64,000 nucleotides of DNA from Promethearchaeota archaeon. GTDB lineage: Archaea; Asgardarchaeota; Lokiarchaeia; Sigyniarchaeales; SOKP01. Positions 1 through 64,000 of the stretch are shown here, piece by piece; positions within the stretch are counted from its first letter, which is position 1, and the number at the start of each line of letters is the position of its first letter. The stretch spans positions 1 to 64,000 of the forward strand of contig JBHLOC010000003.1 of assembly GCA_048940925.1 (NCBI GenBank). The letters are read 5' to 3'. The translations under genes and the position numbers were made by a program. The notes below the pieces were generated by a model. That model did no database searches and was not told the origin of the DNA. It was given only the letters and a program-made list of their open reading frames with translations.

Positions 1-98
1 GATAATATTTGTATTTGATTAAAATCAAAATTGAAATAAATTTTTATACAACTAAAAGATAATAATATTATTTAAAGTAATAAAAAAATTGACTAATT

Positions 99-947
99 AT
101 GTTATTTCAAGAAGTATTCGAATATTTTGGATTTTGGGACGCCTTGGAAATGGGACTCTATTTTGTAATAGTAGGTTACTTTTTCCTTCTGTTTTTTTAC
201 TTTCTTTTCATAAGATTTCGAACTTCTAAAAAGTTATATTGGTTATTTTTTAGTGTATTATTTTTATGTTTAGGAATTGGACGCATATTTTTCATTGTAT
301 ATTACTTTTTTGCCCCAGAATTATATACAGAGACTAATGATGCTGAAGTAGTGGCTTTCCTAATGTTTAACTATCGAATGGCTACATTTTTTACTTGGAT
401 TGGAATAGCAAGTGCAGTAGGTGTTTTAGGAATATTACTTTTTCCACCTGATACAGAAAAAGTAGATTCAGAGACATCAGTTAAAGATTGGTTCAGGAAT
501 AAAAGTAATATTAAATATTTAATTCGATTAGGGCTTATAATAATACCGGTTATAATTGGAATACTTGCTTTAACATTGTCTGATAGTTTGTTCATTGATC
601 CTGATTTCTTGGATACATATGATATTACTATAAACCCAATAACGGTAAATATTGGAGGGTGGGAATATCCTATTGGCAGATTACTTTTGAATTTTGTATT
701 TTTACCAATATTCGTGGCATTAATTCCTTTTATCTTTCTTTACCTTGCGTGGAAAACATTCGGTGTTTTAAGAAAGTCTTATGCATTGAATGCTATTGGA
801 TTCTTTCTTTACTTTATTGGTAGGATATCCCAAGGGGTTTTAGATATTGCAGGACTACCACATGTTGGCGCGATATTACCACCATTGTTAATTTTATTAT
901 CGCTCCTCCTTATGGTAATTGCTAATAACTATGAACAATTAAAATAA
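99..947 (+). CDS. Multi-pass (~7 TM) membrane protein, weakly similar to 56546 and 59201
   Basis: 282-aa ORF with about 7 hydrophobic segments; motif after TM5 (KTFGVLRKS..G) resembles KKFSDSMLKKKW..G in 56546. Confidence 0.7.
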   Translation: MLFQEVFEYFGFWDALEMGLYFVIVGYFFLLFFYFLFIRFRTSKKLYWLFFSVLFLCLGIGRIFFIVYYFFAPELYTETNDAEVVAFLMFNYRMATFFTWIGIASAVGVLGILLFPPDTEKVDSETSVKDWFRNKSNIKYLIRLGLIIIPVIIGILALTLSDSLFIDPDFLDTYDITINPITVNIGGWEYPIGRLLLNFVFLPIFVALIPFIFLYLAWKTFGVLRKSYALNAIGFFLYFIGRISQGVLDIAGLPHVGAILPPLLILLSLLLMVIANNYEQLK

Positions 948-1130
948 AGTGAATTCCTTTTATTTTTTCATATATTTTTGGAATATTCATTTTAATATTT
1001 ACATAAATTTATTAGATAAAGATATTGTTTAGAATTCAATTTCAAAAAGATTAAAATTTTAAAACTGAGTCTCTTTAAATTTAATATATTGAAATGATAT
1101 AATAAATCGAAAAAGAATAAAAGATATTTT

Positions 1131-2765
1131 ATGACAGTTCATGGGAATCAATATTTATTGCCTTATTTTATCAACAAAGTCACAGGTCGCCAAACAATTC
1201 AAGGAAATGATGAATTATCCCTTTCATTTTATCTTTTAACAAAAGACTTAGGGAAAAAGCATAAAATTATTTCTTTTTCAAGACTTTTATGGCCAATCTT
1301 AAGTATTCAAGGTGTAATTAGTACCCATATAATGTTAGATGGAATAACACTACTTAACAAAATAGGTAGAATAACAAATCCACCACGACAACCTATGGTA
1401 GGTCATATTCTTAGAAATATTGAAAATAGGACTAAAATTGAGCAATTGAAAAAATTGATAGATGTGTTAACATATAAAGATATTGAAGCAAAAGAAATAG
1501 GAGAAGGAGAAGAATCTGAATTTCAAAACTTACAAATCAAAGGGTTGATTAGTCCTGATTTTCTCCAAGCTTTAATTAATATTATTCCTTTGATTGAATA
1601 TAACCCTATTTCTGATTATATAGTGTTAGATACATCCATAACGACTGAAAATGCGTTAAATATCACAGAAAAATATAGAGAAATAATTAATACTATGAAA
1701 GGTAATGCATTAAGATGGAAAACTCAAATAGACTTAATAGAAAAAGAAGTTTCAAAATGGCTAATAGATTTGAATGTTCAATTAAAAGACGTTGAATCAA
1801 GATATTCAAGTCAAATCACAAAAACCTCCTCTACAATAGATCCAAACCTGGTTGATCAACAACTAAAATTAGAACAAGATAAAATTGATCAATGGAGTGT
1901 TAATGAGAAAAAAAATATAATTGAGAATATTATAACTCTATTTAAAACGTCTGAAAGGCAACTTGAAGAAATTATTAAAAAAAACAAATTTTTTACTTCA
2001 GGAGATTCATTAAAAAGTAAAGTTTATGAAGATGTTATACCTCATTTTGAGAATCATTTTGTTTATTTAAAGGAAGAAATAATGAAGTTCTTAAAGTCTC
2101 TGGAATCCTTAAATCAAAGATTCATTGAATTAAAACAACGTGGACTGAAAGTCGATGATGATGCAAAAAGAAAATTGACAGAATATAGGGAGACTATTAA
2201 AATGATGTTGCAAGACAGAGATAAATTATTATCTGAGGTTGAAAGTGAAAAAGAGGTAAAAATTTCTGAATTGTATGTTATAAAAGAGCATATTGAAAGT
2301 CTATTTAATGAAATCAAAAATATTGTCCAAATAAAATATAATAATTGTCTACAAGAAGCTCAAGAACTAACATCTTGGTCCTTAAATGATAATCGAACAG
2401 AATTATTTTCTAGGCCTATTCAATGGATTTATATCCCTTTTTATGCAATAATTTTTGAAGATGAGAGTAACTTTGAAGAGTATATGCATTTACTACTTCC
2501 TGGATATATAACTAATAACCCAAATGCAATATATGAAGAAATTTCAGATCAATTCGTAAGTTTGAAGAATTTGGTATATGAAAAATTTGAAAGCGATATG
2601 GCTACTAGGTCAAATTTTGAATTTTCTTGTGAAAGGAATAATTTAATTAAAGATCCAAATATTAGGAAAAAGTTTCAACTAGGTCTTTCAAAATTAAGAG
2701 AAAAAGGACTCATAAACGACGATATTGAAAAGAAAGTGAAAGAATATATTAAATTTTACACTTAA
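1131..2765 (+). CDS. Hypothetical protein with long central coiled coil
   Basis: 544-aa ORF; K/E/Q/L heptad-rich middle flanked by globular ends. Confidence 0.7.
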   Translation: MTVHGNQYLLPYFINKVTGRQTIQGNDELSLSFYLLTKDLGKKHKIISFSRLLWPILSIQGVISTHIMLDGITLLNKIGRITNPPRQPMVGHILRNIENRTKIEQLKKLIDVLTYKDIEAKEIGEGEESEFQNLQIKGLISPDFLQALINIIPLIEYNPISDYIVLDTSITTENALNITEKYREIINTMKGNALRWKTQIDLIEKEVSKWLIDLNVQLKDVESRYSSQITKTSSTIDPNLVDQQLKLEQDKIDQWSVNEKKNIIENIITLFKTSERQLEEIIKKNKFFTSGDSLKSKVYEDVIPHFENHFVYLKEEIMKFLKSLESLNQRFIELKQRGLKVDDDAKRKLTEYRETIKMMLQDRDKLLSEVESEKEVKISELYVIKEHIESLFNEIKNIVQIKYNNCLQEAQELTSWSLNDNRTELFSRPIQWIYIPFYAIIFEDESNFEEYMHLLLPGYITNNPNAIYEEISDQFVSLKNLVYEKFESDMATRSNFEFSCERNNLIKDPNIRKKFQLGLSKLREKGLINDDIEKKVKEYIKFYT

Positions 2766-2787
2766 TCTTTGTTTTTTACTTCTAAAC

Positions 2788-3474
2788 ATGCCAAGTTCTA
2801 AAATAGAAGGGAAAAAAAAGTTAGACATTAAAAAAAGGAAAATTAGAGCTTTTTTTCTATCAATAGAAACCAAAAAGAAGAAAAAGGAAATTATAGATGA
2901 GGCAACAGAAGAACTCTATCAAGATGGAATGATATATTATCAAATGAGATTACCTGTTGGAAGCATTACTAAAGAATTTGAAAACAAATTGAAAGAAAAA
3001 ATTGGACATAATATCATTCAAGCCAAAATCAGAGAAGCCACTATAAAAGATCTCGACACTCTTAAAAATATTTATAATCGGGCTTGGCTTACTAGTAATA
3101 CTCCCTTCAGACCAATTAGTAAAACCGATCTTCAAAAAATCTTAGAATATCCTGATACGATTTTTTTAATAGCAAGAGTATATGGAGTAGATGCTGCTTT
3201 TGTATTGCTAGATTTTGAAGGTGAGAATAAAAAGTATGCAATAATAGCTGCATTAGCAGTTACACCTAGATTTCAGAGACGTGGATTGGGAACAATTTTA
3301 GCAGTTAATATATGGAATTTTTTAAAAAGAAATTATAGTAATGTTGAGGAAATTAGATGTGAAGTTTATAAAGATAATAAGGTTTCATATAGATTTATTA
3401 AAGGCATTGGTTTTGAAGAATATGATAAAAAAGTTTATAAGGTAGAAGATTTTGAGGTAGAAGATAATCACTAA
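2788..3474 (+). CDS. GNAT family N-acetyltransferase
   Basis: Motif A AVTPRFQRRGLGT; N..S..F.K.IGF motif B. Confidence 0.85.
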   Translation: MPSSKIEGKKKLDIKKRKIRAFFLSIETKKKKKEIIDEATEELYQDGMIYYQMRLPVGSITKEFENKLKEKIGHNIIQAKIREATIKDLDTLKNIYNRAWLTSNTPFRPISKTDLQKILEYPDTIFLIARVYGVDAAFVLLDFEGENKKYAIIAALAVTPRFQRRGLGTILAVNIWNFLKRNYSNVEEIRCEVYKDNKVSYRFIKGIGFEEYDKKVYKVEDFEVEDNH

Positions 3475-3505
3475 TATGTGTATATAGTTTTAACCCATAT
3501 TTTTT

Positions 3506-4948
3506 TTAATAAGGGAAACTATTATCACTATTTATTATTGATTTTATTTTTTTATCCAGTAAATTTACATTATAATCATCATCTAGTTCTTTATAATGAA
3601 TTCTTGCATTATCGAAATTTTTCAATGCTAAATCATTCAATCCTCTATTAAAGTATATATCGCCAATTTTATTAAGAATTATAGCTGCCTCTTGAATATA
3701 TCCTTTTTCTTCGTAAATATTTAATGCTTCTTCGAAATAATTTAACGCTTCTGTATAATTTTCTATAAATTCTAAAAATAATTTACCAACTTTAAATTTT
3801 AGATTTGCGTTTTTATCGTCATATCCAAATCTATAAAAAATTTCACTTGATAAATTATAATATTCAATTGCTCTTTCAATTTCTCCTTTTGTTATATAAA
3901 ATTCTGCTAAATTTTCTAAAATATCACCTTCATATATATTATCACCGATTTCAAATATACGAACAGCCTCAAGACTTTTAAGCAAAAAATTCTCCGCTTT
4001 AGTTGAATCATTCCATAAGATAAATAATTTTCCTAAATAAAAATAGCATTCCCATTCTAATTTAGATTTTAGATAAATAGATATTTTTTCTTTTACTTTA
4101 TCAATCAATTCTAATGCTTTATTTAAATGATTATATGCAAGATCATAATCTTTCCCAATGAGATAAAATAATTTCCCATACTTAATATCTGATTGAATTA
4201 TGCCATAAATATCAGCTTGTTCTTTGAAGAATTCGACGTTCCTTGTTAATATTCTTTTAATTCGCTCATAGTCTTTTAGCAAATAAAGAACTTCTATTAG
4301 ATTACTAGAAGATTTTATTTCCTCATAAAATAGATTTTCTTGCTTAGATATATTAATAGCTTCTTGGTAATATTCATAAGAATGCTCTAAATCTCTGATA
4401 ACAAAATATATATTTCCTAGATTATTTAAAATTTTAATAACTTTTTCTGTTTCTTTTAGATCTTTAAGTATTTCAAGAGATCTATTGAAATGATAGATTG
4501 CTTGGTCAAAAAACCCAGTATCTTCCTGAATCAGACCTATTTCATTATGACATATGGCTATATTCAGCAGTTCATTATCTTCTTTAAAATTTTTTAATGC
4601 TAACTCAAGACTCTTCAATGCATTAGTAAAATCTCTTTTTTTATAATATAGACTCGATTTTTTTATTAATAATTCACCAGGTATAGGCTCACCTAATAAT
4701 TCTTTACTTGATAACTTATCATCAATTTCTTGGATAATTTGATTAATTTCTTCATCATCTAAACTAGATTTAGAATTAATTTCTTCTTCTCCTTCTAAAT
4801 CAATATAAGGAACTTCTAATTCTTCATAAGATGCTTTTAATTTTTTGCGATATACATCTTGTAAATTTGATATTAAGGGTTTTTCACATGATTTACAATA
4901 AAACCAATTATCTTCGATTGGTGATTGACAATATGGACATTTTTTCAT
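3506..4948 (-). CDS. TPR protein with N-terminal zinc ribbon
   Basis: CPYC..CKSC, then repeated TPR units (e.g. LNNLGNIY, AIEYYNLS). Confidence 0.85.
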   Translation of the reverse strand: MKKCPYCQSPIEDNWFYCKSCEKPLISNLQDVYRKKLKASYEELEVPYIDLEGEEEINSKSSLDDEEINQIIQEIDDKLSSKELLGEPIPGELLIKKSSLYYKKRDFTNALKSLELALKNFKEDNELLNIAICHNEIGLIQEDTGFFDQAIYHFNRSLEILKDLKETEKVIKILNNLGNIYFVIRDLEHSYEYYQEAINISKQENLFYEEIKSSSNLIEVLYLLKDYERIKRILTRNVEFFKEQADIYGIIQSDIKYGKLFYLIGKDYDLAYNHLNKALELIDKVKEKISIYLKSKLEWECYFYLGKLFILWNDSTKAENFLLKSLEAVRIFEIGDNIYEGDILENLAEFYITKGEIERAIEYYNLSSEIFYRFGYDDKNANLKFKVGKLFLEFIENYTEALNYFEEALNIYEEKGYIQEAAIILNKIGDIYFNRGLNDLALKNFDNARIHYKELDDDYNVNLLDKKIKSIINSDNSFPY

Positions 4949-5019
4949 ATATTAGAGAAAACCTAATTTATAATTTAAAATTCTGAATAAAAAATGGGAA
5001 TATCTTTATTTATAATTAT

Positions 5020-5736
5020 TTAATTCAATCTTTTAATAATTTCAATTACCTCAGAAATTCTCTTAATTGCATAATCAGGTTTTATTTCTTCTGAATTTTG
5101 GTAGTTAGAATCATTTATCCATACTGTTCTCATATTGCACTTTTTAGCTCCCTTAACATCTGTTTCTAAGATATCTCCAATATGAATTATATTAGAAGGT
5201 TTACAGTTAAATTCTTTTATCACAGTTTTAAATAAAATCGAGCATGGTTTATAGAATCCTATCTCATCAGAAAAGACTAAAATTTGAAAAAGATTAAGAA
5301 TATTATATTTTTTTAAGACTTTTTTTATAATCTTACCTGGAGTAATTCCTGTATTTGAAACAAGTCCAAATTTATACTTAGAAGATAGTGTTTCTAATGT
5401 TTGCTTAACGTCTGTTTTTAAAGATGGGGGATTTGATAACATAACATTCTCAAATTCATCTATTATCACTTTTTTGTCTGAATTTGTTAATCTAATACCT
5501 AAAATTTTAAGTACTTCAGAAATTCGTTCTTCTGTATAAATGTGTCGATAATTAATTTTTTCTAAATTAATATTAGATAAATTTAACCCAAAATTAAATG
5601 CCTTCCTTATATTCTCCCGAGAACAAGATATTTTCCTCACTTTTAGAAATTCGGTAAAAATTTTTAATCGAATATTTGTATAAAATTTATTTTCAAATAG
5701 AGTATTCCATAAATCAAATGTAATTGCTTCAATCAA
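5020..5736 (-). CDS. HAD-superfamily hydrolase
   Basis: FDLWNTL motif I, SN motif II, KP, HIGD...DVKGA motif IV. Confidence 0.9.
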   Translation of the reverse strand: MIEAITFDLWNTLFENKFYTNIRLKIFTEFLKVRKISCSRENIRKAFNFGLNLSNINLEKINYRHIYTEERISEVLKILGIRLTNSDKKVIIDEFENVMLSNPPSLKTDVKQTLETLSSKYKFGLVSNTGITPGKIIKKVLKKYNILNLFQILVFSDEIGFYKPCSILFKTVIKEFNCKPSNIIHIGDILETDVKGAKKCNMRTVWINDSNYQNSEEIKPDYAIKRISEVIEIIKRLN

Positions 5737-5926
5737 TGCCTTTCTAGTGAATACTATTGTATTGTATAAATAAATTCAATAAATTTTTTAATATTGTTTG
5801 TTAAAAAGAATTCGTTTTAACCGAACTTTTCAAGAAAGTATGACAGATATTTAATTTTTCCAAAATTAATAAAAAAGACCAATTTTTTTTGATTCTATAA
5901 AAAAATATATTAGTTAGTGAAAAGAA

Positions 5927-6076
5927 ATGGATGATAAATTGTTTAGAAAGACTTATCTTTATATTTGTGATAACTGTCATAACTTTGATCATACGGAACA
6001 TCAGTATTGCGATAAGTGTGGTTCAGAAGACTCCCTAAGAAAAGCTCAAAAACAAGATTACAAATTATATCATTAA
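5927..6076 (+). CDS. 49-aa zinc-ribbon microprotein (not in ORF track)
   Basis: Own translation: MDDKLFRKTYLYICDNCHNFDHTEHQYCDKCGSEDSLRKAQKQDYKLYH*; two CxxC pairs; GTGA upstream of ATG. Confidence 0.75.
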   Translation: MDDKLFRKTYLYICDNCHNFDHTEHQYCDKCGSEDSLRKAQKQDYKLYH

Positions 6077-6254
6077 TAAATTAAAAAATAGAAGGATATT
6101 TGATAAGCTTATTTCTATCTTGAAATATCAAATATAATTTATGTGATTAAAAAATTAATCTAAGATTTCTAAATAATTGGATAATTTTTACTATAAAAAT
6201 TAATTATTTTTATGACATTGGCTTATTCATATTTATATCAAGTTAAAAAAATAA

Positions 6255-7043
6255 TTGAAATTGAGTAAAAATATGGATGATCAGATAATTTATAAAACTA
6301 ATAAAGGAGTATATCACATTGTTTTGAACCGACCAGAGAAAAGGAATGCACTTACAAGAATAATGTATGCTGGAATTGCTGATGGTATAGCGAAGGCTGA
6401 AAATGATCCAGATATAAGAATAATTTTAATTTATGGTAATGGAAAATGTTTTTGTGCTGGAAATGACTTAAAAGATTTTCAGGATCTTGACCGAACCTCA
6501 GGTACTAGGTCATCAAGGAATATGACGGAAGAGATCATTAAAGCTAAGAAACCAATATTAGCAGCAGTTCACGGATATGCAGTCGGAATTGGGGTAACTA
6601 TGTTATTGCACTTCGATTTAGTCTACGCGGAAAAAAGTTGCAGATTTCAATTTCCATTTGTAAACTTAGGTTTAGTGCCCGAATTTGGCTCTACATTTCG
6701 TCTTCCTCAATTAATTGGTTATCAGCGCGCAGCAGAATTATTTTTCTTTGGAGATTGGTTTACTGCTCAAGAAGCTGAAAAAATGGGGATTATAAATAAA
6801 ATCTTCTCTGAAGAGCATTTGATAACTAAGGTAATTCTTTTAGCAGAAAATTTAGCTGAAAAACCTCCAACAGCTCTACAAAAAACTAAAGAATTAATTA
6901 AAAAGTATTATATAGAATTGGTACAAAAATTTATGCCAGAAGAAGGAGCGGAATTTGTAAGAAGACAAATATCCCCCGAAGCCCAAGAAGCATTTAGAGC
7001 ATTCTTTGAGCGTAGAAAACCAGATTTTTCAAAATTTTCATAA
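6255..7043 (+). CDS. Crotonase family, enoyl-CoA delta-isomerase-like
   Basis: LNRPEKRNAL, FCAGNDL, AVHGYAVGIG, LGLVPEFG. Confidence 0.85.
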   Translation: MKLSKNMDDQIIYKTNKGVYHIVLNRPEKRNALTRIMYAGIADGIAKAENDPDIRIILIYGNGKCFCAGNDLKDFQDLDRTSGTRSSRNMTEEIIKAKKPILAAVHGYAVGIGVTMLLHFDLVYAEKSCRFQFPFVNLGLVPEFGSTFRLPQLIGYQRAAELFFFGDWFTAQEAEKMGIINKIFSEEHLITKVILLAENLAEKPPTALQKTKELIKKYYIELVQKFMPEEGAEFVRRQISPEAQEAFRAFFERRKPDFSKFS

Positions 7044-7048
7044 ATAGG

Positions 7049-7966
7049 TTACTTTCTATTTTTTTCATACATTTTTAATTCTTCTGAAATGTGTTTATCC
7101 TGTAAACCAAGTGAATTTAACAGCAGATGTAACTGAATTTTTGCATTTTTTGCTTTAATTTTATTTGCTAAATGTAAAGCTTTGATATATTGATCTTTTG
7201 CTTGTTTAATTTCTCCCAAATAAAAAAGAGTTTCACCGACATAACTCAATCCTCTAATAATTAATTCAGAAAAATTTGAATCAATTGCTTTGTTAGTACC
7301 TTTTTTAAAATATCTGAGAGCTTGCTCATAATGGCTGTTTCTCTTTTCAAGTATTCCTAAGTTAAAATAAGAAGTAATAATTCCCTTACTATCACTAATC
7401 TCTTTAAACGCTTTTAAAGATTTTTTGTACAATTCATAGATAATATCCCAGTTCTCCATTTTTTCCTGAATAAAAATGAGATTCCCTAAGCATTCTAATA
7501 AATTATAGATATCATTGTTATCTGAACAAATCGCACTACAATCTAAGAATATTTCACAAGCATCATCTAATTTATTTAATTTGATATAACTATTTCCGAT
7601 TCCTATTAAACAAGTAATTTGTTCTTGAACTTGTTTCAATTCTTCATAGATTTTATAGGATTTTTCATAAGATTCAATAGATCTTTGATATTCACCCTTT
7701 TTAAAAAATAAAGTGCCTAATACACCATAAACTGCTGCTTGACCTAATCGGTCTTTTTGTTTTTTAAAATGATTTAAACAGATAATGTAATTGTATTCTG
7801 AGTCTCTAAATTCATCCAATTGCAACTGGATTAAAGCAATATCGCTTAATTCTTTAATATAGTTTGAATTTTTACCAACTTTTTCTAATTCTTTTAAATT
7901 TTCCAGCTTTTTAGTTAAAAGTTGCTGTAATTCCTCATTTTTAATTTTATTTTCATATTCTGACAT
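7049..7966 (-). CDS. TPR protein
   Basis: Repeated ~40-aa helical units (LGTLFFKKGEYQRSIE, YFNLGIL). Confidence 0.85.
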   Translation of the reverse strand: MSEYENKIKNEELQQLLTKKLENLKELEKVGKNSNYIKELSDIALIQLQLDEFRDSEYNYIICLNHFKKQKDRLGQAAVYGVLGTLFFKKGEYQRSIESYEKSYKIYEELKQVQEQITCLIGIGNSYIKLNKLDDACEIFLDCSAICSDNNDIYNLLECLGNLIFIQEKMENWDIIYELYKKSLKAFKEISDSKGIITSYFNLGILEKRNSHYEQALRYFKKGTNKAIDSNFSELIIRGLSYVGETLFYLGEIKQAKDQYIKALHLANKIKAKNAKIQLHLLLNSLGLQDKHISEELKMYEKNRK

Positions 7967-8006
7967 AAAAATTTTATATAAGTAGTATTTCCTTTATTCA
8001 TTCAAT

Positions 8007-8441
8007 TTATAATATTTCTTCTAATATCAATGCAGAATCTTTTACATATTGAAGGCATTTCTTTTCAAAAAAATCATTCTGATCGTAATACTCTTTTCCT
8101 TCAATTGTATTAATATCACAACCAAGTAATTCCTTACAAATTAAAGAGCCATGAATTTCTTGAAATCTATTTGAAAAATCTCTTATAACTTGATACGTCT
8201 TTTCTCTTGTTTCTGTATCATCATTTATCCCCATACCGTATCTTAAGCCTATAACCATAAAAGCTCCAGATACTGCACCACATGTATTTTGTAATCGTCC
8301 CATTCCGCCTCCAAATCCAGTAGCTAATCTTAGTGCTGTATCTTTATCTAATCCATATTGAGTGGCAAAAGAACTTAATATTGATTGAGCACAATTAAAA
8401 TCTCCTCTAAAAGAAGATATAACTTTTTCTACTTTGGACAT
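8007..8441 (-). CDS. C_GCAxxG_C_C family putative redox protein
   Basis: NCAQS, GFGGGMG, TCGAVSG, CKELLG, KC. Confidence 0.9.
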   Translation of the reverse strand: MSKVEKVISSFRGDFNCAQSILSSFATQYGLDKDTALRLATGFGGGMGRLQNTCGAVSGAFMVIGLRYGMGINDDTETREKTYQVIRDFSNRFQEIHGSLICKELLGCDINTIEGKEYYDQNDFFEKKCLQYVKDSALILEEIL

Positions 8442-8544
8442 TTTGAATAACTCCTTATTATTATGATTATTACATTTTAAAGGTATAAGAAATATAAAAT
8501 TTCGTAACTATTATATACCTAGTGATGCATTAAGCAAATATTCA

Positions 8545-9675
8545 ATGATTAAAGGTAAGAGTATGAAATTAAAAGCGAAATTATTTGACAAATTAGATGA
8601 TAAGAAAGTTAAATGTCATGTATGTGCCAATGAATGTGTAATACTTCCTGATAAGGTAGGGATATGTAGAACTAGGAAAAATTTTGATGGAGAATTATAT
8701 ACATTAATTTATGGTTCAATGATATCATCAGGAAGTTTGGATCCTATTGAAAAGAAACCACTCTATAATTTCTGGCCTGGTGCTACAGCATATTCCATTG
8801 CATCAATAGGGTGCTCGTTTCGATGTCAAAATTGCCAGAATTGGTCGATAAGTCAGGCTAATCCTACAGATAATGGAAAAAATGGTTTTTACGATTTAGA
8901 AGAATATAAAGGAAGAGGTATGTCTTTAGTTGAAATGACTCCTCAGCAATTGGAAAAAAGAGTGGTTAAAAGTGGAGCTAAAACTCTTGCTTATACATAT
9001 AATGAACCTTTAATATGGCATGAATGGATTCTAGATACTGTTCCTCTTTTAAAAAAGCATGATATTAAAACTATTTTAGTAACAAATGGATATTCAACAC
9101 CAGAAGCTTCAAAAGAGCTTGTTGAAGTAGGAATTGATGCTGCTAATATTGATATTAAAGCAATGTCAGATCAGTTTTATAAAAGAATTTGTGGGGTTCC
9201 ATCTGTTCAACCTGTTTTGGATACAGCTAAATATTTCAAATCTAATGGCATTCATGTTGAAATTACTAATTTAGTCATCCCTGATTGGAACGATAGTAAA
9301 GAAGATATTAAAAAATTATGTAGTTGGATTGTGGATAGTTTGGGAAATAACACTCCTACTCATTTTTCTGCCTACCATCCTGATTTTAAAATGCCATCTA
9401 ATAAAAGAACTCCCTATGAAACTCTAAATATTGCATATAAAATAGCAAAAGATTCAGGACTTTATTTTCCTTATGTCGGAAATATAGCTCATGAGGAAGG
9501 AGGTAACACCTATTGCCCTAATTGCCATTATTTATTACTAGAAAGAAGAGGATATAGCTTCAAAAAAATTGATATTACTCATGAAAAAAATTGTCCTAAT
9601 TGTAATTATAATTTAGATAATGACATTATAGGTGAAATAAATAAAACTCCTTCACATCGATTTGCTTTTCTCTAA
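8545..9675 (+). CDS. amrS: AmmeMemoRadiSam system radical SAM enzyme
   Basis: DPIEKKPLYNF, CSFRCQNCQNW (CxxxCxxC), YTYNEP, C-terminal CPNC pairs. Confidence 0.9.
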   Translation: MIKGKSMKLKAKLFDKLDDKKVKCHVCANECVILPDKVGICRTRKNFDGELYTLIYGSMISSGSLDPIEKKPLYNFWPGATAYSIASIGCSFRCQNCQNWSISQANPTDNGKNGFYDLEEYKGRGMSLVEMTPQQLEKRVVKSGAKTLAYTYNEPLIWHEWILDTVPLLKKHDIKTILVTNGYSTPEASKELVEVGIDAANIDIKAMSDQFYKRICGVPSVQPVLDTAKYFKSNGIHVEITNLVIPDWNDSKEDIKKLCSWIVDSLGNNTPTHFSAYHPDFKMPSNKRTPYETLNIAYKIAKDSGLYFPYVGNIAHEEGGNTYCPNCHYLLLERRGYSFKKIDITHEKNCPNCNYNLDNDIIGEINKTPSHRFAFL

Positions 9676-9714
9676 GAATGTAAAGAAAAAAAATAAAGCT
9701 TTATTTTATGGTAA

Positions 9715-10377
9715 CTAGAACAATCCTGTAATAGAAATTCCAACTACTAATAGTAAAAATCCTTGGATTAAACAGAGAGCCGCGACTATAAAAGCAAAAG
9801 GAGGCCACGAGATTATTTTTGAAGCGGTCATTAATCCCCCTATATAGAATTTCACTAAAATTGCTACTACAGCAAAAACTATGATGAATAATATTATGAA
9901 AAACCATTTTGGATCAAAATGAATCGCAATATGTTGGACAAGCACATCAGGGATTACTGAGGCTACTACAATTGCTACAGCACTGGCAGCTAAAATTCCA
10001 ACCACGCTTGCTATTGGCAAGTCATTTAAAGGTTTTAAAAATGTGAATACACCAATGACAATTAGAAAAATTGATGTAAAAATACTTCTACCATCTCCTA
10101 TAAAAGCTACACTTGGTTTTATGTCTAATATTAACCCTCCTACACCAGAAAGTATACCAAAAATACCCACAATAAATCCTAAATAAGTTAATCCTTTTAA
10201 AAATTTGGTAACTTTAAGATCGTAGTCTTCAGTTTTTCTTTTCTTGAAACCTCCTCTTCTTTTTGCCTCATATAATGCAAAGATAATCCAAATAATCCCA
10301 AGAACCAAAATAATAAAGGCAGCAAATTTTGCTAATGGTTCCAAAAAATTTGCAGTAAAATCCCATTGAAACATCAT
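9715..10377 (-). CDS. Hypothetical membrane protein
   Basis: 220 aa with about 6 hydrophobic segments. Confidence 0.7.
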   Translation of the reverse strand: MMFQWDFTANFLEPLAKFAAFIILVLGIIWIIFALYEAKRRGGFKKRKTEDYDLKVTKFLKGLTYLGFIVGIFGILSGVGGLILDIKPSVAFIGDGRSIFTSIFLIVIGVFTFLKPLNDLPIASVVGILAASAVAIVVASVIPDVLVQHIAIHFDPKWFFIILFIIVFAVVAILVKFYIGGLMTASKIISWPPFAFIVAALCLIQGFLLLVVGISITGLF

Positions 10378-10499
10378 ATATTTTCACTCATTAAATTAGA
10401 AATTATTATATTATTATGTTAAAGATTATTTAATAAATATATTAAATTAATGAAGTCCAGTTTTTAATATTAACAATTAAAGAATTAAGGAATTATATT

Positions 10500-12194
10500 T
10501 TATTTTATAAATGATACTGTCTTAGAAACATAATCTAAATATCTTTGGATTTCGTTATTTCTTTTGTCTTCACTCCAAGAATATTCTTTTGCCAATATAT
10601 CTGCTACATTTTTGGCAGCTATATTTGCTTTTTTATGACTTATCCAAAGTGACATTTCAGTTCTTCGACAAAACATATCAATTAAATGCGGAGTCATTTC
10701 ATAACGTAAACAATAAAGTATTTCTGCTTGGATAAAATTATTTTCATCTAAAAGTCTCTTTTTAAGGATCTCATCCTCCTTTATAATTTCAAGGATCTTT
10801 ATTGCGCCCCTACCGTATTGTTGATACAAATGATCTGCAATATCCTTATCTAAACTTATACCACTTTTATTTAATGCTGAAAGCCATTCTTCTTTTTCAA
10901 GTCCTATTACAAAATTTTGTCTTGAAAAATGTTTCTCTCTTTTAATATCAGGGAAAATTTTCTTCTCTTCTATTTTATTAAACAAATCTTCAGCCATAGC
11001 TCTCCATTCTGTTAACTTTCCCCCTGTGATGGTTAAGAGCCCATCCTCAGAGAAAAATATTGTATGAGTTCGAGACACATCACTTTCAGATTTACCTTTT
11101 TGCATTACTAATGGTCTGATCCCCGCATAAGTAGAAAGTATATTATCATAATCTAATTTTGAATGTGGGAAGAAGTATTTAGTAGACTTAATTAAATAAT
11201 CAGCATCTTCTTTCGTGCAGAATGGATTAGCTAAATCACCGTGATAATCAGTATCAGTAGTTCCAATAATAGTATAATCTCTATCACGAGGTAGAACAAA
11301 AAAGATCCGGCTATCTATTATGGAATACAATGCATTGGCCATTCTGTTATTAATAGATTCCCGTCTATATTGTAAATGAACACCTTTAGTGGGGCGAATT
11401 AATGGTTTGGGAATATCTTCAGGATATTGGTCCAATAATTTATCTGTCCAAATTCCTGTCGCATTTACAACCAATGTTCCGTTAATTTCAAAATCGCTAT
11501 CATTTTCAAGATCTTTACACATAACACCTTTAATATTCCCTTCATTTTTGATATACCCAATAGCTTTACAATAATTGATAGCATCAGCATTTCTTATTAC
11601 CGCTTCTTTTAATATTTCAATTGTTAGCCTAGCGTCATCGATATTGGTATCATAATATACAGCACCTCCTAAATTTCCTTCTCTCAATATTTCAGGTTCC
11701 ATTTTGAAAATTTCTTCGGGGGTATACCATTTATATTTTTTATAATTTTTGAATTCTGATTTATCATCGCTTAAAAAATCATAAATTTTAACTGCTGATT
11801 CTAATTCTCTCTTCTTATACTTCCCTCCTTCAAAATAAGGTAAACAGAATGGAATAGGTCTAATTAAGTGGGGAATATGATGTCTCATCCAATTTCTTTC
11901 TCTTGTAGCTTCCCTAACTAAATCCATTTCTCCATAAGTTAGATATCTTAAGCCACCATGAGCCATTTTCGAACTCCGTGAGGAAGTTCCGGCTGCAAAA
12001 TCTTGCATATCAACAATAGCAACTTTTAAACCTCTCATAGCGGCCTCCCGTGCTATACCTGCTCCAGTTATTCCCGCTCCTATTATAATCGTGTCGTAAT
12101 AAGTCTTTTTTAGCCTTTCTATTATAATATTACGATTCTTATAAGTCCATGTTTGATCAAACAATTTTTCGACTAAGTCTGACATTTCAATCAA
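10500..12194 (-). CDS. glpD: FAD-dependent glycerol-3-phosphate dehydrogenase/oxidase (GlpD/GlpA family)
   Basis: IIGAGITG, DFAAGTSSRSSKMAHGGLRYL, DDARL, GTTD, YAGIRPL, GGKLT. Confidence 0.92.
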   Translation of the reverse strand: MIEMSDLVEKLFDQTWTYKNRNIIIERLKKTYYDTIIIGAGITGAGIAREAAMRGLKVAIVDMQDFAAGTSSRSSKMAHGGLRYLTYGEMDLVREATRERNWMRHHIPHLIRPIPFCLPYFEGGKYKKRELESAVKIYDFLSDDKSEFKNYKKYKWYTPEEIFKMEPEILREGNLGGAVYYDTNIDDARLTIEILKEAVIRNADAINYCKAIGYIKNEGNIKGVMCKDLENDSDFEINGTLVVNATGIWTDKLLDQYPEDIPKPLIRPTKGVHLQYRRESINNRMANALYSIIDSRIFFVLPRDRDYTIIGTTDTDYHGDLANPFCTKEDADYLIKSTKYFFPHSKLDYDNILSTYAGIRPLVMQKGKSESDVSRTHTIFFSEDGLLTITGGKLTEWRAMAEDLFNKIEEKKIFPDIKREKHFSRQNFVIGLEKEEWLSALNKSGISLDKDIADHLYQQYGRGAIKILEIIKEDEILKKRLLDENNFIQAEILYCLRYEMTPHLIDMFCRRTEMSLWISHKKANIAAKNVADILAKEYSWSEDKRNNEIQRYLDYVSKTVSFIK

Positions 12195-12420
12195 ATTTTG
12201 AAGTTAATAATTTGTAATTAAGGTTACTTAGAATTAATAAATTTTAAAAAATAAAAAGACAATTTAGCTCACCAATAATTCTTTTTATAAAGTAATGAGA
12301 TGTTATTTTTGTAATAACGAAATTTAGCAGTTATCGGTAACTTTATAATAAAGTTCTTTTATTACAATAAAAGTTATATAAACCATTTGTTCTACTATCG
12401 ATTGAAAGTTGATATAACCT

Positions 12421-12792
12421 ATGAAAGAAAAGTGTGTTCTTATCGTAGACGATGCCCGATTTGTAAGAAATAAGCTTAAAGAGATTATTGAGAAAATTCC
12501 TTTTGTTAAAGTAGTAGGAGAAGCTTCAAATGGGGAGGAAGCAGTATCTTTATATAAAAACTTAAAACCTGATTTAGTAACAATGGATTTAGTTATGCCT
12601 AATATAGATGGAATCAAAGCAATTGAAGAAATAATTAATTATGACGAAAAAGCAAATATTCTAGTTGTTAGTGCGATGGGTCAAGAAATGAGTATACTTG
12701 AAGCAACTGAGAAAGGTGCAAAAGATTTTATCAAAAAACCTTTTAAAGATGATCAAGTTTCTAAGATAATAGAACGATTATTAAAAAATTAG
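12421..12792 (+). CDS. Stand-alone CheY-like response regulator
   Basis: VDD, phosphoacceptor MDLVMP, SA, KPF. Confidence 0.9.
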   Translation: MKEKCVLIVDDARFVRNKLKEIIEKIPFVKVVGEASNGEEAVSLYKNLKPDLVTMDLVMPNIDGIKAIEEIINYDEKANILVVSAMGQEMSILEATEKGAKDFIKKPFKDDQVSKIIERLLKN

Positions 12793-12880
12793 ATATTTAT
12801 TCCCTAGAGTTTTTTTATAAATTCTGCAAGTTCTTTAATTTTGAAAAAATAGTTAAGTATTTCCTCATTATATAAGTAAA

Positions 12881-13852
12881 TTATATCTCCAAAAGTCTTT
12901 GTAAAATTAATGGCATAGAATATACATCAAAATAATTATGCTCGATACATTCTTTTATTAATCCAATATATCTTTTGGGATTTTTTTGATATTTTTTATA
13001 ACACAGAGGCACCATACTACTTGGAAGCTCATTTTTTCTTTTCCAATTTAATAAGTGTTCTTCCATATGTGTAAGAGTATACCTCTCAAACATTCCTCGA
13101 AATTTTCTACGGCAAATATGATAAAGATCTATATGATGAAATTTTGTGTTGTGAATTTCATAAGGGATATCCTCTTCAGAAATCATAGGATTTTCATCAA
13201 AATAATATAAAAATCGGTTTGCAATATAAGGAATATCAAATCGTTTCCCATTAAATGAAACAAAACATTTGAAATAAGGTAGAATTTCATTTTTAAAATG
13301 TTCACATATTGCAATTTCCTCTTTTAAATCTCGAGCAAAAAAAAGGTGGATTTTATATTGATGATTCTTAAAGAATCCAATCCCTAAGATTATTATTGCA
13401 TTATTAAACATTCCTAGGGTTTCAATATCTAAAAAAAGTAAATCTTCAGTATTGAAACAAAAACTAACATCCAGATCGTCAATATATCTGTTTTTCTTAA
13501 GGGTTTTAAATTGCTTTTTTTCTATTAATTTTAGAATATCATTAGCCGAATCTCTAAATCTTAAATTTAAAAATTTCAAATCTTTTAACGTTTTTATACC
13601 TCTCCCTTTTAATCTCTTCTCATTAAAGTCTCCAATATAATGAACGATCTTCAGATTATGTAGTAGCTTTTTTTTTGTTATAAAAAGATCAAGTTCACAG
13701 GGAAAATTATCTTCTTCCCAGATTATTTCTATGAATTCACCTTGATAATTTTTTATAACTTGATGGTTTTGGAATAATTCTTCCAATTTTTTACCTCTAT
13801 ACTGCTCAACCAAGCTAGTAATATCAAAGTCTTGAGTGTTGAAGAGAACCAT
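12881..13852 (-). CDS. RNase H-like (YprB-type) exonuclease domain protein
   Basis: LFLDIETLG, SFNGKRFDIP, HIDLYH, HN..D. Confidence 0.85.
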   Translation of the reverse strand: MVLFNTQDFDITSLVEQYRGKKLEELFQNHQVIKNYQGEFIEIIWEEDNFPCELDLFITKKKLLHNLKIVHYIGDFNEKRLKGRGIKTLKDLKFLNLRFRDSANDILKLIEKKQFKTLKKNRYIDDLDVSFCFNTEDLLFLDIETLGMFNNAIIILGIGFFKNHQYKIHLFFARDLKEEIAICEHFKNEILPYFKCFVSFNGKRFDIPYIANRFLYYFDENPMISEEDIPYEIHNTKFHHIDLYHICRRKFRGMFERYTLTHMEEHLLNWKRKNELPSSMVPLCYKKYQKNPKRYIGLIKECIEHNYFDVYSMPLILQRLLEI

Positions 13853-13975
13853 TATGTATTATAATTAGGTCTATTTATTTAATATCCTATTCTCTTAAGA
13901 TTTATAATAACACTAATAATAATCTTATTAAGCATTAGTAATATATAACGATTATATTTGAAACGGTGTAATTAA

Positions 13976-15310
13976 TTAATAATCAATTCTAGGAACGATA
14001 TCCTCTGATTCTCTTCTTGCTGCTTTATACTTGAAAAATCTTCTTGATTCACTATCTTCTAATACATAATTTGATCCCCCCCCATGGAGCATACAATAAG
14101 GATCTAATAGACCTATTTCATTTGCATATTGTCGTGTGAATCCACGTCCACCTAAAGTCCTGAAACAATGAATAGCACTTTCAAAACCTAATTCTGTAGA
14201 GCTAATTTTTAACCCCATAGCATTAGCGGCCATTAGTTTTGAGTTTGCTAATTCAGGATGTTCATCCATTTGTCTTGCATATTGAATTAGGGCTGAAAAC
14301 ATCAAATTCAATTCACGAATCTTTTGAGAAATAGGAAAGCGTATCACTTGATATTGGTGTAGTCTTTTTTCGAATTGCATTCGTTGCAGAGCATATGCAT
14401 GGGAATATAATAACTTTTTCATAGTATCTCCAAGTGCTTCTGCACTAATAACTAACCTTTCCTCAGTTAATTGGTGAAAAGCAATATCAACTCCATGACC
14501 ATGAAGCATATTTTCTTTAGGTATTTCTACTCTATCAAAACTCAAACGACTTACAAAAGCATCTGTCATACCATATGTGCTCACTCTTGTACTCCTAAAA
14601 TTCTTTAGCTGTTGATGTTCAGTATCAACTACAACAGCGCCTAATTGCCCATTATCTAATCGCCCATATAAAATAATAAAATCAGCAATCATTCCATTTG
14701 TAATGAATAATTTCTTACCTTTTGCTATTAAATTATTATCTCGTTCATATAATCTAAGTTCCATACTCAAAATATCGGACCCTGCATTAAATTCTGTCAT
14801 TGCTGAAGCCCCAATTTGTCCATCTCTAGCAACAGGTATTAAGAATTTTTCTTTTTGCGAATTATCCGATGCGTAATTAACTGGATTGCAATAAAGTGTA
14901 CCCCCAGCTAATCTCCCCATCTCAATACTATAATTTCCAGCTATATACCTTTCACTATATTCACTCCATCGCCCTCCACACATAGCATAAGCAATAAGAG
15001 CATTTCTTGCAATTCGACCAATTTCATACTCCTCTGTATTAAGAATGGTTGAGTAATATCCCTTATCTGATAATTTTTTCATTATTCCAATAACTATATC
15101 TTTCTTCTTATCTTGGGTTGGTTCCTCAACATAGTAATTTAAATCTTCTAATTTCCTTAACTCAGGATCAAGTTCTTTCTCCATAAAATCATATAAATCA
15201 GCTAAGAATTCTTTTTCTTTGGCATTAAGAACTGGATTGCTTAATAAATCTAATTCTGGAACATAACGCTGGATTCGAATGGGATCAAACTCAGAAATTC
15301 TAGTATCCAT
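13976..15310 (-). CDS. Acyl-CoA dehydrogenase
   Basis: AMTEFNAGSD, GKKLFITNG, RMQF, LGGRGF. Confidence 0.9.
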   Translation of the reverse strand: MDTRISEFDPIRIQRYVPELDLLSNPVLNAKEKEFLADLYDFMEKELDPELRKLEDLNYYVEEPTQDKKKDIVIGIMKKLSDKGYYSTILNTEEYEIGRIARNALIAYAMCGGRWSEYSERYIAGNYSIEMGRLAGGTLYCNPVNYASDNSQKEKFLIPVARDGQIGASAMTEFNAGSDILSMELRLYERDNNLIAKGKKLFITNGMIADFIILYGRLDNGQLGAVVVDTEHQQLKNFRSTRVSTYGMTDAFVSRLSFDRVEIPKENMLHGHGVDIAFHQLTEERLVISAEALGDTMKKLLYSHAYALQRMQFEKRLHQYQVIRFPISQKIRELNLMFSALIQYARQMDEHPELANSKLMAANAMGLKISSTELGFESAIHCFRTLGGRGFTRQYANEIGLLDPYCMLHGGGSNYVLEDSESRRFFKYKAARRESEDIVPRIDY

Positions 15311-15617
15311 TTTATTTCATCATACTCTTTTTAAATAATAATAAGAAATTTTTACAATATTATTTAAATTTGAATTAAAAATAAAGCTTTACTTTCGATA
15401 TAAAATCATTTAGTTTAACCAAATAATAAGTAAAAGCCGCTCAAGACATCCTTTTCAATCTCTGTATTTAAAATAGGATTTTTTTCCCACTTACATTTCA
15501 TCAATTTTAATTAGTAATGTTTTAATCAAAATAAAACATAAGATTAACATATCAAATTTAGTAGAAAACTAAATTCTAAATACAAATTAATATAAATTTC
15601 TAAAATGTGAAATCAGT

Positions 15618-17039
15618 ATGATTAAATTTAGTGATAAACAATTAAAAATCCCCAAACTCATGCGACCAGTGTATTTAGTAACCGTGGGAATGTCAAAGTT
15701 TGATCGAGCATTTCCTGAAACTCGAACGGAAGAATTATGTATTGAAGCATTAACAGCTGCAGCAGATTTCGTCAAAATGACCCCTACTGAGTTAAAACAA
15801 TATATTCACACTTGTTATTATGGTCATTTTGCTGATCACTTTGGAGATCAATTACTTGGCGAAGCTGTAATTCATGATAGATTGGGTCTAGATCCACTTG
15901 GAAATATCGGTATAAAGACGGGTGGTGCTACAGGTGGCTCTGCTATGTGGGAGGCCGTAAAAGCTGTCGCTTCTGGATATAGCGATTGTGCTCTTGCGCT
16001 TGGATGGGAGAGAATGGATGAAGTGCCTACAGATGAGGGTAATCACCTCATTTCTTGTGCTGCAGATAAAGATTGGGAAACACCACTTGGTCATATGTAT
16101 ACAGGTTATTATGCTGTAATGGCTCAGAGATACTGGAAAATTTTTGGTAAAGAAGAAGATTCATTTAGGAAAACTATGGCAGAAGTAGCAGTTAAAAATC
16201 GAGGGTATGCTAGAATGAACCCTTATGCCCACGGACCGATGAAGATAACTGTAGATGATGTAATCAACTCTCCCGTAGTTGCATATCCACTTCGTGCTTT
16301 AGATTGTTGTTTGATGAGCGTGGGATCAGCCTGTGGAATAGTTTGTGATGAAAAAACAGCTTATGAAATTACAAATAAACCTCTTAGGATTTATATTGCA
16401 GCAGGAAGTCATACTTTAAGAGTGGCCGATCGTCGTGATATGAAGATACCTTTATTACCTAATGAATCAAAAAATCAATATGATGATCTAGGGAAAAAAT
16501 TCCCGGGCGGAGATCGTTATCCTGGATTTACAAGCTTTTTAGCTGCAAGAATGGCTGCTTATTATGCATATCATATGTCTGGTGTTGTTAATCCCAGTGA
16601 AGATCTTGATTTAGTTGAACTTCATGATGCGTTTACTATTAGTGATATTCAAACATATGAAGACATCGGAATAAGACCTTATGGGGAAGGGAGAAATTAT
16701 ATTGAAAGTGGAGACGCATATGTAACTAATCCAAATACTAAAAAACCAGGAAAATTACCTAGCAATCCATGTGGAGGATTAATAGGGTGTATGCATGCTG
16801 TAGGAGCAACCGGACTTATGCAGATTGCTGAAATTGGATATCATATTTGGAACCGATGGGATGAGATCCATGAGCCTGAGGAGAAATGGAAAGCATTTGG
16901 AAGAGAGAAACCAAAAGATTGGCAAAGCTTACAAGTTAAAGGAGCAAAAAGAGGATTGGCGATTAGCCATGCAGGAGTAGGTTCTCATGTTACTTGTACA
17001 ATATTAATGGATCCCAATCAATTATTAAAGGAGGATTAA
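15618..17039 (+). CDS. Thiolase-family (SCP-x/Ltp-like) protein
   Basis: VAVKNR, PLRALDCC, VELHDAF, NPCGGL, HAVGATG. Confidence 0.88.
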   Translation: MIKFSDKQLKIPKLMRPVYLVTVGMSKFDRAFPETRTEELCIEALTAAADFVKMTPTELKQYIHTCYYGHFADHFGDQLLGEAVIHDRLGLDPLGNIGIKTGGATGGSAMWEAVKAVASGYSDCALALGWERMDEVPTDEGNHLISCAADKDWETPLGHMYTGYYAVMAQRYWKIFGKEEDSFRKTMAEVAVKNRGYARMNPYAHGPMKITVDDVINSPVVAYPLRALDCCLMSVGSACGIVCDEKTAYEITNKPLRIYIAAGSHTLRVADRRDMKIPLLPNESKNQYDDLGKKFPGGDRYPGFTSFLAARMAAYYAYHMSGVVNPSEDLDLVELHDAFTISDIQTYEDIGIRPYGEGRNYIESGDAYVTNPNTKKPGKLPSNPCGGLIGCMHAVGATGLMQIAEIGYHIWNRWDEIHEPEEKWKAFGREKPKDWQSLQVKGAKRGLAISHAGVGSHVTCTILMDPNQLLKED

Positions 17040-17041
17040 AA

Positions 17042-17644
17042 ATGGTAAAAAAAGATGATGAAAAAGGTTATGTTGATATAATTAATGGCAGATATAAACC
17101 AAGAGGTAAATTTCATATTATAGAAGAGAATCAGCCAATTTTCAATAAAGATACAGGGAAATTAGCAGGAGTGACTAATCCTAGAGATATGACCTATATT
17201 CACTCTTATGGCGGGGAAGCAATATTTTTTAATTCTCTGGGGAAAGGTATACTTATGGCTTCTAGATGTGATAACGACAACTGTGTTGCAAAAGGTTCTA
17301 TTTTTGAACCTTTTAGAATTTTTTGTCCTGATTGTTTAAGAAGAGCTACTCCAATTGATATAACAGAGAAAGCTCGAAAAACTGCAAAAATCCATTCTTT
17401 TATTGTGACTCATCGATCTGGGGCATTTAATACACTTCCCAAACCAATTAAATTTATTAATGTCGAATTTGATGAAGAAGTAGTCACAATTCTTATGAGT
17501 ATTCTAGCAGTCGGAGAACCAGAAATTGGGAAAAAAATAATTCCAATTTTTCGAACAAAGAGTCCAACTTACACGATTATGGATCTGAGGTTTGTTTTAG
17601 AAGGAACAAAGGAATTAGAATTACCTGAAGGATTTACTTTTTAA
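17042..17644 (+). CDS. DUF35 Zn-ribbon/OB-fold acyl-CoA-binding protein
   Basis: SYGG, C..C and CPDC; start placed at ATG 17042 after GGAGG rather than TTG 16994. Confidence 0.8.
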   Translation: MVKKDDEKGYVDIINGRYKPRGKFHIIEENQPIFNKDTGKLAGVTNPRDMTYIHSYGGEAIFFNSLGKGILMASRCDNDNCVAKGSIFEPFRIFCPDCLRRATPIDITEKARKTAKIHSFIVTHRSGAFNTLPKPIKFINVEFDEEVVTILMSILAVGEPEIGKKIIPIFRTKSPTYTIMDLRFVLEGTKELELPEGFTF

Positions 17645-17680
17645 TTCTGAAATTTTTTTTTTATTCAATTTTATTTTTTT

Positions 17681-18769
17681 TTAGTTAAAGAATAACTTGA
17701 ACTTTTTACAGAGTTCAGGGTCTAAATTATTACAGGTTTCGATAAATTGGTTAATTGTACCTAGATGATATCTAATGAATTCAAACTTAGAATTAATTCC
17801 TTTTGATAATTTGCTGATAACTTTCTGTATTGGAATTATCAATTGGGGTCGTTGATAGAATTGAATCGCTTTTATTTCAATATTAGAGATTAATCCTAAT
17901 TCAATATGCTTTCTAACAAGTTGTAAGTAAGCTTCGATTAGTAATTTCTCCCGTTGTTGCCATTTATTTTCTTTTAATATTTTTAATAAAATAGGTTGCA
18001 ATGTTCTTGCAATTGGTAATTGACCAAAAACAATAGCGAACCACTTCTCATAAGGGATATATTTTTTCTCAAGCATAAATGCCATTTGCATAATATACCT
18101 TACTAAGCGAGAGGCTTCGATTCTTGAACCTAAGTCATCACCTCTTCCGCCAGTTCGTCCTACAAATGCTATTTCTTGAGCAATACGGTTCCATTGTGTA
18201 ATTATTCTTAATTTCCAAATTGAATCTGGATAATATTTTAAAGCTTCTCTAGCATGAGTTAATTCTCCGCAACTATCAAAAAAAATCTTTCCTGATGTAA
18301 ATTCCAATAACAACTGTTCAGGAATTGTGAACCAATCAATTTCATTAATTTTCCAGAACTCAAGTGCAAGATATTGTTTTAAATAACGTTGAACTGTATA
18401 AACTTCAATTCGATGATTGACAGGGCTACGTTTTTTTGGTTTAAGAAATTGATTCATGTTATTATTCGGATCTGGCTCACTCCAGTTTGTAGAATATCCA
18501 TGAAATGTTAAAGGTAAGCTTTTGCTCAAGAATTCTTTTATCGGCTTTTCATATTTAGTATAATCTATTTCTTTTAAAAACAGTTGTAATCTCGGTCCCC
18601 AATGATGATCTGTAGACATTTCATCATCTAAACCAATAACTTCAGATCCTCTACCGATTAAAGCGACTGCGTACTCTAAATCAGGATATTGTTTTTCTAA
18701 AAGTTCTTTTAAAATATCTGTATAAAACAGTTCAGATAATTTTAAACCGGGGATAAAATGAACTGTGAT
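17681..18769 (-). CDS. DUF4037-family nucleotidyltransferase-like protein; probable non-AUG start
   Basis: Frame stays open 50 codons upstream of the track start, encoding FIPGLKLSELFY...ALIGRGSEVIGLDD before MSTDHHWGPR; PYEKW motif. Confidence 0.75.
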   Translation of the reverse strand: MTVHFIPGLKLSELFYTDILKELLEKQYPDLEYAVALIGRGSEVIGLDDEMSTDHHWGPRLQLFLKEIDYTKYEKPIKEFLSKSLPLTFHGYSTNWSEPDPNNNMNQFLKPKKRSPVNHRIEVYTVQRYLKQYLALEFWKINEIDWFTIPEQLLLEFTSGKIFFDSCGELTHAREALKYYPDSIWKLRIITQWNRIAQEIAFVGRTGGRGDDLGSRIEASRLVRYIMQMAFMLEKKYIPYEKWFAIVFGQLPIARTLQPILLKILKENKWQQREKLLIEAYLQLVRKHIELGLISNIEIKAIQFYQRPQLIIPIQKVISKLSKGINSKFEFIRYHLGTINQFIETCNNLDPELCKKFKLFFN

Positions 18770-18845
18770 TTTAATACACCATTTTTGTTAAAATAAAAAA
18801 ATAATAAAGAAAATAAGGATAAGTTAAACTTTAAATTTTGTTAAC

Positions 18846-19721
18846 TTATTGTAGCAAATTAAAGATTTTGCGAGTTTCATCTGGATTTGCTACTTCTCTT
18901 CCTGCCAGTTTTGCTACTTTTGCAGCCCATTCTACTTGTTCCCATGAACCTTTTGCCAATCGCCCAACTGGAACGCGAATATTATCTTCCAAACCAACAC
19001 GAATGTGTCCTTCCATTGCTGCTGCGCATAATCCCGCTCTGAATTGATCTTTAGCTACTCCACATACACTCCAGGAGGAATCAGGAGGAATTAAATTGAG
19101 CAATCCTGCTAAATTTTGGTAAGAAAAAGGAATCCCTCCTAACACACCAAATACAAATTGAAAATGAAGAGGTCGATCAAATAGGTCTTTTTGTTTACTA
19201 AGAAATAAAATATTATATAAACCTCCGAAATCATATACCTCAATCTCAGGTTTAGTTTTGGCTTTTTTCATCTCTATTAAAAGTGTTTGAATGGTTTGAA
19301 AAGTATTTCTAAAAATTCCATCAGCATTTCCAATAATTTCCCCTGTTTTAAAATTACCTATACTATAATTCATTGAGTTAGTATTTAATGATGATATCAA
19401 TGGTTTAAATGTCCTTGTAGGTGCAATTCTTTCCTCAAGTGTCCTACCTAATGAACTAGTTATATTGATTAAAATTTCTGGAGCTTTCTCATGAATATTA
19501 TCTATTATCGCTCTTATTTTGTCTAAATTAGCTGTAGGATATCCTTTTTCAGGATCTCTTGCATGAATATGTACTACTGATGCTCCCGCTTCATAAGACT
19601 TTTTTGCTTCATCTCCAAATTCTTCAGGAGTATAAGGAATAGCAGGATTTTGATTTTTCATTGTCCAAGATCCAGCAAGAGCGGCAGAAATTACTAATTT
19701 ATTTGATAAATCTTTGGACAT
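18846..19721 (-). CDS. Beta-keto acid cleavage enzyme (BKACE/DUF849, Kce-like)
   Basis: NPAIPYTPEE, HIHARD, PEIEVYD, HIRVGLEDN. Confidence 0.92.
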   Translation of the reverse strand: MSKDLSNKLVISAALAGSWTMKNQNPAIPYTPEEFGDEAKKSYEAGASVVHIHARDPEKGYPTANLDKIRAIIDNIHEKAPEILINITSSLGRTLEERIAPTRTFKPLISSLNTNSMNYSIGNFKTGEIIGNADGIFRNTFQTIQTLLIEMKKAKTKPEIEVYDFGGLYNILFLSKQKDLFDRPLHFQFVFGVLGGIPFSYQNLAGLLNLIPPDSSWSVCGVAKDQFRAGLCAAAMEGHIRVGLEDNIRVPVGRLAKGSWEQVEWAAKVAKLAGREVANPDETRKIFNLLQ

Positions 19722-19946
19722 TATTCAATCACAGGAACAATAAGTCCTTTAATCGTTTATTTAAGTTTAATAACTTAAAATTTTAAATTTAAAAATAAAA
19801 ATAAATACTAAAATTTAACTGTTTAGAGCTATATCTTTGGAATTACAATAAATTGAAAAAATCCTCATTTATAATATTATTTTAAATCGCATAATTCACA
19901 TAATTAATCATCATTTTATTTTCAATCAAAAAATGGTTTCAAAATT

Positions 19947-20408
19947 ATGGCTGAAAAATTAATAGTTACAAATAAAGGACCTGTAAGAGCAGAATTCTCT
20001 TTTTGGGTGGGACAATACATGGATAAATTTTATGATGCATTAGAGCATAAAAAAATTATCGGTAATAAATGCCCAAAATGTGAAGATGTTTTTGTTCCGC
20101 CTAGAAAAATATGTGGAAAATGTAATGAAAAGATACCATTTGATAATAATTGGGTGGATTTACCAGATACTGGCTCTCTAAAAAACTATACAATAACATA
20201 TTATAAAGTAAATGATAGGTCGAGTCGAAAAGTGAAAAAACCTCAGATTATTGGGATGGTACAAATTGATGGAAGTAGGACTACGATTGTAAACCGATTA
20301 ATAGATATTAGCCCAGAAGAAATTAAGATTGGAATGAATGTTAAAGTACAATGGGAGGCGAAAACTAAAGGAGATCCTTCGGATATTAGGGGTTTCGTGA
20401 AGTTGTAG
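19947..20408 (+). CDS. DUF35 Zn-ribbon/OB-fold protein
   Basis: CPKC..VPPRKICGKC, IGMNV. Confidence 0.88.
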   Translation: MAEKLIVTNKGPVRAEFSFWVGQYMDKFYDALEHKKIIGNKCPKCEDVFVPPRKICGKCNEKIPFDNNWVDLPDTGSLKNYTITYYKVNDRSSRKVKKPQIIGMVQIDGSRTTIVNRLIDISPEEIKIGMNVKVQWEAKTKGDPSDIRGFVKL

Positions 20409-20422
20409 GAGGTGACAATAAA

Positions 20423-21565
20423 ATGCAAAAAGTAGGTATAGTTGGATATAATCAAGTAAAACTTTATTCAGATGCAAAGTATGGTCGTTATGAAATGATT
20501 TTTGAAGCAGTTAGAGGGGCGATAGATAATGCCGGGTTAAAGAAGAAAGATATAACTACTGTAATTTCCTGTACAAATGATTATTATGAAGGTCGAACGA
20601 TATCAAATTGCTTTACAGTTGAAGTTGGAGGAGGATATTTAACAGATGAGAGTAAAGTAGAAATGGATGGTGCTCATGCTGTTTTATATGGATTAATGAG
20701 AATATTATCAGGCAATCACAAATTAGCTGTTGTTTGGGGCGGAAGCATGGCTTCATGTTTTCCATATCATTCTGCACGTTTGTATGAGACAGATCCTACA
20801 TGGGAGCGTCCTCTTGCTTATGTAAATGACATAACATCCGCTGGGTTTCAAATGAGAGCATATATGGAGAAATTTGGAGTTACTACTGAAGATATTGCTA
20901 AAGTGGCAGTTAAAAACAGACAAAATGCTGCAAAAAATCCTTTAGCCTTAGAAGAAGCTCAAAATGCAAATATTACGGTTAAAGATGTTATAGAATCAGA
21001 AATATATGCTGATCCGGTTACTGAATTAATGGTTGCACAACCCTGTGATGGTGTAGCTGCATTGTTATTAGCTCCTGAAAAACAGGCTTTAAAAATTACA
21101 GATAATCCAGTTTGGATTACTGGAGTAGGATATAGCCAAGAAACTTACTATCTCGGTGATCGAAATCTGGCTGAAAGTAAATCTATGGAAATGGCAGGTA
21201 AAATGGCTTTCAATGCAGCGGGAATTAAAAATCAGAAAGAGGAAATCGATTTAGCAGAATTATTTGAAACAAATGCTCATGAGGAATTAATATTAACAGA
21301 AGCATTAGGACTTGCTGAGAAAGGAAAAGCTTCTGCTATTGCTTCAGGTATTGATGGGGAATTACCAATTAATCCTTCCGGGGGTGCTATAGGGGGTAAT
21401 CCTCCCTGTGCAACTGGATTAATAAGAATAATTGAAGCAACCAAACAACTTAAAGGAGAAGCAAACGGATATCAAGTTAAAGAAGCAAGGAAAGCTATAG
21501 CATCAGGTCAAATAGGGATGTGCGCTCAAAATAATATAGTATATATATTGGAGGGGACAAATTAA
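20423..21565 (+). CDS. Thiolase-family protein, Ltp4-like
   Basis: DYYEGR, ESKVEMDGAHA, NPSGG. Confidence 0.85.
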   Translation: MQKVGIVGYNQVKLYSDAKYGRYEMIFEAVRGAIDNAGLKKKDITTVISCTNDYYEGRTISNCFTVEVGGGYLTDESKVEMDGAHAVLYGLMRILSGNHKLAVVWGGSMASCFPYHSARLYETDPTWERPLAYVNDITSAGFQMRAYMEKFGVTTEDIAKVAVKNRQNAAKNPLALEEAQNANITVKDVIESEIYADPVTELMVAQPCDGVAALLLAPEKQALKITDNPVWITGVGYSQETYYLGDRNLAESKSMEMAGKMAFNAAGIKNQKEEIDLAELFETNAHEELILTEALGLAEKGKASAIASGIDGELPINPSGGAIGGNPPCATGLIRIIEATKQLKGEANGYQVKEARKAIASGQIGMCAQNNIVYILEGTN

Positions 21566-21566
21566 A

Positions 21567-22814
21567 ATGGGTCGTCAAGTCGCAATAGTTTCTGCTGGTT
21601 TTAGTGAACATGCCTCAAAACGCTCTGATGTTAGTATGCCAGAATTGGTAAGTGAAGCAATAGAAGATTGCTTAAAAAAAGTCCCAAGCGTAAGTTTAGA
21701 TGATATTGATGCTTATGTAAATGGGAATATGCCCGCTTTTGAAGGGGCAAATATTCCTGAATTATGGATGACGGATTGGATGGGTGCGCGAAACAAACCG
21801 CTAATGCGAGTTACTACAGGAGGTACAACAGGTGGAACAGTAGCAATAGCTGGGTATTATTCTGTTGCAGCAGGTTTACCAGGAATTGATACCGTTCTTG
21901 CTATTGGTTTTGAACAACAAAGTCAAGGTGATACCGCTACAGGATTAGCAAGTGTAGCATATGGTGAAATTACTGTGTATAATACTTTAGGAATTACTTA
22001 TGAGAGATTAACCCGGATTTTATCTGCAGGTGCAGCGATTGGTATAGCATCATATCAAGCAACTAATTATATGCATAAATCAAAAATAACAGAAGAAGAT
22101 TTAGCGAGAGTAGTTGTACAAAATAGACACAATGCAGCAAAAACATGGTGGGCTCACTTAAAAATGCCAAATCTTACAATCGAGGATGTGCTTGATACAC
22201 CATATATTTCGTATCCATTAAGATATGGGATGGTTTGTCCAGCTAGTGATGGTGCTTGTGCAGTTTTATTTACAACAGAAGAAAAAGCTAAAGAAATGGG
22301 CGATATCCCTGTTTATGTAAATGGGGTAGCTAGTGTTTCCCATGAAACAGCTGTACTCGGATATGATTGTACTGGTACAGGACAAATAGATCCTTCTGAA
22401 CAGTTAGGTGCTATGAAAACATCTGAATTAGCATATGGACAAGCAGGTATTTCATTCCCAAGAAAGGAAATTGATTATGCTGAGGTTTATTCACCTTTTC
22501 CTAATCAAGAGCTCATGTGGGTTGAAAAATTAGGTTTATTTGAAGAAACTACAGCTCCTCAGATGTATGAGAATGGAGTAACCTCCTTAAAAGGTGAATT
22601 ACCAATATGTTGCTCAGGAGGTGTCAATTCTACAAATGCTATTGGAGCATCTGCTTTAGAACGTCCTGCAGAAGCAGCCCTTCAAATAATGGGGAAAGCT
22701 AGCAATCAAGTTCCAAAAACTGTACATACAGCTATAGGTCATGGGTGGGGAGGAATACTTAATCTATGCACAATGTTAGTTATGTCAGATGAACCTCAAA
22801 GAAAATGGAGGTAA
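21567..22814 (+). CDS. Thiolase-family protein, Ltp3-like
   Basis: FEG, RVTTGGTTGG, CPASDGACA, AEVYSPF, SGG..NAIGAS. Confidence 0.85.
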   Translation: MGRQVAIVSAGFSEHASKRSDVSMPELVSEAIEDCLKKVPSVSLDDIDAYVNGNMPAFEGANIPELWMTDWMGARNKPLMRVTTGGTTGGTVAIAGYYSVAAGLPGIDTVLAIGFEQQSQGDTATGLASVAYGEITVYNTLGITYERLTRILSAGAAIGIASYQATNYMHKSKITEEDLARVVVQNRHNAAKTWWAHLKMPNLTIEDVLDTPYISYPLRYGMVCPASDGACAVLFTTEEKAKEMGDIPVYVNGVASVSHETAVLGYDCTGTGQIDPSEQLGAMKTSELAYGQAGISFPRKEIDYAEVYSPFPNQELMWVEKLGLFEETTAPQMYENGVTSLKGELPICCSGGVNSTNAIGASALERPAEAALQIMGKASNQVPKTVHTAIGHGWGGILNLCTMLVMSDEPQRKWR

Positions 22815-22820
22815 TTAAAA

Positions 22821-23351
22821 ATGTCAAAACGTACACAAAGAAAATCTTTAGACTATGTTAAAAAGGATTATGTGAGAACTAGAACAATGCCAGGTAGTTG
22901 GTATATATCTAATTATAAATTTAAATTTAATATCACTCACATGCAGCCTTTTATAGACAAGTTAAAAGAAAAAAAGTTAGTTGGACTGAAATGTTCAGGA
23001 TGTAATCGAGTATTTTTTCCACCTAGATACGTATGTGGACAGTGTATGATCAAACCTGATCAATGGGTTGATCTACGAGAAACTGGTGAAGTTTCTACTT
23101 TCGCAATAGCTTACCTAAAAGATCCAGATACATCTAAAGTTATAGAAAAACCAATGGTTTTAATCCGTCAAGATGGAGCTGATACAGCATATATGATAGA
23201 ATTAGCTCCTGATGTTGATGCAAAAGATACCTACATTGGAATGCCAGTGAAAGTTCATTGGGTGGATAATCCTACTGGAAATCTAAGTGATATTGAATAT
23301 TATGATTTAGTGGAAGATAACGCGAAAGATATAGCTCTACGTGAAGATTAA
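22821..23351 (+). CDS. DUF35 Zn-ribbon/OB-fold protein
   Basis: CSGC..FPPRYVCGQC, IGMPV. Confidence 0.88.
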   Translation: MSKRTQRKSLDYVKKDYVRTRTMPGSWYISNYKFKFNITHMQPFIDKLKEKKLVGLKCSGCNRVFFPPRYVCGQCMIKPDQWVDLRETGEVSTFAIAYLKDPDTSKVIEKPMVLIRQDGADTAYMIELAPDVDAKDTYIGMPVKVHWVDNPTGNLSDIEYYDLVEDNAKDIALRED

Positions 23352-23405
23352 AATTAACTAATTTTCTTTTTTTCTCTCAATAATTATGTTTTATAAGTCT
23401 AATGA

Positions 23406-24464
23406 TTAAGCAAATTTTGCTATAACTTTTCCTATAATCTCACTAGCTAATTTTATATCTCCTTCATCAATCCCATAATGAGTGACAAATCTAATCTTAT
23501 CTTTGCTAATATTAAACGCTAATACCCCTTCTTTTCCAAGTTCATTTAAAAGTTTTAATATAGGTACATTTTTCATAAGTTTCAGAACAATAATATTAGT
23601 ATCTGGCGTATTTACTTTAACAGGTAAATCAAAAGATTTAATGTAATCAGTAAGTAATTTGGCATGCTTATGATCCTCTTCAAGTCTTCTAATCCATTTT
23701 TGTTCAAGGGCTATTAATCCAAAAATGGCAATTATACCTGCTTGTCGCATACCTCCACCAAGCATTTTCCTGTATCGTCTAGCTTTTGAAATAAATTCTT
23801 TTGAACCCGCTATAATTGATCCTACAGGGCATGATAATCCTTTAGATAAACAAAACATGACACTATCTACATGTTTTGTAAATTCTGTTACTGAAATATT
23901 TAAAGCTACTGCTGCGTTGAATATTCTCGCTCCATCCATATGGAATTTTAAATTATTCTTTTCTGCAAAATTACTTATTTTCTGTAAATCATTAGGGTGT
24001 ATTATAACTCCTCCATGGTAATTATGCGTATTTTCTTGACTTATCAACGTTGTGGGCGGTTGGTGAATATCCTCTCGATCACGAATCATATTCTGAAGCT
24101 TATCTAAATTCGGAACACCTCTATCAGAAGAATATATGCAAATCATTAATCCACCTAATCTAGCAGTACTTCCAACTTCATGTCCATAGATATGACTTAA
24201 TTCTTCAACCATTATCTCATCTCCAGGATTAGTTTGGGATAATAAAGAAATAAGGTTACCTTGTGTTCCTGAAGTAACTAATAATGCTGCCTCTTTACCA
24301 ATTACTTTTGCTGCTTTCTCTTCCAATTGATTTACAGTCGGATCTTCTCCTTCAACATCATCTCCCAGTTTGGAATTATCTAACGATCTTAATGCTTCCC
24401 ACATTTCTGGTGATGGTTTGGTTACAGTATCAGAACGTAGATCGACAATTTTCAATTTTATCAA
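23406..24464 (-). CDS. ltaE: Low-specificity L-threonine aldolase
   Basis: DLRSDTVTKP, SGTQGN, ENTHN, HMDGARIFNA, CLSKGL, GGGMRQAG. Confidence 0.92.
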   Translation of the reverse strand: MIKLKIVDLRSDTVTKPSPEMWEALRSLDNSKLGDDVEGEDPTVNQLEEKAAKVIGKEAALLVTSGTQGNLISLLSQTNPGDEIMVEELSHIYGHEVGSTARLGGLMICIYSSDRGVPNLDKLQNMIRDREDIHQPPTTLISQENTHNYHGGVIIHPNDLQKISNFAEKNNLKFHMDGARIFNAAVALNISVTEFTKHVDSVMFCLSKGLSCPVGSIIAGSKEFISKARRYRKMLGGGMRQAGIIAIFGLIALEQKWIRRLEEDHKHAKLLTDYIKSFDLPVKVNTPDTNIIVLKLMKNVPILKLLNELGKEGVLAFNISKDKIRFVTHYGIDEGDIKLASEIIGKVIAKFA

Positions 24465-24557
24465 GATTTATTTAATAATTAATTAAATCTATATAATGCT
24501 TTATAGCACTAAAATTGCATGGTAAAAACAAAAAGAACTAGAGAATATTTTTTAGAG

Positions 24558-25409
24558 TTAAAACTTATGATAAACTTCGCTTATCTGTTTTCCTATAATA
24601 CTAATCTCATCTAAATTTGCTGTACCAAGTTCCTTTTCTTCTGCATATTTCAGATATTTTACTTTTTCGGGGCTAAATCCCATGATTGCACTCCCCACCC
24701 TATCAACAGCTACAGGATCTTCTCCAGCAATGATCAGATCCATTTGTATAGGTTTTCCTCCCAGCTCCCACCCATTTGAACCAATAATCCCATCAATGAT
24801 TTGGAATTTCATTTTGGATCTTAACACTGAAACTAAATCAGCGATCTTTTTATGAAGATTTGAATGCATAATACTTTTAGGTGAAATAGTTCCCATCATA
24901 TTTTTCATGCTCAATGTAGTTTTAGCCATGTTATGTGTTTTTAACGAGGGAACCGAAATAATACAACTCGCATCTATGGCTATTTTTGCAATATTGACTG
25001 TTTTTAGGGCGAAGGGATTAGATATTTTGATATTATTTATACTCTCATCGTTGTTTAAATTCATAATTTTAACTCCATATTCCTCTAACCGAAAAATTTC
25101 ATTTAACTTAAAGAACTTTTCTGATGTTCCAAAAGATCCTCCATCAGCGACAATTATTTTTTTGGGATCTATTTTGGCTTCTTTAATAAGATATAAAATG
25201 ATTCCTTCTAATGTATCTGTTGAGGTTACATTTCCAGTACTAAAATGATCTGAGGTTACCCAGTTAGGATTTATTAACAATTTTGTTTCTGAATTGGTAA
25301 TAAATTTCTTCAAAGAAATAATTTTAAGAGTTCTTAAAACAACATCTTGAGTAGTTTCATGTGATTCTCTTTTAATTACATAAACTTTTGTTTTCATCTT
25401 TACTATCAT
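24558..25409 (-). CDS. DUF362 family protein
   Basis: NPN, LKTH, TLSMKNMMG, DG, DPVAVD. Confidence 0.85.
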   Translation of the reverse strand: MIVKMKTKVYVIKRESHETTQDVVLRTLKIISLKKFITNSETKLLINPNWVTSDHFSTGNVTSTDTLEGIILYLIKEAKIDPKKIIVADGGSFGTSEKFFKLNEIFRLEEYGVKIMNLNNDESINNIKISNPFALKTVNIAKIAIDASCIISVPSLKTHNMAKTTLSMKNMMGTISPKSIMHSNLHKKIADLVSVLRSKMKFQIIDGIIGSNGWELGGKPIQMDLIIAGEDPVAVDRVGSAIMGFSPEKVKYLKYAEEKELGTANLDEISIIGKQISEVYHKF

Positions 25410-25515
25410 TCTTTCGAATAAAAGGGATAACCTGTTGAACTATAAAAAAGAATTAAAAAAATAAAAAATTATTTTTAAAAATTTTGTACTTCAAAATTTT
25501 AAACTTTTGTTTTTA

Positions 25516-26289
25516 TTATAAACCTGGAATTGCCGTCCGTTTGTGGATAATGTCCAGTCCTTTGGAAATAGTTGTTATCAACACTAGAAATATAAGAGCT
25601 ACAACTAGGTAAGTCATAAGCGAGAGAAATAGTTGTGAAACAATATAATGTGCTTTCGCAAATAGTTCTGTAACTCCAATTAAATATACAATAACAGTGT
25701 ATTTCGGAAGGTAAGCGGCTTCATTAGACCATGCTGGAATGACTCGACGCAGAGTTTGTGGTAATACAATATGGCGAATTCCAGCGATACGGGACATACC
25801 GAGCGATTGGGCTGCTAGTAATTGTCCAGCGCCAACAGATGACATGGCACCACGGAGATATTCAGCTTGATAGGCTGCGCTGTTAAGACCTAACGTGAGG
25901 ATGCCTATCAAAGTTCGGTGATTTAGGAGAATGATTGTAATATCCCTATCTAGAATCATAAAGCTGACAGGAAACTCCCACCTCCCAATAGGGATGAAGG
26001 GAAGATTTTGGGCTTCTAAGATAGCATTTATGCTGAAGGGAAGAAAATAGAAGAGGAACAATTGTGCAAGCAAAGGTGTACCACGTATAAGCTCGATATA
26101 CCCTGTAGCAATCCGTGAAAGAAACCCACCACCATATTGCCGTAGAATAGCAAGAGAAAGCCCTAAGAAAAAGCCTATTATAAGTGCCCACATATACAAC
26201 CACATCGTCATTAAGAAACCTGCCAAAAGTTGATCCCAGTATCCAAGTACGCTAAAAAATTCTGTTACTAGTGAACCTTGGAGTATCAT
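25516..26289 (-). CDS. Polar amino acid ABC transporter permease
   Basis: RGTPLLAQL, AYQAEYLRG, LPQ. Confidence 0.92.
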   Translation of the reverse strand: MILQGSLVTEFFSVLGYWDQLLAGFLMTMWLYMWALIIGFFLGLSLAILRQYGGGFLSRIATGYIELIRGTPLLAQLFLFYFLPFSINAILEAQNLPFIPIGRWEFPVSFMILDRDITIILLNHRTLIGILTLGLNSAAYQAEYLRGAMSSVGAGQLLAAQSLGMSRIAGIRHIVLPQTLRRVIPAWSNEAAYLPKYTVIVYLIGVTELFAKAHYIVSQLFLSLMTYLVVALIFLVLITTISKGLDIIHKRTAIPGL

Positions 26290-27077
26290 TTACTTTTTTC
26301 CTCTTTTGGGTACTTTAGAAGTTCTTCATGACGACCATACAAAACATCAATTTGTTTGAGAAAGTGCTTAACTCGTTCAGATTTAGGTGATACCAATAAA
26401 TCTTTGGGCGATCCGTGTTCTATGATGACTCCTTTATCAAGGAAGATCATTTCTGATGCTACAGCACTTGCGAATCCCATTTCATGGGTAACAACCACCA
26501 TTGTCGTGCCTGCTTTAGCAATTTCTAACATCACTTGAAGCACTTCGCCGATCAATTCTGGATCCAAAGCAGATGTGGGTTCGTCAAATAAGATTATGTC
26601 AGGTTCCATGGCTAAAGCACGTGCAATGCCAACACGTTGTTGTTGGCCACCAGATAATTGTGCTGGATAATGGTCTGCCCATTCCGCCATTCTAACACGC
26701 TCTAATGCTCTAATTGCCATTGTGCGGGACTGTTCTTTACTCAATCCTTTGACCCGGCGAAGACCGATGCTAACATTATCTATTGCTTTGAGGTGAGCAA
26801 ATAAATTAAAATGCTGGAATACCATACCGATCCTCGCTCTAATTTCATTAAGATTGACTCCAGATTCCATTAGATTCTGTCCGGAGAGATAAACCTTCCC
26901 CTTATCTGGTGGATCCAACATATTGATGCAACGAAGAAGTGTACTCTTGCCAGCTCCACTTGGTCCAAAAATTACCTTGACCTCTTGCTGAGCTAACTCG
27001 AATGAAATTCCTTTAAGTACCTGAAAATCCTCGAATGATTTCCACATATCTACTATACGTAACACAGGTTCACCCAT
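26286..27077 (-). CDS. Polar amino acid ABC transporter ATPase (GlnQ-like)
   Basis: GPSGAGKST, LSGGQQQR, FDEPTSALDPE, VTHEM. Confidence 0.95.
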   Translation of the reverse strand: MGEPVLRIVDMWKSFEDFQVLKGISFELAQQEVKVIFGPSGAGKSTLLRCINMLDPPDKGKVYLSGQNLMESGVNLNEIRARIGMVFQHFNLFAHLKAIDNVSIGLRRVKGLSKEQSRTMAIRALERVRMAEWADHYPAQLSGGQQQRVGIARALAMEPDIILFDEPTSALDPELIGEVLQVMLEIAKAGTTMVVVTHEMGFASAVASEMIFLDKGVIIEHGSPKDLLVSPKSERVKHFLKQIDVLYGRHEELLKYPKEEKSK

Positions 27078-27079
27078 AA

Positions 27080-27766
27080 TTAACCACTTCCCATTCCCAA
27101 TTCTTCAAGTTTTTTGGTTTGACGTTCACCAAATATTCTTGTCACTGGGTATGTAAAGATAAAGTATAAAATAGTAACAATAGCCATTGATATGCCCAAA
27201 AGCTCTGGATAATTTACAGACACATAATAGGCTGCTCTTGTCATTTCTATAATTCCAACAGCGTAGGCAAAAGACGAATCTTTGATAACTACTGCGTACT
27301 CATTAGACCAACTGGGTACTGCCAACCGAAAGGCTTGAGGCATTACAACATGTCTGAAAGCTCGGAACCGGTTCATCCCTAACGCACGAGCAGCTTCCAT
27401 TTGTCCTGGATCCACTGATAAAATAGCTCCACGAAAAATTTGAGATTGATATGCACCACTCCGAAGAGCTAACGCCAAAATTACACCACCAAGTGGTCTA
27501 TCAAGTGGATCCAAATACCAAAACAATCCTGGCGTTCCAAAAGCGAATATATAGATCAGAACTAGAAGTGGAATACTTCGGAACACCTTCTCATAACCGC
27601 TTGCTAACCACCCAAGTTCTTTACTGCCATAAACGCGCATGAGGGCCAGTGACACCCCCAAAATAAAACCCGAAAATAGACCAAGGGCTGTAAGTAACAA
27701 TGTTTGAGGTAATCCAGTTACAATAATAAAAAAAAAAATTTCGAGAAGGTCTGGAATTTTACTCAA
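27080..27766 (-). CDS. Polar amino acid ABC transporter permease
   Basis: RSIPLLV, GQMEAARALG, IKDSS. Confidence 0.92.
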   Translation of the reverse strand: MSKIPDLLEIFFFIIVTGLPQTLLLTALGLFSGFILGVSLALMRVYGSKELGWLASGYEKVFRSIPLLVLIYIFAFGTPGLFWYLDPLDRPLGGVILALALRSGAYQSQIFRGAILSVDPGQMEAARALGMNRFRAFRHVVMPQAFRLAVPSWSNEYAVVIKDSSFAYAVGIIEMTRAAYYVSVNYPELLGISMAIVTILYFIFTYPVTRIFGERQTKKLEELGMGSG

Positions 27767-28566
27767 CCCGTTGCATTAAACCAAGTTAACCAAATAGCAT
27801 ACATCCTTCCGTCTAGAGAAGCTGCTTGGAGGACTTCGTTAATTACATACAGTAGATCGGGTGTCGTTTTTCGACACCATAGTGACAAGGGATCGGGCTC
27901 TGAAGTGTAGATTATTTTGATAGTATATAAAAATTTAAAATGTTCATAGATTGGGCCGTCTACATATACTGCATCAATAGCTCCATTATCTAAGTCGAGC
28001 ATAAGTGTGTCAACTCTTTCATATGTTATAGGAGTTATACCAGCATCTTTCAACTCATCCTCCATTGTTGTGCCTCCTTGGCAACCAACTTTATAATCCT
28101 TAAGATCCTCTAAACTTTCGATCGTCAGGTCAGAATCATTTTTGACAATGACAACTTTCACCACAGTAATGTAGGTTATAGAGGGTGCAAGTTGGCTTGC
28201 ACGTTTTATTCCTGTGTCTGATGACGGATCGTAAGTCATTGCGGCTGCAATCATGTCAATTGTGCCTGCTTTACATGCACCAATCAAAGAATCAAAGGGT
28301 ATATCTTTCATGACAAGGTCAACACCAAGTTCATCAGCAATCAATTGTGAAACATCAATGTCGAAACCTACAATCTTACCTCCCACAACATTCTCGAAGG
28401 GAGGATAATCAGCACTAGTTCCAACAATAATAGATTCTCTGTTCTTAATCTTTGTGACTAGTGATTTTTCAGGTGCAGGAGTAAATAATCCGGGTATAAA
28501 AAATCCGATTACAAAACCTACCCCTAAGCAAACTATCATTCCTACTATTGCTATTTCTTTTTTCAT
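27763..28566 (-). CDS. Amino acid ABC transporter substrate-binding protein (family 3)
   Basis: N-terminal TM anchor, GTSADYPPFE, GFDID. Confidence 0.92.
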   Translation of the reverse strand: MKKEIAIVGMIVCLGVGFVIGFFIPGLFTPAPEKSLVTKIKNRESIIVGTSADYPPFENVVGGKIVGFDIDVSQLIADELGVDLVMKDIPFDSLIGACKAGTIDMIAAAMTYDPSSDTGIKRASQLAPSITYITVVKVVIVKNDSDLTIESLEDLKDYKVGCQGGTTMEDELKDAGITPITYERVDTLMLDLDNGAIDAVYVDGPIYEHFKFLYTIKIIYTSEPDPLSLWCRKTTPDLLYVINEVLQAASLDGRMYAIWLTWFNATG

Positions 28567-28779
28567 TTATTAAAAACCTCTTAATTTTAATTTTAAATAA
28601 ATTCTATATTTCCTTTTTTTTGAATGATTTCTGATGGGATTATATTTCATTAGTTTATATATAAAACTTTCTATTCTTGAGTTGAAAAAACGATCTATCA
28701 TTAATTTTAAATTTCATATTACTCGAAAAGATATATATACCTATTTCTACTCATGACATAAGTTATATCCGCTAACTTC

Positions 28780-29361
28780 TTAAAATGAATGAGTTGCGAA
28801 AAATTCATATAAGACATCTTCTTCTAAATTTAAAAGTAGATTAGGAGTGATTTCCTTAAATTTTATCTCTTCTGTATTTTTGATTAAAATCTCTTCATTT
28901 ACTAGTCCTGTATTGTACCAATGCTTTATTAATCCTATTCTTTTTATTTTTGCCACGTTAAGAATAGTATGCAAAAAATTCCTCCATTTATCTATTTCTT
29001 GATGAATCTCTATAGGTGTTTTTTTAAGAGCAGTTTTATGTTGTTTAGAGTTAATTTTATTCATTATCCAATTATGTATCTGTTCTTCTGACCACTTTTT
29101 TTTTTTAAGCGTCCTAATTTTTTTTGATTTAAGTAATTTCTTATATTCTTGAGAAAGGTTTTGAGATCCCAAAACAGTATCACAATCGCAATAACTTTTT
29201 GTTGCTCTAAGATACATTTCATTTGGTCTCAATTGAGGTTTTACATTACTATTGTTAATTGGAGAAAAATCCATATTAAATTTATCAAAATATGATTTTA
29301 ATTCTTCTAAATTCACATCATTTGGTAAGGTTGCAGTAATGTAATAACACATTTTAATCAC
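28780..29361 (-). CDS. Hypothetical protein
   Basis: 193-aa ORF with MC and CDC; likely start at internal ATG (MCYY). Confidence 0.65.
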   Translation of the reverse strand: MIKMCYYITATLPNDVNLEELKSYFDKFNMDFSPINNSNVKPQLRPNEMYLRATKSYCDCDTVLGSQNLSQEYKKLLKSKKIRTLKKKKWSEEQIHNWIMNKINSKQHKTALKKTPIEIHQEIDKWRNFLHTILNVAKIKRIGLIKHWYNTGLVNEEILIKNTEEIKFKEITPNLLLNLEEDVLYEFFATHSF

Positions 29362-29433
29362 AATCCAAACGTAGGGATTTGAATTTTCTGAAAATAGTAA
29401 TATTATATAAAAATATAGAATTAATTAATAATC

Positions 29434-29805
29434 TTATTTAGTTTTTAAAACAAGGGTTATAGCTCTTGTAAGTCGGATAATATCCATAACTTTACCTTTG
29501 TCTACAGTTATTTGTTCTCTGCTTATTGCGTGCGTAAAATCCCCCTTTCCTTCGCAAATTCTTACGAGAGCAAGGTTTTCACCAGAAATTACAATCTCAG
29601 CTGAAGATAAGATTCCTTGAGTGATTATTGTTTTCTGATCTTTTATCTTTAAATAAAATGGATCTTCATTGTCTAAATTAAATTGGAATGTCATCTCCCA
29701 ATTGACTGGTTTGCCGCCTATATCTGTTACAAATACTTGTTGAGCCTTAGGAAGTGTATTCATTTTGTCAATAATTCTAGTTAAATTTTCATAAGCTACT
29801 CCCAA
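29434..29805 (-). CDS. SCP2 sterol-carrier-like domain protein
   Basis: FQF.L, final gene of thiolase-DUF35 operon; size and pattern fit SCP2. Confidence 0.7.
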   Translation of the reverse strand: MGVAYENLTRIIDKMNTLPKAQQVFVTDIGGKPVNWEMTFQFNLDNEDPFYLKIKDQKTIITQGILSSAEIVISGENLALVRICEGKGDFTHAISREQITVDKGKVMDIIRLTRAITLVLKTK

Positions 29806-29807
29806 TT

Positions 29808-30302
29808 TTATTCTCCTCCCTCATATTCAGATTTTTTTATCCAATTTTCATATTCATCTTCAGGAACAAAGAAAAAATCAGTCATTTTGCCTCTCCTTTC
29901 TTTTTGAAACACAGCTCTCACTTTTTTTCCTTTCTTAATCTTTGAGGGCACTAAATTCTCCGAAAAAATTCCCTGCAATATAGCAGTATCAGCTCCTTCT
30001 AATTTAATATATCCTACTGCATATGGAATGTTTTTAATAAAAGCAGATGTTGTAAACCAAACTATAGTACTAACTTCAATAGTTCCAGTCTGTTTCACTT
30101 CAATCCATTCAGCAGGAGCATAACAATCAGAGCAGTTAATTCTGGGGGGCATCCATACTTTTCCACATTTAGAACATTTAGTCCCCAATAGTGTTGTATT
30201 GTTCATTAGTTCCATGAAAAACTTGGACTGCCCTCCCATGGTATATTTATAATTAATTCTAATAATATCTCTTATTTCATGGACTTGAAACTCTTCTGTC
30301 AT
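29808..30302 (-). CDS. DUF35 Zn-ribbon/OB-fold protein
   Basis: CSKC..MPPRINCSDC; overlaps thiolase stop (ATGA). Confidence 0.88.
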   Translation of the reverse strand: MTEEFQVHEIRDIIRINYKYTMGGQSKFFMELMNNTTLLGTKCSKCGKVWMPPRINCSDCYAPAEWIEVKQTGTIEVSTIVWFTTSAFIKNIPYAVGYIKLEGADTAILQGIFSENLVPSKIKKGKKVRAVFQKERRGKMTDFFFVPEDEYENWIKKSEYEGGE

Positions 30303-31567
30303 TTTTCCAAACCCTCCTCATTAGACATTACAATTACAGCGGCATAGGCAGCCCCTGGACCCCCTATTGAATGAGAAATAGCTCTACCGTTTTCAATTGT
30401 TTTAATTTGATGTTTACCAGCATCTTCACGTATTTGTAATGCTGCTTCTCCCGTAGACATAATACCAGTTGCACCTACGGCGTGTCCACAACCAATTAAA
30501 CCACCAGATGGACAACATGGCAACTCTCCATCCATCCTTGGTCCTCCTTCTTCAATCCATTTTCCCCCTTTTCCGAATGAAACAAAACCAAGTTCTTCAT
30601 ATGAAATCACCTCTTGTCCGCTAAATGCATCATGAAGTTCTGCTATATCTATTTGTGATTTTATTTTTTCATAGTCCAATCCTGCCATCTTATATGCTGC
30701 TTTTGCAGCATAGATATTGGAGTATAATCTTCCCATATCTTCTCTATTTCCTATAAAGCAATCAGTATTTGCTGCACCAACTCCAGTTATCCAAATTGGC
30801 TCTTCGACTTTTAATTCCTTTACTTTTTCTTCGTTTGCTAAAATTAATGCAGCAGATGCTTCTGAATACAGGCAACAATCAAGCATCTTAAAAGGATAGC
30901 ATATAATTCTTGAATTCATTACATCTTCAACTGTTATTTTCATTGGTGATTGTGCTTTAGGGTTATTCATCGCATTTCCATGATTTTTTACAGATACAAG
31001 TGCCATTTGTTCTTCTGTTGGATTTCCAAATTCCTCAAAATGTGCATTAACCATACTTACATAAGAACTTGCCGCCATCATACCCATAGGATATTCATAA
31101 GTCATATCAGCTGAATAAGCAATTGCATTCAATACTTCGGGTGTAGTAGTGCCTGTTTGTTAATGACAAATAGCGATAAGCCATTAATTTTCATCATAAC
31201 AGTCATTACACTTTTCTACACCAATGCAAAGGCATAAATCTGAGAGTCCTGATGCCACTTCAGCATACGCCATTCTAACTGTATAACCACCAGTTGCACC
31301 TCCCGTAGCAATTCTAGTTCCCGGTTTGTTATTCATTCCAAGATAGCTATTAATAAAAATGTCTGGCATAAATTGTCGCTCGAACAATTCGTTATATATT
31401 CCATAAACTGTTGATTGAATGTCTTCATGAGTTATTTCGGCACCATTTTTATTAGAATCTTCAATAGCAAGCTTAGTTGCATCAAACGCAAGCTCAAAAT
31501 AAGTCTTATCTAAGTACCGGGCTTTAAATGGAGTAATTCCTATACCAATAATCGCAACCTTTTTCAA
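30299..31567 (-). CDS. Thiolase-family protein interrupted by a 30-nt insert; joined product 412 aa = complement(join(30299..31159,31190..31567))
   Basis: Track ORFs 31184-31567 and 30299-31132 are same-frame N- and C-terminal halves; joined reading GVEKCNDCYDE|QTGTTTPEVLNAIAYSAD is collinear with paralog 15618 (GWERMDEV...ISCAAD). Confidence 0.85.
31160..31189 (-). other. Candidate bulge-helix-bulge (BHB) mRNA intron, 30 nt
   Basis: Minus-strand insert AATTAATGGCTTATCGCTATTTGTCATTAA with two in-frame TAA; folds by hand with its flanks into a BHB; exact excision restores the frame. Confidence 0.55.
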
Positions 31568-31735
31568 TATTTTCCACTTTTCTGTAATTTTCTTTTTATT
31601 ATTTTTATGGATTAATTAATGATTGGTTTTTCAATTATTTAATTTTTAAAACTAATAAAATTAGAAAATGAAATGGATTCTATATTAAAATATAGAATAA
31701 GGAATGGGTTATTAACTTCAAAAATCTGAAGCTTT

Positions 31736-32248
31736 TTAAATATTTCTCTGATTCAAGCGATAATCTTTCAAAGTACTTACACTTTCACCAATAAGATCAA
31801 TGAATACTTTAATTTCCTTTTCTAAATTCCTTAAAACCTTTTGATATTTTACGACTTCGATTTTATCATCATTAGATAAATTTTCAATATCTATACTTTT
31901 AATCAAATTACTAATTTCTTGTTTACTTTCCACTGCTTGGTGAATCCAAGTTTGTAGTCCATTAATCGCTAAATCAAAGAAATTTAGATGCATTTGATAT
32001 AAAAAATGCTCTCTTGAAGGATTCTTGTATTTTTGCAATATTCCCATCTTAATCATTTGATCAACTGCTCTTGATATTGATGAAATTGAATACCCTGTTA
32101 AATCAGAAAGAACTTTCTGATTTAATTCTCGTCCTTCAAGAAAAAATGTAGCCATAATTCTTCCAAAAATTATTGGCAAACCTCTCTTATCAACAATTCT
32201 CTCGTAAATTTGTAAAAATTTAGATCTGATTTCCTCAACATAACTCAT
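31736..32248 (-). CDS. GbsR/MarR-family transcriptional regulator
   Basis: RGLPIIFGRI, wHTH LSDLTGYSISSISRA, C-terminal helix. Confidence 0.8.
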   Translation of the reverse strand: MSYVEEIRSKFLQIYERIVDKRGLPIIFGRIMATFFLEGRELNQKVLSDLTGYSISSISRAVDQMIKMGILQKYKNPSREHFLYQMHLNFFDLAINGLQTWIHQAVESKQEISNLIKSIDIENLSNDDKIEVVKYQKVLRNLEKEIKVFIDLIGESVSTLKDYRLNQRNI

Positions 32249-32308
32249 AAATTATACAATAGAAGTAAAATTTATATAATTTTTGATTTTATTATAATTT
32301 GTGTAATT

Positions 32309-33118
32309 ATGAAAATTATGAAAAAAAATTCTAATTCCTTTGTTTGCCCAATTTGTAAATCAGATTTATCATTTCTAAAGAAAAAGTATATATGTCATTC
32401 ATGTCATAGGAATTTTAATATTGTTAATAGTATTCCAAATTTCTTTATTGCTTCAGAATCGGAAAAAGAAATCCCAGCGATTAAATCAGTAAAATTTATA
32501 GATTACCTCTCAAAAGTTTATGAATCAAAGATTTGGTATCCTTTAGTATATCATTTATATGGAGGTATTAAAATTCCTAATATTCAAAAGACTGTTAATT
32601 TAATAACAGAAATGACTAATTCTTCAGATGGTATTGTATTAGATGTTGCATGTGGGACAGGAATTTATACTAGAAGTATTGCTAAGAATGTGAATAAAAT
32701 ATATGGTATAGATTTATCTCAAGGAATGCTTGAAAAAGGAATAAATTTAGCTTATAAGAATAAGATTTTTAATATTGAATTTCTTAGAGCTAATGTTGAA
32801 AGAATTCCCTTTTCGAACAATTATTTTGATGGAGCATGTTGTTCAGGAGCTTTGCATTTGTTTCCAAATACTATCTTAGCACTAAAAGAGATTGCTAGGG
32901 TTTTAAAACCGAATTGCCCTTTAGCAGTTATGACATTTACAAGAAGAAGATTTTTGAAGTATAAATTTATATACGATCATATTAAGAAAAATCATGGAGC
33001 AATTATATTTGATCTAAATGAACTAAGTATCATTTTAAAAAGAGCTGGTTTTAAAAGTTTTAAACCAAAAGTATTTGGTTCTATGCTTTTATTCAGTGCA
33101 AAAAAAAATTATAAATAA
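32309..33118 (+). CDS. Class I SAM-dependent methyltransferase with N-terminal Zn-finger (Trm112-like)
   Basis: CPIC..CHSC, VLDVACGTG, GIDLS, EIARVLKP. Confidence 0.88.
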   Translation: MKIMKKNSNSFVCPICKSDLSFLKKKYICHSCHRNFNIVNSIPNFFIASESEKEIPAIKSVKFIDYLSKVYESKIWYPLVYHLYGGIKIPNIQKTVNLITEMTNSSDGIVLDVACGTGIYTRSIAKNVNKIYGIDLSQGMLEKGINLAYKNKIFNIEFLRANVERIPFSNNYFDGACCSGALHLFPNTILALKEIARVLKPNCPLAVMTFTRRRFLKYKFIYDHIKKNHGAIIFDLNELSIILKRAGFKSFKPKVFGSMLLFSAKKNYK

Positions 33119-33183
33119 ATAAAAATATTCGTCTATTGAGTCAATCTCAAATTTGTTCCTATTACAGAAAAGTTAAAAATTTC

Positions 33184-34257
33184 TTAAATTGATTTTTCAA
33201 CAATTTTTAATTTGCTTTTAGCGCCAATCACATTAAATTCACTAGGGCTGATTTCAATGTCTTTACCTGTTAAAACATTCACGATTGTGGCTGTTAGAAT
33301 TCCCCAAGGGCATATTGAATTTTCTAACTCTTCCGGTTCCATATATGAGCGAACCACAGATGTTGAACAATTGATAGATTCCACGGTTAATTCATTTTCA
33401 GATATCCAATCTAATTTTAATTTTTCTGCCATACCTATTTCAGTAAATTTATTCATTGCGATTTCTAAAGCTTCGTTTAGATTATATTTTTTTAATTCAT
33501 CTAGATCGAGTCCAATTTGTTTGGAATATCTTTCTAGAAATTCATAGGTTTTAGGAAATACATATTTATATAAAACTGGAGTTCCAACTAATTCTTTTGC
33601 GCTTCCTTCATATCCAAATGTAATTCCATGTAAAATCATAGCAACACCATGAAGATTTGTTTGTTTTGTTATTTCTCCATAAGTTTTAAATTTAAAAGCT
33701 TTTACTATTGCAAAAAGAATAATGCCGATTAATACTGATAGAATTAATGACAATACGTAATTTGGTATTAAGGCTGGTGTAGGTATCCCAAGCGAAGGAT
33801 TTACAAAAAAATAAAAATCAATATTGCTAGTAAAATAAGCTAATGCCCATCCAGCAAATCCAATAGGTCCAATGATCTTTCCATAATTATAAATGAAATC
33901 TTTTTTAAATCTAGCAATTACAAATTTAAATGTAAATAAACAAAATGCAATGATCCCTCCAAGAAATGTATGCCAAAAAATGGTTGTAATATAAAAATCA
34001 CTAAAACCATTTGGATTCAATCGTGGTATTACAGCAAAATAAATGCATAGAGCAGAAAGCAAATAGAAAATAGTTGCTGCAATCCACCCAAATCTCTTAT
34101 GTGCTTTAACTTCTAATAATGTTAATTCCTTTAAATCCCTAATATGTGAAATCCCTATGGATGCATTGGCAAGGGCTAAACCAAAACCTACTGTTGAGAG
34201 ATACAACATAAAGTGATTTAGAAATATCATTTGATCAAAGGTTAATTGAAAAATCAT
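33184..34257 (-). CDS. Membrane protein (5 TM, His-bearing) fused to a V4R-like C-terminal domain
   Basis: HKRFG and WHTFLG in TM part; C-terminal GM..,NCS...ICPWG. Confidence 0.6.
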   Translation of the reverse strand: MIFQLTFDQMIFLNHFMLYLSTVGFGLALANASIGISHIRDLKELTLLEVKAHKRFGWIAATIFYLLSALCIYFAVIPRLNPNGFSDFYITTIFWHTFLGGIIAFCLFTFKFVIARFKKDFIYNYGKIIGPIGFAGWALAYFTSNIDFYFFVNPSLGIPTPALIPNYVLSLILSVLIGIILFAIVKAFKFKTYGEITKQTNLHGVAMILHGITFGYEGSAKELVGTPVLYKYVFPKTYEFLERYSKQIGLDLDELKKYNLNEALEIAMNKFTEIGMAEKLKLDWISENELTVESINCSTSVVRSYMEPEELENSICPWGILTATIVNVLTGKDIEISPSEFNVIGAKSKLKIVEKSI

Positions 34258-34386
34258 TCTTAAATTTCACCTTAAGTTCATTTATTTTAAAGGTAATAGT
34301 TTTCGGATATTAAAATTCAGTCAAAGAATATTTACCAATATATTCTTTTTATATATAAAATTAATGCTTAAAAGAAAAAAGTAAAT

Positions 34387-35490
34387 TTATTTTATTTGGA
34401 GAAATATGTTAAAACAGATATCTTGAATTTTTTGAAATTCATTTAAATCTTCAACTTTTCCTATCATAATTAGAGCAATATTATTAAAATTAATACAAAT
34501 TGTAGTTATTCTCTCTCCACCGATAGAACAGTTAAATAACACTCTATTATATACTTCCTCACTCAATTTTTTTGAAGAAGTTAATACACTTATAGTTTCA
34601 GGTATATAATCAGTGCAATCATACTCCTCATCAAATAGCTTCGAGTAGATAATTTTTCCAATCAAATCTACTAAGTATACTTGTTTAATTTTAGAATCCC
34701 AAATTAATTTCTCAAATTCTTCTGCTATTTTTTTAGGTTTCTTAACATATTTTTCTTTACTCTTGAAGAAATCCAAATCTAAAAACGCTTTTTCAATATT
34801 ATCTACTAATTGGTATTGTTTTACAATAAGTATCTTTTTTCTAATCTCTACTAATATATTTTCATTCCTTACGGTAGTTAATAATATCCATTTTGCATTT
34901 TCATTAAGATTATTTTGATATAAAAATTGAGCTGAGTTAACGATCAACGGAATAAGAAAACTTACTTTTTCTTTATTGACAAATTGTTTAGCATGTATAT
35001 AAAAAACATGTCCTGCTTTTGGTTCAAGAAGTATTATCGATTTAAATATTCCTCCTTCATCAATCTGTTGAATTGACTTAATTAGTGTATCTAGTCCATG
35101 AGCAAAGATAATATCTTCCATTTTTTTATTAAATTTATTAAATTTAGTTATTTCACCATCAAATTCTTTGTTTAGTGGTTCTCTAAACATTTTCGTAAAG
35201 TTTTCCATTATATCATGAACAAGCGAATGTAAAACTTCTATTAATTCTTCATTCTTACTTGTTGCGACAAAAGTGAGTTTTTGTGTATATTCAGCCCATT
35301 TTTCAAAAATTATATTAGTTTCTTTCAATTTTAATGCTTTAATATCTTCTCCTCTTTCCACACTTGCAAAATTATTTAAAGCTGTTAAAAAACCGCTAAT
35401 CAAATCATCATCACTAGTTCTACTACTTTTTTCTGAATGCCAACTAAATAACAACTGACCTGATTCATTGATTATAAATAAGTCATCCAT
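34387..35490 (-). CDS. Longin-like domain protein with additional roadblock/profilin-like domains
   Basis: LFIINESGQLLF...DLISGFLTALNNFA...F...F; later VYLVDLIGKIIYS. Confidence 0.7.
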   Translation of the reverse strand: MDDLFIINESGQLLFSWHSEKSSRTSDDDLISGFLTALNNFASVERGEDIKALKLKETNIIFEKWAEYTQKLTFVATSKNEELIEVLHSLVHDIMENFTKMFREPLNKEFDGEITKFNKFNKKMEDIIFAHGLDTLIKSIQQIDEGGIFKSIILLEPKAGHVFYIHAKQFVNKEKVSFLIPLIVNSAQFLYQNNLNENAKWILLTTVRNENILVEIRKKILIVKQYQLVDNIEKAFLDLDFFKSKEKYVKKPKKIAEEFEKLIWDSKIKQVYLVDLIGKIIYSKLFDEEYDCTDYIPETISVLTSSKKLSEEVYNRVLFNCSIGGERITTICINFNNIALIMIGKVEDLNEFQKIQDICFNIFLQIK

Positions 35491-35653
35491 GATAATATTA
35501 AAAATGATTTTAAATTAAATGAATATGAAGTTTTTTTTAACTTTAACCTAATATAGTATAATAAAAAGATTTTCTCCATTGCTAATTAGTATTACCTAAT
35601 TTTTAATAGATATAAGAGATTTTACCCTATCAAGGGTAAATTGGTAATTACTT

Positions 35654-37159
35654 ATGGATAAAAAAAACATTCCAATTATTATAGGTGCAGCACAATTCAC
35701 ACAGCATAAGGGTACTTCCAAACCATTAGATCCACTCAGTTTAATGGCTAAGACTAGTAAAATGGCTATTGATGATAGCAAATCGAAAAAATTAGTAGAA
35801 TACATCGATGCTGTATATATGATCAACATTATTTCATGGTCTTATGAAGATGGTCCGGTTGAGCTCAGTACAAGATTGGGTATTAAACCTATTAAAAAAG
35901 TATATTTACCTGAGGGTGGACATTCACCCCAGATGTTGGTTAATCGAGCTGCTAACGACATATCATCTGGAGAATTTCGCTGTATTCTTGTCACTGGTGG
36001 AGAGGCAGCTTATTCTATATTTAAAACTTTTCAAAACCAACCTCCACCATATTGGCCAGAAAGAAAAATACCTAAATACATAGAAAAAAAAGCGTGGGAA
36101 TATACTAATAAAGTTGAGAGGAAATATGGAATGATAAATGCACCACTCACATACGCTATTTTAGAAACAGCATTGAGGGCTTCATCTGGTCGAAATCCAC
36201 AAAAACATAATAAATATCTTGGAAAGCTCTTTGAACATTTTTCTAAACACGCATCGAATAATCCTTATAGCTGGACTCAAGAAAATTATACAGCAGAAGA
36301 AATAATTACAGCTTTTCCTGAGAATCGATATATTGATTATCCTTATACAAAACGTATGTGTGCTAATGTTTTTGTAGATCAGTCAGCTTCTCTTTTGATT
36401 ACAAGTGAAGAACTTGCTAAAACACTTAATATTGACCATAAAAAATGGATATATGTAATGGGGGGTGCTGATTTATATAATATCCCACATGTTACTCAAC
36501 GTCCGAAACTTGACAACTCTCCTGCGGTAAAGGAAGCAACTAGAATTGCTCTAAGACAAGCAGGACTGAAACTTAAAGATATTGATAAATTTGACTTATA
36601 CAGCTGTTTTCCTTCTATAGTTGAGATTATTATGAATGAGCTCGAGATCAAAGAGGATGATCCTCGTGATTTAACAATTACAGGTGGGCTTCCCTATTTT
36701 GGTGGACCACTAAGCTTTTATTCTTTACATTCTATTATAAATGCCGTAGATTTAATTCGAAAAAATCGTTCTTTAAAGATATTCATTGTAGCAAATGGTG
36801 GGTATAACACTAAGCTATCTGTTGGAATTTATGGTTCTGAACCCCCTGTAATACCTTGGGGAACCCATAAGGATCAAGAAATCCAACAATCGATTTTAAA
36901 AGATGCTTTACCAGAACCTGTTGAAATGGCGAATGGTAAACTTGTCATCGACGGATATAGTATTAAGTATGACCGATCTGGTCAACCTGAAAAAGCAATT
37001 TTTATTGGAACACTTCAAAATGGAAAACGTGCTCTTGCCATTATTAAATCGGGATTAGATATAAACCTAAATCTAGAAGCACAGGAGCTTGTAGGAAAAA
37101 CTTGTATTATTGAATATGATCCTCAAGAAGATCAAAATCTAGTACTCAGTTTTGAATAA
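35654..37159 (+). CDS. Thiolase-like protein (DLYSCFP subtype) with C-terminal extension
   Basis: GGHSPQ, GGEA, YPYTKRM, VDQSA, DLYSCFP, TITGGLPYFGGP, ANGG. Confidence 0.85.
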   Translation: MDKKNIPIIIGAAQFTQHKGTSKPLDPLSLMAKTSKMAIDDSKSKKLVEYIDAVYMINIISWSYEDGPVELSTRLGIKPIKKVYLPEGGHSPQMLVNRAANDISSGEFRCILVTGGEAAYSIFKTFQNQPPPYWPERKIPKYIEKKAWEYTNKVERKYGMINAPLTYAILETALRASSGRNPQKHNKYLGKLFEHFSKHASNNPYSWTQENYTAEEIITAFPENRYIDYPYTKRMCANVFVDQSASLLITSEELAKTLNIDHKKWIYVMGGADLYNIPHVTQRPKLDNSPAVKEATRIALRQAGLKLKDIDKFDLYSCFPSIVEIIMNELEIKEDDPRDLTITGGLPYFGGPLSFYSLHSIINAVDLIRKNRSLKIFIVANGGYNTKLSVGIYGSEPPVIPWGTHKDQEIQQSILKDALPEPVEMANGKLVIDGYSIKYDRSGQPEKAIFIGTLQNGKRALAIIKSGLDINLNLEAQELVGKTCIIEYDPQEDQNLVLSFE

Positions 37160-37240
37160 TTTCTTTTATTCATACAAAAATTTTACAAAAAAAAAGCTTA
37201 AATATAAATTCTATTATAAAATTGTTGTAAAAAAATAATA

Positions 37241-37278
37241 AAGAAAGCTATAGATATCAATTTAGCTTTTTTTTTTTT
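37241..37278 (+). terminator. Hairpin plus long T-tract, putative terminator
   Basis: AAAGCTA...TAGCTTT followed by a T run to 37278. Confidence 0.4.
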
Positions 37279-37344
37279 CTTTACTAAATCTAACCTTTTA
37301 ATTTAAGAGAAGAAAGAGGTGTTATTTTTATATCTCAAGATGAA

Positions 37345-38031
37345 ATGAAAGAGATTACAGAAAATCTCGATGAAAAAATTGTACAAAGTTTACAAGAAAA
37401 AGTTTCCGAATATTCTGTTAAAATTAGTGAGCTTGCAGAAAAACTATCTAAAAAAAGTGAAGAGTTAGAAAATTTGACAAAAAATAATAGTGATTTAAAT
37501 TCCAAACTAGAAGAAACAGAATTAAATTTAGAATCTAAAGTGAGCGAACTAAGTAAACTAAATTCGGAGATATATGACTTGAAAAAAACTATTTCTTTAC
37601 AAGAGAATGAAATTAATAAGTTAAATACAAAAGAGAGCAAATTGAATTTAAGAGATGAAGAATTAGTTAATTCACTCCAAGAAAAAGATAATATTATAAA
37701 AGAATTAAATAATAACGTTACAGCTAAGGAAAATAAAATCAAAGGACTAAATGATAAACTGGCAGTCAACGATAAAGTTATTCTTGACCAACAAAATAAA
37801 TTAGAACAGTTAGAAGCAGAATTGAATAAGGCTAAAACAGAATTATCAGAATTAAAACCTCAGGAACCAACAATATATACAAGTGAAGAAAGATTAGTTT
37901 GCCCCCGCTGTGGTGCGAAAGGGAAAGATCTAAAAACTGAAGAAGATAAAAGTAAAGTTCTTAGTTATGTTGGACATAGTCCTATGTACGCGAAGAAAAA
38001 TGTGTGTAAAAAGTGTGGTTATGACTTTTAA
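37345..38031 (+). CDS. Coiled-coil protein with C-terminal zinc ribbon
   Basis: Heptad region, then CPRCG...EDKSKVLSY...CKKCGYDF. Confidence 0.8.
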   Translation: MKEITENLDEKIVQSLQEKVSEYSVKISELAEKLSKKSEELENLTKNNSDLNSKLEETELNLESKVSELSKLNSEIYDLKKTISLQENEINKLNTKESKLNLRDEELVNSLQEKDNIIKELNNNVTAKENKIKGLNDKLAVNDKVILDQQNKLEQLEAELNKAKTELSELKPQEPTIYTSEERLVCPRCGAKGKDLKTEEDKSKVLSYVGHSPMYAKKNVCKKCGYDF

Positions 38032-38174
38032 TTAAGTAATTTCATTTTTCTTTAAACTATATTACCTATACTTAATTTAATAATTTAAATTAACCAATAT
38101 AGTCTAGATTATTTTTTACATCGATGAATAAGATATAAAAAAGTATATTTCTAATTAATAAACTGTGATGAGAG

Positions 38175-39197
38175 TTGATAAAAACAAGAATTACAGAAAA
38201 ATTTGGAATAAAGTATCCTATTATTAGTGCTCCTATGGGTCCATTTTATACTACTAAATTAACAATTGCTGTTTCTGAAGCTGGTGGACTTGGTGTTTTA
38301 AGTCATGTAACTTTACGAGGTAAAAATTCAGTTTTAGATTTTAAAGAACAGTTAGATTACGTAATTGAGCACACAGATAAGCCCTTTGGCTTAAATGTAA
38401 GAACTGCTCGTATTCAAACAGACCATAAAATTTTATTAAGAAAAATCCCTGAATGGCGTAAAAAAGATCCAAAGCTTCGAGAACAGCTAATTTATGCCGT
38501 AACAAGTGCAGGTAGTCCCCGAATTGCAGCAAAAATGTGGAAAGAAAAAGCACCTGATATGTATCATTTTCATGTTGGCCCTGCTTTATGGCTAGTAGAT
38601 AAAATAGTGGAATCTGGTTGCGATGGAATTGTGGCTACGGGAACAGAAGGTGGAGGCCATCAGAGTTATGAAGGTATAACTACTTTAGTATTAGTTCAAC
38701 AAGTCGCAGAAAAGTATCCTGAAAAAATGTTAGTAGCATGTGGAGGATTTGCCAATCCTGAAGGAATAGCCGCAGGTTTATCTATGGGGGCTGATGCTAT
38801 CGCAATGGGTACTCGATTTATTGCTTCTAATCAGAGCGAATTTCATCAAAATTATAAAGATCTTATACTTCCCGCAACAGCTCGAGATACAATGCTTACA
38901 ACCGGAGGATTTGGTCCTATCCGTCTATTAAAAAATAAATATTGCTTAAAACATGGGAAGGTGATCTCTAAAGAAGAAAAAATTTCACAAGAGATAGCTT
39001 ATGGGATGGATGAATATCTCGAAGAACTCTATAGGTATGAAATTGTGTATACCCAAGGAGATGTAGATAATGGTGCTATACCCGTAGGCCAAACCTGTGG
39101 ATTAATTGATACTATAATGGATGTTGATGATATTGTATGTGGATTTACAAAAAAAGCTGAGGTTTTATTAAAAAAAATATGCTCAAATATCTCGTAA
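38175..39197 (+). CDS. Nitronate monooxygenase / FabK-like flavoenzyme
   Basis: PIISAPMG, AVSEAGGLG, GTEGGGH, MGTRF, GQTCGLI. Confidence 0.88.
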   Translation: MIKTRITEKFGIKYPIISAPMGPFYTTKLTIAVSEAGGLGVLSHVTLRGKNSVLDFKEQLDYVIEHTDKPFGLNVRTARIQTDHKILLRKIPEWRKKDPKLREQLIYAVTSAGSPRIAAKMWKEKAPDMYHFHVGPALWLVDKIVESGCDGIVATGTEGGGHQSYEGITTLVLVQQVAEKYPEKMLVACGGFANPEGIAAGLSMGADAIAMGTRFIASNQSEFHQNYKDLILPATARDTMLTTGGFGPIRLLKNKYCLKHGKVISKEEKISQEIAYGMDEYLEELYRYEIVYTQGDVDNGAIPVGQTCGLIDTIMDVDDIVCGFTKKAEVLLKKICSNIS

Positions 39198-39258
39198 AAT
39201 TCTGTTTTTTCTATTATTTATATTGTGTTAAATAAAAAACAAAAAAATTAAATAATCA

Positions 39259-41073
39259 TTATTCTTCACGCAATTCTCTTCTTAATATCTTTCCTATAAC
39301 AGATTTAGGTAATTCAGGGACGATTTCAATGTATCGTGGATATTTAAGTGGGCCGATATTGTCCTTACACCATTCCATTAAATCCTCTTCGGTGACTTTC
39401 CCTTGATATTCTGGTTTTAATGATATAAAAGCTTTGATGGTTTGAACTGCTTCTGGATCTGGCACACCAATCACCCCTACTTCATTTACGGCTTCATGCA
39501 TATATATGAGATCTTCAACCTCTCTTGGGAACACACCATGTCCTTTATATTTTATCATATCTCGCTTTCTATCTTTAATACGGATATATCCATTATTATC
39601 TATACACCCAATATCTGCAGTATAATACCATGGTATGCCTTTTGAATCCTCCCTTAAAGCAAACTCAGTATCTTCTTTTCTACCTAAATATCCTAACATA
39701 ATTTGAGGACCTGTTCCACATATTTCGCCAATATATTTAAATTCTTCCGAACCACAATTTTCACAGCTTTCATTTGGACATGGAGGTAGAATCGTTTTTC
39801 CGTCTTCAATATCAACAATCCTAACGTATGTATCTGGTAAGGGAAGACCAACACTGTTAATTCTAAAATTCTTAAATGGATTCAACGATAATACTGGTGA
39901 ACATTCTGACATACCATATCCTTCAATAATTAGAGCACTAGTTATCTCTTCAAATCTTTGCTTAACTTCTAACGGTAAAGCAGAAGCTGAACTTATACAG
40001 GCTATTAAAGAATCAAGTTTTCCTTTATATTTAATGGAATCCGGATCTTGATTAATTTTTATGTACAATGTAGGAACTCCAGGTATAAATGTAGCTTTTT
40101 CTTTCATCATTACTTTTAATATTTTTGATAATTTTTCAGGTGGACGAGGTAATAAAATTATTTTCCAACCTTCAAGTATTGCAACTGTCATTCCTATATT
40201 TCCATAAGCATGAGCTAAGGGTACAACTAATAATATCCCCCCTGTTCCTTTTGCATCTTCCATTTCAGTTAATTGCTTTGTGGCCCAGATGTCAGTTTGT
40301 TGTGCATTCACTACCATATTAAAATGAGATGTCATAACTCCTTTTGGAACTCCCGTGGTTCCCCCAGTATATATAAGAATAGCCGGATCATTCTTAATAT
40401 CGATATTTACGTTAGGAACATTGATAGGTATTCCCCTTTGTAAGACATCTTGGTATTTGTGGAATTTAATTTCACCTACTTTTTCTGGCCATACTTTCAT
40501 CCTAGGAACTTTACCTAAAAAGGTCCCGAGTTTTGCTTTTATATTAGGTAGATATTCTGCTAAACCGGTTAAAATAACTTTCTCTAATGTAGGCATCTTT
40601 CTTAAATCTTTCCCTAAAAGATATTCTTCATACAAGTAATCTAAGATAATCAAAATCTTAGCTTTTGAATCATTTACCTGATGAACAATTTCTATAAAGC
40701 GATTTACTGGAAGTATTGGATTAGATATGGCCCCAATTCGAACAATTGCCCAGTGAGCTATAATATATTGAGGAACATTTGGTAAATCGATACAAACAAC
40801 ATCCCCTTTTCTAATACCTAATTTAGAAAGCCCAGTAGCAAATTGATCTACAAGAATATCTAAATCTAAATATGTCATTCGAAAACCTTCAAAGAAAATC
40901 GCTTGAGAGTCAGGATATCTGTTAGCTGTTCTACTAAGAAGTTCTCCTAAAGGAATTTCATCATAATCATAATGTCGTGGGACGTGTTTTGGCCAATTTC
41001 GATCCATACCGTAAAATTTAAAGAGTTTTTCTTTATTCATTTCATTTAATTTCATTAGTTCTTCTTGACTCAT
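39259..41073 (-). CDS. Long-chain fatty acid-CoA ligase
   Basis: YTGGTTGVPKG, EGYGMSE, DRKRDMI, PKSVIGKILRR. Confidence 0.92.
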   Translation of the reverse strand: MSQEELMKLNEMNKEKLFKFYGMDRNWPKHVPRHYDYDEIPLGELLSRTANRYPDSQAIFFEGFRMTYLDLDILVDQFATGLSKLGIRKGDVVCIDLPNVPQYIIAHWAIVRIGAISNPILPVNRFIEIVHQVNDSKAKILIILDYLYEEYLLGKDLRKMPTLEKVILTGLAEYLPNIKAKLGTFLGKVPRMKVWPEKVGEIKFHKYQDVLQRGIPINVPNVNIDIKNDPAILIYTGGTTGVPKGVMTSHFNMVVNAQQTDIWATKQLTEMEDAKGTGGILLVVPLAHAYGNIGMTVAILEGWKIILLPRPPEKLSKILKVMMKEKATFIPGVPTLYIKINQDPDSIKYKGKLDSLIACISSASALPLEVKQRFEEITSALIIEGYGMSECSPVLSLNPFKNFRINSVGLPLPDTYVRIVDIEDGKTILPPCPNESCENCGSEEFKYIGEICGTGPQIMLGYLGRKEDTEFALREDSKGIPWYYTADIGCIDNNGYIRIKDRKRDMIKYKGHGVFPREVEDLIYMHEAVNEVGVIGVPDPEAVQTIKAFISLKPEYQGKVTEEDLMEWCKDNIGPLKYPRYIEIVPELPKSVIGKILRRELREE

Positions 41074-41186
41074 TTTGATCAGTTTTGATGTTTTTATGCG
41101 ATTTTATAATATTTATTTCTATTTAATATTATAAAAAAATTTGGAGTCAAAATCAGTTTATTTATTGCAGATAAGAAGTGTCATTA

Positions 41187-41624
41187 TTAGATATTCATCT
41201 TATATAAGTTCTTATTTGGGATAAAACTCATCATGATTAAATCATCTCTTATCTCCCAACCTAGATTTTGATAAAAACTAACTACTTCTTGATTATATTT
41301 TTCAATAAATAAGTGAATTTTGTGAGCCCCAATAATACGAAATCTTTCAATCAATTCATCCATTATCTTTTTACCATATCCTTTTTTTTGGTGATCCGGA
41401 TCTACTGCAAGATGGTGAACATAGCCTCTTCTCCCATCGAATCCCCCTATTACAACACATATGACTTTTTTGTGTAATTTTCCAATTAAAAAAAGATTTG
41501 GATTTCTCTGAAGCATTTTATTTATTTCTTGTCTTGTATCTGAGGAACCTACATTTATTCCTGCTTTCCTCCAGAGCTTAATAATTTCATCATATAAATC
41601 CATAGTATATTTTTCAATCTTCAT
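41187..41624 (-). CDS. GNAT acetyltransferase (YpeA-like)
   Basis: GFDGRRGYVHHLAVDPDHQKKGYG, FYQNLGW. Confidence 0.9.
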   Translation of the reverse strand: MKIEKYTMDLYDEIIKLWRKAGINVGSSDTRQEINKMLQRNPNLFLIGKLHKKVICVVIGGFDGRRGYVHHLAVDPDHQKKGYGKKIMDELIERFRIIGAHKIHLFIEKYNQEVVSFYQNLGWEIRDDLIMMSFIPNKNLYKMNI

Positions 41625-41911
41625 TTGCTATAATATTGAGAGGTTATATATTGTTAATTTATCAAGTTTTCATAATGATTTAAAAGATTCTAAAGATAGT
41701 TTTATGGGAGTTATTTAGCTTATATAGGAATTATCCAAAAAAATAAAAGCTAATGATCACTAATTTTTTGAACCATCATAGAATATATTAAAGTTTAAAA
41801 AATTTGGATTTTTTTGGAAATTCAAAAAGACTAGTATTACATGTTCAGAAAAATTTATTAATCTATGAGTTAAAGAGTGCTGAATAAATTAAAACAAGAG
41901 TGATATAATAA

Positions 41912-43504
41912 ATGAGTAATGAGATGAAAGTACTTGAAGATCTAGCAAAATTAACTGAGAAAGAATTTAATAAGAGAAACTATCTTGTAAAAAATGATTT
42001 TCTTTTTTGCTATTTTGTCGAAGACGAGTCTGTAAAATATCTCGGTATGGATTTAGCAAAACTAAACCTAGAAGAAAGAAACTTTGAACTCGTTGAAGAA
42101 TCTATTAAAAAACTTCAAAGGTTAAAAGGACTCAGCATCAGATATCCTAAAAATAGAGAATTTCCTGACTGGTTCAAAAAGTTTAAGGATATGGAATATT
42201 TAAGTTTGAAGAATACCAATTTGCACACCATACCTGAATGGATTAAAGAATTCAAGAAGATTAGCTATTTAAACTTAGAGTCCAATGATATTACTATTTT
42301 ACCTGAATGGTTAACAACTTTAAATGAGTTAAAAGAATTTCTAATACGAGGCAACTTTAACCTTGAGTGGAATGATAAGAATCTCAATATTCTAAAAACT
42401 CTTAATAATAAAAGTATAAAAATAACTGCTCCAAGGTTATTTCAATTTATAATTCAATATGATTTTGAACAAAACAAAATAGAAATAATTAAAGAACTCG
42501 AAAGGGAAAACTCTGAAAAAGAGAAGCAACATTATTATGTTAATCCTATTAACATTAAAATAGAACATGGAAATGTTGTTGAATGGCGAATGTTTCAATA
42601 CAACATTAAAGCTTTACCGGAAAACTTCGGAATCTTTAAAAATCTAAGATCCTTAACGATTTCCGGCACACCTATCGAATATTTACCTAATTCTTTCGGG
42701 GATTTAACAAATCTTAAGTTTCTTGATTTGTCTAATAATCGTCTTAAATCTCTGCCAGATTCATTTTCTAATTTAACCTTAATTACTAAATTAAATTTAA
42801 GCAATAATCAATTTACTGAGATTCCTACGGCTTTATGGGCTCTTAAAGAATTAACTGAATTGAATTTAAGTAACAATCCCCTTGGTACTGAGGAAAAAAA
42901 TATTATACAGAAAGTTCCTGATTTAATCAGAGAATATCTTAGAAAGAAAGCCACGATAAAAATTTTTATCTCTCATGCAGTTGTAGATTATGAACCCTAT
43001 CGCATAGGAGAGCTTGTAGAATATCTTAAAAAACAAAAAGAAATCTCAGAGGTCTTTTTTTGTGAAGAAGACCTTGCAGGAAATATCGATGAATGGATGT
43101 TGGATACAGTACAAAAATGCCAACTATTATTATTCATTGCAACAAAAAAGTCAGTGTTTGACTCAGAAGATTGTTCAAATGAATTACAGCTTGCCGACAA
43201 GTTCTCTATTCCAGTTATTCCTATAAAAGGTTATAATGTAGATTGGTCAGATTTAGCAGAAAGAAATCTTTCTCGTGAATTAGGCTTAGTATTTAATAAA
43301 GATAATTTTGATGCGTTTTGTGAGGATTTGTATAGATACATTGAGAATTTCAAGCGTGAGATTGATTTAATGGGGAAAGAAGAACGGAGACAAGGAATTA
43401 TTGACATCTATGAACGATTTCGATTAATTTTAGATGAAGCTCTAGGAGAAATCAACAGAAAATTAAATACACTGGAAGAAAGAATTACAAAACTAGAAAG
43501 ATAA
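41912..43504 (+). CDS. Leucine-rich repeat + TIR domain protein
   Basis: LxxLxLxxNxLxxLP repeats; TIR IFISH...SEDCSNEL...IPVIPI; C-terminal coiled helix. Confidence 0.88.
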   Translation: MSNEMKVLEDLAKLTEKEFNKRNYLVKNDFLFCYFVEDESVKYLGMDLAKLNLEERNFELVEESIKKLQRLKGLSIRYPKNREFPDWFKKFKDMEYLSLKNTNLHTIPEWIKEFKKISYLNLESNDITILPEWLTTLNELKEFLIRGNFNLEWNDKNLNILKTLNNKSIKITAPRLFQFIIQYDFEQNKIEIIKELERENSEKEKQHYYVNPINIKIEHGNVVEWRMFQYNIKALPENFGIFKNLRSLTISGTPIEYLPNSFGDLTNLKFLDLSNNRLKSLPDSFSNLTLITKLNLSNNQFTEIPTALWALKELTELNLSNNPLGTEEKNIIQKVPDLIREYLRKKATIKIFISHAVVDYEPYRIGELVEYLKKQKEISEVFFCEEDLAGNIDEWMLDTVQKCQLLLFIATKKSVFDSEDCSNELQLADKFSIPVIPIKGYNVDWSDLAERNLSRELGLVFNKDNFDAFCEDLYRYIENFKREIDLMGKEERRQGIIDIYERFRLILDEALGEINRKLNTLEERITKLER

Positions 43505-43560
43505 TATAGTTAATTTCAAATAAAAACTTTATTTTATACTTAGCCTGAAAAATTGATTCT

Positions 43561-45636
43561 TTATAATTGTATGGATAAATTGCTAATTTTCTTTCTAATT
43601 TCAGTTTTATCTTTAATAATTTTCTTGATATAGTCTGAAATTTCTATTCTTTTATTAATATCAGTGGGGATTGGCAATATCACTTTCATTATACGATTTC
43701 CTATAGTAGCAATTGTCCCTTGAATGAAAGTGATTGCCAGAATCTGTTTTTGAACAATATCCAAATTCAAGAGGTATAAAAGAAGGTAAGAATCAATATA
43801 TTCTTTATTCTCTAATACTTTTATTTGGAAAATATGGCTTTGAGTTATTATTTTTGTATCTAATTCGGTAATATAAGCTGTTTTCCCTATTAAATTAGGA
43901 CCTCCATCTTTAACTAATAGGATGTCCCCAACTTCTATATTTTGCTTATTCTTATATTGTTCATATACTTCTTCACTCGTTTTTTTGTATGAATCTAAGT
44001 TTATTTCCCAGTTATTAATTTCACTCGTTCGAATGAAAGGGATTTTTCCAAGACCATAAAGGTGAGAACCAATTTCATCCCCTCGAGGAAGATATCCTCC
44101 TTTATTAGTATAGATGATTTTCTTTTCAACTAAATCTTTAATAGTTACTAGTTCAAACTCTTTATTATTTGAAAGTGTCTTTAAAGTCTTTTCCACTCCA
44201 GTATAGTACATTGGTATGAAAATTTTATTGTTAATCTCCCTATACTTTATCTTAAATACTTTTTGCTCTTTTGAATAATCAAATTCTTCAGCTTCCTCTA
44301 ACTTTAAATGTAAATCTATTAAATCATCATTAACAATTGGTTTTCCTTCATTATCCAATAGTTTACTTCCATCATTATTTAGTTTATATAGAAGCTTTCC
44401 GTCTTTATCATGTCCTACATTTTCAACTATAGCAAAATCTATAGTATAATCATTTGGGATATCTTTTAACTTCTGAAAAAACAGGATACTTGTTTTATTG
44501 CATGTATATGGTTGAAAAGTATTTTGATCTAATGAAATAATTCCTAATATTTTACCATTTGAGACTAAATATTCCCAAATATAACGTTCAGAAGGATTTC
44601 CAAAAATTCCTTCTGGTAAGACAATGCCTAATTTACCATTATTTTTAAGAAGTTGAATGCATCTTTCAATAAATAACACTTGAGGGGGCTGTTGTTTGAC
44701 CAATTTCTCTTGCATTTCCCATTTATTATTAATATCTCTCCAGGTGTGACCTAATTTATAATTTTTAAGGATTTCTTTATCATTTAAGGGAATCTTTGCT
44801 CCAAAAGGAGGATTAGTAAAAATAAATTCAAATGAATTATCTTGAATGGCTTGTTTTGCTTTAACTCTATAACTTTCCGGATCTAAGGAGTCCTCACAAA
44901 AAATATTTGACTTACCTCCACTTAATACGTCCAAGTATAATTTAGCAATTTTTGAGAGAAATAAATCTTTATCTATACCATATAGATTCCTGATAATCTT
45001 AAGTTTGCTTTCTTCAGAATCTAATTTTGACCATAAATGATCTTGAGCTTCAAGCAAGAATCCTCCATGCCCACATGCAGGATCCAAAATTCTTGAATTA
45101 AGTTCAGGATTTAAATAATTTACCATAAATTTTACAACATTTGGAGGAGTAAAAAATTGACCTCCTTCATCTTTTAATATTTTACTTACAAAAATCTCAA
45201 AAGCATCACTTAAAATATCTTTAGATGATTGAAGGAGAGAAATGTGTTGTAATTCTTTTACTATTAAATAAACAAGGTCTTGATTTAAGTTGATTTGGTC
45301 ATTATTATCAAAAAACTCATAATATTTTTTTCTAACTTTTACTTCAAAAAAAGAATTTATTCTTTCAAAAAAATCAGTTTTCTGTTCTCCATCTTTTATA
45401 CAAAATTCTACCTCTTCGTAAGGTTTTTTACCAATTTCATCAACCAACTTGCAAAGCAAAAGATTAATCATTTGCTTTGAACGTGTTCTTGTGTCAGTAT
45501 CAGTATATTTCAGTTTACCATATAAGTGTTGATTTATTAAGTTGAATATTTTTTTTAAATTAGTTGATGGTACTAAATCTTTTTTCTTTAATCCTTTAGA
45601 TTTCTTCTCTACAAAATCAGTAATTTTAATTGGCAT
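43561..45636 (-). CDS. N6-adenine DNA methyltransferase with fused target-recognition (S-like) domain
   Basis: GQFFTP, ILDPACGHGGFL, NPPF, IVLPEG; C-terminal PFIRTS, GDILL, IPIP-like. Confidence 0.88.
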   Translation of the reverse strand: MPIKITDFVEKKSKGLKKKDLVPSTNLKKIFNLINQHLYGKLKYTDTDTRTRSKQMINLLLCKLVDEIGKKPYEEVEFCIKDGEQKTDFFERINSFFEVKVRKKYYEFFDNNDQINLNQDLVYLIVKELQHISLLQSSKDILSDAFEIFVSKILKDEGGQFFTPPNVVKFMVNYLNPELNSRILDPACGHGGFLLEAQDHLWSKLDSEESKLKIIRNLYGIDKDLFLSKIAKLYLDVLSGGKSNIFCEDSLDPESYRVKAKQAIQDNSFEFIFTNPPFGAKIPLNDKEILKNYKLGHTWRDINNKWEMQEKLVKQQPPQVLFIERCIQLLKNNGKLGIVLPEGIFGNPSERYIWEYLVSNGKILGIISLDQNTFQPYTCNKTSILFFQKLKDIPNDYTIDFAIVENVGHDKDGKLLYKLNNDGSKLLDNEGKPIVNDDLIDLHLKLEEAEEFDYSKEQKVFKIKYREINNKIFIPMYYTGVEKTLKTLSNNKEFELVTIKDLVEKKIIYTNKGGYLPRGDEIGSHLYGLGKIPFIRTSEINNWEINLDSYKKTSEEVYEQYKNKQNIEVGDILLVKDGGPNLIGKTAYITELDTKIITQSHIFQIKVLENKEYIDSYLLLYLLNLDIVQKQILAITFIQGTIATIGNRIMKVILPIPTDINKRIEISDYIKKIIKDKTEIRKKISNLSIQL

Positions 45637-45747
45637 TTGATATGAATTTTAAGTGTAAACCTTTCATTCAACTTTTATATCTCTATTATTCATTAATATT
45701 GAATGAATTTATTATTCTTTTTTATTAAGTAAAAATTAAGGTTAATT

Positions 45748-46533
45748 ATGTCTTCAAATCATTTAGAATTTGGTGAATATATAGAATTTTACATAAAGAA
45801 ACGTTTTGGAATTATAAACTTAAACAGAGTTCATAGATCTAATGCATTTACTATTGAACAATTAGAAAATTTAAAGAAAGCCGTAGAATATTGCCAGAAA
45901 AATGAAAAAATTAGAGGTTTGATTTTAACAAATAATGGGAATTCTTTTAGTACAGGAATAGATATAGGAGCTATTAATGGAAGTGATCACGATGCTGTAA
46001 AATATTTAGAATCAACTGCAGCAACCATCTGTAAATTATTATATAATGGCAAACCAGCCATATGCGCAATTAATGGAAGAACAATGGGAGAAGGAGTAGT
46101 TTTTGCGATTTCTTGTGATTATCGAATTGCTACGAAAGGAAGCTTTTTCCAAATGCCAGAAATCTATTCAGGAATTTTTACTGGTACTGGATGTATAATT
46201 CTCTTTTCAAAAATAATCGGAATTTCGTGGACAAAAAAAATGTGTATGTTTGGTGAGAAAGTAAGTTCCCAGAAGGCGTTAAAAATAGGTTTAATTGATC
46301 AAATTGTCGAAAATAAAACTGAAGCAATGGAAATAGCCTTGGAAAAAGCAAGATTTCTCTTTACAAAAAATCAGACTGTTTTAAATGCTATCAAATTATG
46401 TAGTAATCATTTACATGATAGATCTTTTTATAATGCTTATGAGTTAGAAAAAAAAGGTTCTGCTTGGTATGAATATGAAGATCCCGAAGCACTCCTTAAA
46501 ATGTTTAGAGAAAACTTTAATTGGAACACATGA
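45748..46533 (+). CDS. Enoyl-CoA hydratase/isomerase family
   Basis: LNR..NAF, FSTGIDI, AING..GEG, CDYRIA, MPE. Confidence 0.85.
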   Translation: MSSNHLEFGEYIEFYIKKRFGIINLNRVHRSNAFTIEQLENLKKAVEYCQKNEKIRGLILTNNGNSFSTGIDIGAINGSDHDAVKYLESTAATICKLLYNGKPAICAINGRTMGEGVVFAISCDYRIATKGSFFQMPEIYSGIFTGTGCIILFSKIIGISWTKKMCMFGEKVSSQKALKIGLIDQIVENKTEAMEIALEKARFLFTKNQTVLNAIKLCSNHLHDRSFYNAYELEKKGSAWYEYEDPEALLKMFRENFNWNT

Positions 46534-46582
46534 TAAATTTAATTGCTTTGGATTAATTTTTTTTTTATTCCAATAAAAAAAC

Positions 46583-48283
46583 ATGAAGATGAATGAAATG
46601 TCTTGGGAAGAATATAATCAATATCCTCATACAATTGTAGGTGTTATTGAAAAATGGGCGAAAGAACGACCTAATAAAATTGCTATAATCATATATGATA
46701 CTGAAAAAAAATATACATTTATAGATTTTAATAATGCTATTACTGCTATGGCATTTAAATTATATAATATGGGTTTCAGAAAGGGTGATATCATTACTAC
46801 TTCCCTCCCATTTTTGTACGAACATATTGTCTTAGGATATGCTTGTGCAAAACTTGGAGTTATGTGGACACCATTTGATTTACGCTTAAAACCTCCAGAA
46901 ATAATGAGAAATTTAAGTTTGCTAAAAGAAAAATGCAAAATGTTTTGTCATCTTGGAAAAACTTCACTAGCAAATTTTGGATTAATAGGAGCCGCTGTAA
47001 AAAAGAATAATCCGTGGTTAGAATATGTTGTCCAATTTAGCACGCCTGATGATAAATATAGAGCGGGGATCATTCCTGCATATCAAATAGCTAAAGAAGC
47101 TCAAGATGAGATTCTAGACGCAATGAAAAATCCTGATTTAATGAAACCATTTATGGAAGAGTGTGCGAAAGTAGGAAAAGATGATCCCATTATGATTATC
47201 TTTACTACAGGATCTACAGGATATCCAAAACCTGCTATGTTAACTAATAAAAGTATTACTTGTCAAAATATGTGTCTTTCAAAAGGTTTTAATGTTGATG
47301 AAAATGACAAAATGCTAGTTAATCTCCCTCCTTCTCATGTAGGTGGGACCACTGAACAATTTATGACTCCTATGTTTATTGGGGGTACATGTGTTGTTTT
47401 ACATATTTTTGATGCTGAAAAAACACTAGATGCTATTCAGAAGTATAAAGTAACTACGTTTGGTCAGATACCGGCAATGTTCGTCATGCAATGGAGGTTA
47501 CCTAATTACAATGATTATGATTTAAGTTCCTTAAAATTTGCTTTGTATGGAGGTCAAGCAGTAGATAGACCATTCTTAGAAAGGTTATCAAGTATGGCTC
47601 CTAAATTTGGTAGTGGGTTTGGGTTGACAGAAAGTTCTGGTTTCTGCACATTCACACCATTAGATGGAACTGTTGATGATATTCTAGCAGGTATTGGAGA
47701 AGATTATCCAATTTACCCGATGAGCATCAGAAAACCCATGAAAGAAGATAATTCATCTGGAGATGAAGTACCTGATGGAGAAATTGGTGAAATATGTTTT
47801 CAAGGTCCTCAAAATTTCTTAGGATATTTTGGAAATGAACAAGCTACACGAGAAACTTTATCAAATGATGGAGTTCTTTATACTGGAGATATGGGTTATA
47901 AAGATGATAAAGGATTGCATTTATCTGGAAGAAGGAAATACTTAATTAAGCCAAAAGGCTTTCAAGTTTTTCCACCGGAAGTTGAAGCTTTTATAGCTGA
48001 AATTCCACAAGTCGAATTTGTAGGAGTTATTGGGGAAAAACATGAAGTTTTCACAGAAGGGATTGTAGCTTATATTAAAGTTAGAGAAGGTCAAATACTA
48101 ACCCAGGAAGAGGTTTATGAGCATTGTAAAGGTATAGCGGCATATAAGAGGCCGTCTTTAGTAGTGTTTTTGGATGAATTCCCATTAAATAGAGTTGCAA
48201 AAACTGATTATGTTGCATTGAAAGACCGCGTAGAAAAAGATATTGAAGAAGCTAGGGCTAAGGGTGGCTGGGATGCATCATAA
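46583..48283 (+). CDS. Acyl-CoA synthetase (ANL family)
   Basis: FTTGSTGYPK, GFGLTE, YTGDMG, AYKRP. Confidence 0.9.
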   Translation: MKMNEMSWEEYNQYPHTIVGVIEKWAKERPNKIAIIIYDTEKKYTFIDFNNAITAMAFKLYNMGFRKGDIITTSLPFLYEHIVLGYACAKLGVMWTPFDLRLKPPEIMRNLSLLKEKCKMFCHLGKTSLANFGLIGAAVKKNNPWLEYVVQFSTPDDKYRAGIIPAYQIAKEAQDEILDAMKNPDLMKPFMEECAKVGKDDPIMIIFTTGSTGYPKPAMLTNKSITCQNMCLSKGFNVDENDKMLVNLPPSHVGGTTEQFMTPMFIGGTCVVLHIFDAEKTLDAIQKYKVTTFGQIPAMFVMQWRLPNYNDYDLSSLKFALYGGQAVDRPFLERLSSMAPKFGSGFGLTESSGFCTFTPLDGTVDDILAGIGEDYPIYPMSIRKPMKEDNSSGDEVPDGEIGEICFQGPQNFLGYFGNEQATRETLSNDGVLYTGDMGYKDDKGLHLSGRRKYLIKPKGFQVFPPEVEAFIAEIPQVEFVGVIGEKHEVFTEGIVAYIKVREGQILTQEEVYEHCKGIAAYKRPSLVVFLDEFPLNRVAKTDYVALKDRVEKDIEEARAKGGWDAS

Positions 48284-48502
48284 TGTATAAATTCTTGATT
48301 TTAATTTATATTAGAACTATTCTTATGTAAAAGAAATTTCTAAATAATTCTTTGAAATTGCGAAATCTTAAAATCTAAATGTTGTTTATAAAACTTAGTT
48401 ATCAATTGATAATAGACCTAATACAAATAACATAAAAGAAGAACAAGGGATTTAAGCCCCTAATAAGAAAAAATATTTAAAACGCAGATAAGGTGAAGAA
48501 AA

Positions 48503-48787
48503 TTGCCTAAAGAAGATGATTCAAAAGTTTTTATTGGTAGAAAGAAGACGATGAGCTATGTTATGGCTGCTATGGTTGTTCTAAATGAAAAACCAGTCAG
48601 ATTATTAGCGCGTGGTCGTTCAATTTCACGAGCAGTTGATGTTGCAGAGATATTGATAAATAAATTTATCAATGGAAGTACTTATGGAGAAATTTTGATT
48701 GGAACTGAAACTGTGACTAATCAAGATGGAAGTACAAGTAATGTTTCCTCCATTGAGATTGAAATTCTTCCACCAAAGAAGAAATAA
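48503..48787 (+). CDS. albA: DNA/RNA-binding protein Alba
   Basis: VFIGRK..MSYV, ARGRSISRAVDVAE, VSSIEI; GGTGA SD before TTG. Confidence 0.93.
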   Translation: MPKEDDSKVFIGRKKTMSYVMAAMVVLNEKPVRLLARGRSISRAVDVAEILINKFINGSTYGEILIGTETVTNQDGSTSNVSSIEIEILPPKKK

Positions 48788-48804
48788 AAGAAAAATCTAA
48801 AAAA

Positions 48805-48845
48805 ATACAGGAGAAAATCAGGAGACTTTCTCGTATCTTTTTTTT
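48805..48845 (+). terminator. Stem-loop plus T-tract after alba
   Basis: ATAC-AG-GAGAAA ... TTTCTC-GTAT followed by T8. Confidence 0.5.
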
Positions 48846-48868
48846 CATATTATTTTTAAAAAGTTTTA

Positions 48869-49741
48869 TTATTTAGATATGAATTTGTAATGGTTTTCAT
48901 CTATAATTGGACGATAACCTACTTTTTGGTATATGCTGTTTGAAGTAGGATTACTTAAATCTGTAAAAAGAAAGCAATATTTGTTTCCTTCTTCTAAGAG
49001 TTTTTTACTTAATTTTGCAACGCATTCAGTTGCATATCCTCTTCTTCTCAAGGAGGGGGGCGTATATACTAGATTAATAGCATTTCCATTAGGTGTTTTA
49101 CCAGCTTTCCTTGCCATTGAAACAGGTTTATCATTATCAAAGAGTAAAAAGATTTTACTCGTCTCATTCTCAAATTCAACCTTGAAATTACTAATATTTC
49201 GATTTACTTCTTCTTCAGTGATATCAATTAAAGCTTCAGTTAACATTTCTTTCGCCCATTTAAGTACTAGTGATTGATAACGTTTGGTGGCAACAGAAAA
49301 TTGCCTATCTCCAATTGTTTCTTCTGAGACTTTTACTAATTCATAAATTCTTTCTTTTCTTAACAACTGTGATTTTAAAGAATTTTTTTTACACCATAAT
49401 TTCATAAATTTATCTGCTGCTTCGCTGAAGCTTAAAACTCCAGGTAACTTTTCATTTGCTTTTTTAAGTCCTTCTACTAATATATCAATACACTCAATCT
49501 TATCCGTATAAGATATGAGGAGATCATGAGGAGGTGTTCTTAGAGCTATTAAATTTATCCTATTACCTTCCATTATTGTAATTAAACGGGGATGCTCATC
49601 TCCATATCTATGAAAATTCTCCTTTAGAGAATTAAGAATTGATAAGAGAAGTCCATTTTCAACCTCTCGTTTAAGTAAGAAAGGAGTAGCTAAATCGTAA
49701 AAAGTATTTATATCATTGTAAAAACTTGCTTCCATATTCAT
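48869..49741 (-). CDS. GNAT acetyltransferase
   Basis: VYTPPSLRRRGYA, LFTDLSNPTSNSIYQKVGY. Confidence 0.9.
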   Translation of the reverse strand: MNMEASFYNDINTFYDLATPFLLKREVENGLLLSILNSLKENFHRYGDEHPRLITIMEGNRINLIALRTPPHDLLISYTDKIECIDILVEGLKKANEKLPGVLSFSEAADKFMKLWCKKNSLKSQLLRKERIYELVKVSEETIGDRQFSVATKRYQSLVLKWAKEMLTEALIDITEEEVNRNISNFKVEFENETSKIFLLFDNDKPVSMARKAGKTPNGNAINLVYTPPSLRRRGYATECVAKLSKKLLEEGNKYCFLFTDLSNPTSNSIYQKVGYRPIIDENHYKFISK

Positions 49742-49795
49742 TTAAGAAGATATTGTATTTAAAAAAGCTTCTTATTAGGATGTCATATTTTAACT

Positions 49796-50095
49796 TTAAA
49801 GATCTTGTTTTAAGGCTTCTAGTTTCCTGACAACCTCATCAATATTTGATTTGGTAGCAGATTTATTGCTTAATTTGTTAACTAAATTGATGAAATCTTT
49901 GATTATTGGATGCTCAATTATATTACATTTTTGATTCATGGTGTTCACCTCTAAAATAAGAGCAGATTCAAGTATTTCTCCCATCCCTATGACATCTTTG
50001 AGAATTAATTCGTTTTCTTCATTGTAAGATAAGATGACAATATCTTCTAATATCTGAGACCCATCATTTTTCCTAATTATCTTAAATTCACACAT
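49796..50095 (-). CDS. CooT-like nickel-binding protein
   Basis: N-terminal MCE, ILEDIV, L.DVIG pattern; GAGGAG SD. Confidence 0.65.
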   Translation of the reverse strand: MCEFKIIRKNDGSQILEDIVILSYNEENELILKDVIGMGEILESALILEVNTMNQKCNIIEHPIIKDFINLVNKLSNKSATKSNIDEVVRKLEALKQDL

Positions 50096-50220
50096 TTAAT
50101 GTTCTCCTCTTAATTAGTAAAAAAATTTCTAATACAATATAAAAAATAATGTATTTATATTAAATTTTCATTCATTTTATCAGAAATCTAAATTAAAAAT
50201 GAATCACTAACTTAAATGAC

Positions 50221-51684
50221 GTGATTATGTTAGATGTGAAAAAAGAAGAAATCTATTTTATGTCTGCTTATGAAATGGTGGATAAAATAAAAAGCCAAGA
50301 ATTGACTTCAGAAGAAATAACTGAAATAATCATAGAGAGAATAGAAAAAATTAATCCAATAATCAATGCTTATTGCACTCCTACCTTTGAACTAGCTCGA
50401 GAAACAGCTAAAAACGCAGATAAGGCTGTAAAAGAGGGAAATAAATTAGGATTATTACATGGGATACCCACTTCTATAAAGGATGAGACAGACACCAAGG
50501 GGATTAGAACCACTTATGGTAGTTATTTGTTCGAGAACAATGTCCCGAGGGAGGATGAAGCTGTAGTTAAAAGACTAAGGGATGCTGGTATTGTACTTTT
50601 GGGTAAAACTAATACACCTGCGTTTGGGTATAAAGGAGAAACAGATAACTTGATTTTCGGAGTTACTAAAAATCCTTGGAATTTGGAAAGAACCACGGGA
50701 GGGTCTAGTGGTGGTGCTGCCAGTGCTGTGGTTTCAGGATTAGGTCCCATCGGTATAGGATCCGATGGAGGTGGATCAATTAGGATTCCTAGTTGTTTTT
50801 GTGGGCTATATGGTCTTAAATCCACTTTTGGACGAGTTCCCCAGAGTACTATGAAATTAATGGGGTATCTTGGTACATTTACTCATAAAGGGCTTCTTGT
50901 ACGATATGTAAAAGACGCTGCCTTGGTATTGGATGTAATAGCAGGTCAAGATGATTCTGATAGGTATTCTGTTCCGAGACCAAATTATAGCTATGTAGAA
51001 AAGCTTGATGAGAAACCGACTAAACTCAAAATAGGATACTCGTTAGACTTAGGTTTCGCAGAAGCTCTTGATCCCGAGGTAGAGAAATCGGTTCTAAATG
51101 GAATTCAAAAATTTGAAGAATTCAGTTGGTCTATAGGAAAAATTAGAATAAGATTGAGGAATCCTGAATCAACTTTTTTAACTATCTGGAGCGCAGGATT
51201 TGCTTATACTCTTGGACCCTATTTGGAGACTGCAAAAGAGAAAATGGATCCTGGTCTTGTGGATTTGATTAATCTTGGTTTTACATTTTCTACAAAGGAA
51301 ATAAAGATAGCAGAAATTCAAAGAGAAACGATTTATGAAGAGATTTGTAAGATATTTAAAAAGGTTGATATTTTAATAACTCCAACAGTAGCATGTCCTG
51401 CTTTTGAACTTGGTAAATCAGAAGTAATAGACGAGGAAACTATGAAAACAGGCATTATTGTGAATGGAAAGAATATGACTATAGCAGGATGGTTCCCTTT
51501 TACTTATCCCTTCAATGCTAGCGGTCATCCAGCAGCCACGATTCCATGTGGGTGGTCAAAAAATGGTTTACCTATTGGAATGCAAATTGTGGGAAAAAGA
51601 TTTGATGAATTGACTGTTCTTCAGGTTTCAAAAGCATTTGAAGATATAGCCCCCTGGCAAGATAAAAAACCAATGTTTAACTAG
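50221..51684 (+). CDS. Amidase signature family protein
   Basis: SIKD, GKTN, GGSSGG, GSDGGGSIRIP. Confidence 0.92.
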   Translation: MIMLDVKKEEIYFMSAYEMVDKIKSQELTSEEITEIIIERIEKINPIINAYCTPTFELARETAKNADKAVKEGNKLGLLHGIPTSIKDETDTKGIRTTYGSYLFENNVPREDEAVVKRLRDAGIVLLGKTNTPAFGYKGETDNLIFGVTKNPWNLERTTGGSSGGAASAVVSGLGPIGIGSDGGGSIRIPSCFCGLYGLKSTFGRVPQSTMKLMGYLGTFTHKGLLVRYVKDAALVLDVIAGQDDSDRYSVPRPNYSYVEKLDEKPTKLKIGYSLDLGFAEALDPEVEKSVLNGIQKFEEFSWSIGKIRIRLRNPESTFLTIWSAGFAYTLGPYLETAKEKMDPGLVDLINLGFTFSTKEIKIAEIQRETIYEEICKIFKKVDILITPTVACPAFELGKSEVIDEETMKTGIIVNGKNMTIAGWFPFTYPFNASGHPAATIPCGWSKNGLPIGMQIVGKRFDELTVLQVSKAFEDIAPWQDKKPMFN

Positions 51685-51792
51685 ATTTTTTTTAATCTAT
51701 AATTCTAAATTAAGAGAGAAGAAACAGCTTTTAAAGAATATTAATTTTAGGATCTATATAACCTTAAAATTATTTTTATCAAGGTTTAAAAA

Positions 51793-53253
51793 TTGAAAGA
51801 AAATGAACTCTGTTTTATGCCTGCGTGGCAAATAAAAGAAAAAATTTCTTTGCAAGAATTCTCTTCTGAAGAAATAACAGAAATTTTCATTGACAGAATA
51901 GAGAAGATAAACCCCATAATTAATGCGTATTGTATTACTACATTTGACCTAGCCAGAGAGTTAGCCAAAAAAGCTGATAAGGCGGTGAAAAAAGGTGGAA
52001 AGTTAGGACTCTTACATGGCATTCCTACTTCCATCAAAGATAATGTTGATATTAAAGGAATTAGAACCACATTTGGTTGTAAAGCATTTGAAAATTATAT
52101 TGCATCTAACGATGATATCGCAGTCAAAAGATTGAAAAAAGCAGGAGTAGTCATATTAGGTAAAACAAATATGCCCGCCTTTGGGTATAAAGGAACCACA
52201 GATAATCTAATATTTGGCGCAACAAAAAATCCTTGGCATTTAGAAAGAACTGTAGGAGGATCTACGGGGGGAGGAGCAGCAGCAACAGCTTCTGGATTAA
52301 GTCCTTTAACGCAAGGTTCTGACGGAGGAGGATCTATCAGAATTCCAAGCAGTTTTTGTGGATTATATGGTATTAAACCAACATTTGGACGCATTCCACA
52401 GACATCTATGAAAATTGAAGGTAATATGGGTACATATGTTCAAAAGGGACCAATAGCTAGATTTGTAAAAGATGCGGCATTAATGTTAGATGCTTTAGTT
52501 GGAGCTGATGATATAGATAGATATTCTCTACCAAAACCAAATTATAGCTTCTATGATGCATTAGAAGAAACACCTAAAAAACTGAAAATAGGATATGCAA
52601 TAGATTTAGGAAATCTTGAAATTGTTCATTCTGAAGTTGAGAAAGCGGTATTTGATGCTGTTAAAAAATTTGAAGTATATGATTGGCCAGTTGAAAAAAG
52701 TAATATTAGTTTATTATCGAGTGGAAAAACACTCAGAGGAAATGTCAATATAGAAAATTATGGTTTAACTTGGTATATTTTATGGTCATACGGATTTGGA
52801 TATTTTATGAAGCCGATAATTGAACAATACGGAGATATTCTAGATCAAGAATTAGTACAACTAGCTCAATATGGATTGCAACTTTCCGCTGAAAATATTT
52901 ATACAGCAGAAATACAAAGGGAAATCATATATGATAATATATGTAGACATTTTAAAGAATTTGATATTTTAATTACTCCAACTATGGCATGTCCTGCTTT
53001 TGAATTAGGTGTATCCGCCCCAACTAAAATTGAGGGGAGGGAGGTTTCCGGAGGAGCCTATTCACCCTATACTCATCCCTTTAATATGAGCGGTCATCCA
53101 GCAGCATCAATTCCCTGTGGATGGTCGAGTGAAGGATTACCTATAGGGATGCAAATTATAGGGAAGAGGTTTGACGAGGTTACTGTTCTTCAGGTCTCTA
53201 AAGCATTTGAAGAAATTGCTCCATGGCAAGATAAAAAACCAATTTTTGAATAA
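51793..53253 (+). CDS. Amidase signature family protein (tandem paralog)
   Basis: SIKD, GGSTGG, GSDGGGSIRIP; long stretches shared with 50221. Confidence 0.92.
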   Translation: MKENELCFMPAWQIKEKISLQEFSSEEITEIFIDRIEKINPIINAYCITTFDLARELAKKADKAVKKGGKLGLLHGIPTSIKDNVDIKGIRTTFGCKAFENYIASNDDIAVKRLKKAGVVILGKTNMPAFGYKGTTDNLIFGATKNPWHLERTVGGSTGGGAAATASGLSPLTQGSDGGGSIRIPSSFCGLYGIKPTFGRIPQTSMKIEGNMGTYVQKGPIARFVKDAALMLDALVGADDIDRYSLPKPNYSFYDALEETPKKLKIGYAIDLGNLEIVHSEVEKAVFDAVKKFEVYDWPVEKSNISLLSSGKTLRGNVNIENYGLTWYILWSYGFGYFMKPIIEQYGDILDQELVQLAQYGLQLSAENIYTAEIQREIIYDNICRHFKEFDILITPTMACPAFELGVSAPTKIEGREVSGGAYSPYTHPFNMSGHPAASIPCGWSSEGLPIGMQIIGKRFDEVTVLQVSKAFEEIAPWQDKKPIFE

Positions 53254-53449
53254 TATTAATAATTCTTTGACAATTTAGTACGTTTTACATTTTAAAATAA
53301 CCAATATTTTATTTTTCACATTTATTTTAATACTTCACCTAGCTATTTTTAGTTAAACTTCATAAAAACAATTTTTTTAAATTGTCCTTAATAATTCTAA
53401 GTATAACAATTATTTTACAACTTATAGCTAAAAACAAAAAGAGAGAAAA

Positions 53450-53989
53450 TTGAGTAAAATGGCACGACCATATCAAAAAGCTAATATTCCTGGTCCTGAG
53501 ATGGGCACCTCTGTCTCAGATCCAGCAGTGATGGCAAATTTACTTAAAGCACCTAAAAAGAAGGTCTTCGTTATAGGCGCTGAATCCCTAACCTGGGAAC
53601 TTGATGGGAAAAAGCTTGCAGATTATTTCATTGAAATAGCAAATAAACTTGATTGTCATGTAGTCTCAACAGGACATGCATACAAATATTTGAAAGATAA
53701 AATAGCTGATAACAATTTATTCGATATGTCTTTAATAAATATTACAAACCGTTTATCTGATAAAGATTGGGCTGGTTTTGATGGTGAAGGACAATATTCG
53801 ATGGTCATTTTCGGGGGACATATTGTATTTTACGTCTCTCAAACATTATCTCGTCTCAAGAACTTTACTAACTGGTTAAGAACGATTGATCTAGATAAAT
53901 ATTCTCATCCGAATGCTCGATTTAGCTTACCAAATTTAAGTGAAGCAGATTGGAAAACATTTTTAGAAAATTTAATTGAAAAGTTATAA
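53450..53989 (+). CDS. cdhB: CO dehydrogenase/acetyl-CoA synthase epsilon subunit
   Basis: PYQKANIPG, DKDWAGFDGEGQY, SQTLSRLKNF, HPNARFS; directly upstream of cdhC. Confidence 0.88.
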   Translation: MSKMARPYQKANIPGPEMGTSVSDPAVMANLLKAPKKKVFVIGAESLTWELDGKKLADYFIEIANKLDCHVVSTGHAYKYLKDKIADNNLFDMSLINITNRLSDKDWAGFDGEGQYSMVIFGGHIVFYVSQTLSRLKNFTNWLRTIDLDKYSHPNARFSLPNLSEADWKTFLENLIEKL

Positions 53990-54047
53990 AAGTTAAAATA
54001 TTGAAATAAATTACCAAAATGAAAATTCAAATAAGGAGATATGTAAA

Positions 54048-55472
54048 ATGAGTTTTGCAGATTTACCTTTTGACGTAGGACCTGTTTACGAGGGTGAACG
54101 TATAAGAGGTAATCAAATGTATGTTGAACTTGGCGGTCCTAAGATAAATAAGCATTTTGAGCTCGTAAGGGTCAAGCCAGAAAAGGAAATCGAGGATGGA
54201 AAAGTTTCAATTATAGGGCCAAATATTAAAGATATGAAAGAGGGTGAGCGATATCCAATAGGTATTTTAGTCGAAGTAGCGGGTCCAGAATTGGAAGAAG
54301 ATTTAGAAGCAGTGTTTGAGAGGAGAGTTCATGAATTTTGTAATTTTATAAATGGAGTTATGCATCTGAACCAAAGGTATACAAATTGGATGAGACTCTC
54401 AAAGACTCTTATTAGTAAAGGTTTTGATGATCTTACTATGTTGGGCACAGTTCTAATCCGACTCTATAAAGCAGAATTACCAATTATCAAAAAAGCACAG
54501 GTAACTTTACTAACAGACCCTAAAGAAATTGAAGAACCATATAATTTCGCTATGGGTATATACAATAAAAGAGATGAAAGAGCTCGGACTATTCATGATG
54601 AAGATGTTGATATGTATTACGGTTGTGTACTCTGTCAGTCATTTGCCCCAACTCATGCTTGTTGTATTACACCTGATAGAACGTCCCTATGTGGTAGTAT
54701 TAACTGGTTTGATGCTAGAGCCGCAGCAAAGGTGGATCCGAAAGGACCACTATTCGAGGTACCACCAGGTGAATGTGTGAATAAAGATGCTGGAGAGTTT
54801 ACTGGTGTAAATGAGATGATAAAGAAACGTTCTTTAGGTGAAATCAAAAGAATATATCTTTACAGCGGAATGGAATTTCCACATACATCTTGTGGATGCT
54901 TTGAGGCTATTGATTTTTACATTCCTGAAGTAAATGGTCATGGGATAGTTGATAGAAATTATGGTGATGTCGCAATCAACGGATTACCCTTCTCAGCTAT
55001 GGCGAATCAAACAGGGGGCGGAAAGCAGATGCCTGGTTTTAACGGAGTAAGTTTCCAATATATTGGCTCTCCAAAATATCAATTATATGACGGATTACAA
55101 TTGGGACTTGAAAGTGGCATTTACACAATCGTATGGATGCCAACAACCGTGAAAGAAAGAGTAGCGGAGTTTATTCCAGAGGATTTGATCGATAAAATAG
55201 CAACAGAGGAAGATGTTCAAGATATTAATCAATTAAAAACCTGGCTGAAAGAGAAGAATCATCCTATTGTGAGTACATGGACTGAGATGGAAGAAGTGGA
55301 AGAAGAAGAGGAATGGGAGGAAGAAAGTGCAATGGTTCCTATGGGAACAGTTGGACTGACGATTCCTGGAGCTGGAGGTGCGGGAGGATTTAAAGTAATC
55401 TTAAAGAATTGTAAAATACACGCAGAATCAATAATAATTAAGAAAATCGAGACTAAACGCAGGAAGAAATAA
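54048..55472 (+). CDS. cdhC: Acetyl-CoA synthase beta subunit
   Basis: YEGERIR, FERRVH, CVLCQSFAP, SLCG, HTSCGCFE; acidic linker and C-terminal tail. Confidence 0.95.
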   Translation: MSFADLPFDVGPVYEGERIRGNQMYVELGGPKINKHFELVRVKPEKEIEDGKVSIIGPNIKDMKEGERYPIGILVEVAGPELEEDLEAVFERRVHEFCNFINGVMHLNQRYTNWMRLSKTLISKGFDDLTMLGTVLIRLYKAELPIIKKAQVTLLTDPKEIEEPYNFAMGIYNKRDERARTIHDEDVDMYYGCVLCQSFAPTHACCITPDRTSLCGSINWFDARAAAKVDPKGPLFEVPPGECVNKDAGEFTGVNEMIKKRSLGEIKRIYLYSGMEFPHTSCGCFEAIDFYIPEVNGHGIVDRNYGDVAINGLPFSAMANQTGGGKQMPGFNGVSFQYIGSPKYQLYDGLQLGLESGIYTIVWMPTTVKERVAEFIPEDLIDKIATEEDVQDINQLKTWLKEKNHPIVSTWTEMEEVEEEEEWEEESAMVPMGTVGLTIPGAGGAGGFKVILKNCKIHAESIIIKKIETKRRKK

Positions 55473-55653
55473 TGTTTTTATTAATATCTTTTTTTAATTT
55501 TTTTTGAATTTTTATTTACACTAAACTTTAGTTCTAATCTTTCATTAAGTAATTTCTTACTTAAAAAGAATACATACTTTACATATATCAATTTTTTTTT
55601 GTAAAAATATCAAGTTTAAAATAAGTTAGAATATATCATTAATTAATCCAATA

Positions 55654-56217
55654 TTGAAAAAAGTGGTTTTCATGAGTTATGAACCCAATATATATGACCC
55701 ATCTGATAAAATTGAAATTGAAGAAACTTTAAGAGGGCAAGCTACAGGGATAATTTGTGTTGATGTTTGTGCTGTTATACTATTCATAGTAGTTTCGATA
55801 GCAACTATAATCATATCGGAAGGTAGTATTATAGGGATTGTCATAGTCATATTTATCTGGATCGCCATGACTGGAATTGGTCTTTGGTCTTACCATTATA
55901 TAAGAGGTAGCGGTAAAATAAGAAAATTTATTATCACAAATGATTATATTAGTATTCAAGTACCAGATAATCCCCCTTTCACTGTAAATGTATCAGATTT
56001 TAATACAATTGAAACGAGAAGAATAATAACAGGATATAAATATACCAAAAAAGCATTTTATATTTTTACGTTTACTGGTCCGAATTATTCAAATAGTCAT
56101 CAAATTCAAAGTCAAAAAGATTTTTCAAGAAAAGCAATAAAAAAATTTCGACGAGAGTTAGAGGATTTTTCCGCGAGGAAAGGTCTAAACTATAGTTTTC
56201 GGAAAGGTAGAAGGTAA
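55654..56217 (+). CDS. Hypothetical protein, 2 TM plus soluble beta-rich domain
   Basis: Two hydrophobic helices followed by a polar domain. Confidence 0.65.
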   Translation: MKKVVFMSYEPNIYDPSDKIEIEETLRGQATGIICVDVCAVILFIVVSIATIIISEGSIIGIVIVIFIWIAMTGIGLWSYHYIRGSGKIRKFIITNDYISIQVPDNPPFTVNVSDFNTIETRRIITGYKYTKKAFYIFTFTGPNYSNSHQIQSQKDFSRKAIKKFRRELEDFSARKGLNYSFRKGRR

Positions 56218-56545
56218 TAATTATCTAGTAATTCTTTTTTTTATTTCTTTAATATTAAATACAAGTTTTAAAATATTGATTTCAATTTCAACATTAAATT
56301 CTCTAGACAATTAATATTAATTACCATGGAAGATATTAGATCCAGTTATTAATAGGAAACCTATTTATGTTAAATACAGTGAAAGAATATTAGGATAAAA
56401 AGATATAAAAAATTATAAGATTTTTTTTGTTTTGTAGTATATTTATACGTATTGACGCAAAAATCATAAAAAATAAAATCGATATATATAACAATAATTA
56501 ATTATTTTTAATTAGGACTAAATTATCTATTATCAAGATGGGTAT

Positions 56546-57265
56546 ATGGCTTTTTTTCAACTGGATATTACAAGATTCTTAACCGTCTATATCGTTCAAG
56601 GGGTAATGTTTGGAATATTTGCTTATTTAGCCTATAAAATCCTAAAACGAGATAGGAAACAACTGAATATGATTTTTTCTGGTTTTTATATATGTGTTGC
56701 TATTAGTTTATTTATCAACTTTATATATGCCCCTATTAACAATGAAGATGTGGTGCTTATAATGAATTTCATAACAAATTTTTTTGCTTTCTATTCCCCT
56801 ATCTTTATACTTGTTTTTGAATTAATCCTATTGAAGTCAAAGTATGTCATGAGTTTTGGTAAACAGTTTATAATATTAATTTTATATGGAATAGCGATTT
56901 TTAGCATGATAATTTTTCTCTTTATTGAAAATTGGGGTGTGGAAATTGGTCCCCCCGAATGGACACCCCATTGGATGATCCCCTTTTTTCTTTATATAGT
57001 GTGTTTAGCCTCTTTAATAATAGTGGGACCAACCCTTTACCTTTCTTTCAAAATATATAAGAAATTTAGTGATAGTATGTTAAAGAAAAAATGGAGATAT
57101 TTTACATTTGGTTTATGTGCGATTTATATATTTATGTATAGTATTTTTATTTCTAATACATTACATATTCCTACATTTAGAGCAATAATTGGAATCTTAA
57201 GTTTAATATTGGTAATAACAGGCGGATATTTAATGTATATTGGTGTAGGTCGACAATTAGAGTAA
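56546..57265 (+). CDS. Stand-alone 7TM membrane protein
   Basis: Seven hydrophobic segments; paralog of 59201. Confidence 0.75.
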   Translation: MAFFQLDITRFLTVYIVQGVMFGIFAYLAYKILKRDRKQLNMIFSGFYICVAISLFINFIYAPINNEDVVLIMNFITNFFAFYSPIFILVFELILLKSKYVMSFGKQFIILILYGIAIFSMIIFLFIENWGVEIGPPEWTPHWMIPFFLYIVCLASLIIVGPTLYLSFKIYKKFSDSMLKKKWRYFTFGLCAIYIFMYSIFISNTLHIPTFRAIIGILSLILVITGGYLMYIGVGRQLE

Positions 57266-57486
57266 GAATATTTAATATATAAAGGGAGATAACATATATT
57301 TTTTAAATTATTAAGCAGTTATTGGGATTAATTTCTCAAGATAATAACAGAATTATGTCGTTCTAATACTACGAATAATCACATAAGACCAATATATTTA
57401 AATATTTAAATTGCGGTATACAATAAGAGCATTTATATAAGAGTATCTCCTATAAGCAAATTAGTTTAAACCTATTCTAGACAGAT

Positions 57487-57942
57487 ATGTTAATACGAGA
57501 AGCAGGTATTTTATTCCAAGGAATTCCCATTATATTTACTAGTTATCATAGGGCTAGTAAGGACGAAACCAATCTAATTTGTTCGAGTGGATTAATGAGT
57601 GGGTTATTAACATTTGCTGAATGTTTAATGGAGCCAGTTGAATATTTTGAAAGCAGTAAATATTCAGTAATTTTTAAAAAAGGAACACTTATTGATTATT
57701 ATGGAAAAACGCAGGAAATTGTTGCATTTATTGTATTAGATAAAGATGAAAGACTTGAAAAATATTTAAACAAATCTATTTTACCGCTTTTAGAAAAATT
57801 ATTAAAAAGATTTAAAGTTCAATTTAATGGATGCAATCTTACTAAAATGGCTCAGTTTGAGTCTTTTAAAGTGACACTTGATAAACTTTTCGGAACAGGC
57901 ACTCAAACCTTGGAAGAAAAAGTAGTCTCTTTATTGCTTTGA
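57487..57942 (+). CDS. Longin-like domain protein
   Basis: GIL..GIP, SGLMSGLLTFAE, F...F.G...F..F...LD pattern. Confidence 0.6.
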   Translation: MLIREAGILFQGIPIIFTSYHRASKDETNLICSSGLMSGLLTFAECLMEPVEYFESSKYSVIFKKGTLIDYYGKTQEIVAFIVLDKDERLEKYLNKSILPLLEKLLKRFKVQFNGCNLTKMAQFESFKVTLDKLFGTGTQTLEEKVVSLLL

Positions 57943-57981
57943 ATGAAATAGTTAAAAATAGAGGAAATTAGGTCAATTAAA

Positions 57982-59085
57982 CTAATTTACACGAGAAAAA
58001 AATATTTCCCTGACTTTATTAAATAGTGGTTTGTTCTCATCAAGGGTTTTTAAATTTAGGACATGCGATCCTCCATTAGGATAGTAAGCCATTATAACTG
58101 AATCATATAATGTCCAATTGAAATTAGAGTACCCAACATCGTATCCAACTATATTGAATCCTTTTTCAAGAGCAAGAGACATTGAGTATATCCCATTTTG
58201 AGTCGTGGGGATTCTCCACAAGATAATTCTCCAATTATTATGGGTATTAAGTAATTGAGTTAATGACTTCTCCTTAATATATCCATACATATTATATCTC
58301 CCTCCATAGAAATCCCTGGATACACCGTAAAGTTCATATCCTTTATTTTTTTTGCATTTTTCAAAAATTAAGATATCTTTATTCATTTTTTTTGACTTAG
58401 TTCTAACAAAATCATAAAAGAAAACAAAATCCTCATTATCTAATAAATAAACCTCTTTTTCTCTTTTTTTCCATAGAGTTTTAAATATAATTGAATAAAG
58501 AATTGCAGCTTCTTCACGTAACGCAGGAATAGGGGTATCATGATCATTCATAAATTTTCTTTTATCTCCATAATTGAGATACGCAGGGACTAACCCATAG
58601 GGTATCGCTCCAGCATTACGAATAAGTTTTTGAGCACCAATCTTCATTCCTCGAGTTTCCCCATCAAGTCTTAAAACATCCTTGAATTGAGGCAATTTGG
58701 TAGCAGAAACTATACCTGCTGCACCCATTTTTACTCCTAATCCAACGTCTTGAAACTTTTTCCTCACAACCATTCTACTCGCTCGTGCAATATACTTATT
58801 TTTTTCTACTAATCCAGCACCTCCGATTTCATTGGTTTCTAATAAGTCTCCTACGAACCAAAAATTCCCTTTGTTTAATAACTCTTGTTTTAATAGTTCA
58901 CTATCATAAACATATGGATTGATATATTCATAATTATATATTTCTTTGAAAATCTTAGAGATTGATTCAGCGTCATCTGGATTTGCTAATCGCAAACCAA
59001 ATTCTTCACCATTTTTTGATAAAAACTTGTGAATATATACATTATCTTCTTGAAATTCCGAAAATTTCTTACTTATACTATGCAT
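57982..59085 (-). CDS. GNAT-fold protein
   Basis: LRLANPDD, YPY-like, VVRKKFQDVGLG. Confidence 0.6.
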   Translation of the reverse strand: MHSISKKFSEFQEDNVYIHKFLSKNGEEFGLRLANPDDAESISKIFKEIYNYEYINPYVYDSELLKQELLNKGNFWFVGDLLETNEIGGAGLVEKNKYIARASRMVVRKKFQDVGLGVKMGAAGIVSATKLPQFKDVLRLDGETRGMKIGAQKLIRNAGAIPYGLVPAYLNYGDKRKFMNDHDTPIPALREEAAILYSIIFKTLWKKREKEVYLLDNEDFVFFYDFVRTKSKKMNKDILIFEKCKKNKGYELYGVSRDFYGGRYNMYGYIKEKSLTQLLNTHNNWRIILWRIPTTQNGIYSMSLALEKGFNIVGYDVGYSNFNWTLYDSVIMAYYPNGGSHVLNLKTLDENKPLFNKVREIFFSRVN

Positions 59086-59200
59086 TCAAATCGCCTTATT
59101 ACAAATTTTTTTAGAGAGCTAATTAATACTGATTAAAAGTATATAAATAATTTTCTATTTTTTCACGTGAAAAAATAGAATTTGTTCTAATAAAAGAAGC

Positions 59201-59980
59201 TTATTTATGTAATCTATAGCCGATTCCATAATACATTAAAAAACCCCAGATTATTATTGTAGTGCTATATAAGGTAAAAAATAAATTAAAAGTAGGGCTT
59301 TCTCCAAAATAAAAATATTTAATCCAATTTATAAGGTTATTTACAAAAACCACATATGCGATACTAAACGAGCCCAAAGAACCAATAAAATAATAGAACC
59401 ATTTTTTTTTAAGAGCATCCGTTGTAAAACTATGGTAAATTTTCAAGGATGTAATTATTATAGGTATAATTGCGAAACTAGTAATAACGGAAACTACAAA
59501 TATGAAAAAAAAAGGTGTCCAACTAATCCCTGATGTACTTATTATGACTCCCCATCGTCCGATTGCTGTAGGTGATAAGTTTCTTACTCCATCCAAGATA
59601 TAAAATATTAACATTCCGATTAAAAGTATAATACCATAATATAGAATAAATTTATTTTGTCTTTTTACAGAGAAAATTATTGTCGATTCTATTATTATCA
59701 AATTTACAATAAGAATAAAAATCGGTCCAAAACATATAAAGAAATTAGCCCAAAAATTAAGAATTAGAATTGTTGTTTCATCTGTTAATGCACCAAAATA
59801 AATCATATTTAAAATTAAACTAATAATTGTACATATAAAAAAACCGCTAAACATATAATTTAATCGTTGTCTTTTTCTTCTTATTATTTGATAAGCCAAT
59901 ATTGAAAAATATATTACGAAAATACTAAAGACAACATAGATTAATATAAATCTTGACGTATCATTCTGAAAGAGAGTGAT
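59201..59980 (-). CDS. Stand-alone 7TM membrane protein; probable ATC start
   Basis: 27 extra in-frame codons (ITLFQNDTSRFILIYVV...) align with the N-terminus of 56546 (MAFFQLDITRFLTVYIV). Confidence 0.75.
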   Translation of the reverse strand: MTLFQNDTSRFILIYVVFSIFVIYFSILAYQIIRRKRQRLNYMFSGFFICTIISLILNMIYFGALTDETTILILNFWANFFICFGPIFILIVNLIIIESTIIFSVKRQNKFILYYGIILLIGMLIFYILDGVRNLSPTAIGRWGVIISTSGISWTPFFFIFVVSVITSFAIIPIIITSLKIYHSFTTDALKKKWFYYFIGSLGSFSIAYVVFVNNLINWIKYFYFGESPTFNLFFTLYSTTIIIWGFLMYYGIGYRLHK

Positions 59981-60151
59981 TTTTTTTCACCAATCTTGAA
60001 TACATTAATACTTACTTAATTAAGTTTTAAAAATTTTTCATTAATATAATATCACAATATGGTTTTAAATAGATTTGATTAAAGAATTTTTCTTTTTAAT
60101 ATTTGTTGAATGAATTTCATAATTTTGATAATTTTAAGATATAATATTTAT

Positions 60152-60727
60152 TTACTTTGAAATTAAATTTTTCAATTTTCGAGCAATTTTCCATTCTTTC
60201 ATATATTTTACTACACTTTTAGGAACTAAATGCTCCCAAGGCTCTCCTTTAATCATAGATTCACGTATATCCCTTGAGCTAAGTCCTTTTTTCTCTAATG
60301 GAACTTCCCATAACACATGAATTTTTAAACCTAGCGATTCAAAGTATTTTTTTTTTTGACGTCCCCAATCATCATAGATAGTAAGAAAAAATATAGCATC
60401 GATCGGAACATAATATTTAATAAGTTCAGGTACATTTATAGGAAAAGGGACGATGGAAAATTCTGATAAACTTAAACCTTGTTCTAAAAGAGCTGCTTGT
60501 ACCATGACATACCGTTCATAATAAGTTAAAGGATTTGATAATGGAGTGCTCCTGTGAGGATTTGTTTTTGAATATTTGGTTAAAGAGGGATCAGGATTAG
60601 TAATCCCTATAATAAGATGTTCACAAAATTCCTTACCAGCAAGAAGGTATTTAATATGATCATTATGTAATACTTGAAATCTACCATGAATCACACCAAT
60701 TTTATATTTATGTTTTGAGTTTCCCAT
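60152..60727 (-). CDS. Nicotinamide/nicotinate-nucleotide adenylyltransferase-like (HxxH nucleotidyltransferase)
   Basis: HGRFQVLHNDH, NPLTYYER, SSRDIR, WEHLVP. Confidence 0.85.
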   Translation of the reverse strand: MGNSKHKYKIGVIHGRFQVLHNDHIKYLLAGKEFCEHLIIGITNPDPSLTKYSKTNPHRSTPLSNPLTYYERYVMVQAALLEQGLSLSEFSIVPFPINVPELIKYYVPIDAIFFLTIYDDWGRQKKKYFESLGLKIHVLWEVPLEKKGLSSRDIRESMIKGEPWEHLVPKSVVKYMKEWKIARKLKNLISK

Positions 60728-60873
60728 TTTAATGCTAAATCTTGAATTTTTTTTAATTAAGCATTTGTGCTAAATAATTTTTCTTCACTATTTTGCAAGA
60801 CTTCTACCCCTTATAAAGCTCGTTTGTATATAAGTATTAAACTAATTTTAACAAAATAATTTCAATATTATAA

Positions 60874-62064
60874 ATGACGTTAGAAAACTATTTCAAATCT
60901 AAATTCAAAATTTTTAAGTTTTCTAAAAATAAATTTCAAAATAATGTCAAATTTATTCATGCTAGTGATTTACACTTAGGTGCAGCACAATATCGAAATG
61001 AAAATCGATCAAATGATTTCATTAGAGCTTTTCAGGAAATATTAGAATTAGCAATAGAGTTTCAGGTTGATTTCATTTTATTAGGGGGCGATATTTTTAC
61101 GTCCCTTGAAATGTTACCAGGAAAATTGACTAAAATTATTAAAATGTTAATGGATTTCAAAGAATTTACAAATAATTCAATTTTAATTATAGCAATAGAG
61201 GGGAATCATGATATTCGTAAATTTTCAAGAGGTGTAAGATTCGAACGAAGAGGTCAATCATGGGTGAAACTCTTAAATAGCTTAGGATTAATAGTCCTCC
61301 TTGATATGGATTCAGAGGCTCCTCCTAAAGAGATGTTCACAAAATATAACTTTGAAAAAAGAAAAGGAGGAAAGATCCAAATAAAAAATGCAGTGATTTA
61401 TGGTACTCGTTATCTTGGTGAAAAGCCGATCTCTTTTCTTTCAAAAATTAGAAAAGCTATTGTTAAGAATAATAATTTTTTTAACATTCTTTTGCAACAT
61501 TTTGGTATAGAAGGCCAGATGGAAAATGTTCCAGGAGTAAAAACAGAAGATATTCAAGTCCTACGACACCGAGTTAATTATTTAGCATTGGGTCATTTTC
61601 ATAAGCAATTCATACTCGAAGATTGGATATATAATCCAGGTTCTTCAGAAGCAGTGAGTTCCATAGATAACTCATTCAAACGAGGTATTTTTTTAGTAGA
61701 AATTTCAAAAAATTTTGAAAGATTTAATAAACAAGTTAAAAAAATCCGTTTAAAAAATCGAGAATATTTATGGCATACAATTCATTTGAATTATGAAATT
61801 AGAAATAAACAAGAATTTGAAATTTTTATAATCAATAAATTAAAGTCCTCGTTAAAATATCTAGATTATGATATTCACCCATCTAATCTCCATATGCCAT
61901 TATTATATTTGATTTTAAAAGGCATACCACCCTCTAAATCATGTAAAATTACCGAAAAGGATTTAAGAACAAAAATTTGTGATACTCTACCTATTGTTGA
62001 TGTTATGATTTATCAAAAATATGTGAATTCGCTAAAGACATTAGACAATTATATACTAGCTTAA
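60874..62064 (+). CDS. Mre11/SbcD-like metallophosphoesterase nuclease
   Basis: SDLHLG, GGDIF, GNHD, ALGHFH, YNPGS. Confidence 0.88.
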   Translation: MTLENYFKSKFKIFKFSKNKFQNNVKFIHASDLHLGAAQYRNENRSNDFIRAFQEILELAIEFQVDFILLGGDIFTSLEMLPGKLTKIIKMLMDFKEFTNNSILIIAIEGNHDIRKFSRGVRFERRGQSWVKLLNSLGLIVLLDMDSEAPPKEMFTKYNFEKRKGGKIQIKNAVIYGTRYLGEKPISFLSKIRKAIVKNNNFFNILLQHFGIEGQMENVPGVKTEDIQVLRHRVNYLALGHFHKQFILEDWIYNPGSSEAVSSIDNSFKRGIFLVEISKNFERFNKQVKKIRLKNREYLWHTIHLNYEIRNKQEFEIFIINKLKSSLKYLDYDIHPSNLHMPLLYLILKGIPPSKSCKITEKDLRTKICDTLPIVDVMIYQKYVNSLKTLDNYILA

Positions 62065-62135
62065 AGATTCTTTTATTGTGATATTATTCCCTATTTCTTT
62101 CATATTTATTAGTTAGTTTAATTAAATTAGTTATT

Positions 62136-63743
62136 ATGAATTTTAAACCATTCATAAAAAATAATAAATTCTTTTTGATTGTTTCTGCTATTTTCTTAAC
62201 TTGGTTAGTCTTCTTTATAATTTTAGCAATTATTGGAGAAAGAATTGTAATATTTTATGATGCTCTTGGACAGGTTGATGTTTCTTCAGAATATTCAAGT
62301 AATTTACCACTATTAAGATACATCATAGAGCCATTTATGGCTTTAGCTTTCATTCTAGAATATGAATTTACATGGTTGATACTATTTTTCATATTTTACC
62401 CAATTCTGAGAATACTATATTTGTATTTAAAGAAAAAGGAGTTCTTTAACTCAAAAAAGTATAATTATATTACTTATCTTTTAGCTGACATCATTTACTT
62501 TTCTTTTAAAATTTTGACTTTGACAGTCTTAATAATCGGAATGTATATTCTTATTGGGTTTGCTATACAAGGATATTTCTTTGTAAGTAGATACTTCATG
62601 GTGCCTATCCAAGTAGGAGTTCATCTTGCCATGATTCTCATTTTCATAAAAGTTGCTTATACCTTACTTAAATTATTTCATCCTAAACTAACACTTAACT
62701 TATCTAGAAAATTCTCAAACCGAAAAGCAGAAGAAAAATCAAATTTTAAGTTGATAAAACGAGAAGCTGTATTTTATATTGGAATTGGTGTTTTATTACT
62801 AAGTGCTAACATTTTTTTAATATCTACACCATTTCCACGGCATAAAATTAAACTGAAAGTTCCGCTCGAAGATAATGAATTTCTACTTGATTTTCATGTT
62901 CATACTATCTTTAGCGATGGTTGGTTTACCGTAGAGGAAAGAATAAACTGGTATATAAAGCAAGGGATCTCAGGGGCAGCCTTTTCTGACCATGATAACA
63001 TAAGAGGGGCTAGAATGGCTCAAAGATATGTTGATGAGCATGATTTAGATTTTATAGTTTTCATGGCCGAGGAATGGACAGATAATGAAAATGATATTCA
63101 TATGAATTATTTTGGTATTGCCGAAGAAATCGTACCTCTTCAATCCTATACTCCTGATGGTCCAAAAGCGATGAATGCTTCAGATATTATCAGTTATGTG
63201 AAAAGTAGAGGAGGTTATATTACAGTTAATCATTATAATTATGATCCAAATCCAAAAGGGGGTTTTGGTGTTCCATATACACTAGATCAATTGAAAGATT
63301 GGGGTGTAGATGGATTTGAAATTGTAAATAGTGGAGGATATGACGATAAATATCAACAAATAAGGGATTACTGCTTAAATAATAACCTAACCTGCATAGG
63401 AGGAAGTGATATTCATTCAAATGAAGATTTAAACACCTTTATTAAATTGAAGCTATCTGATCCTACAAATCTCACCATTGCTAACATTTTTAATACATTA
63501 AAGCACAATACACATCAAGTTATTGCGATTGACCTCAGTCCAAAAGTAGTAGGTTTTTCAAGTGATTTGAATGATTTTGGATTTTATGTGTTGGAGGATT
63601 TTATTAATTACATTATGAATATAGATACTTTTCAGGCAATGTCTTGGATAATTTGGTCAGGATTAATTTATTTACTCTTTTATATTAGCTATAGAAAGAT
63701 AAAAAAAGTTGATCTGAAGTTTTTAAAATATAAAATATATTAA
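62136..63743 (+). CDS. Membrane-anchored PHP-domain protein
   Basis: About 5 N-terminal TM; DFHVHT..SDG, SDHD, NH, GGSDIH; C-terminal TM. Confidence 0.85.
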   Translation: MNFKPFIKNNKFFLIVSAIFLTWLVFFIILAIIGERIVIFYDALGQVDVSSEYSSNLPLLRYIIEPFMALAFILEYEFTWLILFFIFYPILRILYLYLKKKEFFNSKKYNYITYLLADIIYFSFKILTLTVLIIGMYILIGFAIQGYFFVSRYFMVPIQVGVHLAMILIFIKVAYTLLKLFHPKLTLNLSRKFSNRKAEEKSNFKLIKREAVFYIGIGVLLLSANIFLISTPFPRHKIKLKVPLEDNEFLLDFHVHTIFSDGWFTVEERINWYIKQGISGAAFSDHDNIRGARMAQRYVDEHDLDFIVFMAEEWTDNENDIHMNYFGIAEEIVPLQSYTPDGPKAMNASDIISYVKSRGGYITVNHYNYDPNPKGGFGVPYTLDQLKDWGVDGFEIVNSGGYDDKYQQIRDYCLNNNLTCIGGSDIHSNEDLNTFIKLKLSDPTNLTIANIFNTLKHNTHQVIAIDLSPKVVGFSSDLNDFGFYVLEDFINYIMNIDTFQAMSWIIWSGLIYLLFYISYRKIKKVDLKFLKYKIY

Positions 63744-63767
63744 AATTGATATCTAATTAGCATTTGA

Positions 63768-63998
63768 TCAAATATAATAACCGGTATTATCTTCTTTTTT
63801 TTCTTTGTCGTCATCTTTGTCATCATCATCCTTATCTCCAAGTAATTTCTTATAAAAATACTTAAACATTTCTTCTGGATCTCCCTTAAAATCTTTTAAG
63901 TCACGAGGATCAATTTTAATAATACCACCTCTTTTAAGGGGTATTATGTTATTACGTATTTGTTGTTCAATTCTTTCTTGTTTTCTTTTATAGATTTC
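63768..63998 (-). CDS. Partial gene (3' end only) with acidic tail ending in YYI
   Basis: Own translation: ...KRGGIIKIDPRDLKDFKGDPEEMFKYFYKKLLGDKDDDDKDDDKEKKEDNTGYYI*; open to the window edge. Confidence 0.7.
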   Translation of the reverse strand, partial: EIYKRKQERIEQQIRNNIIPLKRGGIIKIDPRDLKDFKGDPEEMFKYFYKKLLGDKDDDDKDDDKEKKEDNTGYYI

Positions 63999-64000
63999 TA

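What the first reader, a model, noticed from the sequence alone, without database searches (positions are those of the whole stretch)
31160..31189. Candidate bulge-helix-bulge intron inside a protein-coding (thiolase) gene
Seen: the minus strand reads ...GAC TGT TAT GAT GAA [AAT TAA TGG CTT ATC GCT ATT TGT CAT TAA] CAA ACA GGC. This 30-nt insert with two in-frame stops splits an otherwise intact thiolase; neither half shows other lesions and the DUF35/SCP2 operon is intact. Folding by hand gives an exon helix CUGUU(A)U/AAACAG, a 4-bp central helix GAUG/CAUU, two 3-nt bulges AAA and AAC, and an intron stem AU(U)AAUGGC-UUAUC-GCUAUU(U)GU. Established: the archaeal splicing endonuclease EndA cuts after the second nt of each bulge and RtcB ligates; the well-known archaeal mRNA case is crenarchaeal cbf5. 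Applying that rule removes exactly 31160-31189 and gives YDE|QTG, a 412-aa thiolase. Inference: tRNA-type splicing of a metabolic mRNA in an Asgard-like archaeon. Caveat: a register shifted by one pair (AUGA/UCAU, bulges AAA/UAA) looks at least as stable, would excise 28 nt and would frameshift.
Basis: partly seen in the sequence, partly recalled or inferred. Interest (0 to 1): 0.95.

Follow-up and report, generated by a model that had tools for sequence, protein, structure and literature searches.

The report
Mobile tRNA-type intron in Asgard thiolase
A 30-base insert that seems to break a thiolase-like gene of a Lokiarchaeia (Asgard) archaeon is very probably a real intron, cut out of the mRNA by the tRNA-splicing enzymes; it arrived recently by gene conversion and is one of many such mini-introns, whereas the papers I could search confirm this inside an archaeal coding sequence for only one gene (cbf5).

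Summary
Confirmed. Removing 31160-31189 gives a 412-aa thiolase-like protein 95% identical to intact orthologs. The insert also occurs in contigs of other samples.

Comparative evidence for EndA/RtcB splicing is strong:
- This gene family holds 43 distinct 28-37-nt bulge-helix-bulge (BHB) inserts at 8 sites, up to 4 per gene. All full-length copies read intact after removal; dN/dS is 0.047 versus 0.048 (first 23 carriers versus intact copies).
- 14 variants at this exact site covary, including an exon-intron pair.
- The genome's only aIF2-gamma and RpoA' genes carry such inserts, often frameshifting in relatives and splitting codons. This excludes pseudogene and readthrough there and argues against ribosomal bypass.
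- An (alpha-beta)2-type EndA and RtcB are present.

New here: the intron lies in a 265-nt exon patch 96% identical to a distant intron-bearing copy and 80% to the intron-less sister, so it arrived by lateral gene conversion. The driver is unknown.

Not shown: any spliced RNA. The 28-nt register is predicted about 2 kcal/mol more stable, though conservation favours 30 nt.

The scan has reported this intron class before on other DNA (about 80 notes, including this genome); I found no paper on it.

The parts
31190..31567 (-). Exon 1 of a thiolase-like gene (TTG start, 126 codons, ends in Y-D-E)
   Evidence: NCBIfam PRK06064 positions 1-119
31160..31189 (-). 30-nt BHB intron: 1 nt of the 5' bulge, 23-nt hairpin (9-bp stem, 5-nt loop), 4-nt central-helix strand, 2 nt of the 3' bulge; two in-frame TAA
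31190..31195 (-). Exon half of the central helix (GAUG, 31195-31192) and first two nt of the 5' bulge; predicted cut between 31190 and 31189
   Evidence: cut rule from PMC2738675
31160..31165 (-). Intron half of the central helix (CAUU, 31165-31162) and first two nt of the 3' bulge; predicted cut between 31160 and 31159
31153..31202 (-). Whole BHB including the exon-exon helix, whose pairs hold in all 14 variants
   Evidence: helix 1 100% paired
30299..31159 (-). Exon 2 (286 codons plus stop; HDAF and GHAVGATG motifs)
   Evidence: PRK06064 positions 118-387
31067..31361 (-). Gene-conversion tract (265 nt of exon plus the intron): 96% identical to intron-bearing L332, 80% to intron-less sister L002
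   Evidence: 45 of 46 informative sites inside versus 20 of 133 outside; 0 of 200 permutations
29808..30302 (-). DUF35/ChsH2-type zinc-ribbon and OB-fold partner, overlapping the thiolase stop
   Evidence: PF12172 and PF01796 over cut-off
29434..29805 (-). Small SCP2-like protein, third gene of the operon
   Evidence: PF02036 E 0.009, below cut-off; conserved neighbour
31736..32248 (-). MarR/GbsR-like HTH regulator upstream
   Evidence: weak Pfam MarR hits

Best explanation
The insert is a true intron of the archaeal BHB class inside an mRNA. The transcript folds a BHB; the cell's (alpha-beta)2-type EndA cuts after the second nucleotide of each bulge; RtcB joins the exons to give the 412-aa protein. 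It belongs to a class of about 30-nt hairpin introns at conserved codons of many genes in this Lokiarchaeia family. It entered this copy recently by lateral gene conversion together with about 170 nt upstream and 90 nt downstream of exon. Shown: sequence, geometry, covariation, intact and selected exons, presence of the enzyme genes, the mosaic tract. Inferred: cleavage, ligation, the exact register, the direction of transfer. The driver of spread is unknown; my guess is double-strand-break homing by an endonuclease acting in trans (about 40%), otherwise ordinary recombination.
For: (1) Motif-free thiolase census: 23 of 166 distinct copies have inserts; BHB in 15 of 21 (relaxed) and 12 of 21 (strict) versus 2-4% and 1-2% in two nulls that also take the best equivalent placement. 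After protein-level placement all 20 distinct inserts have at least 3 of 4 central pairs and no gene has another lesion. With 12 more loci: 43 introns, 8 sites, up to 4 per gene, full frame restored. (2) This site: 14 variants, 91.7% of cells paired, 17 both-side changes, 0 of 500 shuffles; exon GAU to GAC is matched by intron A to G in 3 sequences. (3) dN/dS 0.047 in carriers versus 0.048, also between carriers of the same intron (0.04-0.05 in most such pairs, 0.11 for L107/L163). (4) The single aIF2-gamma gene has an insert in GHVDHG|K; 24 variants in 9 genera plus one other family, 19 of them frameshifting, with helix pairs ATGG:CCAT, ACGG:CCGT, CGGC:GCCG. The single RpoA' gene has two inserts around a 4-nt exon, each found alone in relatives. 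(5) EndA alpha with Tyr/His/Lys, closest to PDB 3p1z_B, a second subunit lacking Tyr and His, and RtcB. (6) Conversion tract.
Against: No spliced RNA, cleavage or peptide was seen. The BHB is not the predicted MFE (-6.0 versus -13.1) and the 28-nt register is 1.8 kcal/mol better; pair counts do not separate the registers. Two intact paralogs exist, so this copy could tolerate poor splicing. The intron is recent in this copy, so its own dN/dS mostly predates the gain. The motif alone is not above decoys genome-wide (418 versus 387 and 401). The sequences are related, so counts overstate independent events.
Confidence: 0.9

Rival explanations
1. The class is spliced, but this intron is mostly cut in the shifted register (28 nt) or poorly, so this copy is a weakly expressed passenger backed up by two paralogs.
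For: The 28-nt register is predicted 1.8-4.1 kcal/mol more stable in all five variants tested; paralogs C80 and C88 are intact.
Against: Column 41 is only U or C and always pairs with G8; A15-U37 holds in 14 of 14, while the first intron-stem pair of the 28-nt register is broken in 3 of 14. The 3' bulge starts with A at 21 of 22 sites; the 28-nt register would start with U. The same ambiguity occurs in aIF2-gamma and RpoA' variants (14 of 63 introns).
Confidence: 0.04
2. Programmed ribosomal bypassing (T4 gene 60, mitochondrial byps): the insert stays in the mRNA and the ribosome hops over it.
For: A stop codon and hairpin follow the junction, as at known hop elements (PMC8211752); sizes are similar.
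Against: No matched or synonymous take-off and landing codon in 20 of 20 thiolase inserts, and 5 have no phase-0 placement. In this genome the aIF2-gamma P-loop Lys codon exists only as A|AA across the junction. Bypassing does not predict exon-intron helix covariation.
Confidence: 0.02
3. Pseudogene, or a split gene whose halves are translated separately (public gene callers list 127-aa and 277-aa pieces).
For: Two stops; a TTG start lies 9 codons downstream; databases hold a 227-member cluster of N-terminal pieces, those listed being 127-157 aa; paralogs exist.
Against: Purifying selection and no second lesion in 23 carriers; breaks fall at 8 sites, including codon 11 and right after HDAF; four breaks in one gene; essential single-copy genes are broken inside catalytic motifs.
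Confidence: 0.02
4. Removal by another route: precise DNA excision in part of the population, or an RNA nuclease other than EndA.
For: The inserts are mobile at DNA level; intron-less relatives co-occur in the same samples.
Against: No conserved termini or transposase; only the RNA pairing is conserved, including G-U pairs and the bulge offsets of EndA substrates. The intron-less contigs that could be judged differ at other positions, so they are other strains.
Confidence: 0.02

Closest known systems
BHB intron of the cbf5 pre-mRNA in Desulfurococcales and Sulfolobales (Watanabe 2002; Yokobori 2009, PMC2738675)
   Same: Short intron in a coding sequence, BHB or relaxed BHB, cut between bulge nt 2 and 3, conserved borders with variable interior, hetero-oligomeric EndA, some relatives intron-less.
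   Different: cbf5 is one site in one gene, read by the authors as gain and loss, and confirmed by cDNA. Here there are 8 sites in this gene and at least 22 sites seen overall, several per gene, in Asgard archaea, with direct signs of lateral conversion and no RNA proof.
Short hairpin (under 50 nt) BHB introns of Thermoproteales 16S rRNA genes (PMC4496867)
   Same: BHB hairpins without an ORF at conserved positions, patchy, spread by co-conversion (Pog.S1205 carried by the endonuclease of Pog.S1213).
   Different: Those are in rRNA next to endonuclease-coding introns; here they are in mRNA, and no endonuclease was found in or next to the thiolase loci.
Non-canonical tRNA introns of Asgard archaea (PMC11291895; bioRxiv 10.64898/2026.10.13.758758)
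   Same: Same phylum, size class (median 22-23 nt there; about 28-30 nt in several tRNAs of this genome) and motif; repeated gains.
   Different: Those papers cover tRNA only and found no general route of arrival; their focal classes are Jordiarchaeia and Atabeyarchaeia.
Haloferax HVO_1309 5'UTR intron (PMC7714728)
   Same: An mRNA cut by EndA at BHB sites.
   Different: Lies in the untranslated leader; a single case.
Collaborative or trans homing in T4-like phages (PMC2988022)
   Same: An intron without endonuclease at a conserved site, with co-converted exon flanks.
   Different: Group I ribozymes with a known endonuclease; here no endonuclease is tied to the site.

Membership tests
Archaeal BHB (EndA/RtcB) intron | 4-bp central helix between the exon 3' end and the intron 3' end | tested here: met
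   4 of 4 here; 98.2% of cells over 14 variants, with an exon-intron compensatory change
Archaeal BHB (EndA/RtcB) intron | Two 3-nt bulges; cutting after nt 2 gives the correct exon junction | tested here: met
   Gives the ortholog sequence here and at the 7 other thiolase sites
Archaeal BHB (EndA/RtcB) intron | Flanking helices h (exon-exon) and h' (intron) | tested here: met
   h 100% and h' 83% of cells paired, closing pairs 14 of 14
Archaeal BHB (EndA/RtcB) intron | The productive register is the one adopted | tested here: inconclusive
   Energy favours 28 nt; conservation and bulge consensus favour 30 nt
Archaeal BHB (EndA/RtcB) intron | Host encodes EndA and RtcB | tested here: met
   Two EndA subunits, one with the catalytic triad, and a full RtcB
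Archaeal BHB (EndA/RtcB) intron | Excision from RNA in vivo or by EndA in vitro | not testable with these tools
   Needs RNA of this organism or a cleavage assay
Homing (endonuclease-mobilised) intron | Patchy presence with co-converted exon flanks | tested here: met
   Tree; tracts in the window, and L027 versus L109 0.86 near versus 0.47 far
Homing (endonuclease-mobilised) intron | Endonuclease encoded in or beside the intron | tested here: not met
   30 nt, no ORF; this genome's LAGLIDADG-like proteins had no tblastn hit in the thiolase loci; other nuclease families were not searched
Homing (endonuclease-mobilised) intron | An endonuclease in trans that cuts the intron-less allele | not testable with these tools
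   LAGLIDADG-like ORFs lie elsewhere in the genome; targets unknown
Translational bypass element (gene 60, byps) | Matched take-off and landing codons | tested here: not met
   0 of 20; split Lys codon in aIF2-gamma
Group I or II self-splicing intron | Ribozyme core of hundreds of nt | tested here: not met
   30 nt; no Rfam match near a gathering score

The most novel reading that the evidence does not exclude
One Asgard family (Lokiarchaeia) has a widespread, still-spreading population of tRNA-type introns in mRNAs, including essential genes, multi-intron genes and micro-exons that may need ordered splicing. They move between gene copies by gene conversion, so mRNA splicing is routine and indispensable in these close relatives of eukaryotes, by a route independent of the spliceosome.
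Probability: 0.75. Interest if true: 0.9.

Novelty: new variant of a known kind. Interest (0 to 1): 0.82.

Why it matters
Published work that I could search confirms splicing inside an archaeal coding sequence for one gene, cbf5. If this holds, mRNA splicing is common and essential in a lineage close to eukaryotes. It would give a prokaryotic precedent for intron-rich protein genes and, from my own knowledge, a parallel to RtcB-dependent XBP1/HAC1 splicing. The conversion tract addresses the problem that the 2026 Asgard tRNA preprint names as open, how such introns arrive: at least some spread by homologous transfer with their flanks. In practice, Asgard gene catalogues are miscalled. A 227-member cluster holds N-terminal fragments of this one protein, and marker genes used for phylogenomics (aIF2-gamma, RpoA', EF-2) are truncated in some genomes.

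Tried and rejected
- Search for sequencing runs: no RNA holder listed. This says nothing about expression.
- Source of the insert inside the genome: no copy longer than chance (best 15 nt). Rfam: nothing.
- Motif-only genome scan: 418 hits versus 387 and 401 for two decoy geometries, still level after coding filters. It is a lead list only. aIF2-gamma, RpoA', Elp3, AMP phosphorylase and the C35 site were first seen there, so the site-level helix count (22 of 22 with at least 3 pairs, null 23%) is partly circular; the unbiased figure is.
- EF-2 as proof of essentiality: dropped, because the genome has a second, intact EF-2 paralog.
- Long apparent inserts of 144-345 nt in this genome: repeat or antisense artefacts, not introns.
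- Homing endonuclease beside the thiolase: none found with the four LAGLIDADG-like queries.
- 400 kb (9%) of G044, a single-contig genome of another family in the same order: no intron found, with limited homolog cover. EF-2 and RpoA' of G006, G044, G050 and G055 showed no internal stops; the short frames in G045 were not explained by a BHB insert.
- Co-conversion is not universal: several carrier pairs show no local excess.
- The 30-nt mode is partly ascertainment, since in-frame inserts rank higher in tblastn; aIF2-gamma inserts are mostly 29 nt.
- Seven literature searches on archaeal or Asgard introns found no report of Asgard mRNA introns. The library lacks most subscription papers, and PMC2738675 notes earlier unconfirmed predictions in other genes.

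Full report
Observation. The minus strand carries a thiolase-like gene from 31567 to 30299, broken at 31160-31189 by 30 nt with two in-frame TAA. Deleting them gives 412 aa, 95% identical to the intact ortholog L002 with no gap at the junction. The nearest named records are Promethearchaeota/Lokiarchaeota MAGs. The insert is in contigs of three runs, one from another study.

The thiolase family. A census that used no motif found inserts in 23 of 166 distinct copies. BHB geometry at the homology-defined junction was met by 15 of 21 (relaxed) and 12 of 21 (strict), against 2-4% and 1-2% for shuffled or relocated inserts. After placement by protein score, all 20 distinct inserts have at least 3 of 4 central pairs and no carrier has another stop or frameshift. 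Public collections hold a 227-member cluster of N-terminal fragments of this protein. Twelve loci taken from it (chosen for being broken, so no measure of frequency) raised the total to 43 distinct introns at 8 sites, 28-37 nt long, up to four in one gene, with full 417-420-aa frames after removal in the ten full-length loci. Median dN/dS is 0.047 for carriers and 0.048 for intact copies.

This site. Fourteen variants align without gaps. 91.7% of cells pair, 17 cells show changes on both sides, and no shuffle of 500 reaches that; slid structures give 31-60%. One pair links exon and intron: the synonymous change GAU to GAC is matched by A to G in the intron in three sequences. Overall pair counts cannot separate the 30-nt and 28-nt registers, but details favour 30 nt. 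Column 41 is only U or C and always pairs with G8; the first intron-stem pair holds in 14 of 14, versus 11 of 14 for the other register; and the 3' bulge begins with A at 21 of 22 sites, where the 28-nt register has U. The sequences are related, so these are not independent events.

The genome. A motif-free search for split genes gave a peak at 30-32 nt (10 of 31 junctions), including EF-2, methylmalonyl-CoA mutase, a small GTPase, an E1-like gene and an acyl-CoA ligase (names from motifs and paralogs, EF-2). A motif-first list, which alone is no better than decoys, added aIF2-gamma, RpoA', Elp3 and AMP phosphorylase. The thiolase has two intact paralogs and EF-2 has one, so the test of necessity rests on the single-copy genes. 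aIF2-gamma has one match in the genome and an insert in GHVDHG|K. The same site is occupied in 24 distinct sequences from nine genera of the family and one genome of another family; 19 are 29 or 32 nt, so readthrough is impossible, and the helix covaries between exon and intron. In this genome the P-loop lysine codon exists only across the junction, which a hopping ribosome cannot build. RpoA' (one match) has a 30-nt and a 35-nt insert around a 4-nt exon; each occurs alone in relatives, and removing both restores GHFGHIELARP.

Machinery. Two EndA-family genes and one RtcB are present. One EndA subunit has the Tyr, His and Lys of the active site and is closest to PDB 3p1z_B; the other lacks Tyr and His. 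I infer an (alpha-beta)2 enzyme, the kind that PMC2738675 ties to cbf5 splicing and relaxed motifs.

Origin. Carriers of the site-378 intron fall in four separate places of the gene tree. In the window, exon nt 207-471 are 96% identical to L332, a copy that is 78% identical elsewhere and carries a near-identical intron, and only 80% identical to the intron-less sister L002, which is 91-92% identical elsewhere. 45 of 46 informative sites side with L332 inside the tract and 20 of 133 outside; 0 of 200 permutations reach this. Contigs of another sample (X5) span both ends of the tract, which argues against a chimeric assembly. The local drop against L002 makes the window's lineage the likely recipient (inference). 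Some other pairs show the same pattern and some do not. Co-converted flanks are the mark of double-strand-break homing (PMC2988022) and of short rRNA hairpin introns in Thermoproteales (PMC4496867), but ordinary recombination can leave such tracts too. No endonuclease was found in or next to the thiolase loci; LAGLIDADG-like ORFs lie elsewhere in the genome, two beside intron-bearing acyl-CoA ligase copies.

Mechanism. Shown: structure, covariation, intact selected exons, enzyme genes, mosaic tract. Inferred: EndA cuts, RtcB joins, 30 nt leave (0.9). Rivals are poor or shifted splicing of this copy (0.04), bypass (0.02), pseudogene or split protein (0.02), and another excision route (0.02).

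Known and new. It works like the cbf5 intron and meets every sequence criterion of a BHB intron that I could test except the register, which is inconclusive; excision itself is untested. PMC7714728 names cbf5 as the only earlier mRNA case and adds a 5'UTR intron. PMC2738675 notes unconfirmed predictions in other genes. The Asgard papers deal with tRNA introns. I found no paper on Asgard mRNA introns, within a library that lacks most subscription journals. This scan has noted the class about 80 times in at least 38 genomes, including this genome and a thiolase-like gene in another genome. Those are unchecked AI notes, read after my own census, and are not counted as evidence.

Verdict. A real and very probably spliced mRNA intron; a new variant of a known kind. 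Interest 0.82.

Noticed in passing
L196 (G000:C62:7922-7990, minus): RpoA' has two BHB introns around a 4-nt exon. The second central helix is 4 of 4 only after the first intron is removed (3 of 4 before), so splicing may be ordered. G224 has the same pair.
   Followed up: partly
L194 (G000:C68:45858-45887, minus); L231-L269: aIF2-gamma intron in the P-loop, 24 variants, also in G135 of another family with a fully compensated helix.
   Followed up: yes
L195, L197-L206 (G000 C32, C40, C64, C71, C78, C87, C17 and C57, C30, C18, C29, C35): Further 30-32-nt BHB inserts in EF-2, Elp3, AMP phosphorylase, methylmalonyl-CoA mutase, a small GTPase, an E1-like gene, an acyl-CoA ligase (two copies), a carbonic-anhydrase-like gene and others. 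Orthologs were not checked for each.
   Followed up: partly
L325/L326, L327, L330, L027, L109, L337: Thiolase copies with 2-4 introns; L027, L109 and L337 have two introns around a 16-nt exon.
   Followed up: yes
window 31190, run X1 record 4: A co-occurring relative has a different hairpin insert starting 3 nt further on, like the site-381 introns of L042 and L334.
   Followed up: partly
G000:C57:75427-76551, C17:about 6206-7300, C70:60160-61158, C26:about 35290-36264, C73:64663-65388: Free-standing LAGLIDADG-like ORFs; the C17 and C57 ones abut the intron-bearing acyl-CoA ligase genes, and the C73 one lies next to a tRNA-Arg.
   Followed up: partly
window 31290-31310: The thiolase fold lacks the usual nucleophile Cys (reads ATGGAT); at least 65 of 133 intact orthologs share this exact motif, so it is a family trait, not decay. 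With its DUF35 partner it may be an aldolase-type enzyme (from memory, untested).
   Followed up: partly
G000:C50:20676-20777, C73:83135-83238, C40:233774-233876: Many tRNA genes are 102-106 nt long; some have 28-nt D-arm BHB introns of like build that ARAGORN misplaces. The genome also has a tRNA-Sec (C3).
   Followed up: partly
window 15618-23348: Three more thiolase-fold genes (about 30% identity to the finding's gene) with small partner ORFs; none looked interrupted.
   Followed up: no
L048, L099, L033-L095 record titles: Several near-identical thiolase loci sit in MAGs titled as bacteria or as other Asgard classes (Mcinerneyibacteriota, Deferrimicrobium, Odin-, Hod-, Hermodarchaeota): mis-binning, loose titles or transfer.
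   Followed up: no
L338, L339 (G045): RpoA' and one EF-2 frame are short in this single-contig genome; no BHB insert explains it.
   Followed up: partly
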